The translations under genes and the position numbers were made by a program. The notes beneath the pieces were generated by a model. That model was given only the letters and a program-made list of their open reading frames with translations. It did no database searches and had not been told where the DNA came from. Positions 1 to 64,000 of a stretch of 64,000 nucleotides of DNA are shown here, piece after piece (position 1 is the stretch's first letter; each line of letters begins with the position of its first letter). Source of the stretch: Alistipes sp. (GTDB lineage Bacteria > Bacteroidota > Bacteroidia > Bacteroidales > Rikenellaceae); contig JAVVZO010000001.1 of NCBI GenBank assembly GCA_036650515.1, positions 39,189-103,188 on the forward strand. Reading direction: 5' to 3'.

Positions 1-1
1 A

Positions 2-2044
2 GGTAAACGATTTTCCGTGACGGACATAAGGACCGAATTTGCCGAGCCCAACCACTAAATCCTCCTCTTCATAAGGGCCTAAATTACGGGGCAGTGCAAA
101 TAATTCCAAGGCCTCCTCTAAGGTGAGAGAGGCGATGAGTTGTCCCTTTTTCAGTGAGGCGAAGTGTGCTTTTTCTCCCGCTTCGCCCTCCATTTCTACC
201 ATCGGGCCATAACGACCGATGCGGGCTTTGACTTCGTGACCTGTTTTGGGATCAACACCCAAAATGCGGACTTGTGTCTTCTTGTCGGTTTGTGTTCCGA
301 TTGCCAAGTCGACCATCTTATGGAATGGGCCATAAAAATCGCCAATCATTCGCTCCCAAGTGATCGCGCCATCAGCGATGCGGTCGAACTCCTTTTCGAC
401 ATTGGCTGTGAAATTATAATCGAGAATAGAACTGAATTGCGACTCTAAATAGTCATTGACCACCATGCCAATGTCGGTGGGGGAGAGCCTATTTTTCTCT
501 TTGCCATAATTTTCACTGAGTGTCTTCTCGGTGATTTTGCCCCCTTCGGTGAAGGTGAATTGGATATAATCGCGTTTTTGTCCCTCTTTGTTTTGCTTCA
601 CCACATAGCCGCGATTGATGATGGTGGTGATGGTTGGGGCATAGGTGGATGGGCGACCGATGCCTAACTCCTCGAGGCGTTTGACCAAAGAGGCCTCATT
701 ATAGCGTGCAGGGCTTTGTGTAAACTTCTCTGTGGCAGTAATTTGCTTGGCATTGACGACCTCTCCGGGAACCATTTTTGGGAGAACACCCTCTAAGCTC
801 TCGGCCTCCTGTTGTTCCTCATCGACGGGGCTATTGTCCAAACGAAGGAAACCATCGAAACGGATCACCTCGCCGGTGGCGACAAACTGTTCTGTGGCGT
901 TGTCTTTGCCAATAACGATGGTGGTGCGGTCGATTTCGGCGCAGACCATTTGGGAGGCAACAGTACGCTTCCAAATGAGGTTATAAAGTTTCTTTTCGGC
1001 AGGCGTGCCCTCAATACTCTGAAGTTCGATAGAGGTGGGACGGATGGCCTCATGTGCCTCCTGTGCGCCTTTGCTCTTGGTTTTATAGTTGTGGAAAGAG
1101 GAATAATTCGCTCCGTAGAGTTGCGTGATAACCTCTTTACACTGAACGAGTGCTTGCTGAGAGAGGGTGACCGAGTCTGTACGCATATAGGATATAAGTC
1201 CTTGTTCATAAAGGCGTTGAGCCACAGACATCGTTTGCGAAACCGACATGCTCAACTTGCGTCCGGCCTCTTGTTGAAGGGTGGAGGTGGTAAACGGTGG
1301 CGCAGGATAGCGCTGTGCCGGCTTCTCTTCGGCCTTGAGCACAGTATAATGGGCATCAATGCAACTTTTTAGAAAGGCTTCGGCCTGCTCCTTTGTTTCA
1401 AAGCGGGTGGAAAGCTCTGCCTTGAAGAGTGTCTTTGCTGCATCGTTAGCGGGATAAAACTGTGCCACAACGCGAAAATAAGGGGTCGAAACGAAGGCGA
1501 TGATCTCGCGTTCACGCTCCACCAAAAGGCGGACGGCGACACTTTGTACACGTCCGGCGGAGAGCGATGGACGGACTTTCTTCCAAAGCACGGGGGAGAG
1601 CTCAAAACCCACCAAACGATCGAGAATACGACGAGCTTGTTGGGCATTGACCAAATCCATATTGACGGTGCGGGGGCTCTCGATGGCATCTAAGATCGCC
1701 TTTTTGGTGATCTCGTGGAAGACGATCCGCTTGGTATTCTCCACTGGAAGATTCAGCACCTCAGTTAGATGCCAAGCAATAGCCTCTCCTTCGCGGTCCT
1801 CATCAGACGCCAGCCAAACGATTTTATCTTTAGCCAACTTGGTCAGCTCGTCCACGACTTTGCGTTTGTCGCTTGGAATTTCGTAGACAGGCTCGTAATT
1901 GTTGCCAATTTGGATGCCCAGGTCTTTTTTTGAGAGGTCGCGGATGTGTCCGAAACTCGACTTGACTATGAAGTCGCTTCCTAAAAACTTTTCGATAGTC
2001 TTGGCTTTGGCCGGAGACTCGACGATTACTAAATTTTCCTGCAT
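2..2044 (-). CDS. topA: DNA topoisomerase I (3' end runs off the window)
   Basis: Translated by hand from ATG at 2044: MQENLVIVESPAKAKTIEKF (Toprim start). GKFGPYVRH C-terminal repeat near the window edge. Missing from the ORF track because there is no stop codon in the window. Confidence 0.95.
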   Translation of the reverse strand, partial: MQENLVIVESPAKAKTIEKFLGSDFIVKSSFGHIRDLSKKDLGIQIGNNYEPVYEIPSDKRKVVDELTKLAKDKIVWLASDEDREGEAIAWHLTEVLNLPVENTKRIVFHEITKKAILDAIESPRTVNMDLVNAQQARRILDRLVGFELSPVLWKKVRPSLSAGRVQSVAVRLLVEREREIIAFVSTPYFRVVAQFYPANDAAKTLFKAELSTRFETKEQAEAFLKSCIDAHYTVLKAEEKPAQRYPAPPFTTSTLQQEAGRKLSMSVSQTMSVAQRLYEQGLISYMRTDSVTLSQQALVQCKEVITQLYGANYSSFHNYKTKSKGAQEAHEAIRPTSIELQSIEGTPAEKKLYNLIWKRTVASQMVCAEIDRTTIVIGKDNATEQFVATGEVIRFDGFLRLDNSPVDEEQQEAESLEGVLPKMVPGEVVNAKQITATEKFTQSPARYNEASLVKRLEELGIGRPSTYAPTITTIINRGYVVKQNKEGQKRDYIQFTFTEGGKITEKTLSENYGKEKNRLSPTDIGMVVNDYLESQFSSILDYNFTANVEKEFDRIADGAITWERMIGDFYGPFHKMVDLAIGTQTDKKTQVRILGVDPKTGHEVKARIGRYGPMVEMEGEAGEKAHFASLKKGQLIASLTLEEALELFALPRNLGPYEEEDLVVGLGKFGPYVRHGKSFT

Positions 2045-2122
2045 TTCAAAAAATATCTTTCAAAAACACGAGAAAACCTAAGTGTATGACTTAGGTTATG
2101 CTCGTGTTGTATCGGTTACTAT

Positions 2123-3661
2123 CTATTTAATCATTACGTAGGTGATGTCTAACTTCATGGGGGCGGTGTTGTTTATCTCTGCCGCGCCTTGTGCCGTGCC
2201 ATAGGAAAAACTGTTGACCGAGTAGGCTTCTGGAGCGAGGTAGATCGTTCGATTAGGAATTTCAGTGATCTTCCCTGCTTTTTTATCAAGGTAGCTGTTC
2301 CACAGCTGCTGGATGTAGCTCTTGATATCCATTGTATAGCGCCCTTGGCTACGATTAACATAGCCTCCATAGGTGATGGCATTGCCGGCTTTTTCGTAGA
2401 GGTAGTTGTAATCAGAAATACCGGTCAGCCGCTTATAAGAGGTATAGAGCCCCAAGCGATAGGAGGTGCTACCCAGCCAATCAAGGAAGGTCTCTGTCGG
2501 TTGAATCGTTGTCCAATCATAGGCGCCTTCTCGACCAAAGAAAGAGATGGTTACCTGACTGAATGCCATGCTTTTGAATCGAACGCCACTCTCTTTGCTC
2601 TCCTCGCTGACAATCTTCTCCAACTCTTTAAAAAGTTCATCGGTGAAGGTGATCGCAGTCACAACGCCACCCAAACCCTCTACATAGCAGTCAGATAATA
2701 CGGCACTGCTCGTGTTTGGTTTGTCAGGGACAAAAGCGGCCAGTTTTGATTTTGTATAGTCATGCCGCATGGTGTTGATGGAGATGTTCCCCAAGTTGGC
2801 CGTTTCGCTATTGGTATGGTAGAAGTAGTAGACCGAAGTGGTTGTATCTTTGATCAAGGTGGGGTCGGTTTTGTCCCGATTACGGCCGTAGATCACGAAT
2901 CCGGATTCTGAAAGGTTGATTTGGAAAATATTGCCGTCACCTGCTTTGGCCGCATCCTGCTTGGGTTTAATGTAAAGGCCTTTGAAGGTGTTGAACCATG
3001 TGCTTTGATCATCGAAGATGGTCATGCTGAGTCCATCTTTTTGTAACATCAGCCGATCAATAAGTTTCCTGCCTTGTGCTGTCGGTTGCATGGTGACCAC
3101 ATTAGATTTGGCATAGACACCCTTGGCTTGATTCGGGAACTCAAAGGTGAAAGCAGGTTCTGCTTCCAAATATTTTGAGATGTCAAAATTGCCGTAGAAA
3201 GTGGTGTCCGGAGTGGCGGCGAGGAAGGAGTTGTCTTTGATCTCATAGACCTCAAACTGTTGCACATAGGTGGTGTCTCCTCCGTAGTTTGAGACGGCAA
3301 GAAAGAGCTGTGTTGAGTCGAAGATCGGTCGGTAGCCAAAGCCCTCTTTGGAGGGAATCACTGTCCAACGATATTGAGAGAAAAAGCCCGTTGAGCGCAA
3401 TCCAAAAGTGTCGTTACAGGTAGAACCAAAAAAGCCCGATCCCAAATTAGAGGTTCGGAGGGAATCGGTGTAGTAGAGCCTTGTTTCGAAGATGTTTTTC
3501 AGATCCTTGCGCACGCCGATCTTCATATCCTGATTGTCAGGAATGAAATCAGAGCCTAATGTATCGTCTACTTTTGTGCAGCCGGAGAAGGTTAAGAAGG
3601 TAACAACGCCCACCACGGCAGCGGTATTTAGCAGACAGCGTAACTTAGAGGATCTTTTCAT
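2123..3661 (-). CDS. DUF4270-family lipoprotein
   Basis: Start moved to MKRSSKLR; lipobox-like FSGC follows a hydrophobic stretch. Typical Bacteroidota position downstream of the glgA-like gene. Confidence 0.75.
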   Translation of the reverse strand: MKRSSKLRCLLNTAAVVGVVTFLTFSGCTKVDDTLGSDFIPDNQDMKIGVRKDLKNIFETRLYYTDSLRTSNLGSGFFGSTCNDTFGLRSTGFFSQYRWTVIPSKEGFGYRPIFDSTQLFLAVSNYGGDTTYVQQFEVYEIKDNSFLAATPDTTFYGNFDISKYLEAEPAFTFEFPNQAKGVYAKSNVVTMQPTAQGRKLIDRLMLQKDGLSMTIFDDQSTWFNTFKGLYIKPKQDAAKAGDGNIFQINLSESGFVIYGRNRDKTDPTLIKDTTTSVYYFYHTNSETANLGNISINTMRHDYTKSKLAAFVPDKPNTSSAVLSDCYVEGLGGVVTAITFTDELFKELEKIVSEESKESGVRFKSMAFSQVTISFFGREGAYDWTTIQPTETFLDWLGSTSYRLGLYTSYKRLTGISDYNYLYEKAGNAITYGGYVNRSQGRYTMDIKSYIQQLWNSYLDKKAGKITEIPNRTIYLAPEAYSVNSFSYGTAQGAAEINNTAPMKLDITYVMIK

Positions 3662-4451
3662 AAAATTGGTTATAATTGTCGAAAAACTCCGGTGTGTCGG
3701 GGGCTTGGTATCCAAGGGTCGGCTTTCCGCTCTCAGAGACGATGGCCATTACCTGCTCATCCACATTGGGAGAGCCGATGACGATCCCGTCGGCATATCC
3801 AATAACGTAGCGGCAGAGATTTTCGTATGAAGGGTCGTTAAGAATTGAAAGATTTTTATCTTTTATCCCCTCATTGGCGATTTTAAGACGAATATCTTTG
3901 TTTAGTGGCTGGTCGAATTTCTCATCATAGAGCGAAATGACGATCTTGACGTGCTTGAAGATCGGGTCGTCGGCGAATATTTTGCGTAAATAGATCGGGA
4001 TGATGCTTGAAAACCAACCGTGGCAATGGACAATCGTTGGTGTCCAACGTAATTTCTTGACCGTTTCGAGCACTCCACGAGCAAAGAAAATAGCCCGTTC
4101 ATCGTTGTCCTCGAAGGCAACACCCGCCGGATCACACAGAACTGCTTTGCGAGAAAAGTAGTCATCGTTATCAATAAAATAGATCTGTACGCGTGCCGAA
4201 GGAATGGAAGCCACCTTGATAATGAGTTGATGGTCATTATCATCAATGATCAGGTTCATGCCCGAGAGGCGGATCACTTCATGCAGTTGATGCCTGCGTT
4301 CGTTGATACATCCGTAGTGGGGCATAAAGGTGCGGATCTCATTGCCGCGTTCCTGCATAGCCTGGGAAAGCGCGCGGCAGAGCACCGAAGCTTCGGTTTC
4401 AGGAAGATAAGGAGTAATCTCCTGACATACATACAGTATCTTGCTTGCCAT
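3645..4451 (-). CDS. Glycogen/starch synthase N-terminal-domain-only protein (Glyco_transf_5-like)
   Basis: MASKILYVCQEITPYLP start, IRTFMPHYG and IVHCHGW motifs. About 268 aa, with no C-terminal GT1 domain. Confidence 0.8.
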   Translation of the reverse strand: MASKILYVCQEITPYLPETEASVLCRALSQAMQERGNEIRTFMPHYGCINERRHQLHEVIRLSGMNLIIDDNDHQLIIKVASIPSARVQIYFIDNDDYFSRKAVLCDPAGVAFEDNDERAIFFARGVLETVKKLRWTPTIVHCHGWFSSIIPIYLRKIFADDPIFKHVKIVISLYDEKFDQPLNKDIRLKIANEGIKDKNLSILNDPSYENLCRYVIGYADGIVIGSPNVDEQVMAIVSESGKPTLGYQAPDTPEFFDNYNQFYEKIL

Positions 4452-4475
4452 TTTGAGAGGGTTTATGAATAAATA

Positions 4476-4483
4476 CAAAGATA
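4476..4483 (-). promoter_or_regulatory. Bacteroidota -7 promoter element (TATCTTTG) for the glgA-like gene
   Basis: caaagata on the plus strand, 25 nt upstream of the ATG. Confidence 0.55.
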
Positions 4484-4503
4484 GTAAAAAAAATCTAAAA
4501 AAT

Positions 4504-5553
4504 CTAAAGAATCAACATCGCATCGCCATATGTGCCGAAACGATACCCTTCGTCTTTTGCTACTTTGTATGCGGCTAATATACGATCGTAACCACCAAAG
4601 GCTGCCACCATCATCAGTTGGGTGGAAAAAGGAAGATGGAAATTGGTGACCATCGCATCTGCCACCGTGAATTCGTAAGGGGAGAAGATGAACTTATTGG
4701 TCCATCCGTCCATGGGCTTAATCATGCCGTTGGTTGAAACAGCAGTCTCCAAGGTGCGCATGACTGTTGTGCCGATAGAGACGACCTTGTGTCCCTTGGT
4801 CTTGGCGGTATTGACATCTTGTGCAGCAGTTTCGGTGACGAAGAACTGTTCCGAGTCCATCTTGTGCTTCGAGAGATCTTCTACATCCACGGTGCGGAAG
4901 TTGCCCAGGCCAACATGGAGGGTGACAAAGGTGTGGCTGACGCCATTGATCTCCATGCGCTTCATTAAGTGCTTAGAGAAGTGTAATCCCGCCGTAGGAG
5001 CTGCCACAGCGCCTTCTTTGTCGGCAAAAATAGTCTGATAGCGTTCGGCATCGGATGGTTCGACCTTCTCACGTACCCACTTGGGCAGCGGGGTCTCCCC
5101 CAACTTGAAGAGTGTGGCCTTGAACTCATCGTAATTGCCATCAAAAAGGAAACGTAAGGTACGCCCGCGGGAGGTGGTATTGTCAATGACTTCCGCCACC
5201 AACAAATCATCTTCGCCGAAATAAAGTTTATTGCCGATGCGGATTTTACGTGCCGGATCGACCAAAACGTCCCAAAGTCGTAGATCTTTGTTTAACTCGC
5301 GGAGCAGAAAGATCTCAATTTCGGCACCTGTTTTCTCCTTGTTGCCATATAAACGTGCGGGGAATACTTTGGTGTCGTTGAAGACAAAAAGATCATTTTC
5401 GTCAAAATAGTCGAGAATATCTTTAAAAAGCCGATGTTCAATCTCCCCTGTTGACCGATGAATGACCATCAAACGAGACTCATCTCGGTTTTCCGTGGGG
5501 TGTTTCGCGATCATTTCAGGCGAAAATTCGTATCCGTATTGTGACAGTTTCAT
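4504..5553 (-). CDS. queA: S-adenosylmethionine:tRNA ribosyltransferase-isomerase
   Basis: [16 protein letters not shown] and [12 protein letters not shown] motifs. Confidence 0.96.
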
Positions 5554-5627
5554 AGGCAAATGTTATGTTATTTTTTGTCTCCAGCCATTATTGCATGCAC
5601 GAGGACAAAAAGGATACGAAAAAGAGG

Positions 5628-6356
5628 CTATTTTGTTTCACTATCAGCGAGTTTTTCTAAAAAAAATGTCAAATCATGGGCATTCCCCACGGTGAATCCA
5701 CCATTACGGGTGCGACAAAGTGAGGTGAGGTGTGCTCCACTTTGGAGGGCTTCGCCAATTTCGCACGCCAAAGAGCGGATGTAGGTGCCCTTGCTACAAC
5801 GTACGCGGATGGTAATCATGGGCATATCGTAGGCCAAGAGCTCAATTTCGTAGATCGAAATGAGTGCCCGCCGGAGTTCCACGGTCTCACCGGCGCGGGC
5901 AAATTCATAGGCACGCACGCCCTCCACCTTTTTGGCGGAGTACTGTGGCGGGGTTTGGTAGCGCTCACCGGTTAAAGATTGCAGGGTCTCCTCTACCGCT
6001 GTACGGGTAATGTGTTCGGTCGGATAGGTTTGGTCGATGGGATGCTCCAAATCGTAGCTGGGGGTGGTTGCGCCTAATTGAATGGTGGCGATATACTCCT
6101 TCTCCTCAGACTGGAGGTTGTCGACCATTTTTGTGGCCTTGCCGATGCAAACCAACAGCACACCGGTGGCTAAGGGATCGAGTGTGCCGGCATGTCCAAC
6201 CTTGATCTTCGAGAAGCCCACCTTATGGAGGGCAAATTTGATTTTGCGCACCACATCGGTGGATGTCCACTGAAGGGGCTTGTTGATGACGGCGATGTAA
6301 CCCTCTCTGAAGTCTACACCTTTGAGGTCAAGCGTTTCTATTTTAGTTTCACACAT
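5628..6356 (-). CDS. truB: tRNA pseudouridine(55) synthase
   Basis: KVGHAGTLDPLATGVL and CSKGTYIRSL motifs. Start placed at MCETK. Confidence 0.95.
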   Translation of the reverse strand: MCETKIETLDLKGVDFREGYIAVINKPLQWTSTDVVRKIKFALHKVGFSKIKVGHAGTLDPLATGVLLVCIGKATKMVDNLQSEEKEYIATIQLGATTPSYDLEHPIDQTYPTEHITRTAVEETLQSLTGERYQTPPQYSAKKVEGVRAYEFARAGETVELRRALISIYEIELLAYDMPMITIRVRCSKGTYIRSLACEIGEALQSGAHLTSLCRTRNGGFTVGNAHDLTFFLEKLADSETK

Positions 6357-6360
6357 TCGA

Positions 6361-7152
6361 TTAGAGGATGAAGAAATAGCTGAAGATCGAGAGTAGTCCG
6401 ACCACAACGCAGTAGTAGGCAAAATAGATCAGACGACCGCGTTTAACCATTTCTATCATGAATTTGCAGGCCAAAGCGCCCACGATGAAGGCGGCCATGA
6501 AGCCGGCAAAGAGTGGAAGAGCAGCGACTTCTGTGGCTGCTGTATTTCCCGAAAGAATATCAAGAAGCATCTTCCCCAAGATCACAGGGATCACCATCAG
6601 GAAAGAGAATTGAGCCACGCCGTCTTTGCGATTACCCAACAACAAACCTGTGGCGATGGTCGTTCCCGAACGGGAGAGCCCGGGCATGGTGGCGGCAGCT
6701 TGTGCCAAACCGATGACCAAAGCATCGCGGTAGGTGAGTTCTCGCTGGCGACTGGGACGGTAGTAATAGGCCAAGGCCAACAAAGCCGCGGTCAAGAGTA
6801 GCATCAGTCCGACAACCAACAGTGAGCTAAAGAGAGTTTCGAGTTGCTCGCTGAACAGAATGCCGATAATACCGGCAGGGATCATGGAGATCACGATTTT
6901 TAGGACATAACTTTGTTCGGGCGTAAAGTGGCGCGAGAAGAGCCCTTTTAGCAATCGGAGTAGTTCGCGCCACATTACCACAATGGTGCTACACACCGTA
7001 GCGGCGTGCAGGGTGATGTCGAAAGCGATGTTGTTGTCCAGTTGTACCCCTAAGAGCTCTTTGGCAATTTGGAGGTGACCGCTGCTTGATACCGGCAGAA
7101 ATTCTGTAATACCTTGTACGATGCCGAGCAAGATGGCTTGGAGTGTATTCAT
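6361..7152 (-). CDS. uppP: Undecaprenyl-diphosphate phosphatase
   Basis: GIVQGITEFLPVSSSGH and PGLSRSG motifs; multiple TM segments. Confidence 0.95.
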   Translation of the reverse strand: MNTLQAILLGIVQGITEFLPVSSSGHLQIAKELLGVQLDNNIAFDITLHAATVCSTIVVMWRELLRLLKGLFSRHFTPEQSYVLKIVISMIPAGIIGILFSEQLETLFSSLLVVGLMLLLTAALLALAYYYRPSRQRELTYRDALVIGLAQAAATMPGLSRSGTTIATGLLLGNRKDGVAQFSFLMVIPVILGKMLLDILSGNTAATEVAALPLFAGFMAAFIVGALACKFMIEMVKRGRLIYFAYYCVVVGLLSIFSYFFIL

Positions 7153-7177
7153 GGCTAAAAAGGGGGTTAAGTGGGGC

Positions 7178-7447
7178 TTATTTTTTGGATGTTGGGTTGT
7201 CAAAACGTTTCATGATGGCGAAAATTTCAAACACGAACCCGCCCACGATAAGAATCGGGGCTAACGTGATGCGCCACCACGAAAACATGGCAAAGTTGAA
7301 TTCGTCCGCCGAATCACTACCACCTCCGGCCATGAGGGCTAATCCAAGGAGTATGACCAAGAATCCGATGAGTAATAGGATGTAATTTTTTGTCGACAGT
7401 GCCATGAGTGCATCATTTTTGTCGTTTATTTCACGGAATTTTTTCAT
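7178..7447 (-). CDS. Small two-TM membrane protein (DUF3098-like)
   Basis: KNYILLLIGFLVILLGLALMAGGGS...RITLAPIL pattern; conserved ftsX-DUF3098-uppP-truB order in Bacteroidota. Confidence 0.75.
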   Translation of the reverse strand: MKKFREINDKNDALMALSTKNYILLLIGFLVILLGLALMAGGGSDSADEFNFAMFSWWRITLAPILIVGGFVFEIFAIMKRFDNPTSKK

Positions 7448-7456
7448 AAAAGACTT

Positions 7457-8338
7457 CTAATAGAGGTGAATTTTATTGGATTTCATGTTGACGAATTTAT
7501 TGACAGCAAAGATGGTGAATGAGGCGGAGATAAGGACACCTCCGGCCATCATCGCAAAGGTAATCAGTACGATTTTGCTCATCGTGGCCAAGGAGGTCAA
7601 CTCAGGAATGGCTTCGTTGAGGCCATAGATGGCAATGCCGAAGAGCAACATGGCACCCAAACCGGCTAAGATGCCCTGGGTGATGCTACTTTGCAAGAAA
7701 GGTCGCATGATATACCATTTGGTGGCACCCACTAATTTCATGGTGTTGATCAGGTAACGCTTTGAGAAGATGGCTAATCGAATGGTGTTGTTGAGCAGAA
7801 TGAGCGAGATAATCAGTAGTGCGCCACCAAAAATAGTCAGCACCAGCCGAATTTTGCCCACCGTAGCATGAAGTCGTTCGACCATTTGAGCCGGATAACT
7901 CACCCGATCCACACCACGAATCTCTTCGATTTGGGTGATGAACTTTTCGAGTAGCTCGTGTTCTGAAGAGCGAGCCGATAACTTGACCTCATAGGAGTCC
8001 ATGAGTGGATTCTCGCCCAAGATTTCGTCAATCTCATTCTCAAACATCTTGCGGAACTCCCCATCGTTGATCTTCTCCTCCTTGGAACTGAAGGTGGCCT
8101 CACTGACGATTTCTGAGTCGCAGATCTGTTCGTGAATCTTGGCCACGCGCGCTGAATCCAGTCCGTTTCGGAGTTCCACACTCACGTTGACACTCTCTTG
8201 GAGGGTGGTAGCCACTTGGAGTGCCGCGGTCATCAGATAACCGACAGAACCCAAGAGGAAGAGCACCAATGCGACACTGATGGTCGATACGATGTAAGAG
8301 TTGCGTATTTTACGCTTCAGTCTTTTGTCTTCTTTCAT
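7457..8338 (-). CDS. ftsX: Cell division permease FtsX
   Basis: LLNNTIRLAIFSKRYLINTMKLVGAT and IMRPF motifs; 4-TM layout. Confidence 0.92.
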   Translation of the reverse strand: MKEDKRLKRKIRNSYIVSTISVALVLFLLGSVGYLMTAALQVATTLQESVNVSVELRNGLDSARVAKIHEQICDSEIVSEATFSSKEEKINDGEFRKMFENEIDEILGENPLMDSYEVKLSARSSEHELLEKFITQIEEIRGVDRVSYPAQMVERLHATVGKIRLVLTIFGGALLIISLILLNNTIRLAIFSKRYLINTMKLVGATKWYIMRPFLQSSITQGILAGLGAMLLFGIAIYGLNEAIPELTSLATMSKIVLITFAMMAGGVLISASFTIFAVNKFVNMKSNKIHLY

Positions 8339-10781
8339 GTCTAAATAGATAAATGAGTAGACCTACAATTCCCAACAAAATGGTGATGGAAGAGAGGAGG
8401 GTGATGCCTTCTGTGACTCTCCATGCGGGTGCTTTGAAACGCCATTCGATGGTGTGTGTGCCGGCAGGAATTTCCATCGCGCGCAACACATAGTCGGCCC
8501 GTAAATAGGGAGCTTGCTGGCCATCAATGAATGCTGTCCAGCCCTTGTCGTAATAAATTTCTGAAAAGACAGCCAAGGCTGGTGCGTCAGCTTGAACGGT
8601 ATATTTTTGATAATTCGGACGGTATTCCTCCAACGCAATGTTGCCCTGACCAAAGGAGGATTCTTTGAGTGGAAATTGTGTGTTGACGATGGCTGCTCGG
8701 CGGGTGTCGATCTCTCCCAGACGATCAATCTCCTCTTGCGGAGAGGTTGCATTAACCACTCCTTCAACCAACCAAGCGGCTCCGTTGGCCGTTTCGCGCC
8801 GGACGACCGAGTCGGGGCTAACGATCAGATAGCGGGTATTTAGTAGATCCAGTACCTCCGGATCTAACTGGGAGAGGTGGCGATCAATCAGATCTTGGTA
8901 ACGGGAGAGTTTTGCACCATGATAGCCACCCACCGAGCGATGGAAATAGGAGGTGGTGGCATCATTGAAGGGGCTGACTGTGAGGTTGAGAACGCGGTAA
9001 CCCAACTCCGTATCTTGCAGAATCTTCGTGTCGGCAGCGGTGGCGGTGATGCGATTGCTACGGGCGGTGACAAATTTACTTTGTGGCAAATAGCGCAGGT
9101 CAACGGGAATGAGGTCTATCAGCAAAAGTACGCCCAAAAAGATCATCAGGATCTCGCGAGGATAGCGCTTGTGTAGATAAAGCCAAATTGCGGCCGCGGC
9201 TATCAGGATAAGAAGAAGCGAACGCCAAGCATCGGCGGTCATGATCTGTGCGCGCTCAGCCTCCATGGCATCGGCGGTGATCGCTCCAATCTCCTCATGC
9301 AGACCCTCTTGGATCGCTTGATTCATGCCTGCCTGTTGAAGCATCTGACCAAATTGATTGGTCATCATTTTGGCACTGGCATCATGCCCAAAGCTGAAAA
9401 GCGCACCTCCTGCCACGGCAAAAAGTAGGCAGATGCCACCCGTTACTCCCAATGCCCAATATAAAGCGCGTTTCCGTACTCCATTGTCGCTCTCTCTCTT
9501 CCATAATTTGCTCAAGGCCAATGCGCCCAAAAGAGGGACAGTCCACTGGACGATCACCAAGATCATGGAGACGGTGCGGAATTTGTTGTAGCCGGGAAGG
9601 TATTTGAAGGCTAATTCGGTTAATCCCATGAAGTTGTGTCCCCAAGAGAGCAAGATGGCCAGTAAGGTCGCCGCAATGATCCACCACTTGTTGCGTCCTT
9701 TTGTGAGCCCAATTCCCAAGACAGCCAAGAAGATAGCGACTGCCCCGATGTAGGTTGGACCGGCGGTGAAAGGTTGTTCTCCCCAGTAGGAGGGTAGTTG
9801 TGTTGCTGCCTGACTTAGCCCATAGGGCTTGAGGACATCTGCCACCTGACGATCTTTGGCAAATGTGGAGGTGGATTCGCCACCCATAAAGTTGGGGATG
9901 AGCATATTCCAACTCTCGGCACGACCATAACTCCAAGCTGTGGCGTAGTCTATGGCCAAGCCTTTTTGCGCACTTTCGCTATTTGACACTAATTCGGAGC
10001 CGCCACGCATGGTCTCTTTGGTGTGTTGGGCGGCATACCAAAGTGGCGAGAAGTTTGATCCCAAGGCGATGATTCCGGCCGCAGCGAGCAGGGCGGTGCG
10101 CTTGGCAAAGTCACGAAGGGTCTTTTTCTTGAATGCACCGATGCCCTCGCTGATCCATAAAAGGAGGAGAGCCAAGAGAAAATAGTAGGTGATTTGCGGG
10201 TGGTTAGCGCCGATTTCGAGTGAGGTGAAGAGGGCGGTCAGTGCCGCGCCGATCCAAACATTCCGCCGCAAGGTGAGCCATGCGCCCCCCATCATCAATG
10301 GGGCGTAGACCAATGCCCACATTTTGGTAATGTGTCCAGCTCCGATGATCAGAAAAAAGTAGGTTGAAAGTCCATAGGCCAAGGAGGGTATGATCCCCAC
10401 CCAAGGATTGATGCCTGTCATGCAGAGCATGATCCACATGGCCAACATGGCAAAAAAGACGAAGCCGGCCGGGGTGTCGATAATTTTCACAATTTGTCCC
10501 ACCGTCCGTTTGACAAGCTGTGCTGGATAGTCGATGTTGATCATGTAGGCCGGCATGCCACCGAACATACCCCCCGTCCATTGAGGATCTTCTCCTGTGG
10601 CTGTACGGTTAGCTTGGATGTCGTGGGTCATGCCTTCGTATTGAAGCACATCGTGTTGAGGCAATACCTCACCGGTAAATTGAGGGGCAAAGTAAAGTGC
10701 GCTGACAGCAAAAAATATTACCACCGCCACCCCTGCGGGTAGCAGTCGAAGGATTATGGATTTAGAAGCATTCATCGTCAT
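8310..10781 (-). CDS. YfhO-family multi-pass membrane protein (GT-C-like)
   Basis: 823 aa, many TM helices; PQWTGGMFGGMPAY, HPQITYY and YFHRSVGGYHGAKL motifs typical of Bacteroidota YfhO proteins. Confidence 0.8.
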   Translation of the reverse strand: MTMNASKSIILRLLPAGVAVVIFFAVSALYFAPQFTGEVLPQHDVLQYEGMTHDIQANRTATGEDPQWTGGMFGGMPAYMINIDYPAQLVKRTVGQIVKIIDTPAGFVFFAMLAMWIMLCMTGINPWVGIIPSLAYGLSTYFFLIIGAGHITKMWALVYAPLMMGGAWLTLRRNVWIGAALTALFTSLEIGANHPQITYYFLLALLLLWISEGIGAFKKKTLRDFAKRTALLAAAGIIALGSNFSPLWYAAQHTKETMRGGSELVSNSESAQKGLAIDYATAWSYGRAESWNMLIPNFMGGESTSTFAKDRQVADVLKPYGLSQAATQLPSYWGEQPFTAGPTYIGAVAIFLAVLGIGLTKGRNKWWIIAATLLAILLSWGHNFMGLTELAFKYLPGYNKFRTVSMILVIVQWTVPLLGALALSKLWKRESDNGVRKRALYWALGVTGGICLLFAVAGGALFSFGHDASAKMMTNQFGQMLQQAGMNQAIQEGLHEEIGAITADAMEAERAQIMTADAWRSLLLILIAAAAIWLYLHKRYPREILMIFLGVLLLIDLIPVDLRYLPQSKFVTARSNRITATAADTKILQDTELGYRVLNLTVSPFNDATTSYFHRSVGGYHGAKLSRYQDLIDRHLSQLDPEVLDLLNTRYLIVSPDSVVRRETANGAAWLVEGVVNATSPQEEIDRLGEIDTRRAAIVNTQFPLKESSFGQGNIALEEYRPNYQKYTVQADAPALAVFSEIYYDKGWTAFIDGQQAPYLRADYVLRAMEIPAGTHTIEWRFKAPAWRVTEGITLLSSITILLGIVGLLIYLFRHERRQKTEA

Positions 10782-10798
10782 TCACTGATTTCAAGTTT

Positions 10799-10856
10799 CA
10801 AAGGTACGAAAAAACATTCATTTGCGTGACCTGCTGTTGAAAAATGACTATCTTTG
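10799..10856. promoter_or_regulatory. Divergent -7 promoter pair (yfhO-like / polyprenyl synthase)
   Basis: caaaggta at 10799-10806 (minus-strand TACCTTTG) and TATCTTTG at 10849-10856 on the plus strand. Confidence 0.6.
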
Positions 10857-10879
10857 CGTGGCAAATAATCGATTCATCT

Positions 10880-11869
10880 ATGATAACACTTGATCTGATT
10901 CGCAAACCCATTTCCAGTGAACTGGAGGAATTTGAAGCGTTTGTGAAAGAAAAATTTAGTGCAGACGGCAACCTACTCTCTGAAATGCTGCAATATGCAC
11001 TCTCCTCGCGCGGCAAAGCGATTCGCCCGATGTTGGTTCTCCTTTCTGCCTCAATGAACTTACCGACTGATAAACAGCATATTAGTCTGAGAACACAGGT
11101 GGCGGCGATGTTGGTCGAGATGATCCATGTCGCTTCGCTGATCCATGATGATGTGATTGATGAATCGGATACGCGGCGGGGGAAACCCTCTCCCAATGCC
11201 CGTTGGCAGTCGCGCAATGCAGTCATTTTAGGCGATTACATCTTAGCGCGCAACATGAGTGTAGGCATGTCCAGCGGTCAATTCGATATTGTTACCCATG
11301 TTTGCTCTTCAATCGCCACCCTTTGCGAAGGCGAAATTTACCAAAGCGACTGTGCCCGCCGGCAGGTTTTTTCTCGTACCGCCTACTTGGATATTATTCA
11401 CAAAAAAACAGCCTCATTGATGGGCATCAGTGCCTCCGCAGGAGCGTTGTCGGTAGGAGCTCCACGCGAAAAGATGACACTGATGCGCCATTTTGGAGAA
11501 TCTATCGGGATGGCCTTCCAAATTCAGGATGACATTTTAGATTATGCGCGCACTTCTCATACCGGAAAGCCGGCGAACAACGACCTCCGAGAGGGGAAGG
11601 TGACCTTGCCACTGTTGGTGGTGCTGGAGCATGCTTCGGCAGTGCAGCGCACCGAAATCTTGGCCAAATTAGCGCTTTGTCCCACCGATGATGCCGCGGT
11701 GGAGTGGTTGCAAACCCTTGTGGAACAAGAAAAAGGAGTGGTGGCTGCTGCCCAAGTGATGAATGATTACCTGCAATCGGCCAAGGAGATGCTGACCGCT
11801 TACGAAGATTCGCCCTATCGAAAGGCGCTGCTTGCGCTTTGTGATTATATTGCCAAAAGAGATAGATAA
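10880..11869 (+). CDS. Polyprenyl diphosphate synthase (IspB-like)
   Basis: Two aspartate-rich motifs, LIHDDVID and FQIQDDILD. Start moved to MITLDL because the ORF-track ATG overlaps the promoter. Confidence 0.9.
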   Translation: MITLDLIRKPISSELEEFEAFVKEKFSADGNLLSEMLQYALSSRGKAIRPMLVLLSASMNLPTDKQHISLRTQVAAMLVEMIHVASLIHDDVIDESDTRRGKPSPNARWQSRNAVILGDYILARNMSVGMSSGQFDIVTHVCSSIATLCEGEIYQSDCARRQVFSRTAYLDIIHKKTASLMGISASAGALSVGAPREKMTLMRHFGESIGMAFQIQDDILDYARTSHTGKPANNDLREGKVTLPLLVVLEHASAVQRTEILAKLALCPTDDAAVEWLQTLVEQEKGVVAAAQVMNDYLQSAKEMLTAYEDSPYRKALLALCDYIAKRDR

Positions 11870-11890
11870 AATATTTAAAATCATCAACTT

Positions 11891-13162
11891 ATGGAACAAA
11901 AGAAAAATTATGCACTACCCATTGCCATGATGTTTGCGCTCTTCTTTATGATTGCGTTCGTGACGGGACTTCAGAATCCGTTGGGCGTGATCGTCAAGGA
12001 GCAGTTTGCATTGGCCAACTGGGCCTCTCAATTAGGCAACGCGGCTAACTTCATCGCCTATGCTTTTATGGGTATTCCGGCAGGTATGATGCTTCAGCGT
12101 ATCGGTTATAAGCAGACAGCGCTCTCGGCGATCGTGGTTGGTTTTATTGGCGTGGCGATTATCTATTGCGGAGGTCTGATGGCGAGCTTTCCGGTCTATT
12201 TGATGGGTGCTTTTGTCGGGGGCTTCTCGATGTGTATGCTCAATACGGTCGTCAATCCGATGCTCAATACCTTGGGTGGCGGGGGCAATCGTGGCAACCA
12301 GCTCATCCAATTCGGTGGCTCTTTCAACTCAGTGGCCGCCACCATCGTTCCTGTGTTGGGTGGCTATCTGATGGGATCAAGTAAGACCATTGCAGGCACC
12401 TCTTTGGCGTTATATTTGGCGATGGGAATCTTTGCTGTGGCTTTTGTGGTGCTCTATTTTACCCAAATTCCAGAGCCTTTTGTCACCCATGAGCTGAAAG
12501 ATACAAAAGATCCTCATTCTGCCCTCTCCTTCCGCCATTTTGTGTTGGGGGCAATCGGCATCTTTATCTATGTGGGTATCGAAGTGGGCATTCCCAATAC
12601 GGCCAATCTTTATATGACCAGTGCTGTAACGGAAGGTGGTTTGGGTATTGCCGAACGTGTGGCCGGAACGGTGATCGGGGTCTATTGGCTTCTGATGCTT
12701 TGTGGTCGCTTGGTTGGTGGTGCCTTAGCTGGTCGGTTCTCCTCCAAGACCTTGTTGACAACGGTTTCGTTGATCGGGGTGGTGTTGATTTTGCTGGCGA
12801 TTTTCCTGCCAACCTTTATGGTGCAGATGCCGGCTTTTGATAACAAGACTTTGGCTTTTGGCTTCGAGAATGTACCGATTAACGTGATGTTGCTTATGCT
12901 CTGCGGACTTTGTACTTCGGTGATGTGGGGTGGTATTTTTAACCTTGCCGTTGAGGGGTTGGGCAAATATACCTCCATGGCCTCGGGTCTCTTTATGGTG
13001 ATGGTTTGTGGTGGCGGTATTATTCCGGCTTTTCAGGGTTGGGTGGCTGACATGAGCTCCTACATCACCTCTTATTGGGTGATCTTCGCTTGTCTGCTCT
13101 ATCTGCTCTATTACGCACTGATTGGGTCACGTAATGTCAATAAGGATATTCCGACAGCCTAA
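11891..13162 (+). CDS. MFS hexose transporter (GluP/FucP/NagP-like)
   Basis: About 12 TM; LNTVVNPML, IYVGIEVGI and MVCGGGIIP motifs. Confidence 0.85.
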   Translation: MEQKKNYALPIAMMFALFFMIAFVTGLQNPLGVIVKEQFALANWASQLGNAANFIAYAFMGIPAGMMLQRIGYKQTALSAIVVGFIGVAIIYCGGLMASFPVYLMGAFVGGFSMCMLNTVVNPMLNTLGGGGNRGNQLIQFGGSFNSVAATIVPVLGGYLMGSSKTIAGTSLALYLAMGIFAVAFVVLYFTQIPEPFVTHELKDTKDPHSALSFRHFVLGAIGIFIYVGIEVGIPNTANLYMTSAVTEGGLGIAERVAGTVIGVYWLLMLCGRLVGGALAGRFSSKTLLTTVSLIGVVLILLAIFLPTFMVQMPAFDNKTLAFGFENVPINVMLLMLCGLCTSVMWGGIFNLAVEGLGKYTSMASGLFMVMVCGGGIIPAFQGWVADMSSYITSYWVIFACLLYLLYYALIGSRNVNKDIPTA

Positions 13163-13201
13163 GAAGCTGTTTTGTGGCGGGGATTGTATCCTTTACCGTA
13201 A

Positions 13202-13246
13202 ACAAATAGCAAGCGCCTGTTCAACGAACAGGCGCTTGCTATTTGT
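13202..13246. terminator. Bidirectional intrinsic terminator (21-bp perfect inverted repeat)
   Basis: acaaatagcaagcgcctgttc-aac-gaacaggcgcttgctatttgt lies between convergent genes. Confidence 0.85.
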
Positions 13247-13257
13247 GGAAAAGTCGG

Positions 13258-14271
13258 TTAGACCTTGCTGAAAAATTCAAGAAACTCAGTAATTTTATTT
13301 ACCATCTTCGGCGAACCTGTGTAGATTGGGGTACGCGCGTGAACATCTAATGGTTCAATATCCATGATGCGCATATTGCCGTCCGTAGCGACACCACCGG
13401 CCTGTTCTGCAATGAAAGCCATCGGGTTGCACTCATATTGTAAACGGAGCTTGCCATTGGGATGTTGGTCGGTTTCAGGATAGATGTAGATACCACCCTT
13501 TAAGAGGTTGCGGTGGAAGTCCGAGACAAAAGTACCGATGTAGCGAGATGTGTAGGGACGACTGGTTCGCTTGTCCTTCTCTTGGCAATACTTGATGTAC
13601 TTCTTCACACCGGTGGAGAATTTCTCGTAGTTACCTTCGTTGATGGAGTAGATCTTGCCGTGTGCCGGTGTCTTGATGTCTGGATGAGAGAGACAGAATT
13701 CACCGATCGAAGGGTCGAGGGTGAATCCATTGACTCCATTTCCCGATGAGTAGACCAGCATCGTGGAAGAGCCATAGATTACGTAACCGGCGGCAATAAG
13801 AGCAGAGCCCTTTTGGAGGAAGTCCTCTTTGACCGGACTTGTTCCCAGTGGGGACAGGCGCTTGCAGATCGAGAAGATCGTACCGATAGAGACGTTGACA
13901 TCAATATTGGATGAGCCGTCTAACGGATCCATGCAAACGATGTATTTGGCATGTTGCTGAAGCCCCTCTTCGAAAACGACAATGTCTTCATTCTCCTCAG
14001 AGGCGACACCACAACACTCTCCACTGGCCTGAAATTCGTCCAGAAAAGTCTCGTTGGCATAGACATCTAACTTCTGCTGTTGCTCTCCTTGTACGTTGTC
14101 TGTGCCGTTTTGGCCCAAAATGTCGACAAGTCCTGCTTTGTTGACCTCGCGGTTTACTTTTTTCGCTGCAATACCAAGGTGGTGCAGCAATCGGGAAAAT
14201 TCACCTGTTGCTCCGGGAATCTCCGCTTGCTTCTCAATGATGAATTGATTTAATGTAGTAACCTTCTTCAT
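13258..14271 (-). CDS. fbp: Class 1 fructose-1,6-bisphosphatase
   Basis: [15 protein letters not shown] and [10 protein letters not shown] motifs. Start MKKVTTL; -7 element at 14301-14308. Confidence 0.95.
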
Positions 14272-14374
14272 GGTTTGTAATTTCGAATTGACCGTTTCTA
14301 CAAATATAAAACGATAATTTGTAATAAGCAAATATTTCACACACAGTTTTTAGAATGTATGGTTTCATCTCACT

Positions 14375-16609
14375 CTATGCGTGAATTTGATAAGCTCTTT
14401 TTACACCACTAATGCGGAGAATCGAATGGATCACCTTATCAATGATCGCTGTATTGGGCACCTCGATGCAAATTGTGCCGGTGACTTTGTCTTTTTTGGA
14501 TAAGGAGGCACTGTCCATGTCTTTTTTGACTAAAGTTAGATTGATGGAGCGGATGTTGAGCTGTAACTCCCGACAGACGACCTCTGTGATTTGGTTGGCG
14601 ATGCCGGGGATATCCTCCGTTTGGAGGGCAAGGGTGATGGTGAAGGCTCCCTCAGCACTCTCTCGCCAATGGGCTTCAATGATCCGATAGGGGAAGTTGC
14701 TTCGCAGTCGGAGGGCATTGGGGCAGTCGGCGCGATGAATGGTGATGCCCGCGCCAATGGTGATGAAGCCGAAGACATCATCCCCTTTAATGGGGTGGCA
14801 ACAGCGCGCTAATTTGTAGTCGAGTTGGTTGATTCGATCATCAATAATCAAGGCGTCGGAGGAGGTTGATTTCGCCTCAATGGCCGAGGCTGTCTTCGCC
14901 TTGTCAGCTTCAGCAGCAGCGGCACGACGGGCGCTGTCGGTCTCTCCCGATTGCCACCGGAGGAGGATGTTCTTGATGGAGCTGATTTCAATCTTCTGAA
15001 TGGCAATTAACCCGTAGAGTTCGATGCCGGTGCGTAGTTTGAAATATTTACAGAGGAAGGCAACGGTCTCATCAATGGTGACTGGGATCTTCCAATTTTT
15101 GAGTTTGCGCTCCAACTCGTCACGTCCTATCTTGGCATTTTTAGCCTGCTCGGCGCGTAGATGGATCTTGATGCGTGCGCGTGCTTTACTAGTCACCGCA
15201 ATACTCAACCAATCGGCCTTGGGTGTCTGATTCTTCTGGGTGAAGATCTCGACAATATCGCCGTTATGCAGAACATCGCGGATGGAGGCGGATCTATTGT
15301 TGACCGTTCCCCCCGCGCAGGTTGCGCCTAAATTGGAGTGAATGTCGAAGGCGAAATCGAGCAGGGTTGCCCCTTCCGGTAGTTTTCGCAGATCGCCGTT
15401 GGGGGTGAAGACAAAAATCTCATGGGTGGAGGGTTGCAGATCGAAGTGTTGCGCCAAGGTGTGTGACTGCTCTTCGAGTAGTTCGCGCAGTCGATCTAAC
15501 CACATTTCGCTGGTCAAAGTGCCTTGGTTCACCCCTTTGTAGCGCCAATGTGCCGCGATACCGCGCTCGGCCACAGCGTCCATGCGCTCTGTGCGGATTT
15601 GAATCTCGACCCATTTACCCGCACCCGCAGAGACGGTGGTGTGGAGGGATTCGTAGCCGTTGGACTTGGGGATGGAGATCCAGTCGCGCATCCGTTCCGG
15701 ATTAGGGGTGTAGCAGTCACTGACGATCGAATAGGTGGTCCAGCAGAGGCGTTTCTCCTCTTCGGGCGGACAGTCGATGATGATGCGGATGGCAAAAATA
15801 TCGTAGACTCCTTCGAATGGGACATGCTGTTTCTGCATCTTGGTCCAGATAGAGAAGATGGATTTGGTGCGACTTTTTATGTGGTAGTGGAGTTGTTGCT
15901 GATCTAATCGTTCGGTGATGGGGAGTAGAAATCGAGCAATAAAGGTGCGCCGCTCCGATTCGCTCTCTTCGAGTTTGATGCGGATATGTTCATAATCAAT
16001 GGGCTCAAGATATTTCAGCGCCAGATCTTCTAACTCGCTCTTGACGTTGTACAGTCCTAATTTATGGGCAATCTGTGCATATAGATTGAGGCTCTCCCAA
16101 CTTTTTTTCCGCCACTTTTCTTGGGGAAAGATGGAGAGAGAACGCATCACCTCCAAGCGGTCGGCCAACTTGATCAAAATCACACGTGGGTCATTGGAAT
16201 AGGAGACGATCAGATCCCGAAAATTAGCAGCTTGTTCTTTGGCGACTTTGAGTTTTAGCTCTGATATATTGCTTAAACCCAACGTGATGCCTGCCACTTG
16301 GTCTCCGAAACGGGTTCGAATTTCGGCCATTTGGAGCAAGAAATTCCCGGCAGAGAGTTGTTTGTGAGCCAAGCGTACCACATCGTGCAGAATAGTTGCC
16401 AAGGTGGAGTTGCTACCCAGTCCGATTTCAGAAATAACGATGCAGGTCACCGCCACGGCATGATCTAATAGTGGCTTGCCATCATAGCGTTGTAGTCCCG
16501 CAAGCTGTTGATCGGCATAGATGAGTGCCTCATTGATGGTCTGCTGTATCGGGGCTTCAAAGTTGGCGTGCACCAAGGTGCTGAGCGTGTCGTAATGTGA
16601 TAGATCCAT
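14375..16609 (-). CDS. relA: Long RelA/SpoT-family (p)ppGpp synthetase
   Basis: KSIFSIWTKM, YDIFAIR, GYESLHTTV and EIQIRT motifs, plus TGS, CC and ACT domains. The HD domain looks degenerate. Confidence 0.88.
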   Translation of the reverse strand: MDLSHYDTLSTLVHANFEAPIQQTINEALIYADQQLAGLQRYDGKPLLDHAVAVTCIVISEIGLGSNSTLATILHDVVRLAHKQLSAGNFLLQMAEIRTRFGDQVAGITLGLSNISELKLKVAKEQAANFRDLIVSYSNDPRVILIKLADRLEVMRSLSIFPQEKWRKKSWESLNLYAQIAHKLGLYNVKSELEDLALKYLEPIDYEHIRIKLEESESERRTFIARFLLPITERLDQQQLHYHIKSRTKSIFSIWTKMQKQHVPFEGVYDIFAIRIIIDCPPEEEKRLCWTTYSIVSDCYTPNPERMRDWISIPKSNGYESLHTTVSAGAGKWVEIQIRTERMDAVAERGIAAHWRYKGVNQGTLTSEMWLDRLRELLEEQSHTLAQHFDLQPSTHEIFVFTPNGDLRKLPEGATLLDFAFDIHSNLGATCAGGTVNNRSASIRDVLHNGDIVEIFTQKNQTPKADWLSIAVTSKARARIKIHLRAEQAKNAKIGRDELERKLKNWKIPVTIDETVAFLCKYFKLRTGIELYGLIAIQKIEISSIKNILLRWQSGETDSARRAAAAEADKAKTASAIEAKSTSSDALIIDDRINQLDYKLARCCHPIKGDDVFGFITIGAGITIHRADCPNALRLRSNFPYRIIEAHWRESAEGAFTITLALQTEDIPGIANQITEVVCRELQLNIRSINLTLVKKDMDSASLSKKDKVTGTICIEVPNTAIIDKVIHSILRISGVKRAYQIHA

Positions 16610-16630
16610 AATTCTATTATCCTTATGCCT

Positions 16631-16691
16631 CAAAATTAGTAAATTCTTCGTAAAATAGAACGTTATTTTCGGGAAAATAGTACTATTTTTG
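16631..16691. promoter_or_regulatory. Divergent -7 promoter pair (RSH / hemolysin-III-like)
   Basis: caaaatta at 16631-16638 (minus) and TATTTTTG at 16684-16691 (plus). Confidence 0.5.
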
Positions 16692-16714
16692 AGCTGGTAA
16701 AACAAGGAAATAGT

Positions 16715-17374
16715 GTGAAGACAAAGATTAAAAAAAGCGTTTACCTACCCACCATTGGTGAGGAGGTGAGCAATTCAATTTCGCACGGTATCATGGCGAT
16801 GGTGATCCTTTGCGCCTTGCCTTTTGCTGCTATATGGGCTTATATTCACAATAACAGCCTTTTGGCGGCAGTAGGAGTGAGTATTTTTGTGATTTCAATT
16901 TTTCTGATGTTTCTCACCTCGTGTCTCTATCACGCCACGAATCCGGCCTCCCGACAGAAGGCTGTGTTTCATATCCTTGACCATATTTTTATCTATGTTG
17001 CCATCGCGGGTAGCTATACGCCGGTTGCTCTCTTTGTGATTGGCGGTTGGCAGGGTGTGGCGATTACGATTTTGCAATGGACGATGGTGATCTTTGGCAT
17101 TTTCTATAAATCGCTGGCACGCCAATCCATCCCAGCTATCAGCTTGGCAATCTATCTGGTGATGGGCTGGACGATTGTCTTCTTCTTGCCACTTTTTGTG
17201 CATCGCGCCCCCGTGCCGTTGCTTGTGTTGATAGCCGCTGGAGGCTTTTTTTACACTTTGGGCGCATGGATCTATGCCAAAAAGGGCTTCCGCTACCACC
17301 ACTTGGTGTGGCATCTGTGTATTAATTTAGCGGTGGTCTGCCACTTTATAGCGATTGTATTTTTTCTCTCTTAG
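16715..17374 (+). CDS. Hemolysin III / PAQR-family membrane protein (TrhA-like)
   Basis: EEVSNSISHG, SCLYH, DHIFIYVAIAGSYTP and HLVWHL motifs; 7 TM. Confidence 0.9.
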   Translation: MKTKIKKSVYLPTIGEEVSNSISHGIMAMVILCALPFAAIWAYIHNNSLLAAVGVSIFVISIFLMFLTSCLYHATNPASRQKAVFHILDHIFIYVAIAGSYTPVALFVIGGWQGVAITILQWTMVIFGIFYKSLARQSIPAISLAIYLVMGWTIVFFLPLFVHRAPVPLLVLIAAGGFFYTLGAWIYAKKGFRYHHLVWHLCINLAVVCHFIAIVFFLS

Positions 17375-17381
17375 AAGTTTC

Positions 17382-18266
17382 TTAGCTCAACAGGATTCCG
17401 ACGGTGAGAAGTACTCCGAAGAGGAGCATATTGCGAGCGGTCTCGGCCAAACAGACATTCAGCTCCTCGCCGTGATCAATGCGCACCATCTTCTGCCATG
17501 TGCGGAAGAAAAGCACCCAAAAAAGGAGGGGTAGCAGTGCGGCCGTCCATCGGCCATGTAGCAGAAAAAGCAAGCAGAGTGCCATGGCAGCTGTCCCTAA
17601 AAAGAGATAACCCCAGCGACCAACTCCAGCCCCCCAGCAGACCACAATGGTTCGTTTGCCACAATGAGCATCCTCTTCGCGATCGCGGAAATTGTTGACA
17701 ATAAGCATCGTGTCGATGACAAAACCGCACGATAGGGCGGTGATGAGAACCTCGGCCGTCCATGTTTGCGCTTGGATATAATAGGTGAATCCAACGGGGA
17801 TGATGCCGAAGAAAATGATGACCGCTAAATCCCCCAAGCCGTGGTAAGCCAAGGGATAGGGGCCGGCTGTGTAGAGATAGGCGAAAATCACGCAGGCGAG
17901 GCCAACGAAGATCAACTCCCAACCTCCATAGAAGAGTAGACCCAAACCCACGGCGCAAGCACAGAGGGTCAAGATAGCGATGCCGATTTTCATGACAGGA
18001 AGGGTGATGTACCCTTTGGCAAAAGCTCGGTCAGGGCCTAAGCGGTCGGGCTGGTCGGCTCCTTTGAGAAAATCCCAAAGATCGTTGACTAAATTGGCGG
18101 TGCACTGCATCAGCAGTGCGAAAATCAGGCAAAGTAGCGCGGGGATGGGCTGGAAAACCCCGTCAGCATAGGCCAAAGCACTGCCGGCAAAAACAGGAAT
18201 GGCGGAAGCACCTAAGCTATATGGTCTTATCGCTAAAATCCATGCGGATAGAGAGTTTGTCTTCAT
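17382..18266 (-). CDS. menA: 1,4-dihydroxy-2-naphthoate octaprenyltransferase
   Basis: NLVNDLWDFLKGAD, YTAGPYP and NNFRDREED...KRT UbiA-family motifs. Confidence 0.92.
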   Translation of the reverse strand: MKTNSLSAWILAIRPYSLGASAIPVFAGSALAYADGVFQPIPALLCLIFALLMQCTANLVNDLWDFLKGADQPDRLGPDRAFAKGYITLPVMKIGIAILTLCACAVGLGLLFYGGWELIFVGLACVIFAYLYTAGPYPLAYHGLGDLAVIIFFGIIPVGFTYYIQAQTWTAEVLITALSCGFVIDTMLIVNNFRDREEDAHCGKRTIVVCWGAGVGRWGYLFLGTAAMALCLLFLLHGRWTAALLPLLFWVLFFRTWQKMVRIDHGEELNVCLAETARNMLLFGVLLTVGILLS

Positions 18267-18271
18267 AGAGA

Positions 18272-19048
18272 TTATTTATTTTTGTGTACTAAATAGATGT
18301 GGTCATTGGGTAGTGCGTAGCGGTGGCGCTCTTCAGCGGTGAGTGTTTGTGCAAAATCAATATCTTCGACCTGAAAACCTGCTGAACGCAGTCGATCGCT
18401 GTAATCCTGACCGTAAATTCGGCGGTGGTCATATTGCCCGAAAATGCGGGTGCGCTCCGCTGGATCGGTGATGGTATCATCCTCGTAGGTCTTCGCGCGG
18501 TCGAGGTCTACCGGTGAAAGAAGGATACCCCAACCGCCGATGCGCAGGATGCGGTAGAGCTCTCGTAATGCCAGTTGATCGTCAATGACGTGTTCCAAAA
18601 TATGGTTGCAGAAAATTACATCGAAGGAGTTGTCTGGAAGCGGAATCTGCTGAATATCAAAATGAAGATCAGCCAAAGGGCTCTCTAAGTCGGCGGTGAG
18701 GTATTGGTCAACGCTCCCTTTGTACTGCTTTTTGAGCTGTTTCATCAGGCAGACCTCCGGTGCAATATGCAACAAGCGTGGGTGAAGGGTGAACAGCGTG
18801 GTTTGCCGTTGTAAAAAGAGGTAGAGTAGCCGATGCCGTTCCAAAGAGAGGCAGGTGGGACAAAGTGCATTTTCACGCGAAACGACATAGCCATAGGGCA
18901 GGAATTTGCGAAAGGAGTGGTCACAGATGGGACACATCCGTCCTTTGCCGCGGTAGAAACATCCGGCCAAAGGGATGAGCAGGCCGGCGATGCGTTGTAA
19001 GAACGTGCGTGGCAGGTGATTCAAAGCCCAGCGGATCAATTTTTTCAT
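18272..19048 (-). CDS. Class I SAM-dependent methyltransferase with N-terminal CxxC pairs
   Basis: CPIC/CPTC, LHIAPE and FDVIFCNHILEHV motifs. Confidence 0.8.
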   Translation of the reverse strand: MKKLIRWALNHLPRTFLQRIAGLLIPLAGCFYRGKGRMCPICDHSFRKFLPYGYVVSRENALCPTCLSLERHRLLYLFLQRQTTLFTLHPRLLHIAPEVCLMKQLKKQYKGSVDQYLTADLESPLADLHFDIQQIPLPDNSFDVIFCNHILEHVIDDQLALRELYRILRIGGWGILLSPVDLDRAKTYEDDTITDPAERTRIFGQYDHRRIYGQDYSDRLRSAGFQVEDIDFAQTLTAEERHRYALPNDHIYLVHKNK

Positions 19049-19059
19049 GAGGTGTGGGG

Positions 19060-19248
19060 TTAGGATAAGACCTTTTTCACATCTTCTTCGGCCTTGTGTA
19101 GCCGCTCTTTGCAGAGGGCGATCAAGTCGGTGGCGCGCTTCACCTCGGCGGCCAAGGTGTCAACACTCATCTCTTCGTTGCGGAATTTGGCGAGGATCGT
19201 TTCGATCTCTTGCATGGCGGCGGTATAGGTAATCTCTTTATTTGGCAT
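19060..19248 (-). CDS. xseB: Exodeoxyribonuclease VII small subunit
   Basis: TYTAAMQEIETILAK...VKRATDLIALCKERL pattern; xseA is nearby. Confidence 0.9.
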   Translation of the reverse strand: MPNKEITYTAAMQEIETILAKFRNEEMSVDTLAAEVKRATDLIALCKERLHKAEEDVKKVLS

Positions 19249-19273
19249 GGTGGGAAAATGTTGTTTTAGTTGC

Positions 19274-20425
19274 TTACTTATTGTTGGGTAAAAAATTATT
19301 TTTATCTAATACGCTTAATATACTACGTAATAAATAGTTGTTATGGAATGAGATGGTGTATTTCCGTGCGCCTAAATTTATTGGGCGCAACATCTGTTTA
19401 TTGATCAATTCGCGGATGATTCTTGAAATATCAGAGCTTGTCTTATCTTTTAAAATATTTTTGATGTCACCAGCTTGAATAGTCTGTTTGCTGATGGTGA
19501 TTTTGAGAATGTTAAATTCTTGCGGTGAAATATAACGATTATTCAGTGCATCAACAAGCATTGGCTGTAAGATATTGTTGTGAAGATATTGATAATCAAG
19601 TAATTTATCAATCTTTTCTATCTCTGTTTTTAATCCAGAAAGAACATATTCCGACCATTCGATTAACCCCTGATCACTGCCTTTATCTGCTTTAGAAAGA
19701 TAATCATAATATTTGTTTCTATCCGAGCAAAAGACTGCCGTTGGATTAATGATTCTTTTTCCGCTTTTGAAAATAAATTTTAGGAGCAAGGCGTATGTAA
19801 ATAACCTTACGACACGACCATTGCCATTTTCAAAAGGATGTATCCACACAAAACGATGATGTGCGATGGCGATTTTTAATAAATCATATTTTGGAGTTTG
19901 TGACTGGTTGACAAATGCCATCAATTCATCCATCATAGCATCTATCTGCTCATAATCGGGCGGTACGTGGGTAGATCCGTTGATTTTGACATTAACCTCT
20001 CGGAATAGACCGGGATGCGATGCGCCCTCTTTATGGGCACTTAACCCCTCTACGACTAAGGTGTGTAGTTCTCGAATGAACATTTTATTGATTTCAATAG
20101 TGGTTATATTGTCCTCAATATAAAGCATCGCCGCTTCAATATTTTTAATTTCAAGTATATCCTCACTGTCGAAGAGGGATTTTGAAGTAGGGAATTTTGT
20201 GGATTCCACATAATCCATTACCGTGGTGTTGTTGCCCTCAATGCGAGAAGAGCCAATGCTTTCCAACATATGGAAAACATGTTTTAACTGAAAAAAAACA
20301 TCGGATTGTGTCGTCCCTTGCAAAATTTTATACCTCAACTGTTCCAGTTCCATAATAGAATCAGTTATGGGCATTTCAAAAGCAATTTTTGGCAATCTCA
20401 ATGTTGTATCATTATTTTCATTCAT
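19274..20425 (-). CDS. Fic-domain protein (class II, with inhibitory motif)
   Basis: Canonical HPFENGNGRVVR motif and N-terminal SSRIEGN (SxxxEG). Visibly AT-rich compared with its neighbours. Confidence 0.92.
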   Translation of the reverse strand: MNENNDTTLRLPKIAFEMPITDSIMELEQLRYKILQGTTQSDVFFQLKHVFHMLESIGSSRIEGNNTTVMDYVESTKFPTSKSLFDSEDILEIKNIEAAMLYIEDNITTIEINKMFIRELHTLVVEGLSAHKEGASHPGLFREVNVKINGSTHVPPDYEQIDAMMDELMAFVNQSQTPKYDLLKIAIAHHRFVWIHPFENGNGRVVRLFTYALLLKFIFKSGKRIINPTAVFCSDRNKYYDYLSKADKGSDQGLIEWSEYVLSGLKTEIEKIDKLLDYQYLHNNILQPMLVDALNNRYISPQEFNILKITISKQTIQAGDIKNILKDKTSSDISRIIRELINKQMLRPINLGARKYTISFHNNYLLRSILSVLDKNNFLPNNK

Positions 20426-20673
20426 AGAGATGATTATTTGTTAAGACCGCATTTCGTCATTTGCAAAAATAATAAAAAACAACCAAATAATCAGTTATAT
20501 GCCAAATATTTTTTCTTGTGATATTTGCATGTGTCGAGAAAATTAGTTGCTAATAAGGCCTCCTGATCATTGCTTTTTCTGCAAAAATAGTGGGCATTCA
20601 GCTGAGGCCTAAACCGAAGTCTCAGCCACGCCTTAAAAGGGACTAAGAGCCTTTTTTAGGAAGACCTTGGGAT

Positions 20674-21909
20674 CTATTTGACAATCGTTTCAATTTGGCC
20701 GTCACTCACCTCGAGGAAGAGTGGTGTGCCGGCGGAGACTTCGGTGGTGGAGGTGATCGCCTTGCCGGCCACTCGGGCAATCGAAAATCCGAGTTTCAAC
20801 ACATGTGCTGGGGAGCGACTTTCGATGAGTTCCCGATTGGCAGTGAGTTGTGTCAGTTGACGTTGAATAAAATCTTGGGTGGAGAGTGGCAGTTCGCGGA
20901 TGTAGTTCTCTAAAGAGAAGCGACAGCGTGCGATCAAGGCACTACTGAGGCTCTCAATTTTGCCGTTCAACTGCTCCAAGCGGAGTTCATGACCGTGGGT
21001 GAGTGTTGCTGTTGCGTTTTGCAGTTGCAGGGCGGCATTATCGAGCCATCCCTCTATGCTGACCATGCGTTCCACCAACCAGCCGGCAACGGCGGTGGGC
21101 GTTTTGAGTGCGGTGTGAGCCACCATATCGGCTACGCTATTATCTTTATCGTGTCCAATGCCGGTGATCACAGGGATCGGAAATTGGGCGATGTATGAGC
21201 AGATTCGGTAGGCGTTGAAGCAGTTGAGGTCACTGGCCGAACCTCCGCCACGGATGATCACAACAGCATCGAAGGCCTCTTCTGTGGTGGCAATCTGTTC
21301 GAGTGCCTCCACGATGGATGCTTCGGCTGCCGCACCCTGCATAAAAGCATCGAAAAGCGTCAGTTGGAAGCGGTAGGGGCTTTGTCTGATCTCCTTGCAA
21401 AAATCTTGATAGCCGGCGGCGTTGGCGCTGGAGACAACGGCGATGCGTTGAAGCACAAAAGGCAAGGTTATCTCCCGATTCATCGTCCAAACCCCCTCTT
21501 TTTGGAGTTGGGCGATGGTCATCTGCCGTTGGCGCTCCATATCTCCCAAAGTATAGGAGGGGTCGAGGTCGGTAATTTGGAGTGAAAAGCCATAAAGTTC
21601 ATGGTAGTTAACCACCACCTTGGCCAATATTTTCAGACCACGGGTGAGCTTTTGACCCGCTTCCGCCTCGAAATAGGCGGCTAATTTGGCAAAGGCAGTG
21701 CGCCAAATCACTGCACGTGCTTGGGCTTGCGGCGTGCCATCACCCGTACCCTTCTCCACCAAATCAATGTAGCAATGTCCCGAAGCATTCACCTTGAGCT
21801 CTGAAATCTCTGCACTGATCCAAATAGGGAGTGGAAATCGCTCATCGAGCGAAGCTTTGACCTGCCGTTGTAGATCAACCAAGGTGATGTGGGTGTGCTG
21901 TGTGGCCAT
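20674..21909 (-). CDS. xseA: Exodeoxyribonuclease VII large subunit
   Basis: OB fold (ISELKVNASGHCY), RGGGS..DL..FN and GIGHDKD..VAD..KTPTA motifs. Confidence 0.93.
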   Translation of the reverse strand: MATQHTHITLVDLQRQVKASLDERFPLPIWISAEISELKVNASGHCYIDLVEKGTGDGTPQAQARAVIWRTAFAKLAAYFEAEAGQKLTRGLKILAKVVVNYHELYGFSLQITDLDPSYTLGDMERQRQMTIAQLQKEGVWTMNREITLPFVLQRIAVVSSANAAGYQDFCKEIRQSPYRFQLTLFDAFMQGAAAEASIVEALEQIATTEEAFDAVVIIRGGGSASDLNCFNAYRICSYIAQFPIPVITGIGHDKDNSVADMVAHTALKTPTAVAGWLVERMVSIEGWLDNAALQLQNATATLTHGHELRLEQLNGKIESLSSALIARCRFSLENYIRELPLSTQDFIQRQLTQLTANRELIESRSPAHVLKLGFSIARVAGKAITSTTEVSAGTPLFLEVSDGQIETIVK

Positions 21910-22449
21910 TTATTGAATAATTAAGGCGGGTTCTTGTGGTAAAATGCCCCCTTCGGGAAGCAAGATACTCAAAATCCGTTCACTGTCGACGGCTTGACCT
22001 GCTTTTGTGGCTGGGATCCAAGCCGGAGACTCCTCGATGCACTTTAAAATCAGACGTTTAAAACGGCTGTCAGTAGCTTCTAATATCTCCCCGATGACCA
22101 TCTTCCCTTCGGCGGTGATGGTGTAGCGGAGGATCAACCGAGCCGTGGGGTCGGTCTCTGTCCACCGGATCTGACGGGCGATGTATTGGTTGAAAGTGAG
22201 GCCGTCAAGATCAAACTGTGCTGGGGTGTCGTAGCGGAGGGTGATCAGCATAACTCCGTGATCGGCCTTCTCGCCATAGCGGGCGATTGTGGTCTCATCA
22301 GCGGGTAGCAGGTCGATCTTTTCAATGTCTGCTGGGGGAATGGAGTGGATCTCCGTGCGCTCCACACCATTGACGATGTAGATAGGTTCTTGTGCGAACG
22401 ATTGCAGCGACACAAAGGCCGCTGCAAGAAGTATCCCGTATTTATTCAT
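21910..22449 (-). CDS. Exported protein with a TonB-receptor plug-like segment and a TonB C-terminal-like domain
   Basis: Signal peptide ending SFA-QE. PIYIVNG..I..I..L......YG....GV..ITL is plug-like. The C-terminal half (FNQYIARQIRW...WIPA...G.AV) is TonB_C-like. Confidence 0.6.
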   Translation of the reverse strand: MNKYGILLAAAFVSLQSFAQEPIYIVNGVERTEIHSIPPADIEKIDLLPADETTIARYGEKADHGVMLITLRYDTPAQFDLDGLTFNQYIARQIRWTETDPTARLILRYTITAEGKMVIGEILEATDSRFKRLILKCIEESPAWIPATKAGQAVDSERILSILLPEGGILPQEPALIIQ

Positions 22450-22460
22450 GACTGCCTTTT

Positions 22461-23546
22461 TTATAACTCACTCTCCTTGAGTCGCTCAGCATTTTCAGCA
22501 ACAATCAAATGGTCGATACAATCTTGAATATCGCCATCCATAAAGGCGGCTAAATTATAGATGGTGTAGTTGATGCGATGGTCAGTAACACGCCCTTGCG
22601 GGTAGTTGTAGGTGCGGATTTTGGCCGATCGGTCTCCGGTGGAGACCATGGTTTTGCGCTTCGAGGCGATCTCATCAAGATATTTCGAGTATTCGAGGTT
22701 AAAGACGCGCGTGCGTAACTCCTCGAAGGCTTTATCGAAGTTTTTCATCTGTGACTTCTGATCCTGACACTGCACAACGATGCCTGTTGGAATATGGGTC
22801 AGTCGGATGGCTGAGTAGGTGGTGTTGACCGACTGTCCGCCCGGGCCACTGGAGCAGAAAATATCTTTACGCACGTCATTCATCGAGACCACAACGTCAA
22901 ACTCTTCAGCCTCAGGGAGCACGGCTACCGAAGCGGCCGAAGTGTGGATGCGTCCTTGTGTTTCCGTTTGGGGTACGCGTTGCACGCGATGTACACCGGA
23001 TTCATATTTCAGCGTGCCGTAAACACTCTTGCCCGTGACCTTCATGACAATCTCTTTGAAGCCACCCACAGCCCCATCGGAGAAGGAGGTGATTTCATAT
23101 TTCCAGCCCTTATTTTCGATGTATTTGGCATACATACGCATCAGATCACCGGCGAAAATGGCCGCCTCATCACCACCCGTACCGCCACGAATCTCCACGA
23201 TGGCGTTCTTCTCGTCTTGAAGATCTTTAGGAATCAGCAGTAGCTTAATCTCCTCCTCCATGCGTTCGATGGCGGGTTCTAATTCGTTGATCTCACCACG
23301 AGCCATCTCGCGCATCTCCTCATCTTTGTCATTGGCAAATATATCTTTGGCTTCGTTGAGGTTGGCCAAGGCCGTGCGAAATCGTTCCGAGGTTTCGATG
23401 ATGGGTTCCAACTCTTTGTACTCTTTGGTGAGTTGGATGAATTGCTTCACATCGGAGATCACTTCGGGATCGGTGAGCTTTTGCCCCGTCTCTTCGTATT
23501 TGAATTTCAGACCGTCAAGTCTTTGTAAAATGCTGCTATCAGCCAT
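22461..23546 (-). CDS. prfA: Peptide chain release factor 1
   Basis: GGQ motif, PQT (PxT) anticodon mimic, RTYNYPQGRVTDHRI. -7 element at 23567-23574. Confidence 0.97.
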   Translation of the reverse strand: MADSSILQRLDGLKFKYEETGQKLTDPEVISDVKQFIQLTKEYKELEPIIETSERFRTALANLNEAKDIFANDKDEEMREMARGEINELEPAIERMEEEIKLLLIPKDLQDEKNAIVEIRGGTGGDEAAIFAGDLMRMYAKYIENKGWKYEITSFSDGAVGGFKEIVMKVTGKSVYGTLKYESGVHRVQRVPQTETQGRIHTSAASVAVLPEAEEFDVVVSMNDVRKDIFCSSGPGGQSVNTTYSAIRLTHIPTGIVVQCQDQKSQMKNFDKAFEELRTRVFNLEYSKYLDEIASKRKTMVSTGDRSAKIRTYNYPQGRVTDHRINYTIYNLAAFMDGDIQDCIDHLIVAENAERLKESEL

Positions 23547-23631
23547 GGATGTTCTTATTTAGACGACAAAGATAGTGATAAGTTTAGAAAATTTATTCTG
23601 CTGTCTGTTGAAAGCTTTATCGGAGATAGAT

Positions 23632-26388
23632 TTAGAGGACAATGTTGATGATTTTACCCGGCACAACGATGATTTTTTTAGGGTTTTTGCCTTCGATCCA
23701 CTTTTGTACCTCCTCAATGGTGACGATGTCGGCCATGATCTCGGCGGCGGTCGTGGCTAAGGAGTAGCTCTTCTTGCAACGCAACTTGCCATTGACCGAA
23801 ATCGGATACTCAAAGTCACTCTCCACCAAATGGCGCTCATCGCAGGTTGGGTAGTGGGCATCACAGATGGAATCTGTATGTCCCATGCGCTCCCAAAGCT
23901 CTTCGGTCAGGTGGGGTGCAAAAGGTGAAAGCAGGATGGTGAGCGGTTCTAAAATAGCTCGTTTGTGGCAGTCTCCCAACTCGTTGAGACAGATCATAAA
24001 GGCGGAGACAGAGGTGTTGAATGAGAAGTTCTCAATATCCTCGCGCACTTTTTTGATGGTCTTGTGTAGCGACTTGAGTTCGGCTGCCGTGGGGGTGTCG
24101 TCCGTCCATGCGAAAGCATCTTGCTTGTCAAAAAACAACCGCCAAAATTTGCGTAAAAATTTGTGAACTCCGTCAATGCCATTGGTGTCCCACGGCTTCG
24201 ACTGCTCCAATGGCCCCAAAAACATCTCATACATCCTCAATGTATCTGCGCCGTAGGTTGCCACGATATAGTCGGGGTTGACCACGTTGTACATAGATTT
24301 CGACATCTTCTCTACCGCCCAGCCGCAGACATACTTGCCCTCTTCCAAGATAAATTCGGCATTGGCAAATTCGGGTCTCCATGCGCGAAAAGCCGCTTGG
24401 TCAAGCACATCGTTTTTGACGATGTTTACATCGACATGGATCTCTTGCGTTTCATAATTATCCTTGAGCCCAAAGGAGACAAATTGAGCTGTCCCCACGA
24501 TGCGATAGACGAAGTTGGAGCGACCTTGGATCATGCCTTGATTGACCAGCTTGCGGAAAGGTTCAGATTCGCAGACTTTACCGATGTCGAAGAGAAACAT
24601 ATTCCAAAAGCGGGAATACATCAAATGCCCCGTTGCATGTTCAATGCCACCCACATAGAGATCGACATTGCGCCAGTAGCTATTGGCTGCTTTGCCCACG
24701 AGCGCCTGATCGTTATGCGGATCCATATAGCGCAGGTAGTAGGCTGATGAGCCGGCAAATCCGGGCATGGTGGATTGCTCATATGGATAGCCCTCTATCG
24801 TGTTCCAATCTTTGACACGAGCCAAGGGTGGCTCACCCTGTTCTGTGGGACCGAAATTCTCAATGGGAGGCAATTCCAAAGGTAACTGCTCCGCTGTGAG
24901 GGCATAAGCGGTGTCATTTTTATAGTAAATGGGGAAAGGTTCACCCCAATATCGTTGTCGCGAGAAGATGGCATCACGCAACCGGTAGTTGGTGAGCTGT
25001 TTACCCAATCCGCGCACCTCAATCTCCTCAAACATCCGCTTGATGGCGGCTTTGACCTCCATCCCGTTGAGAAAATCGGAGTTGATCAGTCGACCTGCTT
25101 TGGCATCATAGGAGGCCTCGCTGACATCACCCCCGTCAACAACGGGAATGATTGGCAGGCCAAAATGGCGGGCAAAAGCATAATCTCGTGAGTCATGTGC
25201 TGGAACAGCCATGATAGCTCCTGTGCCATAGCCGGCCAATACATAGTCGGAGATGTAGATCGGAATCTCTTGGCCGCTCAAAGGGTGGATGGCATAAGCA
25301 CCTGTGGCCACGCCACTTACACGCTTGGTGTCGGCGATGCGTTCGCGTTCAGAACGCTTTTTGGCTTGGGTGATATACGCTTCAACAGCCTCTCGATTGG
25401 CTGTGGTTGTCAGCTCCTTAACCCATTCGTGTTCGGGGGCGATCACCATAAAGGAGACACCGAAAATGGTATCAGGGCGGGTGGTGAATATTTCGAGTTT
25501 CTTGTCTGTGTCCTTGAGTGAGAAGAAGACTTGAGCACCTTCAGAGCGACCAATCCAGTTGCGCTGGATCTCCTTGAGGGAGTCACTCCAATCGAGACAC
25601 TCCAGCCCCTTGAGCATACGTTCAGCGTAGGCAGTTACACGGAGTAACCATTGCTTCATGCGCTTCTGCTCGACCGGATAACCACCTCTGACCGAGAGCC
25701 CATCCTTGACTTCGTCATTGGCCAGCACCGTTCCTAACTGTGGACACCAATTTACCAAAGTGTCGGCACGGAATGCCAACCGGTAATTTTGTAGCGTTTG
25801 CTCGCGTGAAGGTTCGTCTTTTGCTTGCCATTCGGCGGCGGTGAAACGGAGCTCCTGTGTGCAGGCGGCATGGAGGTTTGCCGTACCATCGGTTTCGAAT
25901 TTTGCGATGAGTTTTGCGATGGGTTCGGCCTTTTGGGTTGTCTTGTCGTAGTAGTGGTTAAAGAGCTCCACAAAAACCCATTGCGTCCAGCGATAATAGC
26001 TTGGATCAGAGGTGTGAACCTCCCGATTCCAATCGAATGAAAATCCGATTTTGTCGAGCTGTTCGCGGTAGCGGGCGATGTTCTGTGCGGTGGTGATGGC
26101 CGGATGTTGCCCCGTCTGAATGGCATACTGCTCGGCCGGTAATCCAAAGGCATCGTAACCCATGGGATGGAGCACATTGAAACCACAGAGCCGCTTGTAA
26201 CGCGAATAGATGTCTGAAGCGATGTAGCCCAGCGGATGTCCCACGTGCAACCCCGCGCCTGAGGGGTAAGGGAACATATCCAGTACATAATATTTGGGAC
26301 GGTTCGTGTCTGTTTCCACGCGGTAGGTCTGACGCTCCCGCCAAAGCTGTTGCCACTTGGCCTCTAATTCTTTGAAATTATATTCCAT
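23632..26388 (-). CDS. leuS: Leucine--tRNA ligase
   Basis: [14 protein letters not shown] and KMSKS motifs. -7 element at 26417-26424. Confidence 0.97.
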
Positions 26389-26757
26389 AGGATCTTGTCA
26401 AATTCGATATTGGGGACAAAAGTACAAAAAATTCAAGGTCAGAAATTCGATTCGTGCAATTATTTTAGTAGAAAGCAGGATGAGCGGGCGCGCAACTGCT
26501 TCTTAATCCCTTCACACATGGGGGTAAACCGGACGACTGGGAGGCAAAATAAGCGTGCGATAATAGTGTGTATGGGGCTCTGTGGATGCCGATTTGCATG
26601 CTTGAGTTGAATAACACATAAGCAAATACATATAAGTATTTAGATTCTATCAGAAAAAAGAATCGAAATCACCGTTTAAAAGGGATAAAACGCTGATAAA
26701 TCAGGCTAAAATGAGAATAAAAAGTGAATGGAAATAGTGCGTTGCAGGAAAAATGTG

Positions 26758-26765
26758 TATCTTTG
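26758..26765 (+). promoter_or_regulatory. -7 promoter element for the ribosomal superoperon
   Basis: TATCTTTG followed by CA, about 96 nt upstream of rpsL. Confidence 0.65.
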
Positions 26766-26861
26766 CAGTCCATTTGGACAATGGAAAACGAAATCGAGAG
26801 CCGGAAGCAAGCTCTCAAGCAAGAGTAGATTAACAAATTACAGGACAAAAAACGTTTTAAA

Positions 26862-27266
26862 ATGCCAACTATTCAACAGTTAGTAAGAAACGGACGAGTT
26901 TCGATGGAGGATAAGAGTAAGTCTCCCGCACTCGCAGCGTGTCCCCAGCGCAGAGGCGTATGTACACGTGTGTACACAACGACCCCTAAGAAGCCGAACT
27001 CGGCTATGCGTAAGGTGGCACGTGTTAAATTGACCAACGGCAAGGAGGTCAATGCCTACATCCCCGGTGAAGGCCATAACTTGCAAGAACACTCTATTGT
27101 ATTGGTTCGTGGCGGTCGCGTCAAGGATCTTCCGGGTGTTCGTTATCACTTGGTGCGCGGTGCACTCGATTCAGCCGGTGTCGACGGTCGTCGTCAGCGT
27201 CGTTCGAAGTACGGCACGAAACGCCCGAAGGCAGGAGCAGCTGCTCCCAAGACGGGTAAGAAATAA
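26862..27266 (+). CDS. rpsL: 30S ribosomal protein S12
   Basis: PKKPNSA and [13 protein letters not shown] motifs. Confidence 0.99.
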
Positions 27267-27296
27267 TCCAACAACAATTAATTGGAATAAATAACA

Positions 27297-27773
27297 ATGA
27301 GAAAAGCTAAGCCAAAAAAGCGAATTCTACTTCCAGATCCCAAGTTCAGTGACGTGTTAGTTACACGTTTTGTGAACAACCTTATGCTGGATGGAAAGAA
27401 GAGTATTGCCTATGCCATTTTTTATGACTCCTTGGAGTTGGCAGGCAAGAAGATGAAGGATGCTGATAAATCTCCATTAGAAGTCTGGAAACAGGCTCTT
27501 GAGAACATCACGCCCCTCGTCGAAGTTAAATCAAAACGAATCGGAGGTGCTACGTTCCAAGTTCCTATGGAGGTTAGACCGGAGCGCAAGATTTCGATTT
27601 CTATGAAAAACCTTGTCCTTTACTCACGCAAGCGCGCCGGTAAGTCAATGGCAGAAAAACTCGCTGGAGAGATAGTAGATGCCTACAACCAGCAAGGTGC
27701 AGCCTTCAAACGTAAGGAAGAGATGCATCGTATGGCCGAGGCCAATAAGGCATTTGCACACTTTAGATTCTAA
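27297..27773 (+). CDS. rpsG: 30S ribosomal protein S7
   Basis: [10 protein letters not shown] and [13 protein letters not shown] motifs. Confidence 0.99.
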
Positions 27774-27780
27774 GAGACAG

Positions 27781-29895
27781 ATGGCAACAAGAGATTTACA
27801 CTACACGCGTAATATCGGCATTATGGCTCACATCGATGCCGGTAAGACCACGACATCCGAAAGAATCCTGTTTTATACAGGTAAAACTCATAAAATCGGT
27901 GAGGTGCATGAGGGCGGCGCTACCATGGACTGGATGGTTCAGGAGCAAGAGCGCGGCATTACCATCACTTCTGCCGCAACTACGGCCTTTTGGCAATATA
28001 AGGGACAGCAATATCAGATTAACCTGATTGACACCCCGGGACACGTTGACTTCACCGTTGAGGTGGAACGTTCGCTTCGTGTGTTGGACGGTGCCGTGGC
28101 CACATTCTGTGCTGTCGGTGGCGTAGAGCCTCAGTCGGAGACCGTATGGCGTCAGGCTGATAAGTATAACGTTCCCCGTATCGGTTACGTCAACAAGATG
28201 GACCGTACAGGTGCTGATTTCCTCTCTGTATGTGCGCAGATTAAGCAACACTTCGGTGCTACCGCACTTCCGGTTGTTCTGCCTATCGGCGCTGAGGATA
28301 CTTTCGTTGGCTTGGTAGACCTTATATATAATAAGGCGATTTATTACAATGACAATAAAACCGTTCGCGACAACTTCGAGATCAAGGAGATTCCTGATGA
28401 TATGAAGGAGGAGGCAGCGGAGTGGCGTGGCAAACTCATCGAAGAGGTTGCCGCTACCGATGAGGCATTGATGAATAAATTTTTCGAAGCTCCCGATACG
28501 ATTACTCCAGAAGAGTTGCTGAAGGCTATTCGCACAGCGACAATTTCTATGCAGATCGTGCCGATGCTTTGCGGTTCCTCTTTCCACAACAAGGGTGTAC
28601 AGAAGCTGTTGGACTACATCATGGAGTTCCTGCCTTCGCCAATGGATGTGAATGCGGTTACCGGTATCAATCCCAAAACAGATGCCGAGGAGACTCGTCA
28701 TGCTACCGAGACAGATCCATTCTGTGGTTTGGCTTTCAAAATTGCTACCGACCCATTTGTTGGCCGCTTGGCATTTGTCCGCATCTATTCTGGTAAGTTA
28801 GACGCTGGTTCTTATGTGCTCAATACACGTAGCAACAAGCGTGAGCGTATCAGCCGTATCTATCAGATGCACGCCAATAAGCAGAATCCTATGGAGACGG
28901 TTGGCGCTGGCGATATTTGTGCTGCTGTTGGTTTCAAAGAGATCCGCACGGGAGATACTCTCTGTGCTGAGAATGCACCTATCGTGCTGGAGCAGATTAC
29001 ATTCCCTGAGCCAGTGATTGGTTTGGCTGTTGAACCGAAGACACAGAAGGACTTGGATAAATTAGGTATTGCTTTGTCTAAACTCTCTGAAGAAGATCCG
29101 ACCTTTACCGTTCATACGGACGAAGATAGTGGCCAGACCGTCATCAGTGGTATGGGCGAGCTTCACTTGGATATTATTGTCGACCGTCTACGTCGCGAAT
29201 TTGGTGTCGAAATCAACCAAGGTGCACCTCAGGTGAACTACAAGGAGACCCTTACCAAGACGGTTCAGTACCGTGAGGTCTTCAAGAAGCAAACCGGTGG
29301 CCGTGGTAAATTTGCCGAAATCATCTTCGAGATCGGTCCTGCAGAACCAGGTACGATGGGTCTTACGTTTGTCGATGAGGTGAAAGGTGGTAACATTCCT
29401 AAGGAGTTTATCCCCGCAACCCAAAAGGGCTTCGCCGCTGCGATGACCAACGGTGCTCTTGCTGGCTACAAAATGGACTCGATGAAGATCACCTTGAAGG
29501 ATGGTTCTTTCCACCCTGTCGATTCCGATCAGCTCTCCTTTGAGATTGCCGCTCGTAACGGTTACCGTCACGCAGCACCTCAGGCCGGTTCGGTGATTAT
29601 GGAACCTATTATGTCGGTGGAGGTACTTACTCCTGAAGAAAATATGGGTGATATTATCGGAGACTTGAATAAGCGTCGTGGTCAAATCCAAGGTATGGAA
29701 TCAAAGGGTACTTCTCGTGTTGTGAAGGCGAAAGTTCCTCTGTCGGAGATGTTCGGTTACGTTACCGTGTTGCGTACAATTTCTTCCGGTCGCGCGACTT
29801 CTTCGATGGAATTCTCTCATTTCGACGAGGTTCCTGCTAATTTGTCCAAGGAGATCATTGAAAAGTCAAGTGGTAAACGTAAGGAAATAGAATAA
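27781..29895 (+). CDS. fusA: Elongation factor G
   Basis: [14 protein letters not shown] and DTPGHVDF motifs. Start MATRDL. Confidence 0.99.
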
Positions 29896-29904
29896 GCATA
29901 CAAT

Positions 29905-30210
29905 ATGAACCAGAAAATTAGAATCAAGTTAAAGTCATTCGATCACAACCTCGTCGATAAGTCGGCAGAGAAGATCGTGAAGACCGTGAAGAGTACAGGT
30001 GCCGTTGTAAGCGGTCCGGTGCCCCTTCCGACACACAAGCAGATTTTCACCGTGAACCGCTCGACCTTCGTCAACAAGAAAGCGCGCGAACAGTTCCAAC
30101 TCTGCACATTCAAACGTATTCTCGACATCTATTCGTCGACCCCGAAAACCATCGACGCCCTGATGAAGCTTGAGCTTCCTTCAGGTGTGGAGGTTGAAAT
30201 CAAGGTCTGA
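29905..30210 (+). CDS. rpsJ: 30S ribosomal protein S10
   Basis: [11 protein letters not shown] and GPVPLPT motifs. Confidence 0.99.
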
Positions 30211-30296
30211 TAGAGCGGTTTCGGTATGCGTCTATGAAGATATAAGGAACAAAACAAAAAGATCACTTTATTATTAACAAACGTAATTTGACAAAA

Positions 30297-30911
30297 ATGT
30301 CAGGACTAATTGGAAAGAAAATCGGAATGACTTCCGTTTACAGTGCCGAGGGTAAAAACATACCATGCACTGTCATTGAGGCTGGTCCGTGTGTAGTTAC
30401 GCAAATCAAGACCGTAGAGCATGATGCTTATGAAGCGATCCAGATTGCCTATGACGACAAGAGTGAAAAGCACACCAGCAGCAGTTTGTTAGGACACTTC
30501 AAAAAAGCCGGTACTACCCCTAAGCGCAAGATGGCTGAATTCAAGGGTATGCCAGAAGTGACTTTAGGAGAGACACTTACTGTCGACCTATTCTCGGAAG
30601 AGGATTGGGTAGACGTAACAGGAATCTCTAAAGGTAAAGGCTTCCAGGGTGTAGTAAAACGTTACGGCTTTGCCGGTGTGGGTGGTCAAACCCACGGTCA
30701 GCATAACCGTGCACGTAAGCCGGGTTCGCTCGGAGCTTCATCCTATCCGTCTCGTGTCTTCCCCGGCAAGCGATTACCGGGTCAGATGGGTGGCGATCAG
30801 GTAAAGGTTATGAACCTGAAAGTTTTAAAAGTAATTCCTGAGAATAACCTCATCCTTGTAAAAGGATCGATTCCGGGAGCAAAAGGTGCTTATTTAACAA
30901 TTGAGAAGTAG
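30297..30911 (+). CDS. rplC: 50S ribosomal protein L3
   Basis: [12 protein letters not shown] and SKGKGFQG motifs. Confidence 0.99.
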
Positions 30912-30913
30912 TC

Positions 30914-31540
30914 ATGGAATTAGCTGTTTTAAACACACAAGGAAAAGAGACCGGTCGTAAAGTAGTTCTTTCCGACGCAGTCTTCGGCGTGGAGGCTAAT
31001 GACCACGCTATTTACCTCGACGTGAAGCAATACCTCGCTGATCAGCGTCAGGGAACTCACAAATCGAAACAACGCAATGAAGTTGCAGGTTCGACGCGTA
31101 AGCTGAAACGTCAAAAAGGTACGGGCGGTGCTCGTTCAGGTAGCATTAAGTCTCCTCTCTTCCCGGGTGGTGGCCGTATTTTCGGTCCAGTACCTCGCGA
31201 TTATAGCTTTAAGCTGAACAAAAAGCTCAAGCAATTAGCTCGTCGCAGCGCACTTACTTATAAGGCACAGGCAGGCGTGATCTGCGTGGTCGAAGCGCCC
31301 GCTTTGGATGCTCCTAAGACCAAGACGATCATGGCTATGGTGAATAGCCTGAAAGTTGTTGAAAGAAGGGTATTGTTGGTTCTCCCAGAGACCAATGTCA
31401 ACCTTCAGATCTCTTGCCGCAACCTCCCCAATGTAAGGACCATTTTGGCATCGAATGTAAATACTTACGATGTGATGAATGCCTCTTCTGTGGTGATGGT
31501 TGAAGGTGCGGAAAATGTTTTGAATGTAATGTTAGCTTAA
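30914..31540 (+). CDS. rplD: 50S ribosomal protein L4
   Basis: RQGTHKSK and RQKGTGGAR motifs. Confidence 0.99.
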
Positions 31541-31552
31541 AATCGTAGACAG

Positions 31553-31843
31553 ATGGAAATTATCATTAAGCCTATTTTGACCGAAAAGATGACGATTCAG
31601 GGCGAAAAATTGAACCGTTACGGTTTTATCGTTGACGTGAAAGCTAATAAGCTCCAGATTCGTAATGCCGTAGAACAACACTACAATGTTGTTGTGACAG
31701 ATGTTAACACCGTGAACTGTATGGGTAAACTCAAGAGCCGCAATACCAAGGCTGGGTTACTTCAAGGTCGCGCGAATAACTCCAAAAAGGCGTTTGTCAC
31801 CTTGAAAGATGGAGATAAGATCGATTTTTACAGTAATATCTAA
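31553..31843 (+). CDS. rplW: 50S ribosomal protein L23
   Basis: KPILTEK and KKAFVTL motifs; operon position. Confidence 0.98.
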
Positions 31844-31848
31844 AGGAG

Positions 31849-32673
31849 ATGGCAGTAAGAAAGTTTAAACCGGTAACAGCCGGCACGAGACATAAGATTA
31901 TCGGTACGTTCGAGGAGATTACCACGAACATTCCAGAGAAATCGTTGCTGAGCCCCAAAAAGAGCTCGGGAGGTCGTAATAGTTCGGGTAAGATGACGGT
32001 TCGCAATATTGGCGGCGGTCACAAACAAATGTATCGTAACATCGATTTCATTCGCTCGAAGGACGGTATCCCCGCAACTGTAAAGACCGTGGAGTACGAT
32101 CCAAATCGTACAGCACGTATTGCATTGATTACCTATGCAGATGGTGAGAAGAGTTATATTCTTGCCCCTAATGGACTGCAGGTGGGTCAAACTATTCAGA
32201 GCGGAAGCGGTGTCGCTCCCGAAGTGGGAAATTCACTCCCCTTGAGTGAGATTCCTCTCGGAACGGTGATCCACAATATTGAACTCTACCCAGGCCAAGG
32301 TGCGGCAATGGTTCGCTCCGCAGGCTCGTATGCTCAACTTTTGGCACGTGAAGGCAAATACGCCATCATTAAATTGCCTTCAGGAGAGACTCGTATGGTA
32401 CTCGTTACTTGCCGTGCTACGGTGGGTGTGGTCTCGAATGCAGACCATAGCCTCGAATGCGCAGGTAAGGCTGGTCGTGAGCGTTGGATTGGGCATCGTC
32501 CCCGTACTCGTGGCGTGGTTATGAACCCGGTAGATCACCCAATGGGTGGTGGTGAAGGCCGTGCGTCGGGTGGACATCCTCGTTCGCGTAAGGGTCTGCT
32601 TGCCAAGGGTTACAAGACTCGTAATCCGAAGAAGACGACCTCGAAATTTATTATTTCCAAAAAGAAAAAATAA
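31849..32673 (+). CDS. rplB: 50S ribosomal protein L2
   Basis: [12 protein letters not shown] and [13 protein letters not shown] motifs. Confidence 0.99.
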
Positions 32674-32690
32674 TTAAATAAGAGTACATA

Positions 32691-32960
32691 ATGAGCCGTT
32701 CATTAAAAAAAGGACCATTCATTGATCCGAAGCTTGAGACAAAAGTTCTCGCTCAAGCCGAGGGCAGTAAAAAGTCTGTCATTAAGACTTGGTCGCGAGC
32801 AAGTATGATTTCACCTGACTTTGTGAGCCAGACGATAGCTGTTCATAACGGAAATAAGTTCATTCCCGTTTATGTTACAGAGAATATGGTGGGTCACAAA
32901 CTCGGTGAGTTTGCGTCAACGCGTAACTTCCGTGGTCATGCAGGTAATAAGAAAAAATAG
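32691..32960 (+). CDS. rpsS: 30S ribosomal protein S19
   Basis: [10 protein letters not shown] and GHKLGEF motifs. Confidence 0.99.
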
Positions 32961-32967
32961 GTAGAAA

Positions 32968-33378
32968 ATGGGTGCAAGAAAATCAATAAGAGCCGAGAAA
33001 TTAAAGGCCGAAAAGAAGCAGAAAGCAATAGCTATTATGCGTGACTGCCCTACCTCTCCCCGTAAGATGCGTCTGGTTGCAGACATCATCCGTGGTGTAG
33101 AGATTAATAAGGCATTGGGCATCCTTCGCTTTTCAAAGAAGGAGGCGTCTATTCGAGTAGAAAAATTGCTGAAGTCAGCGATTGCTAACTGGGAAGCTAA
33201 AAACGAGAACGAGCGTCTCGAAGATACCAAACTTTGTGTGAAGGAGATCTTCGTAGATTGTGGTCGTATGTTGAAGCGTATCCAGCCAGCTCCTCAAGGA
33301 CGCGCACATCGTATCCGCAAGCGTTCGAATCACGTGACGATTGTAGTTGATAAAATGGTAATTGTAGAAAACAAGTAA
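32968..33378 (+). CDS. rplV: 50S ribosomal protein L22
   Basis: [10 protein letters not shown] and KRSNHVTI motifs. Confidence 0.99.
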
Positions 33379-33380
33379 TC

Positions 33381-34133
33381 ATGGGACAGAAAGTTAATCC
33401 AATAGCAAATCGTCTTGGTATCATCCGCGGTTGGGATTCCAACTGGTTCGGTGGTAAGGATTTCTCCGAGAAACTGGTAGAAGATGCCAAGATCCGTAAG
33501 TACTTGAACGTCCGTTTGACAAAAGCAAGTATTTCTAAAATTATCATTGAGCGCACACTGAAGTTGGTGACCGTTACTATTGCCTCCGCTCGTCCGGGTA
33601 TCATTATCGGTAAGGGTGGTCAGGAAGTAGACAAGCTCAAGGAAGAGCTCAAGAAGCTCACCTCCAAAGAGGTGCAGATCAATATTTTCGAGGTAAAACG
33701 CCCGGAAGTAGATGCTGTGATCGTTGGCCAGAACATCGCCCGTCAGTTGGAGGGTCGTGTATCGTTCCGTCGCGCGGTGAAGATGTCAATCGCTTCCACC
33801 ATGCGAATGGGCGCTGAGGGTATCAAAGTTCAGGTGTCGGGTCGTGTCGGTGGAGCCGAGATGGCACGTAGTGAAACGATGAAAGAAGGACGCATTCCTT
33901 TGCACACATTCCGTGCAGATGTAGATTACAGCTTGACCGAAGCACTCACCAAAGTGGGTATCTTAGGTGTTAAGGTGTGGATCTGTCAAGGTACGGTTTA
34001 TGGCAAGCGTGATCTGTTTGAGATAGCAGGTGCCTCGGCGGCGTCACATGCCGGTGGCGAACGCCCCTCACAGGATCGCAGAGGTCCTAAGAATGGTGCT
34101 CCTCACAAGCGTCGTAATAATAACAGTAAGTAG
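33381..34133 (+). CDS. rpsC: 30S ribosomal protein S3
   Basis: MGQKVNP and [14 protein letters not shown] motifs. Confidence 0.99.
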
Positions 34134-34158
34134 GACCTTTTTAAAGCGATAAACGACT

Positions 34159-34587
34159 ATGTTACAGCCAAAAAAGACCAAGTTTAGAAGAATGCAGAAA
34201 GGGCGGATGAAAGGGATTGCTCAAAGGGGTAATCAACTTGCATTCGGTTCGTTCGGCATTAAGGCACTCGAATCCACCTGGATTACAGGTCGGCAGATCG
34301 AGGCAGCCCGTCAGGCCATCACGCGTTATATGAAACGTGAGGGACAAATATGGATTCGTATCTTCCCCGATAAACCGATCACCAAGAAACCTGCAGAGGT
34401 TCGTATGGGTAAAGGTAAGGGTAACCCGGAAGGCTTTGTATCGCCTGTTACGCCCGGACGTATTCTCTTCGAAGCAGAAGGTGTACCTTTAGCGATTGCC
34501 CAGGAGGCACTCCGTTTAGGTGCGCAGAAACTGCCTATCACCACCAAGTTTATAGTAAGACGTGATTACGTTGAATCATCAATCTAA
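34159..34587 (+). CDS. rplP: 50S ribosomal protein L16
   Basis: [10 protein letters not shown] and EVRMGKGKG motifs. Confidence 0.99.
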
Positions 34588-34598
34588 GAGTAGGAACT

Positions 34599-34793
34599 AT
34601 GAAAAGTGCTGAAATAAAGGATCTCCCGATTAAGGACTTACAGGAGCGCATCGAGGCCGATAAGGCACAGCTGTCCAAGCTGAAGGTGCAGCACGCAGTA
34701 TCTCCGATTGAGAATCCTTCTGTAATTAAAAAATCCCGCAGAGATATTGCGCGTATGTTGACAATTCTGCGTCAAAAGAACCCTAAATATTAA
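34599..34793 (+). CDS. rpmC: 50S ribosomal protein L29
   Basis: [15 protein letters not shown] motif; operon position. Confidence 0.97.
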
Positions 34794-34800
34794 GACCACT

Positions 34801-35055
34801 ATGGAAAGAAATGTTAGAAAAGAGCGGGTCGGGGTCGTTGTCAGCAACAAAATGGAAAAGACCATTGTGGTTGCCGTTGGACGAAAGGTCAAACACCCGA
34901 TCTACGGTAAGTTTGTGAAGAAGACGACGAAATTCGTTGCCGAGAGTTTGGATGCAACTTGCAAGGAAGGTGATACCGTTCGCATTATGGAAACTCGCCC
35001 TTTGAGCAAAACCAAGCGTTGGAGATTAGTACAAATTATTGAAAGAGCGAAGTAA
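34801..35055 (+). CDS. rpsQ: 30S ribosomal protein S17
   Basis: [11 protein letters not shown] and [11 protein letters not shown] motifs. Confidence 0.99.
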
Positions 35056-35057
35056 TT

Positions 35058-35423
35058 ATGATACAACAAGAAAGCAGACTCACAGTGGCTGACAACAGCG
35101 GTGCAAAGGAAGTTCTTTGTATCCGTGTGCTTGGCGGAACGAAGCGTCGCTATGCATCTATTGGCGACAAAATCGTAGTGGCTGTCAAGAGTGCGACCCC
35201 TTCTGGCGAAGTCAAGAAGGGCTCCGTATCGAAGGCGGTCGTAGTTAGAACAACAAAAGAAATTCGGCGAGCTAATGGTTCATACATTCGTTTTGATGAC
35301 AATGCCGTCGTACTTCTTAACAACCAGGGCGAAATCCGTGGTACTCGTATCTTTGGTCCAGTAGCTCGTGAGTTACGTGACCAATATATGAAGATCATCT
35401 CTCTCGCACCTGAAGTATTGTAA
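35058..35423 (+). CDS. rplN: 50S ribosomal protein L14
   Basis: ADNSGAKE and [12 protein letters not shown] motifs. Confidence 0.99.
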
Positions 35424-35444
35424 ATTAAAAACACACATTCGGAT

Positions 35445-35768
35445 ATGTCAGTCAAGTTACATATTAAGAAAGGGGACATGGTTTACGTCAACGCCGGTGA
35501 TAGCCGAGGCCAACAGGGCAAAATCCTGAAGGTCGATGCTGAGAAGCAGCGTGCCATTGTCGAGGGTGTTAACCTTTGCAAGAAGGCTACAAAGCCCAAT
35601 GCAAAGAATCCTCAAGGTGGTATCGTTGAGCAAGAGGCTTCGATCCACGTCTCGAATTTGCAGGTACTCGATCCCAAGAGCGGCAAGCCTACCCGTGTAG
35701 GACGCAAAGCCGATGCAAAAGGTAAATTAGTTCGTTTCGCTAAAAAGTCAGGGGAGGAGATTAAATAA
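35445..35768 (+). CDS. rplX: 50S ribosomal protein L24
   Basis: HIKKGD KOW motif and EASIHVSN. Confidence 0.98.
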
Positions 35769-36328
35769 TGGCTTACACACCTACACTCAAGACACAGTAT
35801 AAGGAGCAGATTGTTACTGCCCTTATGAAAGAGTTCGGTTACACGAGCGTGATGCAGTGCCCGAAACTCGAGAAGATCGTCATCAACCAAGGTATGGGAC
35901 AAGCTGTCGCAGACAAGAAGTTGATCGAGGTTGCTCAAGCTGAATTGGCTCAGATTACAGGTCAAAAAGCTGTTCTCACCAAGTCGAGAAAGGATATCTC
36001 TAACTTCAAACTCCGTAAAGGTATGCCGATCGGGGTACGCGTTACACTGCGCCAAACCAAGATGTATGAGTTTTTGGAGCGTTTAGTCGCTGTTGCCCTT
36101 CCGCGTATTCGCGATTTTAAGGGGATCAATGAGAAGTTTGATGGTCAAGGTAACTATACCTTGGGTATCACCGAGCAGATCATCTTCCCTGAAATCGACA
36201 TCGACAAGATCACCAAGATCTTTGGTATGGAGATTACTTTCGTTACCACGGCCGCTACCGATGAAGAGGCTTATGCTCTTCTTTGCGCATTCGGTCTTCC
36301 TTTCAAAAACGCAAAAAAGAACCAATAA
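35768..36328 (+). CDS. rplE: 50S ribosomal protein L5
   Basis: [10 protein letters not shown] and LPRIRDFKG motifs. Confidence 0.99.
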
Positions 36329-36331
36329 GCT

Positions 36332-36628
36332 ATGGCAAAAGAGTCAATGAAGGCACGCGAAGTGAAGCGTGTAAAGCTTGCAAACCGTTACGCACACAAG
36401 CGTGAGGAGATTGCTGCTAAGTTGAAAGGTGGAGAAATTGATCACGAGGAGGCTTGGGTTGCATTATCTAAGTTACCCCGTAATTCCAATCCCATCCGTC
36501 AGCACAATCGCTGCAAGCTGACCGGTCGTCCGAAAGGATATATTCGCCTGTTCGGAGTCAGTCGTATTCAGTTCCGTGAGATGGCGTCGAATGGCCTCAT
36601 CCCCGGCGTGACGAAGGCAAGCTGGTAG
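36332..36628 (+). CDS. rpsN: 30S ribosomal protein S14 (zinc-independent form)
   Basis: [11 protein letters not shown] and IPGVTKASW motifs; no CxxC pairs. Confidence 0.98.
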
Positions 36629-37002
36629 TACAACGCGAGGAGCAATCTTCGCTTGTGATAAGTAAGATACGCATTCTGGAGGGTGTAAGCCCGTGGAGTT
36701 GAGCCATAAATGGCAGACACTCGAAAAGGAATCGGATCTGATAAGGGTGTAAAACCGAAGTACAATAGTCTTTAAGTCGAGGAAAGTGCCGCCCGAAGGC
36801 GGTAACTTCTCGACGGAGGGACATTCGAAAGGTTTTTCATTTAGTTACAAAGTTTCCTTCACGGGAAGCCGGTTTAAAGCGTATCCGACAGCATTATTTC
36901 GCTGTTTAAGAAGGATGTAGGTGCGAATTTAACCAGCATTTGTACGAATCATGTTAGCCAGAAATGTTGTGCTAACATTGTTCGTATAGTTGGGTTGACA
37001 TC
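36629..37002 (+). ncRNA. Candidate large structured RNA of unknown family
   Basis: Non-coding stretch with about 10 helices found by eye, GNRA tetraloops (GCAA, GUAA, GAAA twice), a 7-bp long-range helix (36666-36672 with 36879-36885) and a ~90-nt rod hairpin. Confidence 0.6.
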
Positions 37003-37052
37003 TAAATCGCTAAAAATTAAGGTGATCCTGTGATATATTGGGAAATTATGCG

Positions 37053-37060
37053 TATATTTG
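37053..37060 (+). promoter_or_regulatory. Internal -7 promoter element upstream of rpsH
   Basis: TATATTTG followed by C, about 150 nt upstream of the rpsH ATG. Confidence 0.55.
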
Positions 37061-37211
37061 CCCGCTTTATATCTTGTATAACCGCGCATTGCGGTCACGA
37101 AGAGGGGCATATTCGACCATACAAATGGAGTCTAAGAGGATCTATTGTATTGAAGGATAAACAAATAGAAAAACAACAAACTAATTATTAATTTTTAACT
37201 TTTAATTCATT

Positions 37212-37610
37212 ATGACAGATCCAATCGCGGATTTTCTAACCAGAATTAGAAACGCAGTGAAAGCCAACCATAAAGTGGTTGAAGCTCCTGGCTCAAAAAT
37301 TAAGCAGGAAATCACCAAGATTCTTTACGAGCAGGGTTATATCCTGGCGTACAAATTTGACACCGACGAGAAAGGCCATCCGGTTATTAAGCTCGCCTTG
37401 AAGTGGGATGCCGCAACGAAGGGTAACGCCATCAGAAACCTGAAGCGCGTGAGCCGTCCGGGTTTGCGTCAGTATGTCCCCGCAACCAATATGCCGCGTG
37501 TTTTGAACGGTCTTGGTATTGCCATCATTTCCACCTCGAAGGGTATTATGACAGACGCCAAAGCTCGTCGTGAGAATGTCGGTGGAGAGGTACTTTGCTA
37601 TATCTACTAA
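37212..37610 (+). CDS. rpsH: 30S ribosomal protein S8
   Basis: MTDPIADFLTRIRN, SRPGLR and GGEVLCYI motifs. Confidence 0.99.
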   Translation: MTDPIADFLTRIRNAVKANHKVVEAPGSKIKQEITKILYEQGYILAYKFDTDEKGHPVIKLALKWDAATKGNAIRNLKRVSRPGLRQYVPATNMPRVLNGLGIAIISTSKGIMTDAKARRENVGGEVLCYIY

Positions 37611-37634
37611 TCTAATAATCAAAACTATAACACA

Positions 37635-38222
37635 ATGTCAAGAATTGGTAAATTACCTGTAAACATACCTACTGGAGTGACCGTTACGGTCGATGCTGGA
37701 AATGTGGTATGCGTGAAAGGGCCTCTTGGGACACTGAGTCAGAAGATTGACTCGGACATCAAGATAGAAGTCGGTACACACACGGATGTTCACACCAACA
37801 AGGAGACTCCCGCTGTTTTGGTATCGCGTCCGACCAATCAACCCCGCCACCGCTCTCTGCACGGTCTTTATCGTGCGCTGATCAACAACATGGTTGTCGG
37901 TGTGTCGAAAGGCTATGAAATCAAACAAGAACTTGTCGGCGTTGGTTTCAAAGCTGAGGTCAAAAACAATGTCCTTGAAATGAGCTTGGGTTATTCCCAC
38001 GATACGTTCCTGATGCTCCCCGCCGAAGTTACCGCAACCGCTGTAACCGAGAAAAAGGGCAACCCGATCGTCACCCTCAAGAGTATCGATAAGCAACTGA
38101 TCGGTCAGGTCGCTGCAAAGATCCGCTCGTTGCGCAAACCGGAGCCATATAAGGGCAAGGGTATCAAGTTTGTAGGTGAGGTCCTGCGTCGTAAGGCAGG
38201 CAAGTCTGCAAGTGCTAAATAG
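37635..38222 (+). CDS. rplF: 50S ribosomal protein L6
   Basis: MSRIGKLP and PEPYKGKGI motifs. Confidence 0.99.
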   Translation: MSRIGKLPVNIPTGVTVTVDAGNVVCVKGPLGTLSQKIDSDIKIEVGTHTDVHTNKETPAVLVSRPTNQPRHRSLHGLYRALINNMVVGVSKGYEIKQELVGVGFKAEVKNNVLEMSLGYSHDTFLMLPAEVTATAVTEKKGNPIVTLKSIDKQLIGQVAAKIRSLRKPEPYKGKGIKFVGEVLRRKAGKSASAK

Positions 38223-38240
38223 TAAATAACACGTCAAGTT

Positions 38241-38603
38241 ATGTCATTGAATAGAATAGAAAGAAGAGAGAGGATTAAGATGCGTATCCGCAAGATCGTG
38301 AGCGGAACGGCAGCACAACCTCGTATGACTGTATTCCGTAGTAGCAAACAGATCTACGTGCAGTTTATTGATGACCTTGCAGGTGTTACCCTGGCCACCG
38401 CATCCTCATTGGATAAGGAGGTTGCAGAAGTAGCAGCCGGTAAGAACAAGAGTGAAGTGGCAGCCTTAGTTGGCAAACTCGCCGCTGAACGCGCTTTAGC
38501 GAAAGGGCTCACCACGGTGGCGCTCGATCGTAATGGTTACCTCTATCACGGAAGAGTAAAAATGTTAGCAGACGCCGCTCGTGAAGGCGGTCTAAAATTC
38601 TAA
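38241..38603 (+). CDS. rplR: 50S ribosomal protein L18
   Basis: PRMTVFRS and [17 protein letters not shown] motifs. Confidence 0.99.
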
Positions 38604-38609
38604 GCGATT

Positions 38610-39128
38610 ATGGCAAATACGAACATAAAGAAAGTACGCACAAGCGATCTCGAGCTTAAGGATAGACTCGTAAGCATTCAGCGTGTTACCAAAGTAACAA
38701 AGGGAGGTCGTACCTTCAGCTTCTCCGCCATCGTCGTTGTTGGTAATGAGAATGGGATTGTAGGTTACGGCCTGGGTAAAGCCTCGGAAGTACAGGCTGC
38801 AATAGCCAAAGGGGTTGAAGATGCCAAGAAAAATTTGGTAAAAGTTCCGATCATCAACGGTACGATTCCTCACAAGCAGGAGACTCGTTATGACGGTGCT
38901 GTTGTGATGATTCGTCCAGCATCTCCTGGTACAGGTGTTATCGCCGGTGGTGCGATGCGTGCCGTGTTGGAGTCAGTGGGAATCAAGAACGTGCTTGCCA
39001 AGAGCAAGGGTTCATCGAATCCTCATAACTTGGTAAAGGCAACCATCAATGCACTCTGCGAGTTGCGCGATGCTTATAGTGTAGCACAGCTCCGTGGAAT
39101 TTCTATGGATCAGGTATTTAACGGTTAA
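38610..39128 (+). CDS. rpsE: 30S ribosomal protein S5
   Basis: [10 protein letters not shown] and GTGVIAGG motifs. Confidence 0.99.
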
Positions 39129-39139
39129 TGTGCGAGACA

Positions 39140-39322
39140 ATGGCAAGATTAAAGATTACACAATTTAAAAGTCGCATCGGTGCTACGGCACAGCAGCGCA
39201 AGAACCTTGACGCACTTGGTCTGAAAAAGATTAATGCAAGCGTTGAGCACGATGACTCCGCCATCATCAAAGGTATGGTTGAGCGCGTGAAGCACCTCGT
39301 GAAAGTAGAAGAGGTGAAATAG
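39140..39322 (+). CDS. rpmD: 50S ribosomal protein L30
   Basis: KITQFKSRIG...LDALGLKKIN pattern. Start MARLK. Confidence 0.97.
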   Translation: MARLKITQFKSRIGATAQQRKNLDALGLKKINASVEHDDSAIIKGMVERVKHLVKVEEVK

Positions 39323-39350
39323 GTTGAATACTTAAAGACACTAAGTAACT

Positions 39351-39797
39351 ATGGAACTCAATAATTTAAAACCTGCAAAAGGTTCAACTCACCACGATAA
39401 GCGTATTGGTCGCGGTGCAGGATCAGGTCACGGCGGCTATGCAACTCGTGGTAACAAGGGTGCACAATCCCGTTCGGGCTATTCGCGCAAATTAGGTTTC
39501 GAGGGAGGTCAGATGCCGTTACAGCGTCGTCTGCCGAAATTCGGATTCACTAACTTGAAGCGTATCGAATTTAAGCCAATCAATCTCTCCACGCTTGAAG
39601 ATCTGGCTGCAAAACGGTCACTCACCGAAATCAACATGGACACGCTTGTTGAAGCGGGCTTCGTTTCATTGAAAGATCGTGTGAAAATTTTAGGTAATGG
39701 AGCGGTAACCAAGGCTCTAACTGTGAAAGTTCATGCTTTCTCCAAGAGCGCAGAAGCAGCCATTACGGCCGCCGGCGGTAGCGTGGAAAAGTTGTAA
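39351..39797 (+). CDS. rplO: 50S ribosomal protein L15
   Basis: GRGAGSGHG and FEGGQMPL motifs. Confidence 0.99.
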   Translation: MELNNLKPAKGSTHHDKRIGRGAGSGHGGYATRGNKGAQSRSGYSRKLGFEGGQMPLQRRLPKFGFTNLKRIEFKPINLSTLEDLAAKRSLTEINMDTLVEAGFVSLKDRVKILGNGAVTKALTVKVHAFSKSAEAAITAAGGSVEKL

Positions 39798-39818
39798 TAA
39801 CAGACAAATCCGAGAATT

Positions 39819-41198
39819 ATGAAAGGTTATCTCGTTGTTGGTATCGTCATTTTAGCAGTCATTGCTATTTTGGCGACTAACAAAAAACTCGTGGAAACCC
39901 TCAAGAACATATATAAGATTGAGGAGCTTCGTAAGCGTATTCTTTATACGCTTGGGCTTCTCCTTATATATCGCTTGGGTAGTTTTGTGGTGCTCCCGGG
40001 TATCAATCCGAATGCTTTGGCTGGTCTTACCAGCCAGTTGGAGGATCCTCAGAATGGCCTGTTAGGTCTTCTGAATGTCTTCTCTGGAGGTGCTTTTGGT
40101 AATGCCTCCATCTTTGCATTGGGTGTGATGCCTTATATTACCGCTTCGATCATCATTCAGTTGGCAGGAATTATGATTCCGGCCTTCCAGAAGATGCAAA
40201 AGGAGGGTGAAAGTGGCCGTCGCAAGATGAACCAGTGGACGCGTTTCCTGACCATTGCTGTGCTGTTGGTTCAGGGACCTGCGTATATCGCTAACTTGGC
40301 ACACCAATCCGGTGAGGCTTTTGTTTACGGTAACACATTTATTTTCAGTGCTTATGGCACACTTATTCTGATCGCGGGAACCATGTTTATCATGTGGCTT
40401 GGCGAGAAGATTACAGATAAAGGTATCGGTAACGGTATCTCACTGATCATCATGATCGGTATTGTCGCTCGTCTACCCCACGCTATGTTGGCAGAGTTCA
40501 ACGCGCGGTTTCAGACCTCCGATGGTAGCGCTATTATGCTGATCCTTGAGATGGTGTTGCTCTTCCTTGTCTTTATGGCAACGATCGCCCTTGTACAGGC
40601 CGTTCGTAAAATTCCAGTACAGTATGCAAAGCGTATTGTCGGTAATAAACAGTACGGAGGTGTACGTCAGTACATTCCCCTGAAGATGAATGCTGCGAAT
40701 GTGATGCCTATCATTTTCGCACAGGCGTTGATGTTTATTCCGATGTTGTTTACCACCATCGCCCCCGGTTTCGCAGGTGCATTTGCGACCACCACCGGCT
40801 TTTGGTACAACTTCACGCTTGCAGTGTTGGTAATTGCGTTCACATACTTCTACACCGCAATTATCATCAATCCTCAAATGATGTCTGACGATATGAAGCG
40901 CAACGGTGGCTTTATCCCTGGTGTAAAACCGGGTAAACATACCGTGACCTACATTGACAACATCATGACGCGAATCACTCTTCCCGGTTCTTTCTTCTTG
41001 GCTATTGTGGCTATTTTGCCCGCTTTGGCGATGAAGTTCCTGAACATCCAACAGGCTTTTGCATACTTCTACGGAGGTACGTCGCTGTTGATCATGGTGG
41101 GTGTGATTCTCGATACTCTGAAGCAGATAGAAAGCTATCTTTTAATGCGCCACTACGATGGTCTGATGAAGACCGGACGTATTCAAGGTCGTCATTAG
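39819..41198 (+). CDS. secY: Preprotein translocase subunit SecY, with an extra N-terminal hydrophobic segment
   Basis: SIFALGVMPYITASII, GIGNGISLII and FIPGVKPG motifs. Confidence 0.98.
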   Translation: MKGYLVVGIVILAVIAILATNKKLVETLKNIYKIEELRKRILYTLGLLLIYRLGSFVVLPGINPNALAGLTSQLEDPQNGLLGLLNVFSGGAFGNASIFALGVMPYITASIIIQLAGIMIPAFQKMQKEGESGRRKMNQWTRFLTIAVLLVQGPAYIANLAHQSGEAFVYGNTFIFSAYGTLILIAGTMFIMWLGEKITDKGIGNGISLIIMIGIVARLPHAMLAEFNARFQTSDGSAIMLILEMVLLFLVFMATIALVQAVRKIPVQYAKRIVGNKQYGGVRQYIPLKMNAANVMPIIFAQALMFIPMLFTTIAPGFAGAFATTTGFWYNFTLAVLVIAFTYFYTAIIINPQMMSDDMKRNGGFIPGVKPGKHTVTYIDNIMTRITLPGSFFLAIVAILPALAMKFLNIQQAFAYFYGGTSLLIMVGVILDTLKQIESYLLMRHYDGLMKTGRIQGRH

Positions 41199-41219
41199 AA
41201 TTATTATTAGAGTTTTTCA

Positions 41220-41993
41220 ATGATATACTTAAAAACAGACGAGGAGATCGAGTTACTCCGCGAAAACAACATCCTTGTGAGCAAGACGCTGGCAGAAGTG
41301 GGTTCCCACATCCGTCCGGGTGTTACCACCAAGGAATTGGATACGATTGCCGAGGCTTTTATTCGTGCAAATGGAGCAACTCCTCCCTGTTTGGGTTTTG
41401 AAGGCTATCCCGCTGCAACCTGCATTTCTGTGAACGAACAGGTTGTTCATGGTATCCCTTCCAACTATGTAATAAAGGAGGGCGATATTGTATCGGTCGA
41501 TTTATGTACGTTTCTAAAGGGGTTTGTTGGTGATTCGGCATACACATTTGCCGTTGGTGAGGTTGCTGATGAAGTTAGGCAACTGATGGCCGTCACCAAA
41601 GAAGCTCTTTATAAAGGTACAGCACAAGCAAAGGCTGGAAATCGCGTAGGCGACATTTCAGCGGCTGTGCAAGCGTACGCAGAAAGCTTCGGCTATGGCG
41701 TAGTGCGTGAGTTGGAGGGACATGGATTGGGTCGCAATATGCACGAAGATCCGGGTGTTCCCAACTATGGCGCACGAGGCAGAGGACCACTTCTGAAAGA
41801 GGGAATGGTGATCTGTATCGAACCGATGATTACTATGGGAAACAAAGCGGTAGTATTTGAAAGGGATGGCTGGACAGTTCGGACTCGAGATAGAAAACCG
41901 GCAGCACACTATGAGTATGCTGTGGCGATTCGCAAAGACGGCCCGGATATCCTAACAGATTTTAGTATTATCGAACAAGCATTAAACAAGTAG
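41220..41993 (+). CDS. map: Methionine aminopeptidase type I
   Basis: VVHGIP, DSAYTF, GHGLG, EPMI and HYE motifs. Confidence 0.97.
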
Positions 41994-42000
41994 AAACTCT

Positions 42001-42219
42001 ATGGCAAAACAAACTGCTATCGAAAGAGACGGAACAATCATCGAGGCGTTGTCGAATGCGATGTTTCGCGTTGAATTAGACAATGGCCACGTGATTACGG
42101 CTCATATTTCCGGAAAGATGCGTATGCACTACATCAAGATCCTTCCCGGGGATAAAGTAAAAGTGGAGATGACGCCTTACGATTTAAGTAAGGGACGCAT
42201 ATCCTTTAGGTACAAATAA
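42001..42219 (+). CDS. infA: Translation initiation factor IF-1
   Basis: AHISGKMR and PYDLSKGRI motifs. Confidence 0.99.
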
Positions 42220-42239
42220 CATTAGATTGCTTGAAAATT

Positions 42240-42356
42240 ATGAAAGTTAGAGCATCAATCAAAAAGAGAAGTGAGGATTGCAAGATTGTAAAGCGTAAAG
42301 GCAAACTTTATGTGATCTGCAAAAAGACTCCTAAGTTTAAAATGCGCCAGGGGTAA
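42240..42356 (+). CDS. rpmJ: 50S ribosomal protein L36 (below the ORF-track size cut-off)
   Basis: Translated by hand: [38 protein letters not shown]. Confidence 0.97.
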
Positions 42357-42390
42357 CATTTAAACAGTTAATTAAAGAAAGAAAAAATTT

Positions 42391-42771
42391 ATGGCACGAA
42401 TAGTCGGTGTAGATTTACCAAAAAACAAGAGAGGCGAGATCGGGTTGACCTATATTTATGGTATCGGTCGTAGCACCTCTCGCAAGATCCTCGAGGAGAC
42501 AGGCATTAGCTATGACCTCAAAGTGGATGAGTGGACTGACGATCAGATAGGTGCAATTCGTTCGAAGATTGCTGATCTGGGCATCAAGGTCGAAGGCGAA
42601 TGCCGTTCGTTGGTTCAGTTGAATATTAAGCGTCTGATGGATATTGGCTGCTATCGCGGTATCCGTCACCGTCTTGGACTTCCTGTCCGTGGACAGGGTA
42701 CGAAGAATAATGCTCGTACACGCAAGGGTCGCAAGAAAACAGTCGCAAACAAGAAAAAGGCAACTAAGTAA
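42391..42771 (+). CDS. rpsM: 30S ribosomal protein S13
   Basis: [10 protein letters not shown] and [15 protein letters not shown] motifs. Confidence 0.99.
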
Positions 42772-42783
42772 TAGGAGAGAGTT

Positions 42784-43173
42784 ATGGCAAAAAAAACTGG
42801 AACAGTTAAAAAGAAAGTTGTTAAAGTTAGTGCCGTGGGTATGGCTTACGTACACTCGACTTTCAACAATGTGATCATCACGATCACCAATGAATTGGGC
42901 GATGTCATCAGCTGGTCTTCGGCCGGTAAGATGGGTTTCCGTGGCTCAAAGAAAAACACTCCCTATGCAGCGCAAACGGCTTCTTCCGATTGCGTTAAGG
43001 TCGCTTATGATATGGGTCTGCGTAAGGTAAAGGTTTATGTGAAAGGTCCCGGCGCAGGCCGCGAATCCGCGATCCGCACGATCCATGGTGCAGGCATCGA
43101 AGTGATGGAGATCATCGATGTCACTCCACTTCCACATAACGGTTGTCGTGCTCCTAACCGTCGTCGTGTATAA
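42784..43173 (+). CDS. rpsK: 30S ribosomal protein S11
   Basis: [10 protein letters not shown] and [11 protein letters not shown] motifs. Confidence 0.99.
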
Positions 43174-43222
43174 CGTCGTTGGAGAAGAGTGAATTTTATA
43201 ATGATTTAAAAAAGTTAAGACA

Positions 43223-43831
43223 ATGGGAAGATATATAGGACCAAAATCTAAAATCGCCAGAAAATTCGGCGAAGCTATTTATGGTGCCGACAAGGTGCTG
43301 GAAAAGAGGAATTATCCTCCTGGACAGCATGGTGTGACACGCAAGCGTAAAAAAGTATCGGAGTATGGTACGCAGTTGACGGAAAAGCAGAAGGCTAAAG
43401 CTATTTATGGCCTGCTGGAGAAGCAATTTGCCCGTACTTACGACCAGGCTGCTCGTTTGGGCGGTATCACGGGTGAGAACCTGCTGAAACTGTTGGAGTG
43501 CCGTCTGGATAATGTTGTTTATCGCTTGGGTATAGCACCTTCGCGTGCAGCTGCTCGTCAGTTGGTATCTCACTGCCACATCTGTGTAAACGGTAATGTT
43601 GTCAATATTCCGTCTTACTCATTGAAGGTTGGTGAAGTGGTATCGGTTCGCGAGAAGTCTAAGAGTTTAGAGGTGATCACAACGTCACTTGCTGGCGGTT
43701 CTAAGAGCCGTTATGCTTGGTTGGAGTGGGATGGTGCGACCATGTCGGGCCGTTTCCTGCAAAAACCGGAGCGCGAGGCGATCCCCGAAAACATCAAGGA
43801 GCAGCTAATCGTCGAGTTGTACTCCAAGTAG
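43223..43831 (+). CDS. rpsD: 30S ribosomal protein S4
   Basis: [16 protein letters not shown] and LIVELYSK motifs. Confidence 0.99.
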
Positions 43832-43855
43832 TAATTAAACAACAAATTCAATATT

Positions 43856-44848
43856 ATGGCAATATTAGCATTTCAGAAGCCTGAAAAGGTGATTATGCTT
43901 GAATCCACATCCTCGTTCGGGAAGTTTGAATTCCGTCCGTTGGAGCCTGGGTTCGGTATGACCGTCGGTAACGCGCTCCGCCGTGTGCTACTCTCTTCCT
44001 TAGAGGGTTATGCAATCACGACGGTGAAGGTTGCTGGCGTCGACCACGAGTTTGCCGCCATTCCTGGTGTGAAAGAGGGTATGATTGATATCATCCTGAA
44101 TCTCAAACAGGTTCGTTTTGTCCATACCGTTGATAATCAGGAAGCTGAGAAGGTATTGATCAACGTGGCTGGTGTTACAGAACTAACCGCAGGATATATC
44201 TCCAACTTCCTCTCTTCATTCAAGGTGTTGAATCCGGAGTTGGTAATCTGTCATCTTGCTCCCGGAACGAAGGTTCAGATGACCCTTTCTATTGGTAAGG
44301 GTCGTGGCTATGTTCCCTCAGAAGAGAACGCTCCAGCCGAGTGCGAGTTTGGAACGCTTTTGATCGACTCCATCCATACGCCGATCAAAAATGTGAAGTA
44401 TTCGATTGAGGACTATCGCGTTGAGCAGAGAACTGACTACGAGAAGTTGAATTTGGAGATTACTACCGATGGTTCTATTCATCCAAAGGAAGCACTGAAG
44501 GAGGCGGCTAAAATTCTTATTCAGCACTTCATGCTTTTCTCTGATGAGAAGATCACGGTTAATATGGAGGATTCCAATGGAGCGGAAGAGTTCGATGAGG
44601 ATGTACTTCATATGCGCCAACTACTGAAGACAAAGTTGTCTGATCAGGATCTGAGCGTTCGTGCTCTGAACTGTCTGAAGGCGGCGGATGTTGACTCGGT
44701 GGGAGACCTGGTGAAACTCAATCGCAATGAGCTGCTGAAGTTCCGTAATTTCGGCAAGAAGTCGCTTACTGAATTGGACGAGCTGCTTACATCGCTCAAC
44801 CTGAAGTTCGGTATGGACGTATCTATCTACAAACTTGAAAAAGATTAA
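43856..44848 (+). CDS. rpoA: RNA polymerase alpha subunit
   Basis: [23 protein letters not shown] and NFGKKSL motifs. Confidence 0.99.
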
Positions 44849-44850
44849 TT

Positions 44851-45447
44851 ATGAGACACAATAAGAATTTTAATCATCTTGGCAGACAGGCGGGACACCG
44901 CAGAGCGATGTTGGCGAATATGGCCTCTTCGCTGATCATGCACAAGCGCATCGAGACCACGATTGCAAAGGCAAAAGCAGCACAGAAGTTTATTGAGCCG
45001 CTGATTACCAAATCAAAAGAGGATACAACTCATTCACGTCGTATTGTCTTTTCTTACCTGAAGCAAAAAGAGGCTGTTGCGGAGTTGTTCCGTACGATCG
45101 CTCCGAAGATTGCCGAGCGTCCGGGTGGTTATACCCGTGTTTTGAAGACTGGTTTCCGCTTGGGTGATGGCGCTGATATGTGCATCATCGAGTTCGTTGA
45201 CTTCAACGAGGCATATACGCTGGGTATTCTCCCTGCTGCAACAACGGAAGTGAAGTCTAAAACTCGTCGTTCGCGCAAACCGGCTACCAAATCTACGGAC
45301 GCTGTCGAAGAGGCAACGGTTGTTGATGAGAAGACCAAGAAGGCTGCTCCCAAGAAGGCCGCAGCTCCCAAAGCAACGGGTCGGACTGCCGCAAAAACTG
45401 CTGCACCGAAGGTTGCCAAGAAGACCAATGTAGGAAAGAAGATGTAA
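44851..45447 (+). CDS. rplQ: 50S ribosomal protein L17 with a Lys/Ala-rich C-terminal tail
   Basis: MRHN..LGR and RPGGYTR motifs. Confidence 0.98.
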
Positions 45448-45483
45448 TTATTTCCGATCGTGTCGCACTGTGACACGGGGATT

Positions 45484-45520
45484 AAATCCGCAAAAGAGTT
45501 TGCTTTTTTGCGGATTTTTT
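45484..45520 (+). terminator. Intrinsic terminator of the alpha operon
   Basis: aaatccgcaaaa/ttttgcggattt stem followed by a T-tract. Confidence 0.8.
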
Positions 45521-45998
45521 GTGTTTGCACTCTTTGCCGTAACACGGAGGGAGTTCCCGTTCTTTTTGTCTGCCAATAAAGAGTTAGGAGCTGTTTTGAA
45601 TTTATTCATCTCCTCTTTTGGGCTCTCTTCTCTCGTCACTTCCCTCTTTTTGCAGTGCGTGGTGAGGGCCAAGCAGATGCCGTGATAGGCGAAAATTGGC
45701 GTTCTTTGCCGTGGCAAAAGTAGAAAAATAGGAGATGGAAGCAGAGGTGTAGATTTTTTTGTCGAATTGTGAACTACATATCTTTTTAATATATACATTT
45801 GCAGCGAATAAAGAGCGGTTTTGAATGGTGAGCCGCACTTTTTTCTGCCCTTTGTTGCCTCTTTTCCGGTTGCTTTTCGCTTTATTGGCGTGACGATGCA
45901 CCTTTGTACCAACCGAAAAATAGCCTCAAAATGGCTGTGAAATAAATTTTGTTGACAATCATAGCTTCTAAATAGAATTACTTAAAATAGCGTTCGGT

Positions 45999-46877
45999 AT
46001 GAAACAAATTGGTTACATTTTATGCTGCATGATGGTACTCACATCATGTGTGAGTCGGAATAGTGCAGATCAGCTGCGAAATGAAAAGGATTCTGTGGAG
46101 ATTATCCTTCACGCCAAAGATTCGATGATGAACGAGGTCTTTGTGGCGATGAATACCATCTCTGAAAATCTTTCAGCTATCAAAATTCGCGAGAATCTCA
46201 TCACAACGGTGAGCAATAGTGATCAGGCAGGGCAAGCACCCACGGGGCAAATTGACGAGGACATTGCCGCTATTGATCAGCTGTTGCAAGACAATCGCGC
46301 CAAAATAGCCTCGCTGGAGCAATCAGCTGCGAAGTTGCGCAAGGCGCGGGTGAAAATCAGTGGGATGGAGAAGATGATCGCCAACTTACAGAATCAGTTA
46401 GATGCCAAGGATGGTGAAATTTCACAGCTCAAGCAGCAACTCTCTCAGTTGGGCATTCAGGTGAACCAGTTGAGCGAAACCGTGACTGCACAGGCCGCAC
46501 AGGTGGAAGATCTCAGCTCGACCAAAACGGCATTGACCGAGGAGGTGCGGAGTAAGACCGATCAGTTGCATACGGCCTATTATCTTATCGGCGCACAAAA
46601 GGAGCTGATCGCCTCGAAGGTGATCTCGAAACAGGGCTTTATCGGCCGGACACTCAAGGTGAACGAAAACCCCGGTCTGGATCGTTTTACACAAGTGGAT
46701 ACGCGGTCGCTGAAAGAGATCCCCGTGGGACATAAAAATGTGAGCTTGGTAACGATGCACCCAAACTCTTCTTATGAGCTCAAAATGGGCGAAGATAAGA
46801 TGGTTCAGACTTTGGTGATTACCAATCCTGAGCAATTTTGGGAGTACTCTAAGATATTGGTTATCAGCTATAAATAA
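45999..46877 (+). CDS. Coiled-coil lipoprotein (resembles the Bacteroidota Cbp1-like family)
   Basis: Lipobox LTSC at residues 14-17, long heptad region, C-terminal beta domain (LVITNPEQFW..SK.LVI). Confidence 0.6.
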   Translation: MKQIGYILCCMMVLTSCVSRNSADQLRNEKDSVEIILHAKDSMMNEVFVAMNTISENLSAIKIRENLITTVSNSDQAGQAPTGQIDEDIAAIDQLLQDNRAKIASLEQSAAKLRKARVKISGMEKMIANLQNQLDAKDGEISQLKQQLSQLGIQVNQLSETVTAQAAQVEDLSSTKTALTEEVRSKTDQLHTAYYLIGAQKELIASKVISKQGFIGRTLKVNENPGLDRFTQVDTRSLKEIPVGHKNVSLVTMHPNSSYELKMGEDKMVQTLVITNPEQFWEYSKILVISYK

Positions 46878-46951
46878 GAGGTTTGTTTCGATCTTGTTTC
46901 GAATCTTTCCCAAATAGTATAAGTTAATTATTTAATCCCTAAAAGATCAAT

Positions 46952-46987
46952 AATAGGAGTGGGCTTTGGCTCGCTCCTATTTTTTTG
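46952..46987 (+). terminator. Intrinsic terminator
   Basis: aataggagtgggc-tttg-gctcgctcctatt followed by a T-run. Confidence 0.8.
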
Positions 46988-47142
46988 CTAAGGAAGGCAC
47001 GAAGAGCACGGCAATACTATTTTCCGCTTGAGAGGTTGATTCTACGTGGATTAAACCGTAGTGTGAATTGACTAACAGCTGAATCCACCCGTTCATTGAG
47101 CTGAAGGAATAGATGATGAAACAGATTTTTTATTGTAATATA

Positions 47143-47173
47143 TTTGCGACAATCAAGAAAATGTTTATCTTTG
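47143..47173 (+). promoter_or_regulatory. Consensus Bacteroidota promoter of the lysine-fermentation operon
   Basis: TTTG (47143-47146), 19-nt spacer, TATCTTTG (47166-47173). Confidence 0.7.
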
Positions 47174-47219
47174 TAGTCTATGCAGTAAAAAATGTTTCGG
47201 ATTAAAACTATATCAACTC

Positions 47220-47873
47220 ATGAATAAAAAAATTGACTTAAACGATGCCGTTGCTCTTGTCAAAGACGGAATGACGGTGATGGTCGGCGGCTTTCTCGGT
47301 GTCGGCGCGGCAACTGAAATCCTCTCCGCTTTGGCGCAAACCAAGGTGCGCAACCTGACTTTGATCTGCAATGACACGGCTTTTCCCGACAAGGCGCAAG
47401 GTCTGCTTGTTGTCGGTGGTCAGGTCTCCAATTTAATCGTCACCCATATCGGGACCAACCCAGTTACTGGGGAGAAGATGAACACCGGTGAGATTAAGAT
47501 CGAATTTGCACCTCAGGGTACATTGGCAGAGCGCATCCGTGCCGCTGGGGCTGGCTTGGGCGGTGTGTTGACCAAAACAGGTCTTGGAACTTCGGTGGCT
47601 GATGGGAAGCAGACAATCACCGTGGATGGAGTTGAATACCTGCTTGAGAAGCCGCTTCATGCTGACCTTGCTCTTTTGGGGGCATCGCTGGCCGATGAAT
47701 CAGGTAACTTGATCTACCGTGGTACGGCGCAGAACTTCAATCCCTTGATGGCGACGGCTGCTGATGTGGTTATTGTGGAGGCACAGCAGGTTGTACCTTG
47801 TGGTCAATTAGCTCCCGAAGCAATCCATACGCCGGGAATATTTGTCGATTATATCTATTCAAAAACGAAATAA
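47220..47873 (+). CDS. atoD: Butyrate-acetoacetate CoA-transferase subunit A
   Basis: [22 protein letters not shown] and NFNPLMA motifs; operon context. Confidence 0.9.
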
Positions 47874-47875
47874 TT

Positions 47876-48262
47876 ATGGCTTTGAAATCACTTATTAGAC
47901 TCCGGATGAGTTGTGCAGATGCACACTATGGCGGTAATTTGGTCGATGGGGCGAAGATGCTCCAACTGTTTGGCGATGTAGCGACAGAGCTACTTATTCT
48001 CCGAGATGGAGACGAAGGTCTTTTTAAAGCCTACGACAGTGTTGAATTTATGGCTCCGGTCTATGCGGGCGATTTTATTGAGGCTTCAGGCGAGATCGTC
48101 TCTGAAGGTAACTCTTCGCGCAAGATGGTTTTTGAGGCGCGCAAGGTCATCGTGCCACGTCCCGATATTTCGGATTCAGCAGCAGATAAGTTGGACGAGC
48201 CAATTATAGTTTGCCGCGCCAGCGGTACCTGTGTTGTCCCCAAGAAGAGTCAACGGAAATAA
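47876..48262 (+). CDS. kal: 3-aminobutyryl-CoA ammonia-lyase (hotdog fold)
   Basis: [12 protein letters not shown] and GDVATEL...DGDEGLF motifs. Confidence 0.92.
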
Positions 48263-48272
48263 AACGATAGAG

Positions 48273-49103
48273 ATGGAAAAACTGATTATTACAGCGGCAA
48301 TCTGTGGCGCTGAGGTGCTCAAAGAGCACAATCCGGCCGTCCCTTATACCATTTCGGAATGTGCGGCTGAAGCAAAAGCAGCCTACGATGCGGGTGCCAG
48401 TTTGATTCACCTGCACGTCAGGGAGGATGATGGTAAACCCACCCAGAGCAAAGAGCGCTTCCGTTTAGTGATGGAGGCTATTCGTGCTTGCTGTCCCGAT
48501 GCAATTATTCAACCTTCAACCGGTGGTGCGGTAGGCATGACCAATGACGAGCGTTTACAACCTACCGAGTTGCTCCCGGAGATGGCTACCCTTGATTGCG
48601 GAACCCTGAATTTTGGGGGAGACGATATTTTTGAAAATACAGAGAATACCATTAAATATTTTGGACAACGCATGATCGAACGGGGTATCAAGCCGGAGAT
48701 CGAGGTGTTCGACAAAAGTATGATTGAGATGGCGATACGTCTGCGCGCCAAAGGATTCATCGTTGATCCGATGCACTTTGATTTTGTGATGGGTGTCAAT
48801 GGCGGTATTGGTGGTGATCTGCGCGATTTTGTCTTCTTGCGTGGAAGTATTCCTGCCAATGCAACCTATACGGTTGCCGGTGTAGGACGTTATGAATTTC
48901 CACTCGCTGCTGCGGCCATCTTGGATGGTGGTCATGTGCGTGTGGGCTTCGAAGATAATGTCTACCTCTCCAAAGGCGTGTTGGCCAAATCCAATGGTGA
49001 ATTGGTTGCCAAGGTCGTTCGTTTGGCCAAAGAATTTGGCCGTCCGATCGCCTCACCGGCAGAAGCACGTGCCATTTTGGGCTTAGCCCCTCGAAACAAG
49101 TAA
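48273..49103 (+). CDS. kce: 3-keto-5-aminohexanoate cleavage enzyme
   Basis: IHLHVR, STGG and GHVRVGFEDN (DUF849) motifs. Confidence 0.93.
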   Translation: MEKLIITAAICGAEVLKEHNPAVPYTISECAAEAKAAYDAGASLIHLHVREDDGKPTQSKERFRLVMEAIRACCPDAIIQPSTGGAVGMTNDERLQPTELLPEMATLDCGTLNFGGDDIFENTENTIKYFGQRMIERGIKPEIEVFDKSMIEMAIRLRAKGFIVDPMHFDFVMGVNGGIGGDLRDFVFLRGSIPANATYTVAGVGRYEFPLAAAAILDGGHVRVGFEDNVYLSKGVLAKSNGELVAKVVRLAKEFGRPIASPAEARAILGLAPRNK

Positions 49104-49133
49104 TAAGTAACAACCCTAAAAATTTTACGAGAT

Positions 49134-50174
49134 ATGAAAAAAGGAAATAAATACGGTACACACCGTGTCATTGAGCCGAAGGGCGTGCTGCCCCAGCCGG
49201 CTGATCGTTTGGACAACAACATGGACGAGATCTACGATAACGAGATCCTCATCGACGTACAAACCCTAAACATAGACTCCGCCAGCTTTACTCAAATTGA
49301 GGAACAAGCCGGTGGCGACAAAGCACGTATCGCTGAGATTATGCTCGGCATCGTTGCAAAACAAGGCAAACACCGCAATCCGGTGACCGGTTCGGGTGGT
49401 ATGCTACTCGGTACGGTAGAAAAAATCGGTGATGCTCTTGCCGGTAAGATTGATCTGAAGGTGGGTGATAAAATCGCCACACTGGTATCGCTGTCACTTA
49501 CTCCGTTGCGTATTGATCGCATCAAAGACATTCGCCCTGATATTGATCAGGTAGATATTGATGGTAAGGCTATTCTGTTTGAGAGTGGTATCTACGCCAA
49601 GATTCCAACCGATATGCCGGAGAATTTGGCACTTTCGGCACTGGACGTTGCCGGTGCTCCTGCACAGACAGCCAAGTTGGTAAAACCCGGTGACACGGTA
49701 CTCATTATCGGTGCAGGTGGCAAGTCGGGTATGCTCTGCTGCTACGAAGCGAAAAAACGTGCCGGCGTGACTGGCAAGGTGATCGGTTTGTGTCACAGCC
49801 AGCGGAGTACGGATCGGATGAAAGAGTTGGGTTTCTGCGACTATGTTTTTGCCGCTGATGCCACCAAACCGGTTGCTGTACTTGAGAAAATCGAAGAACT
49901 GACTAAGGGTGAGATGTGTGATGTGACCATCAATAATGTGAACATCACCGACACAGAGATGACGTCGATCCTTTGCACCAAAAATTGCGGTGTGGTCTAC
50001 TTCTTCTCTATGGCTACCAGCTTCACCAAGGCTGCTTTGGGCGCTGAAGGTGTCGGTAGTGATGTGACGATGATCATGGGTAATGGTTACACCCGTGGGC
50101 ACGCCGAAATCACCCTGCAACTGCTGCGTGAGTCGGAGAAATTACGTAAGATATTCACAGAATTATACGCCTAA
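49134..50174 (+). CDS. kdd: L-erythro-3,5-diaminohexanoate dehydrogenase
   Basis: YGTHRVIEP, NPVTGSGGML and LDVAGAP motifs. Confidence 0.93.
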   Translation: MKKGNKYGTHRVIEPKGVLPQPADRLDNNMDEIYDNEILIDVQTLNIDSASFTQIEEQAGGDKARIAEIMLGIVAKQGKHRNPVTGSGGMLLGTVEKIGDALAGKIDLKVGDKIATLVSLSLTPLRIDRIKDIRPDIDQVDIDGKAILFESGIYAKIPTDMPENLALSALDVAGAPAQTAKLVKPGDTVLIIGAGGKSGMLCCYEAKKRAGVTGKVIGLCHSQRSTDRMKELGFCDYVFAADATKPVAVLEKIEELTKGEMCDVTINNVNITDTEMTSILCTKNCGVVYFFSMATSFTKAALGAEGVGSDVTMIMGNGYTRGHAEITLQLLRESEKLRKIFTELYA

Positions 50175-50189
50175 AATGAGAGGTTAACC

Positions 50190-50216
50190 CCGCAAGACGC
50201 AAAATGCGTCTTGCGG
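50190..50216 (+). other. 12-bp perfect hairpin inside the operon, with no U-tract
   Basis: ccgcaagacgca-aaa-tgcgtcttgcgg. Confidence 0.7.
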
Positions 50217-50403
50217 TCGGTTGACTTTATCGGGCGTTCAGGCTACTCCCAAACAATAGCTTCAGTCTTCTTGAAGGTGCTGAAAGTAATGGATCTTCTG
50301 TTCGAACGGTTGGAAATCAATCCTTTGGCAGAAGGGGCTTATTCGCTATAAGGGAGGGGGTAGTATCATAAAGAGCGATTTTTCATCACTTAAAAAAGTA
50401 AAG

Positions 50404-51672
50404 ATGGAATCCAGAAGAAAAGTGCTATATCCCGATGTCCCTGATGAGTTGTGGAACGATTGGAAATGGCAGGTAAAAAACCGGATCGAGACTCTGGAGG
50501 AGCTGAAGCGTTATATTACGCTCACCCCTGAAGAGGAACGTGGAGTGAAAACCTCCCTTGAGACCCTTCGTATGGCCATTACGCCATACTATTTGAGTCT
50601 GATTGATCCTGATGATCCTCATTGTCCGATTCGGCGTCAGTCGATACCTACGGCCAGTGAAACCCATATTGCAGCTGCCGACCTACTCGATCCTTTGCAT
50701 GAGGATGAGGATTCGCCGGTTCCGGGTCTTACCCATCGTTATCCCGATCGGGTTTTGTTGCTGATCACAGATATGTGTTCTATGTATTGTCGTCATTGTA
50801 CGCGCCGACGCTTTGCCGGACACAAAGACGATGAGATGCCGGTAGATCGTATTGACCGCGCTATCGACTATATTGCCGCTACACCTGAGGTGCGCGATGT
50901 CCTTCTTTCAGGAGGCGATGCGTTGATGGTGAGCGACAAACGCTTGGAATACATTATCCAGCGCTTGCGGGCTATTCCCCACGTGGAGATTATCCGCATC
51001 GGAACACGTACGCCGGTGGTTTGTCCACAACGTATTACCCCCGAACTGGTGGCTATGTTGAAAAAATACCACCCTATTTGGCTCAATACTCACTTCAACC
51101 ATCCCAATGAGATTACGCCCGAATCGGCGGCAGCTTGTGCTCGGATGGCAGATGCCGGTATCCCTTTGGGCAATCAATCGGTGCTGTTGCGAGGGGTGAA
51201 TGACTGTGTCCATATTATGAAACATTTGGTGCAAGGTTTGGTGAAGATCCGTGTGCGTCCCTACTATATCTACCAATGCGACCTCTCTATGGGCTTGGAG
51301 CATTTCCGTACCCCTGTGTCGAAGGGCATTGAGATTATCGAGGCGTTGCGAGGTCATACCTCCGGTTATGCTGTTCCGACTTTTGTTGTGGATGCTCCGG
51401 GTGGTGGTGGCAAGACCCCCGTCATGCCGAATTATGTGATTTCACAATCTCCGGGCAAGGTCATTCTTCGTAATTTTGAAGGGGTGATCACCACCTATAC
51501 CGAACCGGAAGAGTACCATAATGAGTGTCATTGCGAGGAGTGTCAAAACCATTCGGCAAAAGTCGATGGTGTTGAAGCCCTCTTGGAAGGCAAGATGCTA
51601 AGTTTAGAACCCGCCCACCTGCTCCGTAAAGAACGGTGTGAAAAGGCGAAATTGAAGAACCAAAAGAAGTAA
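50404..51672 (+). CDS. kamA: L-lysine 2,3-aminomutase
   Basis: Radical-SAM CSMYCRHC, PLP lysine in APGGGGK, C-terminal CHCEEC. Confidence 0.97.
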   Translation: MESRRKVLYPDVPDELWNDWKWQVKNRIETLEELKRYITLTPEEERGVKTSLETLRMAITPYYLSLIDPDDPHCPIRRQSIPTASETHIAAADLLDPLHEDEDSPVPGLTHRYPDRVLLLITDMCSMYCRHCTRRRFAGHKDDEMPVDRIDRAIDYIAATPEVRDVLLSGGDALMVSDKRLEYIIQRLRAIPHVEIIRIGTRTPVVCPQRITPELVAMLKKYHPIWLNTHFNHPNEITPESAAACARMADAGIPLGNQSVLLRGVNDCVHIMKHLVQGLVKIRVRPYYIYQCDLSMGLEHFRTPVSKGIEIIEALRGHTSGYAVPTFVVDAPGGGGKTPVMPNYVISQSPGKVILRNFEGVITTYTEPEEYHNECHCEECQNHSAKVDGVEALLEGKMLSLEPAHLLRKERCEKAKLKNQKK

Positions 51673-51681
51673 CCCAATGTA

Positions 51682-52701
51682 ATGCCTTTTATCCCTGAAA
51701 TACTCCGCCACCGCTCCATATCCATTATCGGACTGGAAAAAAATACCGGCAAAACTGAGTGCTTGAATTATATCCTGCGTCAGTTGCCGGTGTTGGGGGG
51801 GCGAACAATAGCAATTACCTCCATTGGGATAGATGGCGAAACCAAAGATGTTCTCTCCGGCAGAGCCAAACCGGCCGTCCATGTGCGCGCTGGGATGATC
51901 TTCGCCACCAGTGAAAAATATCTTCCTGCCCATGGTGTGGTAGCGGAACTGCTGGATGTGAGCGACGAAGGCTCTGCTTTGGGACGTATGGTTACCGCAC
52001 GCGCCCTGACCGATGGTGCGGTGTTGCTGTCGGGCCCATTATCAACGGCGGCACTTGGCCGTTGGATCTCAGGGATTGATCGCTTTGGCGTGGATTTGGT
52101 GCTTGTCGATGGCGCTCTTTCGAGGATGAGTTCCGCTTCACCGGTGGTGACCGATGCAATGATTTTATCTACCGGAGCTGCGTGTTCGACCAATGTCGAT
52201 ATTTTGATTCGGCGAACGGCTTTTGTGGTGGAGAAGATCCGCCTTCCAGAAGCTGAACCACAGCTGATCGCCCAGTTGACTCCCTTGGACGAGGGTGTGT
52301 GGGCGGTGGATGCACAGGGTGAAATCTATGATATGCAAGTCTCCTCAACGCTCTTGGCAGCAGATGCTTGGACCGTTCCAAAGGGATGTAAAATGTTTTA
52401 TGTGACAGGGGCGCTGACCGATGGTTTTGTGGAGAGGCTCTCTGTGGATAAAAAGATACACAAGCCCGTAATTATTGTACGGGATTTTACGAAAATATGT
52501 ATGTCTCAAGCCGCTTGGATGAATTTCAAAGTCGCTGGAGGCCGTTTATTGGTGCTCAAGAGCAGTCGCTTGATTGCGGTTTGCGTCAATCCGGTAGCAC
52601 CCAATGGAATCGTATTGGATTCCGACCAACTATGTGAAAAATTATCGGCAGCGTTGTCGTTGCCGGTTTATGATATTGTAAAAAATGCCGATGCTGTTTA
52701 G
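51682..52701 (+). CDS. kamB: KamB-like putative lysine 5,6-aminomutase reactivase subunit
   Basis: N-terminal GLEKNTGKT P-loop-like motif and DGALSR; located between kamA and kamC/kamD. Confidence 0.65.
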   Translation: MPFIPEILRHRSISIIGLEKNTGKTECLNYILRQLPVLGGRTIAITSIGIDGETKDVLSGRAKPAVHVRAGMIFATSEKYLPAHGVVAELLDVSDEGSALGRMVTARALTDGAVLLSGPLSTAALGRWISGIDRFGVDLVLVDGALSRMSSASPVVTDAMILSTGAACSTNVDILIRRTAFVVEKIRLPEAEPQLIAQLTPLDEGVWAVDAQGEIYDMQVSSTLLAADAWTVPKGCKMFYVTGALTDGFVERLSVDKKIHKPVIIVRDFTKICMSQAAWMNFKVAGGRLLVLKSSRLIAVCVNPVAPNGIVLDSDQLCEKLSAALSLPVYDIVKNADAV

Positions 52702-54052
52702 AGAGATCATAGATTCGCCTTGTGGAATCCGCTTTATGGCCGATACGTTGGAAATGCGTTCGGCCGCAGGACGGCGTCTGCTCATGCAATCTCCGATGCT
52801 GGAAAGTGCGGCAGAGATTGAATTGGCGTTTGCGAAGCTTCGGGAATTTCACCAGAAATTGATTGTCGATCAGGCTACACAGCGGCGGTCAGTCGGTCGT
52901 ATTTTAGGCATTAAACTTCAGGGACTAAAAGATTGCGATGCCACCTTGCGTCAATTAGCCGCGGGCAGAGATGGAGATGAGGTCTGCTTTTTTGAGCTAA
53001 AATCGTTGGCCTTGCTCTGTGATCAGATTTCGCCGTTACTCTTGCAGGCGGGCATCACATCGATTCATCTTCCTGATCTTCAGGTTGTCAAAGAATTGCT
53101 CGATCCCGATCATACGGGTATTGCCTCCTTCTATATTTATGATTCATACAACCAAGAGTTGGGGCGTTTACGGCAACAAATTAGAAGCGGTAAAGGGGAT
53201 AAAAATGAACTGTTGATGGCCTCTCGAATGATCGAGCAGCAGATTTGTCAGCAGTTGACCACCTCCATCCGTCCCGAATTGGAACACCTGCGTACCGCGC
53301 TGACGATTTTGGCAGAAATAGATCTCTTGCTGGCCAAAGCACGCCAAATGGAGCGTTTTAAATTGACCTTCCCTTCGCTGTCTACCGATGAGAAAACCTC
53401 CTACCAAGGGCTTTTCCATCCGCAGGTCTGTGTTGCTTTGGAGGCTTCCGGCAAGTCTTACCAGCCTGTTGAGCTGACTTTTGGATTGATGCCGGTCACA
53501 GTCATTGGCGCGAATATGGGCGGTAAAACGGTGCTGTTGCGCTCTTTGGCTTTGTCGCAATACCTCTTCCAATTTGGTTTTGGTGTTCCGGCCGCGATGG
53601 CTACTATTCGACCTATTGAGCAACTTTATTTACGAATAGGTGATGCGGAGGCGAATCAAGGCGGTCTCTCCTCCTTCGCGTCTGAAATCACGGAGATCGG
53701 TACGATTTTAACGGCTGTGCGGAGCTGTAAACGCGTTTTGGTGCTCCTTGACGAGCCGGCGCGTACCACCAATCCGGTGGAAGGTGCGGCCTTGGTTTCG
53801 GCTTTGGTGAATCTTCTTGGGCAGTCGGGGGCTTCGTGCGTTCTCACGACACATTATAATTTGCTCCAGACTAAAAGTCGTCGGCTCAAAGTGCGCGGAC
53901 TTTCGGACAAGGGGATGGACTATACACTCACTGAGGTCGCCGATGGTGAGGTTCCGCATGAAGCCTTGGCGGTCGCTCGCATGCTCGGTGTGGATGCCGA
54001 ATGGATCGGCGGGGCACAACAATTATTAGATCAAGCAATTAAGCATTCATAA
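52685..54052 (+). CDS. kamC: KamC-like MutS-type ATPase without a mismatch-binding domain
   Basis: Walker A GANMGGKT, GLSSFASE signature, Walker B LLDE, TTHY. Confidence 0.7.
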   Translation: MPMLFREIIDSPCGIRFMADTLEMRSAAGRRLLMQSPMLESAAEIELAFAKLREFHQKLIVDQATQRRSVGRILGIKLQGLKDCDATLRQLAAGRDGDEVCFFELKSLALLCDQISPLLLQAGITSIHLPDLQVVKELLDPDHTGIASFYIYDSYNQELGRLRQQIRSGKGDKNELLMASRMIEQQICQQLTTSIRPELEHLRTALTILAEIDLLLAKARQMERFKLTFPSLSTDEKTSYQGLFHPQVCVALEASGKSYQPVELTFGLMPVTVIGANMGGKTVLLRSLALSQYLFQFGFGVPAAMATIRPIEQLYLRIGDAEANQGGLSSFASEITEIGTILTAVRSCKRVLVLLDEPARTTNPVEGAALVSALVNLLGQSGASCVLTTHYNLLQTKSRRLKVRGLSDKGMDYTLTEVADGEVPHEALAVARMLGVDAEWIGGAQQLLDQAIKHS

Positions 54053-54057
54053 AAGAT

Positions 54058-55614
54058 ATGGCAAAAAGTAAATTAGGTCTCGATTTTGAAAAAGTGGCAT
54101 ACGCCCGCAAGTTAGCAGGTGGAATTGCCGAAGAGGTGCAACAATTCGTGGTGAATTACACCACCGTTGCCGTTGAACGTACCTTGTGCCGATTGGTCGG
54201 TATTGATGGCGTGACGGCCGAGGGTGTACCTCTGCCCAATGTGGTGGTGGATGCGCTCAAAGCACATGGTGTCTTGGGCGAAGGGGTCTTGTTTTATTTG
54301 GCCAACGCCATGGTACATACAGGGTTGCAACCACAGCAGATTGCTGAGAAAATGGCAGCAGAGTCCCTTGATATTGCCTCCTTGCCGTTGGCTGATCGGG
54401 AGACGATCCTCAAGACGTTGCAACCGTTGGTCAAGGCCTCTGTGGAGCGCATTTCAGCGCGCCGCCATCGCCGTGAAGAGTATCTCAAACGGATCGGTGA
54501 GGGGCCAAAACCTTACCTATATGTGATTGTTGCCACGGGCAACATCTACGAAGATGTGGTGCAGGCTGAGGCAGCTGCACGACAAGGTGCTGATATTGTC
54601 GCGGTGATCCGCACAACGGGGCAGAGCCTTTTGGACTACGTACCTTATGGTGCTACCACGGAGGGATTTGGCGGTACAGTCGCCACCCAAGAAAATTTCC
54701 GGATCATGCGTTCCGCACTGGATAAAGTGGGTGAAGAAGTAGGCCGCTATATTCGATTATGCAACTATTGTTCAGGGCTTTGTATGCCTGAAATAGCCGT
54801 TATGGGCGCTTTTGAAGGCTTGGATGTGATGCTCAACGATGCCCTCTATGGCATCCTTTTCCGCGACATCAATATGCAACGCACGTTGGTAGATCAATAC
54901 TTCTCTCGGGTGATCAATAGCTTCGCTGGTGTGATTATCAATACCGGTGAGGACAACTACCTGACCACCGCCGATGCCTTTGAGGAGGCGCATACGGTGT
55001 TGGCTTCCGATATTATCAATGAACAATTAGCGCTGCTGGCCGGACTTCCGGAGGAGCAAATGGGACTTGGCCACGCTTTTGAGATGGATCCTGCCCTTGA
55101 AAATGGCTTCCTTTATGAATTGGCACAGGCGCAAATGACCCGTGAGATCTTTCCAAAGGCAACGCTGAAATATATGCCGCCAACCAAGTTTATGACGGGT
55201 AATATCTTCCGTGGGCATATTCAGGATGCTCTTTTCAACATGATCGGCATCTGGACACACCAAGGTATTCAACTCTTGGGAATGCCTACCGAGGCACTCC
55301 ATACGCCTTTTATGTCGGATCGCTACCTCTCTATCGAGAATGCAAAATACATCTTCAACAACCTGCGTAATATTGGTGACGAAGTGGAGTTCCGCGAAGG
55401 GGGTATCATCCGCGAACGGGCACACGATGTGCTGGACAAAGCGATCGTTCTGCTTGAAAAAATTGATCACGAAGGTCTGTTTACAGCCTTGGAAAAGGGC
55501 ATTTTTGCCGATATTCGTCGACCGAAAAATGGAGGCAAAGGATTGGCCGGCGTTTGTGAAAAAGGGGCGCACTACCTCAATCCATTTATTGACATCATGA
55601 AAAAAATCAACTAA
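54058..55614 (+). CDS. kamD: Lysine 5,6-aminomutase alpha subunit
   Basis: VIRTTGQSLLDY, NYCSGLCMPE and KYMPPTK motifs. Confidence 0.96.
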   Translation: MAKSKLGLDFEKVAYARKLAGGIAEEVQQFVVNYTTVAVERTLCRLVGIDGVTAEGVPLPNVVVDALKAHGVLGEGVLFYLANAMVHTGLQPQQIAEKMAAESLDIASLPLADRETILKTLQPLVKASVERISARRHRREEYLKRIGEGPKPYLYVIVATGNIYEDVVQAEAAARQGADIVAVIRTTGQSLLDYVPYGATTEGFGGTVATQENFRIMRSALDKVGEEVGRYIRLCNYCSGLCMPEIAVMGAFEGLDVMLNDALYGILFRDINMQRTLVDQYFSRVINSFAGVIINTGEDNYLTTADAFEEAHTVLASDIINEQLALLAGLPEEQMGLGHAFEMDPALENGFLYELAQAQMTREIFPKATLKYMPPTKFMTGNIFRGHIQDALFNMIGIWTHQGIQLLGMPTEALHTPFMSDRYLSIENAKYIFNNLRNIGDEVEFREGGIIRERAHDVLDKAIVLLEKIDHEGLFTALEKGIFADIRRPKNGGKGLAGVCEKGAHYLNPFIDIMKKIN

Positions 55615-55615
55615 T

Positions 55616-56410
55616 ATGAGCGGAGGACTTTATTCTACAACGGCAAAAGATTTTGATAAGACCCTCGATCTGACCAAGGTAAAACCCTATGGCGATACGA
55701 TGAATGATGGTAAGGTGCAGCTGAGTTTTGCGTTGCCTGTTCCTGCCGGTGACGAAGCATCCGAGGCGGCCAAGCAGCTAATGCGTAAGATGGGTTTTAA
55801 TGATCCGCAAGTGGTCTTTACCCGAGAACTTGCTCCGGGATTCACCTTTTGTAACTGTTACGGTACGTGTAGCCATACAGTGGATTACACCACCATTCGC
55901 GTGCCCAAAGTCACCAGTACGGTGATGGACATGACGCATACCGATGACTATATTCGCGAACACATTGGTCGCAAGCTCATTGTGGTGGGTGCCAGTACCG
56001 GTACAGATGCCCATACGGTGGGTATTGATGCGGTGATGAATATGAAAGGGTACGCCGGTCACTACGGGCTGGAGCGTTACGAGATGATAGATGCCTATAA
56101 CTTGGGTAGCCAAATTCCGAATGAGGAATTTTTAGCACGCGCCATTGAACTCCATGCGGATGCAATTTTGGTCTCCCAGACCGTTACGCAAAAAGATGTG
56201 CATGTGCACAACCTCATTGATCTGATTGAGTTGATGGAGGCAGAGAATCTGCGCGATCGGATGATCGTTGCTTGCGGAGGACCGCGCATCAACCATGAAT
56301 TAGCAAAAGAATTGGGCTATGATGCCGGCTTCGGGATGAATAGTTATGCCGATGATGTAGCCTCTTTCTTAGCACAGGAATATGTTAGTCGTCATGAAAC
56401 CAACAAATAA
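55616..56410 (+). CDS. kamE: Lysine 5,6-aminomutase beta subunit
   Basis: B12-binding DAHTVG motif and PLP-binding MNMKGYAG. Confidence 0.96.
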   Translation: MSGGLYSTTAKDFDKTLDLTKVKPYGDTMNDGKVQLSFALPVPAGDEASEAAKQLMRKMGFNDPQVVFTRELAPGFTFCNCYGTCSHTVDYTTIRVPKVTSTVMDMTHTDDYIREHIGRKLIVVGASTGTDAHTVGIDAVMNMKGYAGHYGLERYEMIDAYNLGSQIPNEEFLARAIELHADAILVSQTVTQKDVHVHNLIDLIELMEAENLRDRMIVACGGPRINHELAKELGYDAGFGMNSYADDVASFLAQEYVSRHETNK

Positions 56411-56427
56411 CAATAAAATAGACGAAT

Positions 56428-57099
56428 ATGGACAAAAACAGCATTAGAGAGTTGATTGCCAAGCGCGCAGTCCTTGAAATAGAAGACGGTGACGTGGTGA
56501 ACCTCGGTATCGGACTTCCGACAGCGATTCCGAGCTACCTCCCCCAAGGGGTCTCTGTAACCCTGCAAACTGAAAATGGACTTTTAGGTATGGGCCCTGC
56601 ACCAAAAGAGGGCGAGGAAGATCCGGAATATATCAACGCTGGAGGTGGCTTTATTACGGCTCTTCCGGGCGCTGTGACCTTCTCCTCGGCCGATTCATTT
56701 GCCATTATCCGTGGCGGTCACGTGAATGTGACCTTCCTTGGAGCATTGGAAGTGGATGAAAAGGGCGATTTGGCGAACTGGATCATCCCCGGAAAGAAAG
56801 TTCCTGGAATGGGTGGTGCAATGGATTTGCTGATTGGTGCACGTAAAGTTGTGCTGACCATGGAACATACAGCCAAAGGATCGCCAAAGATTCTGAAGAA
56901 ATGTCGCCTTCCGTTGACCGCAGCTGGTCAGGTGAACAAAATCATCACCGAAATGGGTGTGATGGAGATCACTCCACGTGGGATTGTGCTTACTGAAATC
57001 AATCCTGAATTTACCGTTGCCGATGTGCAGGCAGCCACTGAGGCTACCTTGATTATTGCCGACGATTTAAAATCCATGCTAAAAGTGATAGGACAATGA
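56428..57099 (+). CDS. atoA: Butyrate-acetoacetate CoA-transferase subunit B
   Basis: VNLGIGLPT, catalytic QTENG and GMGGAMDL motifs. Confidence 0.9.
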   Translation: MDKNSIRELIAKRAVLEIEDGDVVNLGIGLPTAIPSYLPQGVSVTLQTENGLLGMGPAPKEGEEDPEYINAGGGFITALPGAVTFSSADSFAIIRGGHVNVTFLGALEVDEKGDLANWIIPGKKVPGMGGAMDLLIGARKVVLTMEHTAKGSPKILKKCRLPLTAAGQVNKIITEMGVMEITPRGIVLTEINPEFTVADVQAATEATLIIADDLKSMLKVIGQ

Positions 57100-57500
57100 T
57101 TAAAGTAGGCGATACTTATACCTTGGCTGTCAGCTTCACCCAAGAAGAGGTGATTGCTTTTGCTAAAACGACCGGAGATTGCAACCCGATCCACTTAGAT
57201 GCTGAATTTGCGGCAAAAACACCTTTTGGCCGCCCTATTGTACACGGATTTTTATCGGCCGCTGTCTTTTCTCGGGTCTTTGGTATGCTCTTCCCCGGCC
57301 CGGGTACGATCTACCTCTCGCAGGAGATGTCTTTCCGTGCGCCTGTCTTCACAGATGCCCCATATAAGGCTGAATTCGAGGTGATTGAGATCAATCATGA
57401 GAAACATATCGGTACTGTGAAATGTCTGCTTTGCAATGCCGAGGGGACAGCGTGCATCATTGGGACTGCAAAATTGAAACATAATATAGAATTTGTATAA
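57096..57500 (+). CDS. MaoC/PhaJ-like (R)-specific enoyl-CoA hydratase
   Basis: Hydratase-2 motif TGDCNPIH.D and FGRPIVHG. Confidence 0.85.
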   Translation: MIKVGDTYTLAVSFTQEEVIAFAKTTGDCNPIHLDAEFAAKTPFGRPIVHGFLSAAVFSRVFGMLFPGPGTIYLSQEMSFRAPVFTDAPYKAEFEVIEINHEKHIGTVKCLLCNAEGTACIIGTAKLKHNIEFV

Positions 57501-57512
57501 AAAAAGAAAACC

Positions 57513-58256
57513 ATGAAAAGACTGGAAAACAAAGTCGCTATTATCACTGGCGGAACTGCTGGTATTGGCGCTGCAACAGCCATCCTTTTTGCTCAAGAAG
57601 GGGCTAAAGTGATCGTATGGGCGCGCAATGAAGCACGCGGTAAAGAGATGGTTGAACATGCTGCTGCTCAGGGATTAACTCTCTGTTTTGAGCAGGTGGA
57701 TACCAGCAATTCGGATGCGGTAAACGCAGCGGCCAAGAAGGCGTTCGATCAATTTGGACGTATCGACATCTTGATTAACAATGCCGGTATCACCAACGAC
57801 AGCTCGCTCAAGAAAATGACCAACGAGCAGTGGCAAAATGTAATTGATGTGAACCTTTCGGGTACCTTCTATTGCGTGAAGGCCATTTCTGAATATATGC
57901 TCATCAACAACTACGGCCGTATTGTCAACGCCTCTTCGGTGGTGGGGCTCTATGGTAATTTTGGCCAAACAAACTATGTGGCAACAAAAGCCGGCATTAT
58001 CGGTATGACCAAGACTTTAGCACGTGAATTAGGCCGTAAAGGTATTACAGTCAATGCGGTTGCTCCCGGATTTATCGAGACGGAGATGGTCGCTAAGATG
58101 CCAGAGACCGTGTTAGCCGGTATGCGTGCCAAAGTTCCAGTAGGACGACTTGGCAAACCCGAAGAAATTGCAGCTGCCTATCTCTATTTGTCTTCAGAAG
58201 AGGCCGCTTATGTCAATGGTAGCGTATTGAGTGTCGATGGCGGCATGACCGTTTAG
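57513..58256 (+). CDS. FabG/PhaB-like short-chain 3-oxoacyl-CoA reductase
   Basis: TGGTAGIG, NNAG, YVATK (YxxxK) and VAPGFI motifs. Confidence 0.85.
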   Translation: MKRLENKVAIITGGTAGIGAATAILFAQEGAKVIVWARNEARGKEMVEHAAAQGLTLCFEQVDTSNSDAVNAAAKKAFDQFGRIDILINNAGITNDSSLKKMTNEQWQNVIDVNLSGTFYCVKAISEYMLINNYGRIVNASSVVGLYGNFGQTNYVATKAGIIGMTKTLARELGRKGITVNAVAPGFIETEMVAKMPETVLAGMRAKVPVGRLGKPEEIAAAYLYLSSEEAAYVNGSVLSVDGGMTV

Positions 58257-58278
58257 TAACCTAATAAAATAGAGATCA

Positions 58279-59418
58279 ATGAATTTTGAACTGACAAAAC
58301 CCCAACAACTTTTTCGGCAGATGATTCGCGAGTTTGCTGAAAAGGAGGTGAAACCTCTTGCCGCCGAAGTCGATGAGCAGGAGCGTTTCCCCGAAGAAAC
58401 CGTCGAAAAGATGGCCCGCTTGGGACTTTTCGGCATTCCTGTGCCGAAAGAATATGGCGGCGCAGGTGGTGATAACATTATGTACACGATTGCCGTTGAG
58501 GAGCTTTCACGCGTCTGTGGAACGACGGGTGTCATCCTCTCCGCGCACACTTCGCTCTGTGTTGCTCCGATTTTAGAGCACGGCACTGAAGAGCAGAAAA
58601 AACGCTATATTCCGCGTTTGGCTTCCGGTGAATGGTTAGGTGCTTTTGGCTTGACCGAGCCCAATGCGGGTACCGATGCTTCGGCACAACAAACGATGGC
58701 TGTGCCAGATGGTACAGATTACATCATCAATGGTACAAAGATTTTTATCACCAATGCAGGTTATGCTGATATCTATGTCATCTTTGCGATGACCGATAAA
58801 TCCCAAGGAACGAAGGGTATCACGGCCTTTATCATTGAGAAAGAGACCCCCGGATTCAGCTTTGGTAAAAAAGAGTTGAAATTAGGTATCCGTGGCTCGG
58901 CAACACGCGAGTTGATCTTCGATAACTGCCGCATTCCGGCGACCAATATGTTAGGTAAGTTGGGCGGTGGCTTTGGTGTGGCAATGAAGACCTTGGATGG
59001 TGGACGTATTGGAATTGCTTCGCAGGCGCTAGGAATTGCCCAAGGAGCGATGGACGAGACGGTTCATTATACCAAAGAGCGGAAGCAATTTGGTCGTTCG
59101 ATTGCGGCTTTCCAAAATACACAATTCCAGATGGCTGATTTGCAAACACGCGTGGAGGCAGCTCGTCTGTTGGTGCGCAGTGCCGCTTGGAAGAAAGATC
59201 AAAAACAACCCTATTCAGCAGATGCTGCTATGGCGAAACTCTATGCTGCCGAGACGGCGATGGATGTGACTACCAAGGCCGTTCAATTCCATGGCGGTTA
59301 CGGTTATACGCGCGAATATCCTGTTGAGCGGATGATGCGTGATGCGAAAATCACCGAGATCTATGAGGGTACCTCCGAGGTGCAACGTATGGTCATTGCA
59401 GCGAAATTATTCAAGTAA
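58279..59418 (+). CDS. bcd: Butyryl-CoA dehydrogenase
   Basis: FGLTEPNAGTD, KIFITN, RQFG-like KQFG and EIYEGTSEVQ motifs; adjacent to etfBA. Confidence 0.92.
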   Translation: MNFELTKPQQLFRQMIREFAEKEVKPLAAEVDEQERFPEETVEKMARLGLFGIPVPKEYGGAGGDNIMYTIAVEELSRVCGTTGVILSAHTSLCVAPILEHGTEEQKKRYIPRLASGEWLGAFGLTEPNAGTDASAQQTMAVPDGTDYIINGTKIFITNAGYADIYVIFAMTDKSQGTKGITAFIIEKETPGFSFGKKELKLGIRGSATRELIFDNCRIPATNMLGKLGGGFGVAMKTLDGGRIGIASQALGIAQGAMDETVHYTKERKQFGRSIAAFQNTQFQMADLQTRVEAARLLVRSAAWKKDQKQPYSADAAMAKLYAAETAMDVTTKAVQFHGGYGYTREYPVERMMRDAKITEIYEGTSEVQRMVIAAKLFK

Positions 59419-59430
59419 AATAGACAGAAA

Positions 59431-60213
59431 ATGAAAATAGTAGTTTGCATCAAGCAGGTGCCGGATACCACGGAGATCCGAATCAATCCTGCCACAGGCA
59501 CACTGATTCGTGAGGGCGTTCCGAGTATCATGAATCCCGATGATAAGGGGGGACTCGAGATGGCTTTGCAGTTAAAAGAGCGTTACGGCGCCAGTGTCAC
59601 CGTTATTACCATGGGTCCTCCGCAAGCAGATTTGATTCTCCGCGAGGCGATGGCGATGGGCGCAGATCGGGCGATTCTGCTAACTGATATGAAGTTTGCC
59701 GGTGCGGATACACTGGCCACTTCGCACGCTTTGGCAGGTGCTTTAACGCATTTAGAGTGGGATTTGGTGGTCGCCGGACGGCAGGCCATTGATGGTGATA
59801 CAGCACAAGTAGGGCCACAGACGGCAGAGCATATGGGTGTTCCTCATATCTCATATGTAGCTGGTTTAGAATATGATGGCAAGAAAACATTCCGCATCAA
59901 ACGCGAAACTGAAGAGGGCTACCAGCTCTTGGAGGCAGAAGCACCGCTGTTGATTACGGTTCTTGCCACGGCTAACAAACCGCGCTATATGTCGGTTGGT
60001 GGCATCGTGAATGCCTATGATCAGGCTGTCGAGATTTGGAATGCCGACAAGACTGGGATTGACCCCGTACAATTAGGACTCAAAGGTTCTCCGACCAAAG
60101 TGAAACAGACCTTCACCAAAGGCTTGAAAGGTGCTGGCGAAATGGTTGAGGTTGATGCCGAACAAGCTGTGGGCATCATTATGAGTCGACTGAAAGAGAA
60201 ATTCATCATCTAA
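59431..60213 (+). CDS. etfB: Electron transfer flavoprotein beta subunit
   Basis: VCIKQVPDT and GRQAIDGDTAQVG motifs. Confidence 0.96.
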   Translation: MKIVVCIKQVPDTTEIRINPATGTLIREGVPSIMNPDDKGGLEMALQLKERYGASVTVITMGPPQADLILREAMAMGADRAILLTDMKFAGADTLATSHALAGALTHLEWDLVVAGRQAIDGDTAQVGPQTAEHMGVPHISYVAGLEYDGKKTFRIKRETEEGYQLLEAEAPLLITVLATANKPRYMSVGGIVNAYDQAVEIWNADKTGIDPVQLGLKGSPTKVKQTFTKGLKGAGEMVEVDAEQAVGIIMSRLKEKFII

Positions 60214-60224
60214 TAGTAGCGATT

Positions 60225-61229
60225 ATGGACAAAACAACATATAAACACGTCTTCGTCTTTGCCGAGCAACGTGAGGGCAAAATCGGCTCTGTGGCTTTCG
60301 AATTATTGGGTAAAGCCCGCGATTTGGCGGATACATTAGGTGAAAAGGTGGTGGCTGTACTTCTTGGTAGCGGCATCACCGGTGAGGCTCAAGCGCTGAT
60401 CGAATGTGGTGCAGATCAAGTGATCTGTGCCGATGCACCTGAATTAAAAGATTATATTACAGAGCCTTATGCACAGGCTATGTATCAGATTATCATGCAG
60501 TATCACCCTTCGATTGTGCTCTTTGGAGCAACCACAATCGGTCGTGATATAGCACCGCGCTTGTCAGCACGGCTTGAAACCGGATTGACGGCCGACTGTA
60601 CCAAGTTGGAAATTTCGGCCGAAGGCGAGCTGATGATGACCCGCCCTGCTTTTGGTGGTAACTTGATGGCTACCATTCAATGTCCTGATCACCGTCCGCA
60701 GATGTCGACTGTTAGACCGGGCGTGATGAAGCGTCGGGATCAAGAGCCGAAACGTTGTGGAGAGATCACTCCCTTTGTACCGCAATTCGATCGGTCGCGC
60801 TTCAATGTGCGTTTGATTGAGACGGTTCGTGTTGACAAGGGTGCGATTGACATTGCAGATGCTCGAATTTTGGTTTCAGGTGGCCGTGGTGTCGGGAGTA
60901 AAGAGGGCTTTGCCACTTTGGAAGCTTTGGCTACTGTTTTAGGTGCTGAGGTCTCTTCTTCCAGAGCGATGGTTGATGCTGGTGTGATGGATCACTGCCG
61001 TCAGGTGGGGCAAACCGGTAAAACGGTGCGTCCAGATCTCTATTTTGCATTGGGCATTTCGGGTGCGATTCAGCACTTAGCCGGTATGGAGGAGTCTGGG
61101 TATATCGTAGCGATCAACAAGGATAAATATGCGCCTATTTTCCAAGTTGCTGATTTGGGTATTGTGGGCGATGTCCACAAAATTTTACCCCTGCTGACTG
61201 AAAGATTGGCCAAAGAGGTGAAGAAATAA
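60225..61229 (+). CDS. etfA: Electron transfer flavoprotein alpha subunit
   Basis: TRPAFGG, QVGQTGK and GISGAIQH motifs. Confidence 0.96.
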   Translation: MDKTTYKHVFVFAEQREGKIGSVAFELLGKARDLADTLGEKVVAVLLGSGITGEAQALIECGADQVICADAPELKDYITEPYAQAMYQIIMQYHPSIVLFGATTIGRDIAPRLSARLETGLTADCTKLEISAEGELMMTRPAFGGNLMATIQCPDHRPQMSTVRPGVMKRRDQEPKRCGEITPFVPQFDRSRFNVRLIETVRVDKGAIDIADARILVSGGRGVGSKEGFATLEALATVLGAEVSSSRAMVDAGVMDHCRQVGQTGKTVRPDLYFALGISGAIQHLAGMEESGYIVAINKDKYAPIFQVADLGIVGDVHKILPLLTERLAKEVKK

Positions 61230-61242
61230 AACCTTCTTTCTT

Positions 61243-61280
61243 AAAAAATAGCGGTAACCTTTTGGTTACCGCTATTTTTT
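61243..61280. terminator. Bidirectional intrinsic terminator
   Basis: aaaaaatagcggtaacc-tttt-ggttaccgctatttttt between convergent etfA and hpf. Confidence 0.88.
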
Positions 61281-61285
61281 GTGGT

Positions 61286-61582
61286 CTATTTCTCGTTTTT
61301 GCCTTTTAGTCGGTGAATTTGGCGTTTCAGCGCATCGAGAGCCTCGTCCACAGACTCCTCGAAGGTTTTGGAACGGCTCTCCGCCACCAAGTTCTCCCTC
61401 GGCATTTGAAGGGTGATCGTGGCGACCTTGTTTCCTTTCTCGTGGTCTGTATCGAGTTTCAAGATGACATTGGCGCTCACTGCACCTTCAGCAAAACGGT
61501 CGAATTTTTCCATTTTGTGCTCCACAAATTCGAGCAGACGCTGGTCGGCATCGAATTTCACTGATTGAATCTGTACCTTCAT
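61286..61582 (-). CDS. hpf: Ribosome hibernation factor (short HPF/RaiA)
   Basis: MKVQIQSVKFDAD...LLEFVEHKM...FEESVDEA pattern; downstream of xerC as is usual in Bacteroidota. Confidence 0.88.
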   Translation of the reverse strand: MKVQIQSVKFDADQRLLEFVEHKMEKFDRFAEGAVSANVILKLDTDHEKGNKVATITLQMPRENLVAESRSKTFEESVDEALDALKRQIHRLKGKNEK

Positions 61583-61593
61583 ACCTTTGCTTT

Positions 61594-62517
61594 TTAATGG
61601 TTTATGATCTTATCACTCTCCGCTTCACGCGGATGAGCGGTGGTATAAATCTCTTGCAAGCGAGCGATGTTATTGTGGGTGTAAACTTGGGTCGTTCGTA
61701 AAGAGGCGTGCCCTAACAGCGCTTGTATCGTTCGCATATCTGCTCCGTTATTGAGCAGGTGGGTGGCGAAGGTGTGTCTTAAAACGTGGGGACTTCGCTT
61801 TCCCTGCATTCCGCCGTGGGCGAGTGCCTCTTGGACAGCTCGGTAGACCACTGAACGGGAAATGCGTTCTCCTTTCTGTGTTAAAAATAGTGCTTTTTTT
61901 GGAATTGTCCAACTATTTTGGTGATCAATTACGTCAATATAACGCAAAATTTGTTCCCGAACCGGAATGATGATTGGAATGAGGCGTTCTTTATCTCCCT
62001 TGCCTCGGATCTTCAACGACAGATAATCGGCCGAAAAATCACCGCGATCCATGCTGACCAACTCAGCCAGTCGTAAGCCACAAGTATAGAAAAGCAAGAC
62101 AATAAGCGCATTGCGTGTGGTGAGAAACGAATCGCTTTTATTGGCGGTGCTGCAATCATCTAAAATATCAATCATTCGGGTTTCAGGGACAAAGACCGGA
62201 AGTCTTTGGGGTGTTTTGAGCGAGGTGATTCGTTGGCAGATGTCTTTTGAAAGAGCCCCTGTGCGATGCAGATATCGGAAAAAAGAGCGGATCGTGGAGA
62301 GCTCCCGATTCATAGAAGCCGGACTTAGGTGGTCTGTTTCCATGCGGTGGATGATCCACTTGCGAATGGAGGTAGGGGTGGTTTGTCGCAGATCGGTAAT
62401 ATGCTCCGCCGTACCAAGCCACGCGATAAAAGTCTCAAGGTCGTGCCGGTAATTGCGAAGGGTGAGCGGTGAGTAGCGCCGTTCAGCTTCGAGATATTGA
62501 AGAAAATCCGATAACAT
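61594..62517 (-). CDS. xerC: Tyrosine recombinase XerC-like
   Basis: CGLRLAE, GKGDKER, HVLRHTFATHLL and LGHASLRTTQVY (R-K-H-R-H-Y). Start placed at MLSDFLQY. Confidence 0.85.
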   Translation of the reverse strand: MLSDFLQYLEAERRYSPLTLRNYRHDLETFIAWLGTAEHITDLRQTTPTSIRKWIIHRMETDHLSPASMNRELSTIRSFFRYLHRTGALSKDICQRITSLKTPQRLPVFVPETRMIDILDDCSTANKSDSFLTTRNALIVLLFYTCGLRLAELVSMDRGDFSADYLSLKIRGKGDKERLIPIIIPVREQILRYIDVIDHQNSWTIPKKALFLTQKGERISRSVVYRAVQEALAHGGMQGKRSPHVLRHTFATHLLNNGADMRTIQALLGHASLRTTQVYTHNNIARLQEIYTTAHPREAESDKIINH

Positions 62518-62659
62518 ACCACAAATATACAAAAAAATGGAAGCTCTACGCTGTTGCACCTATTTATATATAGGGACGATGTAGCCTTTGAAAGTTTTTC
62601 GGACGAATTCTATCAAGGGTGCTTACATTCAAATGATGAAAAGTGTGCCACTGGCCGAT

Positions 62660-62851
62660 CTATGGGTGCCTATTTTTCTTAAAACCCTGAATACTGTTGA
62701 TTATCCCCAGCCCCGAAGAGAGTGCTACTAACCAAAAAGTTAATTGGATAGTGACTGGCGTTGGATCGTCAGATATGAAATATAGACAACTCAAACTGCA
62801 TATAGCCACTATAAAGAGAACTATATGAAGGACAAATAATAATTTTTGCAT
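62660..62851 (-). CDS. Small two-TM hypothetical protein
   Basis: 63 aa with two hydrophobic helices and a basic tail; fills the gap between GT9 and xerC. Confidence 0.5.
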   Translation of the reverse strand: MQKLLFVLHIVLFIVAICSLSCLYFISDDPTPVTIQLTFWLVALSSGLGIINSIQGFKKNRHP

Positions 62852-62920
62852 ACACCCTTTCTTTGAATGAAAAAATGCGAGAATTTGCTTTGGGTTAGTG
62901 CTCTCTTTTGCAGAAAATCA

Positions 62921-63952
62921 TCAACCGCGAATAATGGTTGCCACGCGGGAGACAATTTCTGCCGGAGCTATATCGGAAAGACAGTGGTAATCGCCAAACT
63001 TGCAAGGTTTTTTCCCATAGACAGAGCATGGACGACAGGGTAGCCCTTCTTGCTGAACAACGCCCTTTGCATCGCAGCCATAGCCCATAAAGCCAAGGAT
63101 CGGGTGAGTCGCACCCCAAACAGAGACAACGGGGGTGGCCGTCAGCGAAGCCAAGTGCATGACCAGTGAATCCATGGAGACCACACAATCCAAATTGGCA
63201 ATCAGATCCATCTCGTCGGCTAACTTGATGCGATTAAACAAGGTGGTCACATTCGGGTGTGTCCGTTCCATCTCCTGTGCAAAAGCGAGTTCCTCGTCAC
63301 CACCGCTATGGATAAAGATACGGTCATAACGACCACTCAATCCATCGACAACCTCCTTCATGAGCGGTAGCGGATAGATTTTCCCCTGCTGTGCCGAAAA
63401 GGGAGCTATTCCGATCCAAATACCCTTTTTCTCCCCCATCGGATTGGGGTGAGGAACTTTTATAGGCGGTTGCGGGTCGTCAAACACAAAACCCAACTGG
63501 CGAAAAGTATCGCAATAACGGATTACTGTCGGCTTCAGCGGTACGGCAAAAGAGGTGCTTGCACCACCCAAACGCATCCATTTTTCAAAATGGCCTTTTT
63601 TGATGTGTGTTGAGCGCACGCCATATAACCGCAAGGCTTGGCGGAAAAACTGAGAACGTAACACATCATGTACATCAGCCAATGCATCCACACCCAAATC
63701 ACGCGCTGCCGTAGCCAACTGCAACAGTCCCATTGGCCCTTTATGCGCATCTTGCGGCTCTATATAGAGAAAATCTACCGGAAGGCCGACAAAGAAAGGC
63801 GTAAATAACTGGCGGGTCATAACCGTCACCTTTAGATCAGGATAGGCCGTTAAAAGTGCTCGTAGGGCGTGGGGCAACATAGCCACATCGCCCATTGCGG
63901 AGGCGCGTAAAACCAGCAGATGGTGTGGGAGATCTTTATTTTTTAGAAGCAT
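62921..63952 (-). CDS. Glycosyltransferase family 9 (heptosyltransferase-like)
   Basis: LRASAMGD, GIAPFSA..GK.YP, MDS..MHLA and RPCSVYG motifs. Confidence 0.9.
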   Translation of the reverse strand: MLLKNKDLPHHLLVLRASAMGDVAMLPHALRALLTAYPDLKVTVMTRQLFTPFFVGLPVDFLYIEPQDAHKGPMGLLQLATAARDLGVDALADVHDVLRSQFFRQALRLYGVRSTHIKKGHFEKWMRLGGASTSFAVPLKPTVIRYCDTFRQLGFVFDDPQPPIKVPHPNPMGEKKGIWIGIAPFSAQQGKIYPLPLMKEVVDGLSGRYDRIFIHSGGDEELAFAQEMERTHPNVTTLFNRIKLADEMDLIANLDCVVSMDSLVMHLASLTATPVVSVWGATHPILGFMGYGCDAKGVVQQEGLPCRPCSVYGKKPCKFGDYHCLSDIAPAEIVSRVATIIRG

Positions 63953-63998
63953 AGAGTACCGGATTAAGCGCCGGATCGTTATACATCTTCATTTGTTT
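63936..63998 (-). CDS. C-terminal end of a DUF4254-like protein (partial)
   Basis: Translated by hand: ...KQMKMYNDPALNPVLYASKK*. This tail is typical of the gene preceding GT9 in Bacteroidota. Confidence 0.65.
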   Translation of the reverse strand, partial: KQMKMYNDPALNPVLYASKK

Positions 63999-64000
63999 GT

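Follow-up and report, generated by a model that had tools for sequence, protein, structure and literature searches.

Bacteroidota, to which the abundant human gut genus Alistipes belongs, initiate translation without relying on Shine-Dalgarno sequences, and for this reason the way in which they balance their ribosomal proteins is largely obscure. In Escherichia coli, the spc operon carries an S8 operator at the start of rplE that mimics helix 21 of 16S rRNA (our own reading of the sequence around the rplE start gives AAGU...AUUACU), and the retroregulation of L14 and L24 provides a precedent for feedback on genes located upstream of the S8 site. For Bacteroidota, the literature searched contains no description of an S8-linked RNA. 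Comparative genomics has uncovered leaders of ribosomal-protein genes, e.g. the L13 and S4 leaders of Bacteroidia, and the 20 leader candidates of that study include no S8 leader (Eckert and Weinberg 2020, PMC7247131). In the accessible part of another study, an unnamed candidate of ~60 nt, HMP2_4246, is placed directly upstream of rpsH, within 25 nt (Fremin and Bhatt 2021).

Here we describe a conserved folded RNA in the spacer between rpsN and rpsH of Alistipes, an unbranched irregular rod of ~100 nt made of helices P2, P3 and P4, which is almost certainly a real structured RNA. It is similar to r-leaders (PMC7247131) in being lineage-restricted, supported by covariation and next to ribosomal-protein genes, with a ligand suggested by neighbourhood and by likeness to rRNA. 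However, r-leaders are found in 5' UTRs directly upstream of the gene that they regulate, whereas the rod lies 3' of rpsN and is separated from the downstream rpsH by ~355 nt that include a conserved promoter. With the E. coli S8 operator the rod shares the operon, an asymmetric internal loop on 5'-AAGU and 3'-A..ACU, and an expected ligand that is encoded in that operon. It differs from this operator in position (after rpsN and before a promoter, rather than over a start codon) and in its bulge, which is one A in P4 as opposed to UA in rRNA and UUA in the E. coli mRNA; moreover, P4 is part of a larger rod in which another loop is also conserved, and there is no sequence homology to the E. coli operator. 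The second loop has a GUA strand facing a GAA strand and is flanked by Watson-Crick helices, as are loop E / bulged-G (sarcin-ricin) modules, to which it is likened purely by this sequence signature, its flanking letters being variable.

As far as the accessible part of its description goes, HMP2_4246 is set apart from the rod by position only. None of the 20 candidates of Eckert and Weinberg (2020, PMC7247131) corresponds to the rod, which does not occur by name in that part of Fremin and Bhatt (2021) either. An earlier sequence-only reading of this locus had proposed a large structured RNA that could not be assigned to a known family; in line with this, a search of the window (the whole stretch of 64,000 nt that was analysed) against Rfam 15 at gathering thresholds, with group I/II introns, RNase P, 6S, known ribosomal leaders and Bacteroidales motifs included, returned no match, and with permissive filters the only match at E <= 10 in 36500-37300 was a spurious miRNA (E = 6). 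The rod family is new and absent from Rfam 15.

The rpsN-rpsH spacer and its transcription units

Both rpsN and rpsH are intact, and rpsN is presumably the last gene in the upstream half of the spc operon. The 583 nt between them hold no credible ORF, just as the sequence-only reading had stated, since those present on either strand are short and unconserved. Its premise that this junction is usually short also holds: it measures 21-81 nt in 15 of the 16 other Bacteroidales families sampled, as opposed to 276-1342 nt in Alistipes, and we therefore consider the spc operon to be split in this genus. Sequence is conserved with other species in three blocks only, namely 36725-36855, 36930-37070 and the last ~40 nt before rpsH. 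The features of the locus, given in window coordinates, are the following:

36332-36628, plus strand: rpsN (S14, 98 amino acids, long non-zinc type), an ORF with 88-94% identical tblastn matches in relatives
36629-36657, plus strand: hairpin right after the rpsN stop codon, without a U-tract and with unconserved sequence
36678-36698, plus strand: GNRA-type hairpin GGA-GGGU[GUAA]GCCC-GUGGAG, a module that recurs upstream of the core with variable spacing
36734-36857, plus strand: conserved RNA core (covariance models R1 and R2), comprising the rod P2-P3-P4 and the conserved tail UAGUUACAAAG; identified by one match per genome, covariation and MFE
36746-36756, plus strand: 5' strand of P2, GGUGUAAAACC, which pairs with 36831-36841 and holds the second copy of a repeated 9-mer
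36757-36763, plus strand: J2/3, GAAGUAC with a conserved GUA, which forms an internal loop with J3/2, CGAAA (36826-36830)
36764-36770, plus strand: 5' strand of P3, which pairs with 36820-36825; compensatory changes in all 4 pairs of this helix
36775-36815, plus strand: P4 hairpin, with stems that covary around an invariant asymmetric loop
36781-36788, plus strand: invariant loop of P4, GGAAAGUG, as 5'-GGAAAGUG/3'-UAACUUC with UAACUUC at 36803-36809, from a 95-sequence alignment
36831-36841, plus strand: 3' strand of P2, GGUUUUUCAUU, which pairs with 36746-36756
36931-36994, plus strand: second conserved RNA domain, a long hairpin with the core AUGUUAGC (36951-58) / GCUAACAU (36971-78)
37004-37060, plus strand: Bacteroidetes-type rpsH promoter, with an A-tract (37004-37022), a -33 TTG (37038-37040) and the -7 box TATATTTG (37053-37060)
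37190-37208, plus strand: AAUUUUUAACUUUUAAUUC, just 5' of the rpsH AUG, shared by all Alistipes spacers, rod-bearing or not, and unique in the genome
37212-37610, plus strand: rpsH (S8), which heads the downstream transcription unit, an ORF with tblastn matches in relatives

The plus strand of 36629-36910 folds better than its dinucleotide shuffles (-98.6 kcal/mol, z = -5.75, with none of 200 as good), the corresponding z being -3.4 for the minus strand, -5.85 for the entire spacer and -3.1 for the core at 36734-36857. All complementary segments that the sequence-only reading had named are present where it placed them, and the 9-mer AGGGTGTAA does occur twice, at 36680 and 36744. Nevertheless, no conservation in other species was detectable for the stretches holding its 7-bp helix (36666-72/36879-85), its gcca/tggc pairing and its outermost hairpins (36629-36657 and 36888-36905). 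Nearly all Alistipes spacers have a strong hairpin following the rpsN stop codon, and at least 41 of 96 spacers homologous to this one contain the hairpin GGGU[GUAA]GCCC, a G-C pair being exchanged for A-U between its two forms (GGGU...GCCC vs AGGU...GCCU).

Promoters of Bacteroidetes have the consensus TTTG/TAnnTTTG, and 109 of 114 Alistipes spacers, rod-bearing and rod-less alike, yielded a -7-box match before rpsH. Upstream of the core, the box TAnnTTTG is found in 6 of 96 spacers when 5.3 are expected by chance. A promoter belonging to the rod itself was therefore rejected, and the simplest view is that the rod forms the 3' trailer of the rpsN transcript. The sequence makes its co-transcription with rpsN plausible, although this is not assured, since a hairpin with a T-run appears soon after rpsN in 27% of rod-bearing spacers (vs 43% of rod-less ones). 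Because the conserved rpsH promoter lies downstream of the rod, we place the rod at the end of the upstream transcription unit and outside the rpsH mRNA that this promoter initiates, an arrangement that is, to our knowledge, unlike every known ribosomal leader. The distance from the core to the -7 box ranges from 106 to 843 nt across spacers, and such variation by hundreds of nucleotides in the spacing between the rod and the downstream elements argues against a simple, direct terminator/antiterminator switch. Between the -7 box and the ATG, the leader is 48-356 nt long and varies in sequence, except for AAUUUUUAACUUUUAAUUC immediately before the start codon.

The long hairpin at 36931-36994 has compensatory changes in 8 of 13 pairs and a folding z of -3.8, and its alternations (U-A with U-G; A-U with G-U and G-C) point to the plus strand. 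No intrinsic terminator was found in 36300-37300; this hairpin sits at a terminator position, here without a U-tract, and its homologues have partial U-runs (UAUUCC, UUUUC). It is possibly a processing site of the RNase III type. The element AAUUUUUAACUUUUAAUUC could be a specific translation-initiation or operator element.

Two side observations may be added. An internal promoter splits the spc operon before rpsH throughout Alistipes, and the 21-81 nt junction seen in 15 of 16 sampled families of other Bacteroidales is too small for a promoter. Also, AAUUUUUAACUUUUAAUUC contains UAACUU, a hexamer of the invariant 3' strand of P4.

Distribution and architecture of the rod

The covariance model R1, which represents the first conserved block, was searched against 401 genomes of Rikenellaceae and matched 108 of them, once per genome. 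All of these matches are confined to Alistipes, one of the 31 genera of the family, the core being absent from every other genus in this search. A second model, R2, built from 96 sequences, matched 163 of 376 Alistipes species genomes (92 of the 149 that are of high quality), again once per genome and at one locus. At all fetched loci the match falls between rpsN and rpsH, in gene orientation, with ~100 spacers examined in detail. In its own genome the core is single-copy and therefore neither a repeat nor a MITE, and the multiple copies at unrelated sites that mark a MITE or dispersed repeat are not seen in the 163 genomes, where a single locus is occupied. The P4 pattern was also scanned across 185,579 species genomes, a search in which we estimate that thousands of matches would arise by chance, and the non-Alistipes matches that were inspected all fall inside protein-coding genes. 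Among the matches within the genus is one in a cultured strain, Alistipes putredinis DSM 17216.

Covariation was assessed on an alignment of 96 sequences (95 distinct rows). Standard pairs are formed by 92.8% of the rod cells, whereas displacing the 3' partners by 1-3 columns lowers this to 32-46%, and compensatory changes are present in 22 of the 29 rod pairs. The covariation score is 0.452, whereas shuffles give 0.254 +/- 0.007 and none of 500 reaches 0.452. The rod thereby shows the conserved secondary structure with covariation that is expected of an r-leader or operator. P2, a long-range helix of 11 bp, is paired in 89% of cases and has compensatory (double) changes in 9 of 10 pairs; since P2 was missing from the search model that made the alignment, its support is independent, whereas the other helices were aligned to that model and are somewhat favoured by it. 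Next to P3 there is a conserved GG bulge (36818-36819), followed by two further pairs. G-U pairs are frequent and two of them are invariant, and these place the RNA on the plus strand, which is where the sequence-only reading had put it.

That reading had proposed a multibranch domain of ~280 nt, which now has to be replaced, as the conserved part is the unbranched rod. Its 39-nt hairpin at 36776-36814 is the present P4 and is backed by covariation; its agac/gtct helix and its gagggac...gtttttc hairpin are both displaced by P2 and P3, which covary in the 95 distinct sequences. Folded alone, the core has the same rod as its MFE structure. In a 282-nt context the MFE favours the earlier alternative by ~11 kcal/mol, yet this alternative is without comparative support. 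Several other pairings were considered and set aside. A local hairpin GGGU[GUAAA]ACC (GGGUGUAAAACC, 36745-56) shows weak covariation and was replaced by P2, because its "loop" letters covary with the distal strand. Pairing of the tail, GGCAYU-UGGUUAC, with strands of P4 (AAGUGCC, GUAAC) is kept less well than P2. A conserved helix P1 closing the core was also rejected, as the genus retains no ungapped register for it.

Likeness to ribosomal RNA and candidate ligands

The pairs flanking the P4 loop are invariant in 95 of 95 sequences while the outer and inner stems change freely, and even divergent versions that R1 fails to match still keep RAAAGUG...UAACUUC. An invariant loop amid varying stems is typical of a protein contact. 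In a complete Alistipes genome, helix 21 of 16S rRNA reads GAU-AAGU-UAG / CUA-AUACU-GUU, and the AAGU/AACU of P4 agrees with its AAGU/AUACU in 8 of 9 core letters and in orientation, with U641 missing. The S8 site in rRNA has the base triples A595-(A596-U644) and (G597-C643)-U641, together with a U598-A640 pair and an invariant bulged A642 (PMC4176348). P4 has candidates for A595, A596-U644, G597-C643, U598-A640 and A642, as well as an extra 5' A, but it differs from the helix 21 loop in having no equivalent of U641, the partner in one of the two S8 base triples (PMC4176348). This resemblance was found after the fact, with several candidate proteins under consideration, and the pairing register of P4 cannot be fixed because all loop positions are invariant. 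Hairpins of the form AAGU/A(N)AYU are rare: they occur three times in 128 kb of window sequence (both strands), P4 among them and the only compact one in the 64-kb window, and such a hairpin arises in 3% of shuffled spacers.

Together, J2/3 and J3/2 carry the signature of a GUA/GAA internal loop of the loop-E / bulged-G-like kind, and in the P2-P3 loop a strand NGUAG, AGUAA or GAGUA faces CGAAAG or CGAGGG. Helix III of Alistipes 5S rRNA is AGAG-AA-GU / AC-CUCU, whose AA-bulge the letters of P4 fit about equally well, and loop E of the same rRNA is GAUGGUAC / GAGAGUAGG. As for other rRNA mimicry, GGUAACUUC is also found in 23S rRNA, but in another context and without the GGAAAGUG partner strand, and was rejected.

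A regulatory element bound by a ribosomal protein is the reading that we favour for the rod, at about even odds, and in that case it would offer a binding site to one of the proteins of the spc operon. S8 would be the likeliest candidate, because its gene comes next and because the invariant 5'-AAGU/3'-AACU repeats the core of the S8 site in helix 21 of 16S rRNA and is similar to the sequence at the rplE start of E. coli (AAGU...AUUACU); that S8 specifically is the ligand is a tentative assignment, possible rather than probable. The rod would form the 3' trailer in transcripts from the upstream half of the split operon (...rplE-rpsN), where surplus S8 could dock on it and thereby tie what happens to the upstream transcript to the level of S8, the step affected being stability, 3'-end processing or read-through into rpsH. 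Such a rod would be the split-operon counterpart of the E. coli S8 feedback and retroregulation, and as a sensor in the 3' trailer it would keep L14/L24/L5/S14 in step with S8/L6/L18/S5. The GUA/GAA loop may in addition dock a second protein, which would make the rod a two-site composite mimic of rRNA. Whether this would be the first bacterial ribosomal-protein sensor located in a 3' trailer, with S8 from the downstream unit controlling the upstream transcript, is a proposal that we regard as doubtful.

For a conserved rod of this kind one may also consider explanations other than S8 binding. P4 can be drawn as GGA-AA-GU / AC-UUC, like 5S helix III (helix, AA bulge, GU-AC), and the GUA of J2/3 with the GAA of J3/2 can be seen as a loop-E or sarcin-ricin-type module, so that the rod might bind L18, L5 or L6 by imitating features of 5S or 23S rRNA; the genes concerned are in the same cluster, rplE upstream and rplF and rplR downstream, as in the established spc gene order. 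We nevertheless consider this quite unlikely, as S8 is the established spc regulator and we know of no bacterial autoregulation by L5, L18 or L6. Furthermore, the orientation and the AAC of the 3' strand fit helix 21 slightly better, there is no resemblance to 5S loop B or helix II past the GU/AC step, and the loop-E assignment is based on three-letter signatures. The strong conservation of structure without a known family, the stable flanking hairpins that could define processed ends and the promoter that separates the rod from rpsH would also suit an independent or processed ncRNA (a 3'-UTR-derived sRNA or a structural RNA) unrelated to ribosomal-protein sensing. This appears somewhat unlikely given that synteny within a ribosomal-protein operon is strict in each of the ~100 spacers that were studied in detail, and given the confinement to part of one genus and the lack of a long conserved single-stranded seed, the conserved letters being in the internal loops of the rod.

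In other respects the rod could be seen as a passive, ligand-free element for processing or stability, i.e. an RNase III/E site or a block to 3' exonucleases that determines how much proximal relative to distal spc product is made. Long, nearly continuous helices both in the rod and in the 36931-36994 hairpin, and the location at the boundary of two transcription units, are what one would expect of it, but a nuclease substrate has no need of 15 loop nucleotides that stay invariant in 95 divergent sequences while the stems drift, and we hold this explanation to be improbable. We regard it as highly improbable that the element represents a ribozyme, the remnant of an intron or a mobile or repetitive sequence, a possibility that the sequence-only reading had raised on the basis of the dense structure and a loose local likeness to group I J6/7-P7 and RNase P P4. 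Even at E <= 10 Rfam gives no ribozyme or intron match, and the element is single-copy in every genome and fixed in position, with neither an interrupted gene nor terminal repeats; the hairpin-pattern matches inspected outside Alistipes, being inside protein-coding genes, argue likewise against this possibility. The conserved core is an unbranched rod with no junction resembling a conserved catalytic core, and the likeness to group I introns and RNase P is not supported.

The rod is a concrete and testable candidate with unusually good covariation support (95 distinct sequences). If it binds S8, the code by which S8 recognizes helix 21 would have been reinvented in a new context, and it would follow that, once an operon has split, feedback can operate from the 3' end of one of its transcription units. 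Without such binding, the rod would still be a new and well-defined structured RNA family for Rfam.

Other elements in Alistipes spacers and non-coding DNA

In a small clade whose spacers have no rod, the 5' leader of rpsH has an AAGU/AYAUU hairpin, CUCAG-AAGU-GCC[UGUAG]GGC-AYAUU, which is found in ~9 genomes of the genus with almost no variation. We count this hairpin in favour of the ribosomal-protein reading of the rod, with the reservation that it stems from a single small clade. It appears as CUCAGAAGUGCC[UGUAG]GGCAYAUUYG within a CGCACC...GGUGCG stem (at ~183-215 of the spacer in L005, and in L008, L120 and L123). Another rod-less clade (L118, L121) has an rpsH leader hairpin of the form GCU-GUA-AAUCG...CGAU-GAA-AGC, and its GUA/GAA internal loop resembles the P2-P3 loop of the rod.

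Outside this locus, several Alistipes genomes (L268, L270, L278 and L279, at about position 1500) have a conserved hairpin AAGAAGUGCC[UAAC]GGCACAUUCGCAU in unrelated stretches of non-coding DNA, apparently inside a larger structured region. In one species (L015), a ~52-nt unit (GGGCUGCUGGAGGUAGGUUUCCGGAAGGAAUCCGCUGACGC) is repeated in tandem about ten times in the first ~520 nt of the spacer after rpsN, ahead of the rod, and it is similar to the UUCCGGAAGG sequence that flanks the upstream GNRA hairpin. Lastly, some Alistipes species (L115, L124 and L128) have rod-less spacers of 800-950 nt in which a canonical terminator follows rpsN and other sequence is inserted, the insert being repeated about three times in L124.

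Follow-up and report, generated by a model that had tools for sequence, protein, structure and literature searches.

A lysine-fermentation operon with a MaoC–SDR pair

The window is a 64,000-nucleotide stretch of an Alistipes sp. contig, and it contains a 15-gene lysine-fermentation operon in which genes for a MaoC/hydratase-2 protein and a short-chain dehydrogenase/reductase (SDR) are located between atoA and bcd. Strong terminator-like hairpins are found only at the two ends of this operon. The features are as follows, with curated model cut-offs in brackets after the scores.

46952–46981, + strand: terminator-like hairpin 5' of the operon, 13-bp stem and T run
47220–47873, + strand: atoD, CoA-transferase subunit A; TIGR02429, 212 bits (cut-off 128.5); PF01144
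47876–48262, + strand: kal, 3-aminobutyryl-CoA ammonia lyase; NF052388, 190.9 bits (cut-off 160)
48231–49103, + strand: kce, 3-keto-5-aminohexanoate cleavage enzyme; NF052387, 433 bits (cut-off 382); PF05853
49134–50174, + strand: kdd, 3,5-diaminohexanoate dehydrogenase; NF052381, 278 bits (cut-off 200)
50404–51672, + strand: kamA, lysine 2,3-aminomutase; TIGR03820, 626.5 bits (cut-off 525.4)
51682–52701, + strand: kamB, 5,6-aminomutase reactivase subunit; NF052386, 317.6 bits (cut-off 210)
52685–54052, + strand: kamC, reactivase ATPase (MutS-like); NF052383, 349.7 bits (cut-off 300)
54058–55614, + strand: kamD, lysine 5,6-aminomutase alpha subunit; NF052384, 916.8 bits (cut-off 600)
55616–56410, + strand: kamE, lysine 5,6-aminomutase beta subunit (B12-binding); NF052385, 401.5 bits (cut-off 280)
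56428–57099, + strand: atoA, CoA-transferase subunit B; TIGR02428, 297 bits (cut-off 243.6)
57096–57500, + strand: maoC, PhaJ-like MaoC/hydratase-2 protein, proposed (R)-3-hydroxybutyryl-CoA dehydratase; PF01575, 72.4 bits (cut-off 27)
57513–58256, + strand: sdr, classical FabG/PhaB-like SDR, proposed acetoacetyl-CoA reductase, predicted NADPH-type; adh_short_C2, 224 bits
58279–59418, + strand: bcd, butyryl-CoA dehydrogenase; four acyl-CoA dehydrogenase Pfam domains above cut-off; 5OL2_C
59431–60213, + strand: etfB; PF01012; best PDB match 5OL2_B
60225–61229, + strand: etfA; PF01012 and PF00766
61242–61281, + strand: terminator-like hairpin 13 nt 3' of etfA, 18-bp stem and T run

The lysine pathway is complete, as the equivalog models for KamA, KamB, KamC, KamD, KamE, Kdd, Kce and Kal and the models for both CoA-transferase subunits all score above their NCBIfam cut-offs. 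The kal reading frame is open from 47798, and translation probably begins at position 47876 (ATG); the NF052388 match begins at residue 30 of the open frame. The four Pfam models matched by Bcd are the N-terminal, middle and two C-terminal acyl-CoA dehydrogenase domains.

The initial annotation described a hydratase-2-motif MaoC protein and an SDR in tight or overlapping arrangement between atoA and bcd, and the reading frames, coordinates and spacing all agree with this. The start codon of maoC overlaps the stop codon of atoA (ATGA, 57096–57099), while 12 nt separate maoC from sdr and 22 nt separate sdr from bcd. It had also described the operon as lacking crotonase, Hbd and thiolase, and none of the three was found among its genes.

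Sequence features of the MaoC protein and the SDR

The MaoC protein is a single-domain protein of 134 residues with a hot-dog MaoC dehydratase domain above the Pfam cut-off (PF01575). Compared with the hydratase-2 motif [YF]-x(1,2)-[LVIG]-[STGC]-G-D-x-N-P-[LIV]-H-x5-[AS], its sequence F22-x2-T-T-G-D28-x-N-P-I-H33-x5-A39 deviates once, with T25 at the [LVIG] position, but keeps both catalytic residues, Asp and His. The best solved relative is PhaJ of Aeromonas caviae, an (R)-specific enoyl-CoA hydratase (1IQ6), which the window protein resembles in length, motif and catalytic dyad. Residues 2–128 align without gaps to residues 6–132 of the 134-residue 1IQ6 chain (E 2.3e-26), placing D28 and H33 on the PhaJ dyad. 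The G-D-x-N-P-I-H core is retained in nearly all of 32 MaoC orthologues, with Gly replaced by Arg in three. Phe62 and Leu127 occupy the positions of PhaJ(Ac) Leu65 and Val130 and are conserved in the orthologues; we take bulky residues at these positions, from the mutagenesis literature, to shape a short acyl pocket (C4–C6).

The SDR, of 247 residues, carries the TGxxxGIG and NNAG motifs and the Asn-Ser-Tyr-Lys catalytic tetrad; the residues concerned (T12–G19, N89–G92, N114, S142, Y155 and K159) do not vary when it is aligned with E. coli FabG. Its best PDB match, over the full length, is the FabG homologue 4NBU (E 1e-84), with 4NBW also among the closest; enzymes of the 4NBU group were reportedly assayed on acetoacetyl-CoA in the Javidpour study. 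The third-best match is the (3R)-hydroxyacyl-CoA dehydrogenase 2ET6, which we take to be the dehydrogenase part of yeast MFE-2. Structures of acetoacetyl-CoA reductases, PhaB included, match at E 1e-54 to 1e-57. These closest relatives, PhaJ 1IQ6 for the MaoC protein and 4NBU and 2ET6 for the SDR, place the pair in the (R)-type families to which the initial annotation had assigned it.

The curated models do not give the SDR a name. The FabG equivalog TIGR01830 gives it 295.5 bits (cut-off 297.75) and the acetoacetyl-CoA reductase model TIGR01829 gives it 267.2 bits (cut-off 302.1), and it also falls below the cut-off of NF042966, so that, unlike PhaB, it lies under the thresholds of the PhaB and acetoacetyl-CoA reductase models. 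It is treated here as putatively PhaB-like and not as a PhaB orthologue. A second FabG paralogue, on contig 9, scores 328.2 bits on TIGR01830 and passes the cut-off, which rules out the operon SDR as the sole FabG of the genome. We take Arg129 and Arg172 of E. coli FabG to be ACP-docking residues. The first is replaced by Asn133 in the window SDR and by Gly or Asn in three orthologues, and the second by Lys176; the contig 9 paralogue retains Arg at the Arg129 position.

4NBU, 4NBV, 4NBW and 4NBT are reported to be NADH-dependent FabG homologues (Javidpour et al. 2014, AEM 80:497, as cited in PMC12810213). Strand beta-2 of 4NBU ends in an Asp (IADFN), whereas the corresponding residues of the window SDR are Ala-Arg (WARN). 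By this one motif rule, W36-A37-R38 predicts NADPH as the coenzyme.

Gene content of the genome

The assembly searched comprises 1.74 Mb and is 98.55% complete. A search for thiolase, crt and hbd elsewhere in the genome, suggested in the initial annotation, found none. The thiolase model TIGR01930 scored no higher than 40.7 bits (cut-off 240.6), the highest 3HCDH_N score was 24.5 bits, and there were no ECH_1 matches for an ECH-type crotonase anywhere in this 98.55%-complete assembly. Two weak Thiolase_N matches, in frames of 350 and 442 residues to which the thiolase model gives 41 and 24 bits, are probably FabH/FabF-type condensing enzymes. There were likewise no PF07167 matches in the assembly, ruling out polyhydroxyalkanoate (PHA) synthesis through PhaC as a role for the pair, and no AbfD-type HpaB_N match that would point to the 4-hydroxybutyrate route as a further source of crotonyl-CoA.

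Functions downstream of butyryl-CoA are present, namely RnfC, a butyrate kinase and two AcetylCoA_hyd_C transferases. Bcd and EtfB find their best PDB matches in the bifurcating Clostridioides difficile complex (5OL2_C, E 1e-175, and 5OL2_B, E 2e-95). The next EtfB matches are 6FAH, 7KOE, 4KPU and 7QH2, all known bifurcating Etfs. The bifurcating Bcd–EtfAB put forward in the initial annotation is consistent with this proximity to 5OL2, from which the activity is predicted.

Comparison across Bacteroidales genomes

The comparative searches covered Bacteroidota. The slot between atoA and bcd is variable: crt and hbd fill it in three operons of other Bacteroidales (L075, L087 and L090), and a thl-maoC-sdr set stands there in many others. 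The synteny comparison envisaged by the initial annotation thus places crt and hbd of relatives at the identical operon position. Alistipes putredinis DSM 17216 shares the gene order of the window operon, with maoC-sdr and with neither Hbd nor thiolase. In Porphyromonas (P. endodontalis, P. uenonis) and Odoribacter, hbd lies directly 3' of etfA; for Porphyromonas this bears out the statement, in the initial annotation, of a cluster with Crt/Hbd, and Vital et al. 2014 (PMC3994512) agree.

In a sample of related and hence not independent genomes, spanning roughly 11 MaoC-bearing and roughly 13 Hbd-bearing genera, to which both the exclusivity and the nesting counts refer, the MaoC–SDR pair was present in 14 of 39 lysine-operon (Kdd-positive) genomes, Hbd/Crt in 20, and both in none; MaoC orthologues, including those unlinked from the operon, were detected in 11/36 Kdd-positive and 0/265 Kdd-negative genomes. 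No strong Crt was found in any MaoC genome of the 39. An SDR orthologue accompanies MaoC in all 14 MaoC genomes, adjacent to maoC in 11, and is absent from the five genomes with neither module. Among the thiolase-less genomes of the Kdd-positive set, 17 of 18 carry either MaoC–SDR or Hbd/Crt. The Kdd-positive genome G207 has neither module and no thiolase, which implies that the outlet is not strictly universal or that a third outlet exists.

The AtoA tree requires five changes between MaoC and not-MaoC states. Well-supported branches force only one of these, and we therefore do not read repeated independent exchanges from it. The L075 crt-hbd operon falls inside the maoC-sdr group with an SH-aLRT value of 93, below the 95 taken as well supported.

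The coenzyme motif of the SDR tracks thiolase, which is a new observation here. The Arg (NADPH-type) motif occurs only in thiolase-less genomes, this one and 12–13 others, and the Asp (NADH-type) motif only in genomes with thiolase, including the thl-maoC-sdr operons of other Bacteroidales. One nested reversal of the motif obeys the same rule. The Arg-type motif in thiolase-less genomes is compatible with a purely reductive role of the window SDR.

Proposed acetoacetyl-CoA shunt and alternatives

We consider it probable that the MaoC protein and the SDR together make up a shunt of two enzymes from acetoacetyl-CoA through (R)-3-hydroxybutyryl-CoA to crotonyl-CoA, taking the place of the (S)-specific Hbd and Crt found in other lysine fermenters. 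In this scheme, KamA, KamDE, Kdd, Kce and Kal would convert lysine and acetyl-CoA to crotonyl-CoA and acetoacetate, and Bcd–EtfAB would reduce the crotonyl-CoA to butyryl-CoA. AtoDA would then move CoA onto acetoacetate, freeing the first butyrate. The SDR would reduce the resulting acetoacetyl-CoA, probably with NADPH. Dehydration of the (R)-alcohol by the MaoC protein would yield crotonyl-CoA a second time, which Bcd–EtfAB would reduce in turn, and either butyrate kinase or a CoA transferase would serve as the exit for this second butyryl-CoA. The predicted net reaction is lysine + acetate (or acetyl-CoA) + 4[H] to 2 butyrate + 2 NH3. With two Bcd–Etf passes per lysine and ferredoxin delivered to Rnf, the pathway would act as an electron sink.

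Because the genome has no thiolase, the shunt would be the only visible outlet for acetoacetyl-CoA, and the apparent replacement of the usual enzymes between acetoacetyl-CoA and crotonyl-CoA by an unrelated PhaB/PhaJ-like pair means that both halves of lysine can probably become butyrate. The shunt is supported by comparative genomics, from which substrates, stereochemistry, coenzyme, direction and stoichiometry are all inferred. Every genomic prediction examined for the shunt suggested in the initial annotation held, namely the protein families, the lack of Thl, Hbd and Crt, the exchange at the operon slot and the 0/39 co-occurrence, and these together argue for such a role. Several points count against it, the G207 genome among them. 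FabG and acetoacetyl-CoA reductase models give the SDR similar scores, all short of the equivalog cut-offs, and Alistipes putredinis is not known for appreciable butyrate formation in standard media.

The same enzymes could run in the opposite direction, in the manner of beta-oxidation, taking the crotonyl-CoA released by Kal through (R)-3-hydroxybutyryl-CoA to acetoacetyl-CoA with a gain of acetyl-CoA and ATP. Both reactions are reversible, many relatives have thiolase directly 5' of maoC, and the SDRs of thiolase-bearing relatives carry the Asp (NAD-type) motif suited to oxidation. Here, however, and in the 12–13 other genomes with an Arg-type SDR, thiolase is missing, so that acetoacetyl-CoA could go no further; and since the canonical lysine pathway balances its redox steps as it stands, further oxidation would leave electrons without an acceptor. 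As the Arg-type motif also points to NADPH, suited to reduction, we regard an oxidative role as quite unlikely.

If the pair were instead a FabG/FabZ-like duo acting on acyl-ACP or other lipid intermediates, its place in the operon would have nothing to do with lysine fermentation. The SDR falls just 2 bits short of the FabG equivalog cut-off with its 295.5 bits, its best PDB relatives were deposited as 3-oxoacyl-ACP reductases, and the MaoC protein is weakly similar to HadB-type acyl-ACP dehydratases. Such a role is nevertheless very unlikely given the separate FabG that passes the cut-off, the loss of the E. coli FabG Arg129 in the operon SDRs, the restriction of MaoC orthologues to Kdd-positive genomes (11/36 versus 0/265), and the fact that MaoC never occurs together with Hbd and that the same slot in relatives holds crt and hbd. 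It is also conceivable, though very unlikely, that the two proteins serve separate reactions, with the SDR acting on a free acid or other keto intermediate, either as a 3-hydroxybutyrate dehydrogenase on acetoacetate or to make (R)-3-hydroxybutyryl-CoA for a polymer or other product, and the MaoC protein working with a different partner reaction. SDR substrate ranges are hard to infer from sequence, and acetoacetate occurs free in the pathway; against this, no 3-hydroxybutyrate dehydrogenase model is among the best 25 NCBIfam matches of the SDR, and no PhaC was found in the genome. The strict co-occurrence of the SDR with a CoA-type hydratase and the exclusion of Hbd/Crt by the pair argue for two consecutive CoA-level steps, as in the proposed shunt.

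Relation to known systems

The closest counterpart is the Porphyromonadaceae lysine operon, which has co-located Hbd/Cro and no thiolase, and for which conversion of lysine-derived acetoacetyl-CoA to butyrate without thiolase, as an electron sink, was proposed with Hbd/Cro (Vital et al. 2014, mBio, PMC3994512). The two share the core operon order and a logic in which AtoDA-derived acetoacetyl-CoA joins the butyrate route at step two, with thiolase missing and an extra Bcd–Etf pass. They differ in that the Alistipes operon has an SDR in place of 3HCDH and a hot-dog MaoC protein in place of crotonase, from unrelated families; the pair lies between atoA and bcd, and its predicted intermediate is the (R)-enantiomer.

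PhaB and PhaJ of PHA metabolism belong to the same families and catalyse the chemistry proposed here, acetoacetyl-CoA to (R)-3-hydroxybutyryl-CoA to crotonyl-CoA, with PhaB structures matching the SDR at E ~1e-54. Unlike in PHA systems, the genome has no PHA synthase and the pair is part of a fermentation operon feeding Bcd–Etf. Peroxisomal MFE-2 likewise unites the two families on (R)-3-hydroxyacyl-CoA, the substrate class proposed here. It is a fused, eukaryotic, oxidative, long-chain enzyme, whereas the Alistipes proteins are small, separate, and proposed to work reductively on a C4 substrate. We know of no earlier natural fermentative counterpart of the engineered PhaB–PhaJ route, and the MaoC–SDR pair, if it works as proposed, would be the first. 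Exactly this pair is used in engineered butanol pathways, according to reviews. A full-text literature search for (R)-specific routes within lysine fermentation or butyrate fermentation returned none, engineering papers aside, and two butyrate-pathway surveys, Vital et al. 2014 (PMC3994512) among them, do not mention an (R)-type replacement of Hbd/Crt.

Considered jointly, the comparisons lead us to suggest, tentatively, that a natural and fully (R)-specific butyrate route (SDR to MaoC to Bcd–Etf) may be widespread in Bacteroidales lysine fermenters in two tuned forms. One would combine thiolase with an NADH-type reductase and be reversible, or run also from acetyl-CoA; the other, that of the window, would be thiolase-less with an NADPH-type reductase and serve as an obligate electron sink yielding two butyrate per lysine. 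The coenzyme switch may then have evolved along with thiolase loss at least two times, and through the association of motif with thiolase it could be tested whether cofactor choice is tuned to the direction of a pathway.

Gut-metagenome surveys of butyrate production look for Hbd and Crt in the acetoacetyl-CoA branch and would miss a MaoC–SDR route. If the shunt operates, both halves of lysine, together with an acetyl unit, would end up as butyrate in Alistipes, Tidjanibacter, Merdivivens and many uncultured Bacteroidales; these bacteria would act as electron sinks in amino-acid fermentation, and the butyrate potential of this lysine-fermenting guild would be undercounted. One curated butyrate-pathway reconstruction places Alistipes under the lysine pathway alone.

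The maoC-sdr pair and its operon

Both reading frames that the initial annotation placed between atoA and bcd are present at 57096-58256, within a 15-gene operon on the forward strand with the order atoD-kal-kce-kdd-kamA-kamB-kamC-kamD-kamE-atoA-maoC-sdr-bcd-etfB-etfA. The features of the region are:

45999-46877, upstream flank, gene for a Cbp1-family collagen-binding adhesin
46952-46981, strong terminator-like hairpin just 5' of atoD
47220-47873, +, atoD, gene 1 of the operon
56428-57099, +, atoA, gene 10 of the operon
57096-57500, +, maoC, 134-aa product (PF01575, 72 bits)
57513-58256, +, sdr, 247-aa classical SDR (adh_short_C2, 224 bits)
61242-61281, strong terminator-like hairpin 13 nt 3' of etfA
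61594-62559, -, downstream flank, XerC/XerD-like tyrosine recombinase, on the strand opposite to the operon

No hairpin comparable to the two terminal ones was found in the operon interior. Each of the eight genes of the lysine pathway, kal through kamE, scores above its own NCBIfam equivalog cut-off, and the CoA-transferase subunits AtoD and AtoA both pass their subfamily models. The tight or overlapping spacing described earlier was confirmed, as the maoC start overlaps the atoA stop (ATGA) and gaps of 12 and 22 nt separate maoC from sdr and sdr from bcd. The closest relatives belong to the Alistipes group of the Rikenellaceae; in a MAG assigned to Alistipes sp. the operon proteins are 75-96% identical to those of the window, and gene order in A. 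putredinis DSM 17216 is identical. The atoD and atoA genes lie ~8.5 kb apart, a split that is kept in most Bacteroidales loci examined.

None of the 15 genes encodes a crotonase, Hbd or thiolase, as originally noted, and the genome search proposed at that time gave the same answer for the whole assembly (1.74 Mb, 63 contigs, 98.55% complete), which contains no ECH-type crotonase, no 3HCDH-type Hbd (top score 24.5 bits), no thiolase (top TIGR01930 score 40.7 bits, with the cut-off at 240.6), no PhaC and no AbfD-type dehydratase. The genome does encode RnfC (550 bits), butyrate kinase (505 bits), two AcetylCoA_hyd_C CoA transferases and a second etfB-etfA-acyl-CoA dehydrogenase cluster (G000:C10:9309-12547), the proteins of which are 31-46% identical to their operon counterparts.

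Identity of the two proteins

The hydratase-2 motif attributed to MaoC is indeed there, with the catalytic Asp28 and His33 kept and a single, non-catalytic deviation at T25. Residues 2-128 give a gap-free alignment with PhaJ of Aeromonas caviae, an (R)-specific enoyl-CoA hydratase of 134 aa (1IQ6, E 2e-26); human HTD2 and PhaJ1 of Pseudomonas come after it among the structural matches. Leu65 and Val130 of PhaJ, which we take to be the positions that set chain length, correspond to Phe62 and Leu127 in the window protein, both conserved among orthologues; in that case these residues would fit a C4 substrate.

The SDR carries the full set of classical SDR motifs. Among solved structures it is closest to the FabG homologues 4NBU (E 1e-84) and 4NBW and to the (3R)-hydroxyacyl-CoA dehydrogenase 2ET6, with acetoacetyl-CoA reductases ranking after these (E about 1e-54 to 1e-57). 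The genome has a separate FabG above the equivalog cut-off, while the operon SDR falls 2 bits below it. In the alignment Arg129 of E. coli FabG, presumably an ACP-docking residue, is retained by the genome's own FabG and is Asn or Gly in the operon SDRs.

One operon slot, two kinds of module

Comparison of 57 collected loci with MaoC and 80 with Kdd (3,5-diaminohexanoate dehydrogenase) revealed varied content after atoA in otherwise collinear operons: one slot accommodates an (S)-type pair in some and an (R)-type pair in others. The slot holds maoC-sdr-bcd in the window, A. putredinis, Tidjanibacter, Merdivivens and others, thl-maoC-sdr-bcd in Tenuifilaceae, Salinivirgaceae and many MAGs, crt-hbd-bcd in three loci (L075, L087, L090), and thl alone in a further arrangement. 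The initial annotation was right about Hbd in the Porphyromonas cluster; there bcd directly follows atoA and hbd lies 3' of etfA, a layout shared by Odoribacter.

Among 301 evenly drawn Bacteroidales genomes, MaoC orthologues (at least 56% identity) occurred in 11 of the 36 Kdd-positive and 0 of the 265 Kdd-negative genomes. With three more Rikenellaceae added, the 39 Kdd-positive genomes comprised 14 with MaoC and 20 with a clear Hbd, none having both, and no strong Crt was found in the 14. Genera g33 and g95 each include both kinds of module, and 17 of the 18 thiolase-less Kdd-positive genomes carry either MaoC or the Hbd/Crt module. An SDR orthologue accompanies MaoC in all 14 genomes, adjacent to maoC in 11 and separated from it only by an inserted methyltransferase gene in one more; none was found in the five Kdd-positive genomes with neither module. 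Because the genomes share ancestry, all these counts overstate the statistical weight.

Gene content, slot sharing and the mutual exclusivity of MaoC and Hbd thus support, at the genomic level, the original reading of the pair as a shunt, and MaoC and SDR are predicted to be non-orthologous substitutes in a pathway whose design is already known, the (R)-type pair being a variant of that design. Vital et al. 2014 (PMC3994512) had reported that in Porphyromonadaceae Hbd/Cro lie together with the lysine operon and that thiolase is missing, and had set out the same logic of cross-feeding. In Frolova et al. 2022 the lysine pathway is the only one listed for Alistipes. The chemistry of PhaB-PhaJ is well established, both in PHA metabolism and in engineered butanol routes; we found no published account of lysine or butyrate fermentation with an (R)-type pair.

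SDR coenzyme motif and thiolase

Two classes of SDR orthologue can be told apart by their sequence where strand beta-2 ends (window 57609-57632, SDR residues 33-40). In the Arg type, W-[A/G/N]-R, the Asp is missing and Arg is next; it occurs in the window and 12-13 other genomes, all without thiolase, and is predicted by the classical-SDR rule to be the NADP(H) type. The Asp type, W-D-L-D, occurs in nine genomes, all nine with thiolase, and its Asp aligns with that of 4NBU, which we take to be NADH-dependent. Loci bearing on this pattern include L008, L010, L013 and L034-L036. Asp-type sequences group in a single well-supported clade of the SDR tree, within which L034 and L036 (WNRT) are a nested reversal; thiolase absence was predicted for these two genomes and then found in both. 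As there are only two independent contrasts, the tracking of thiolase by the coenzyme motif is suggestive, not proven.

Proposed reactions

AtoDA would convert acetoacetate and butyryl-CoA to acetoacetyl-CoA, for which, in a genome lacking thiolase, SDR, MaoC and Bcd-Etf are the only visible outlet. The SDR would reduce acetoacetyl-CoA to (R)-3-hydroxybutyryl-CoA, MaoC would dehydrate this to crotonyl-CoA, and Bcd-Etf would carry out a second reduction on the latter. By our bookkeeping the net reaction would be lysine + acetate + 4[H] -> 2 butyrate + 2 NH3. Compared with the canonical lysine + 2 H2O -> butyrate + acetate + 2 NH3, this route would need outside reductant. It would double the ferredoxin per lysine available for Rnf and would still be compatible with ATP yield via butyrate kinase.

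Other arrangements among relatives

One Kdd-positive, 99% complete genome (G207) yielded no thiolase, Hbd, Crt, MaoC or SDR orthologue. In G209 (G209:C108:57907-59644) a crotonase adjoins a ~445-aa ORF that resembles Hbd only weakly (E about 1e-21 to 1e-23) and may represent a third, long Hbd-like form; the pair also occurs in G123, G216, G240, G266, G270 and G343, often beside thiolase and the lysine operon. The order etfA-atoA-maoC-sdr was seen at G210:C3:83000-86700 and G338:C21:6200-9800, and in G079 maoC and sdr are split by an inserted gene for a D12 DNA methyltransferase. A tandem second kdd paralogue (~60% identical) directly follows kdd in L066, L069, L071, L073 and many other loci, unlike the window, which has one kdd only. 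In L072 (7872-9116), L081, L083, L093 and L098 a 414-aa class-III aminotransferase lies between atoD and kce, the usual kal position, and probably represents the 3-aminobutyryl-CoA beta-transaminase variant already known for this pathway (PMC3149608).
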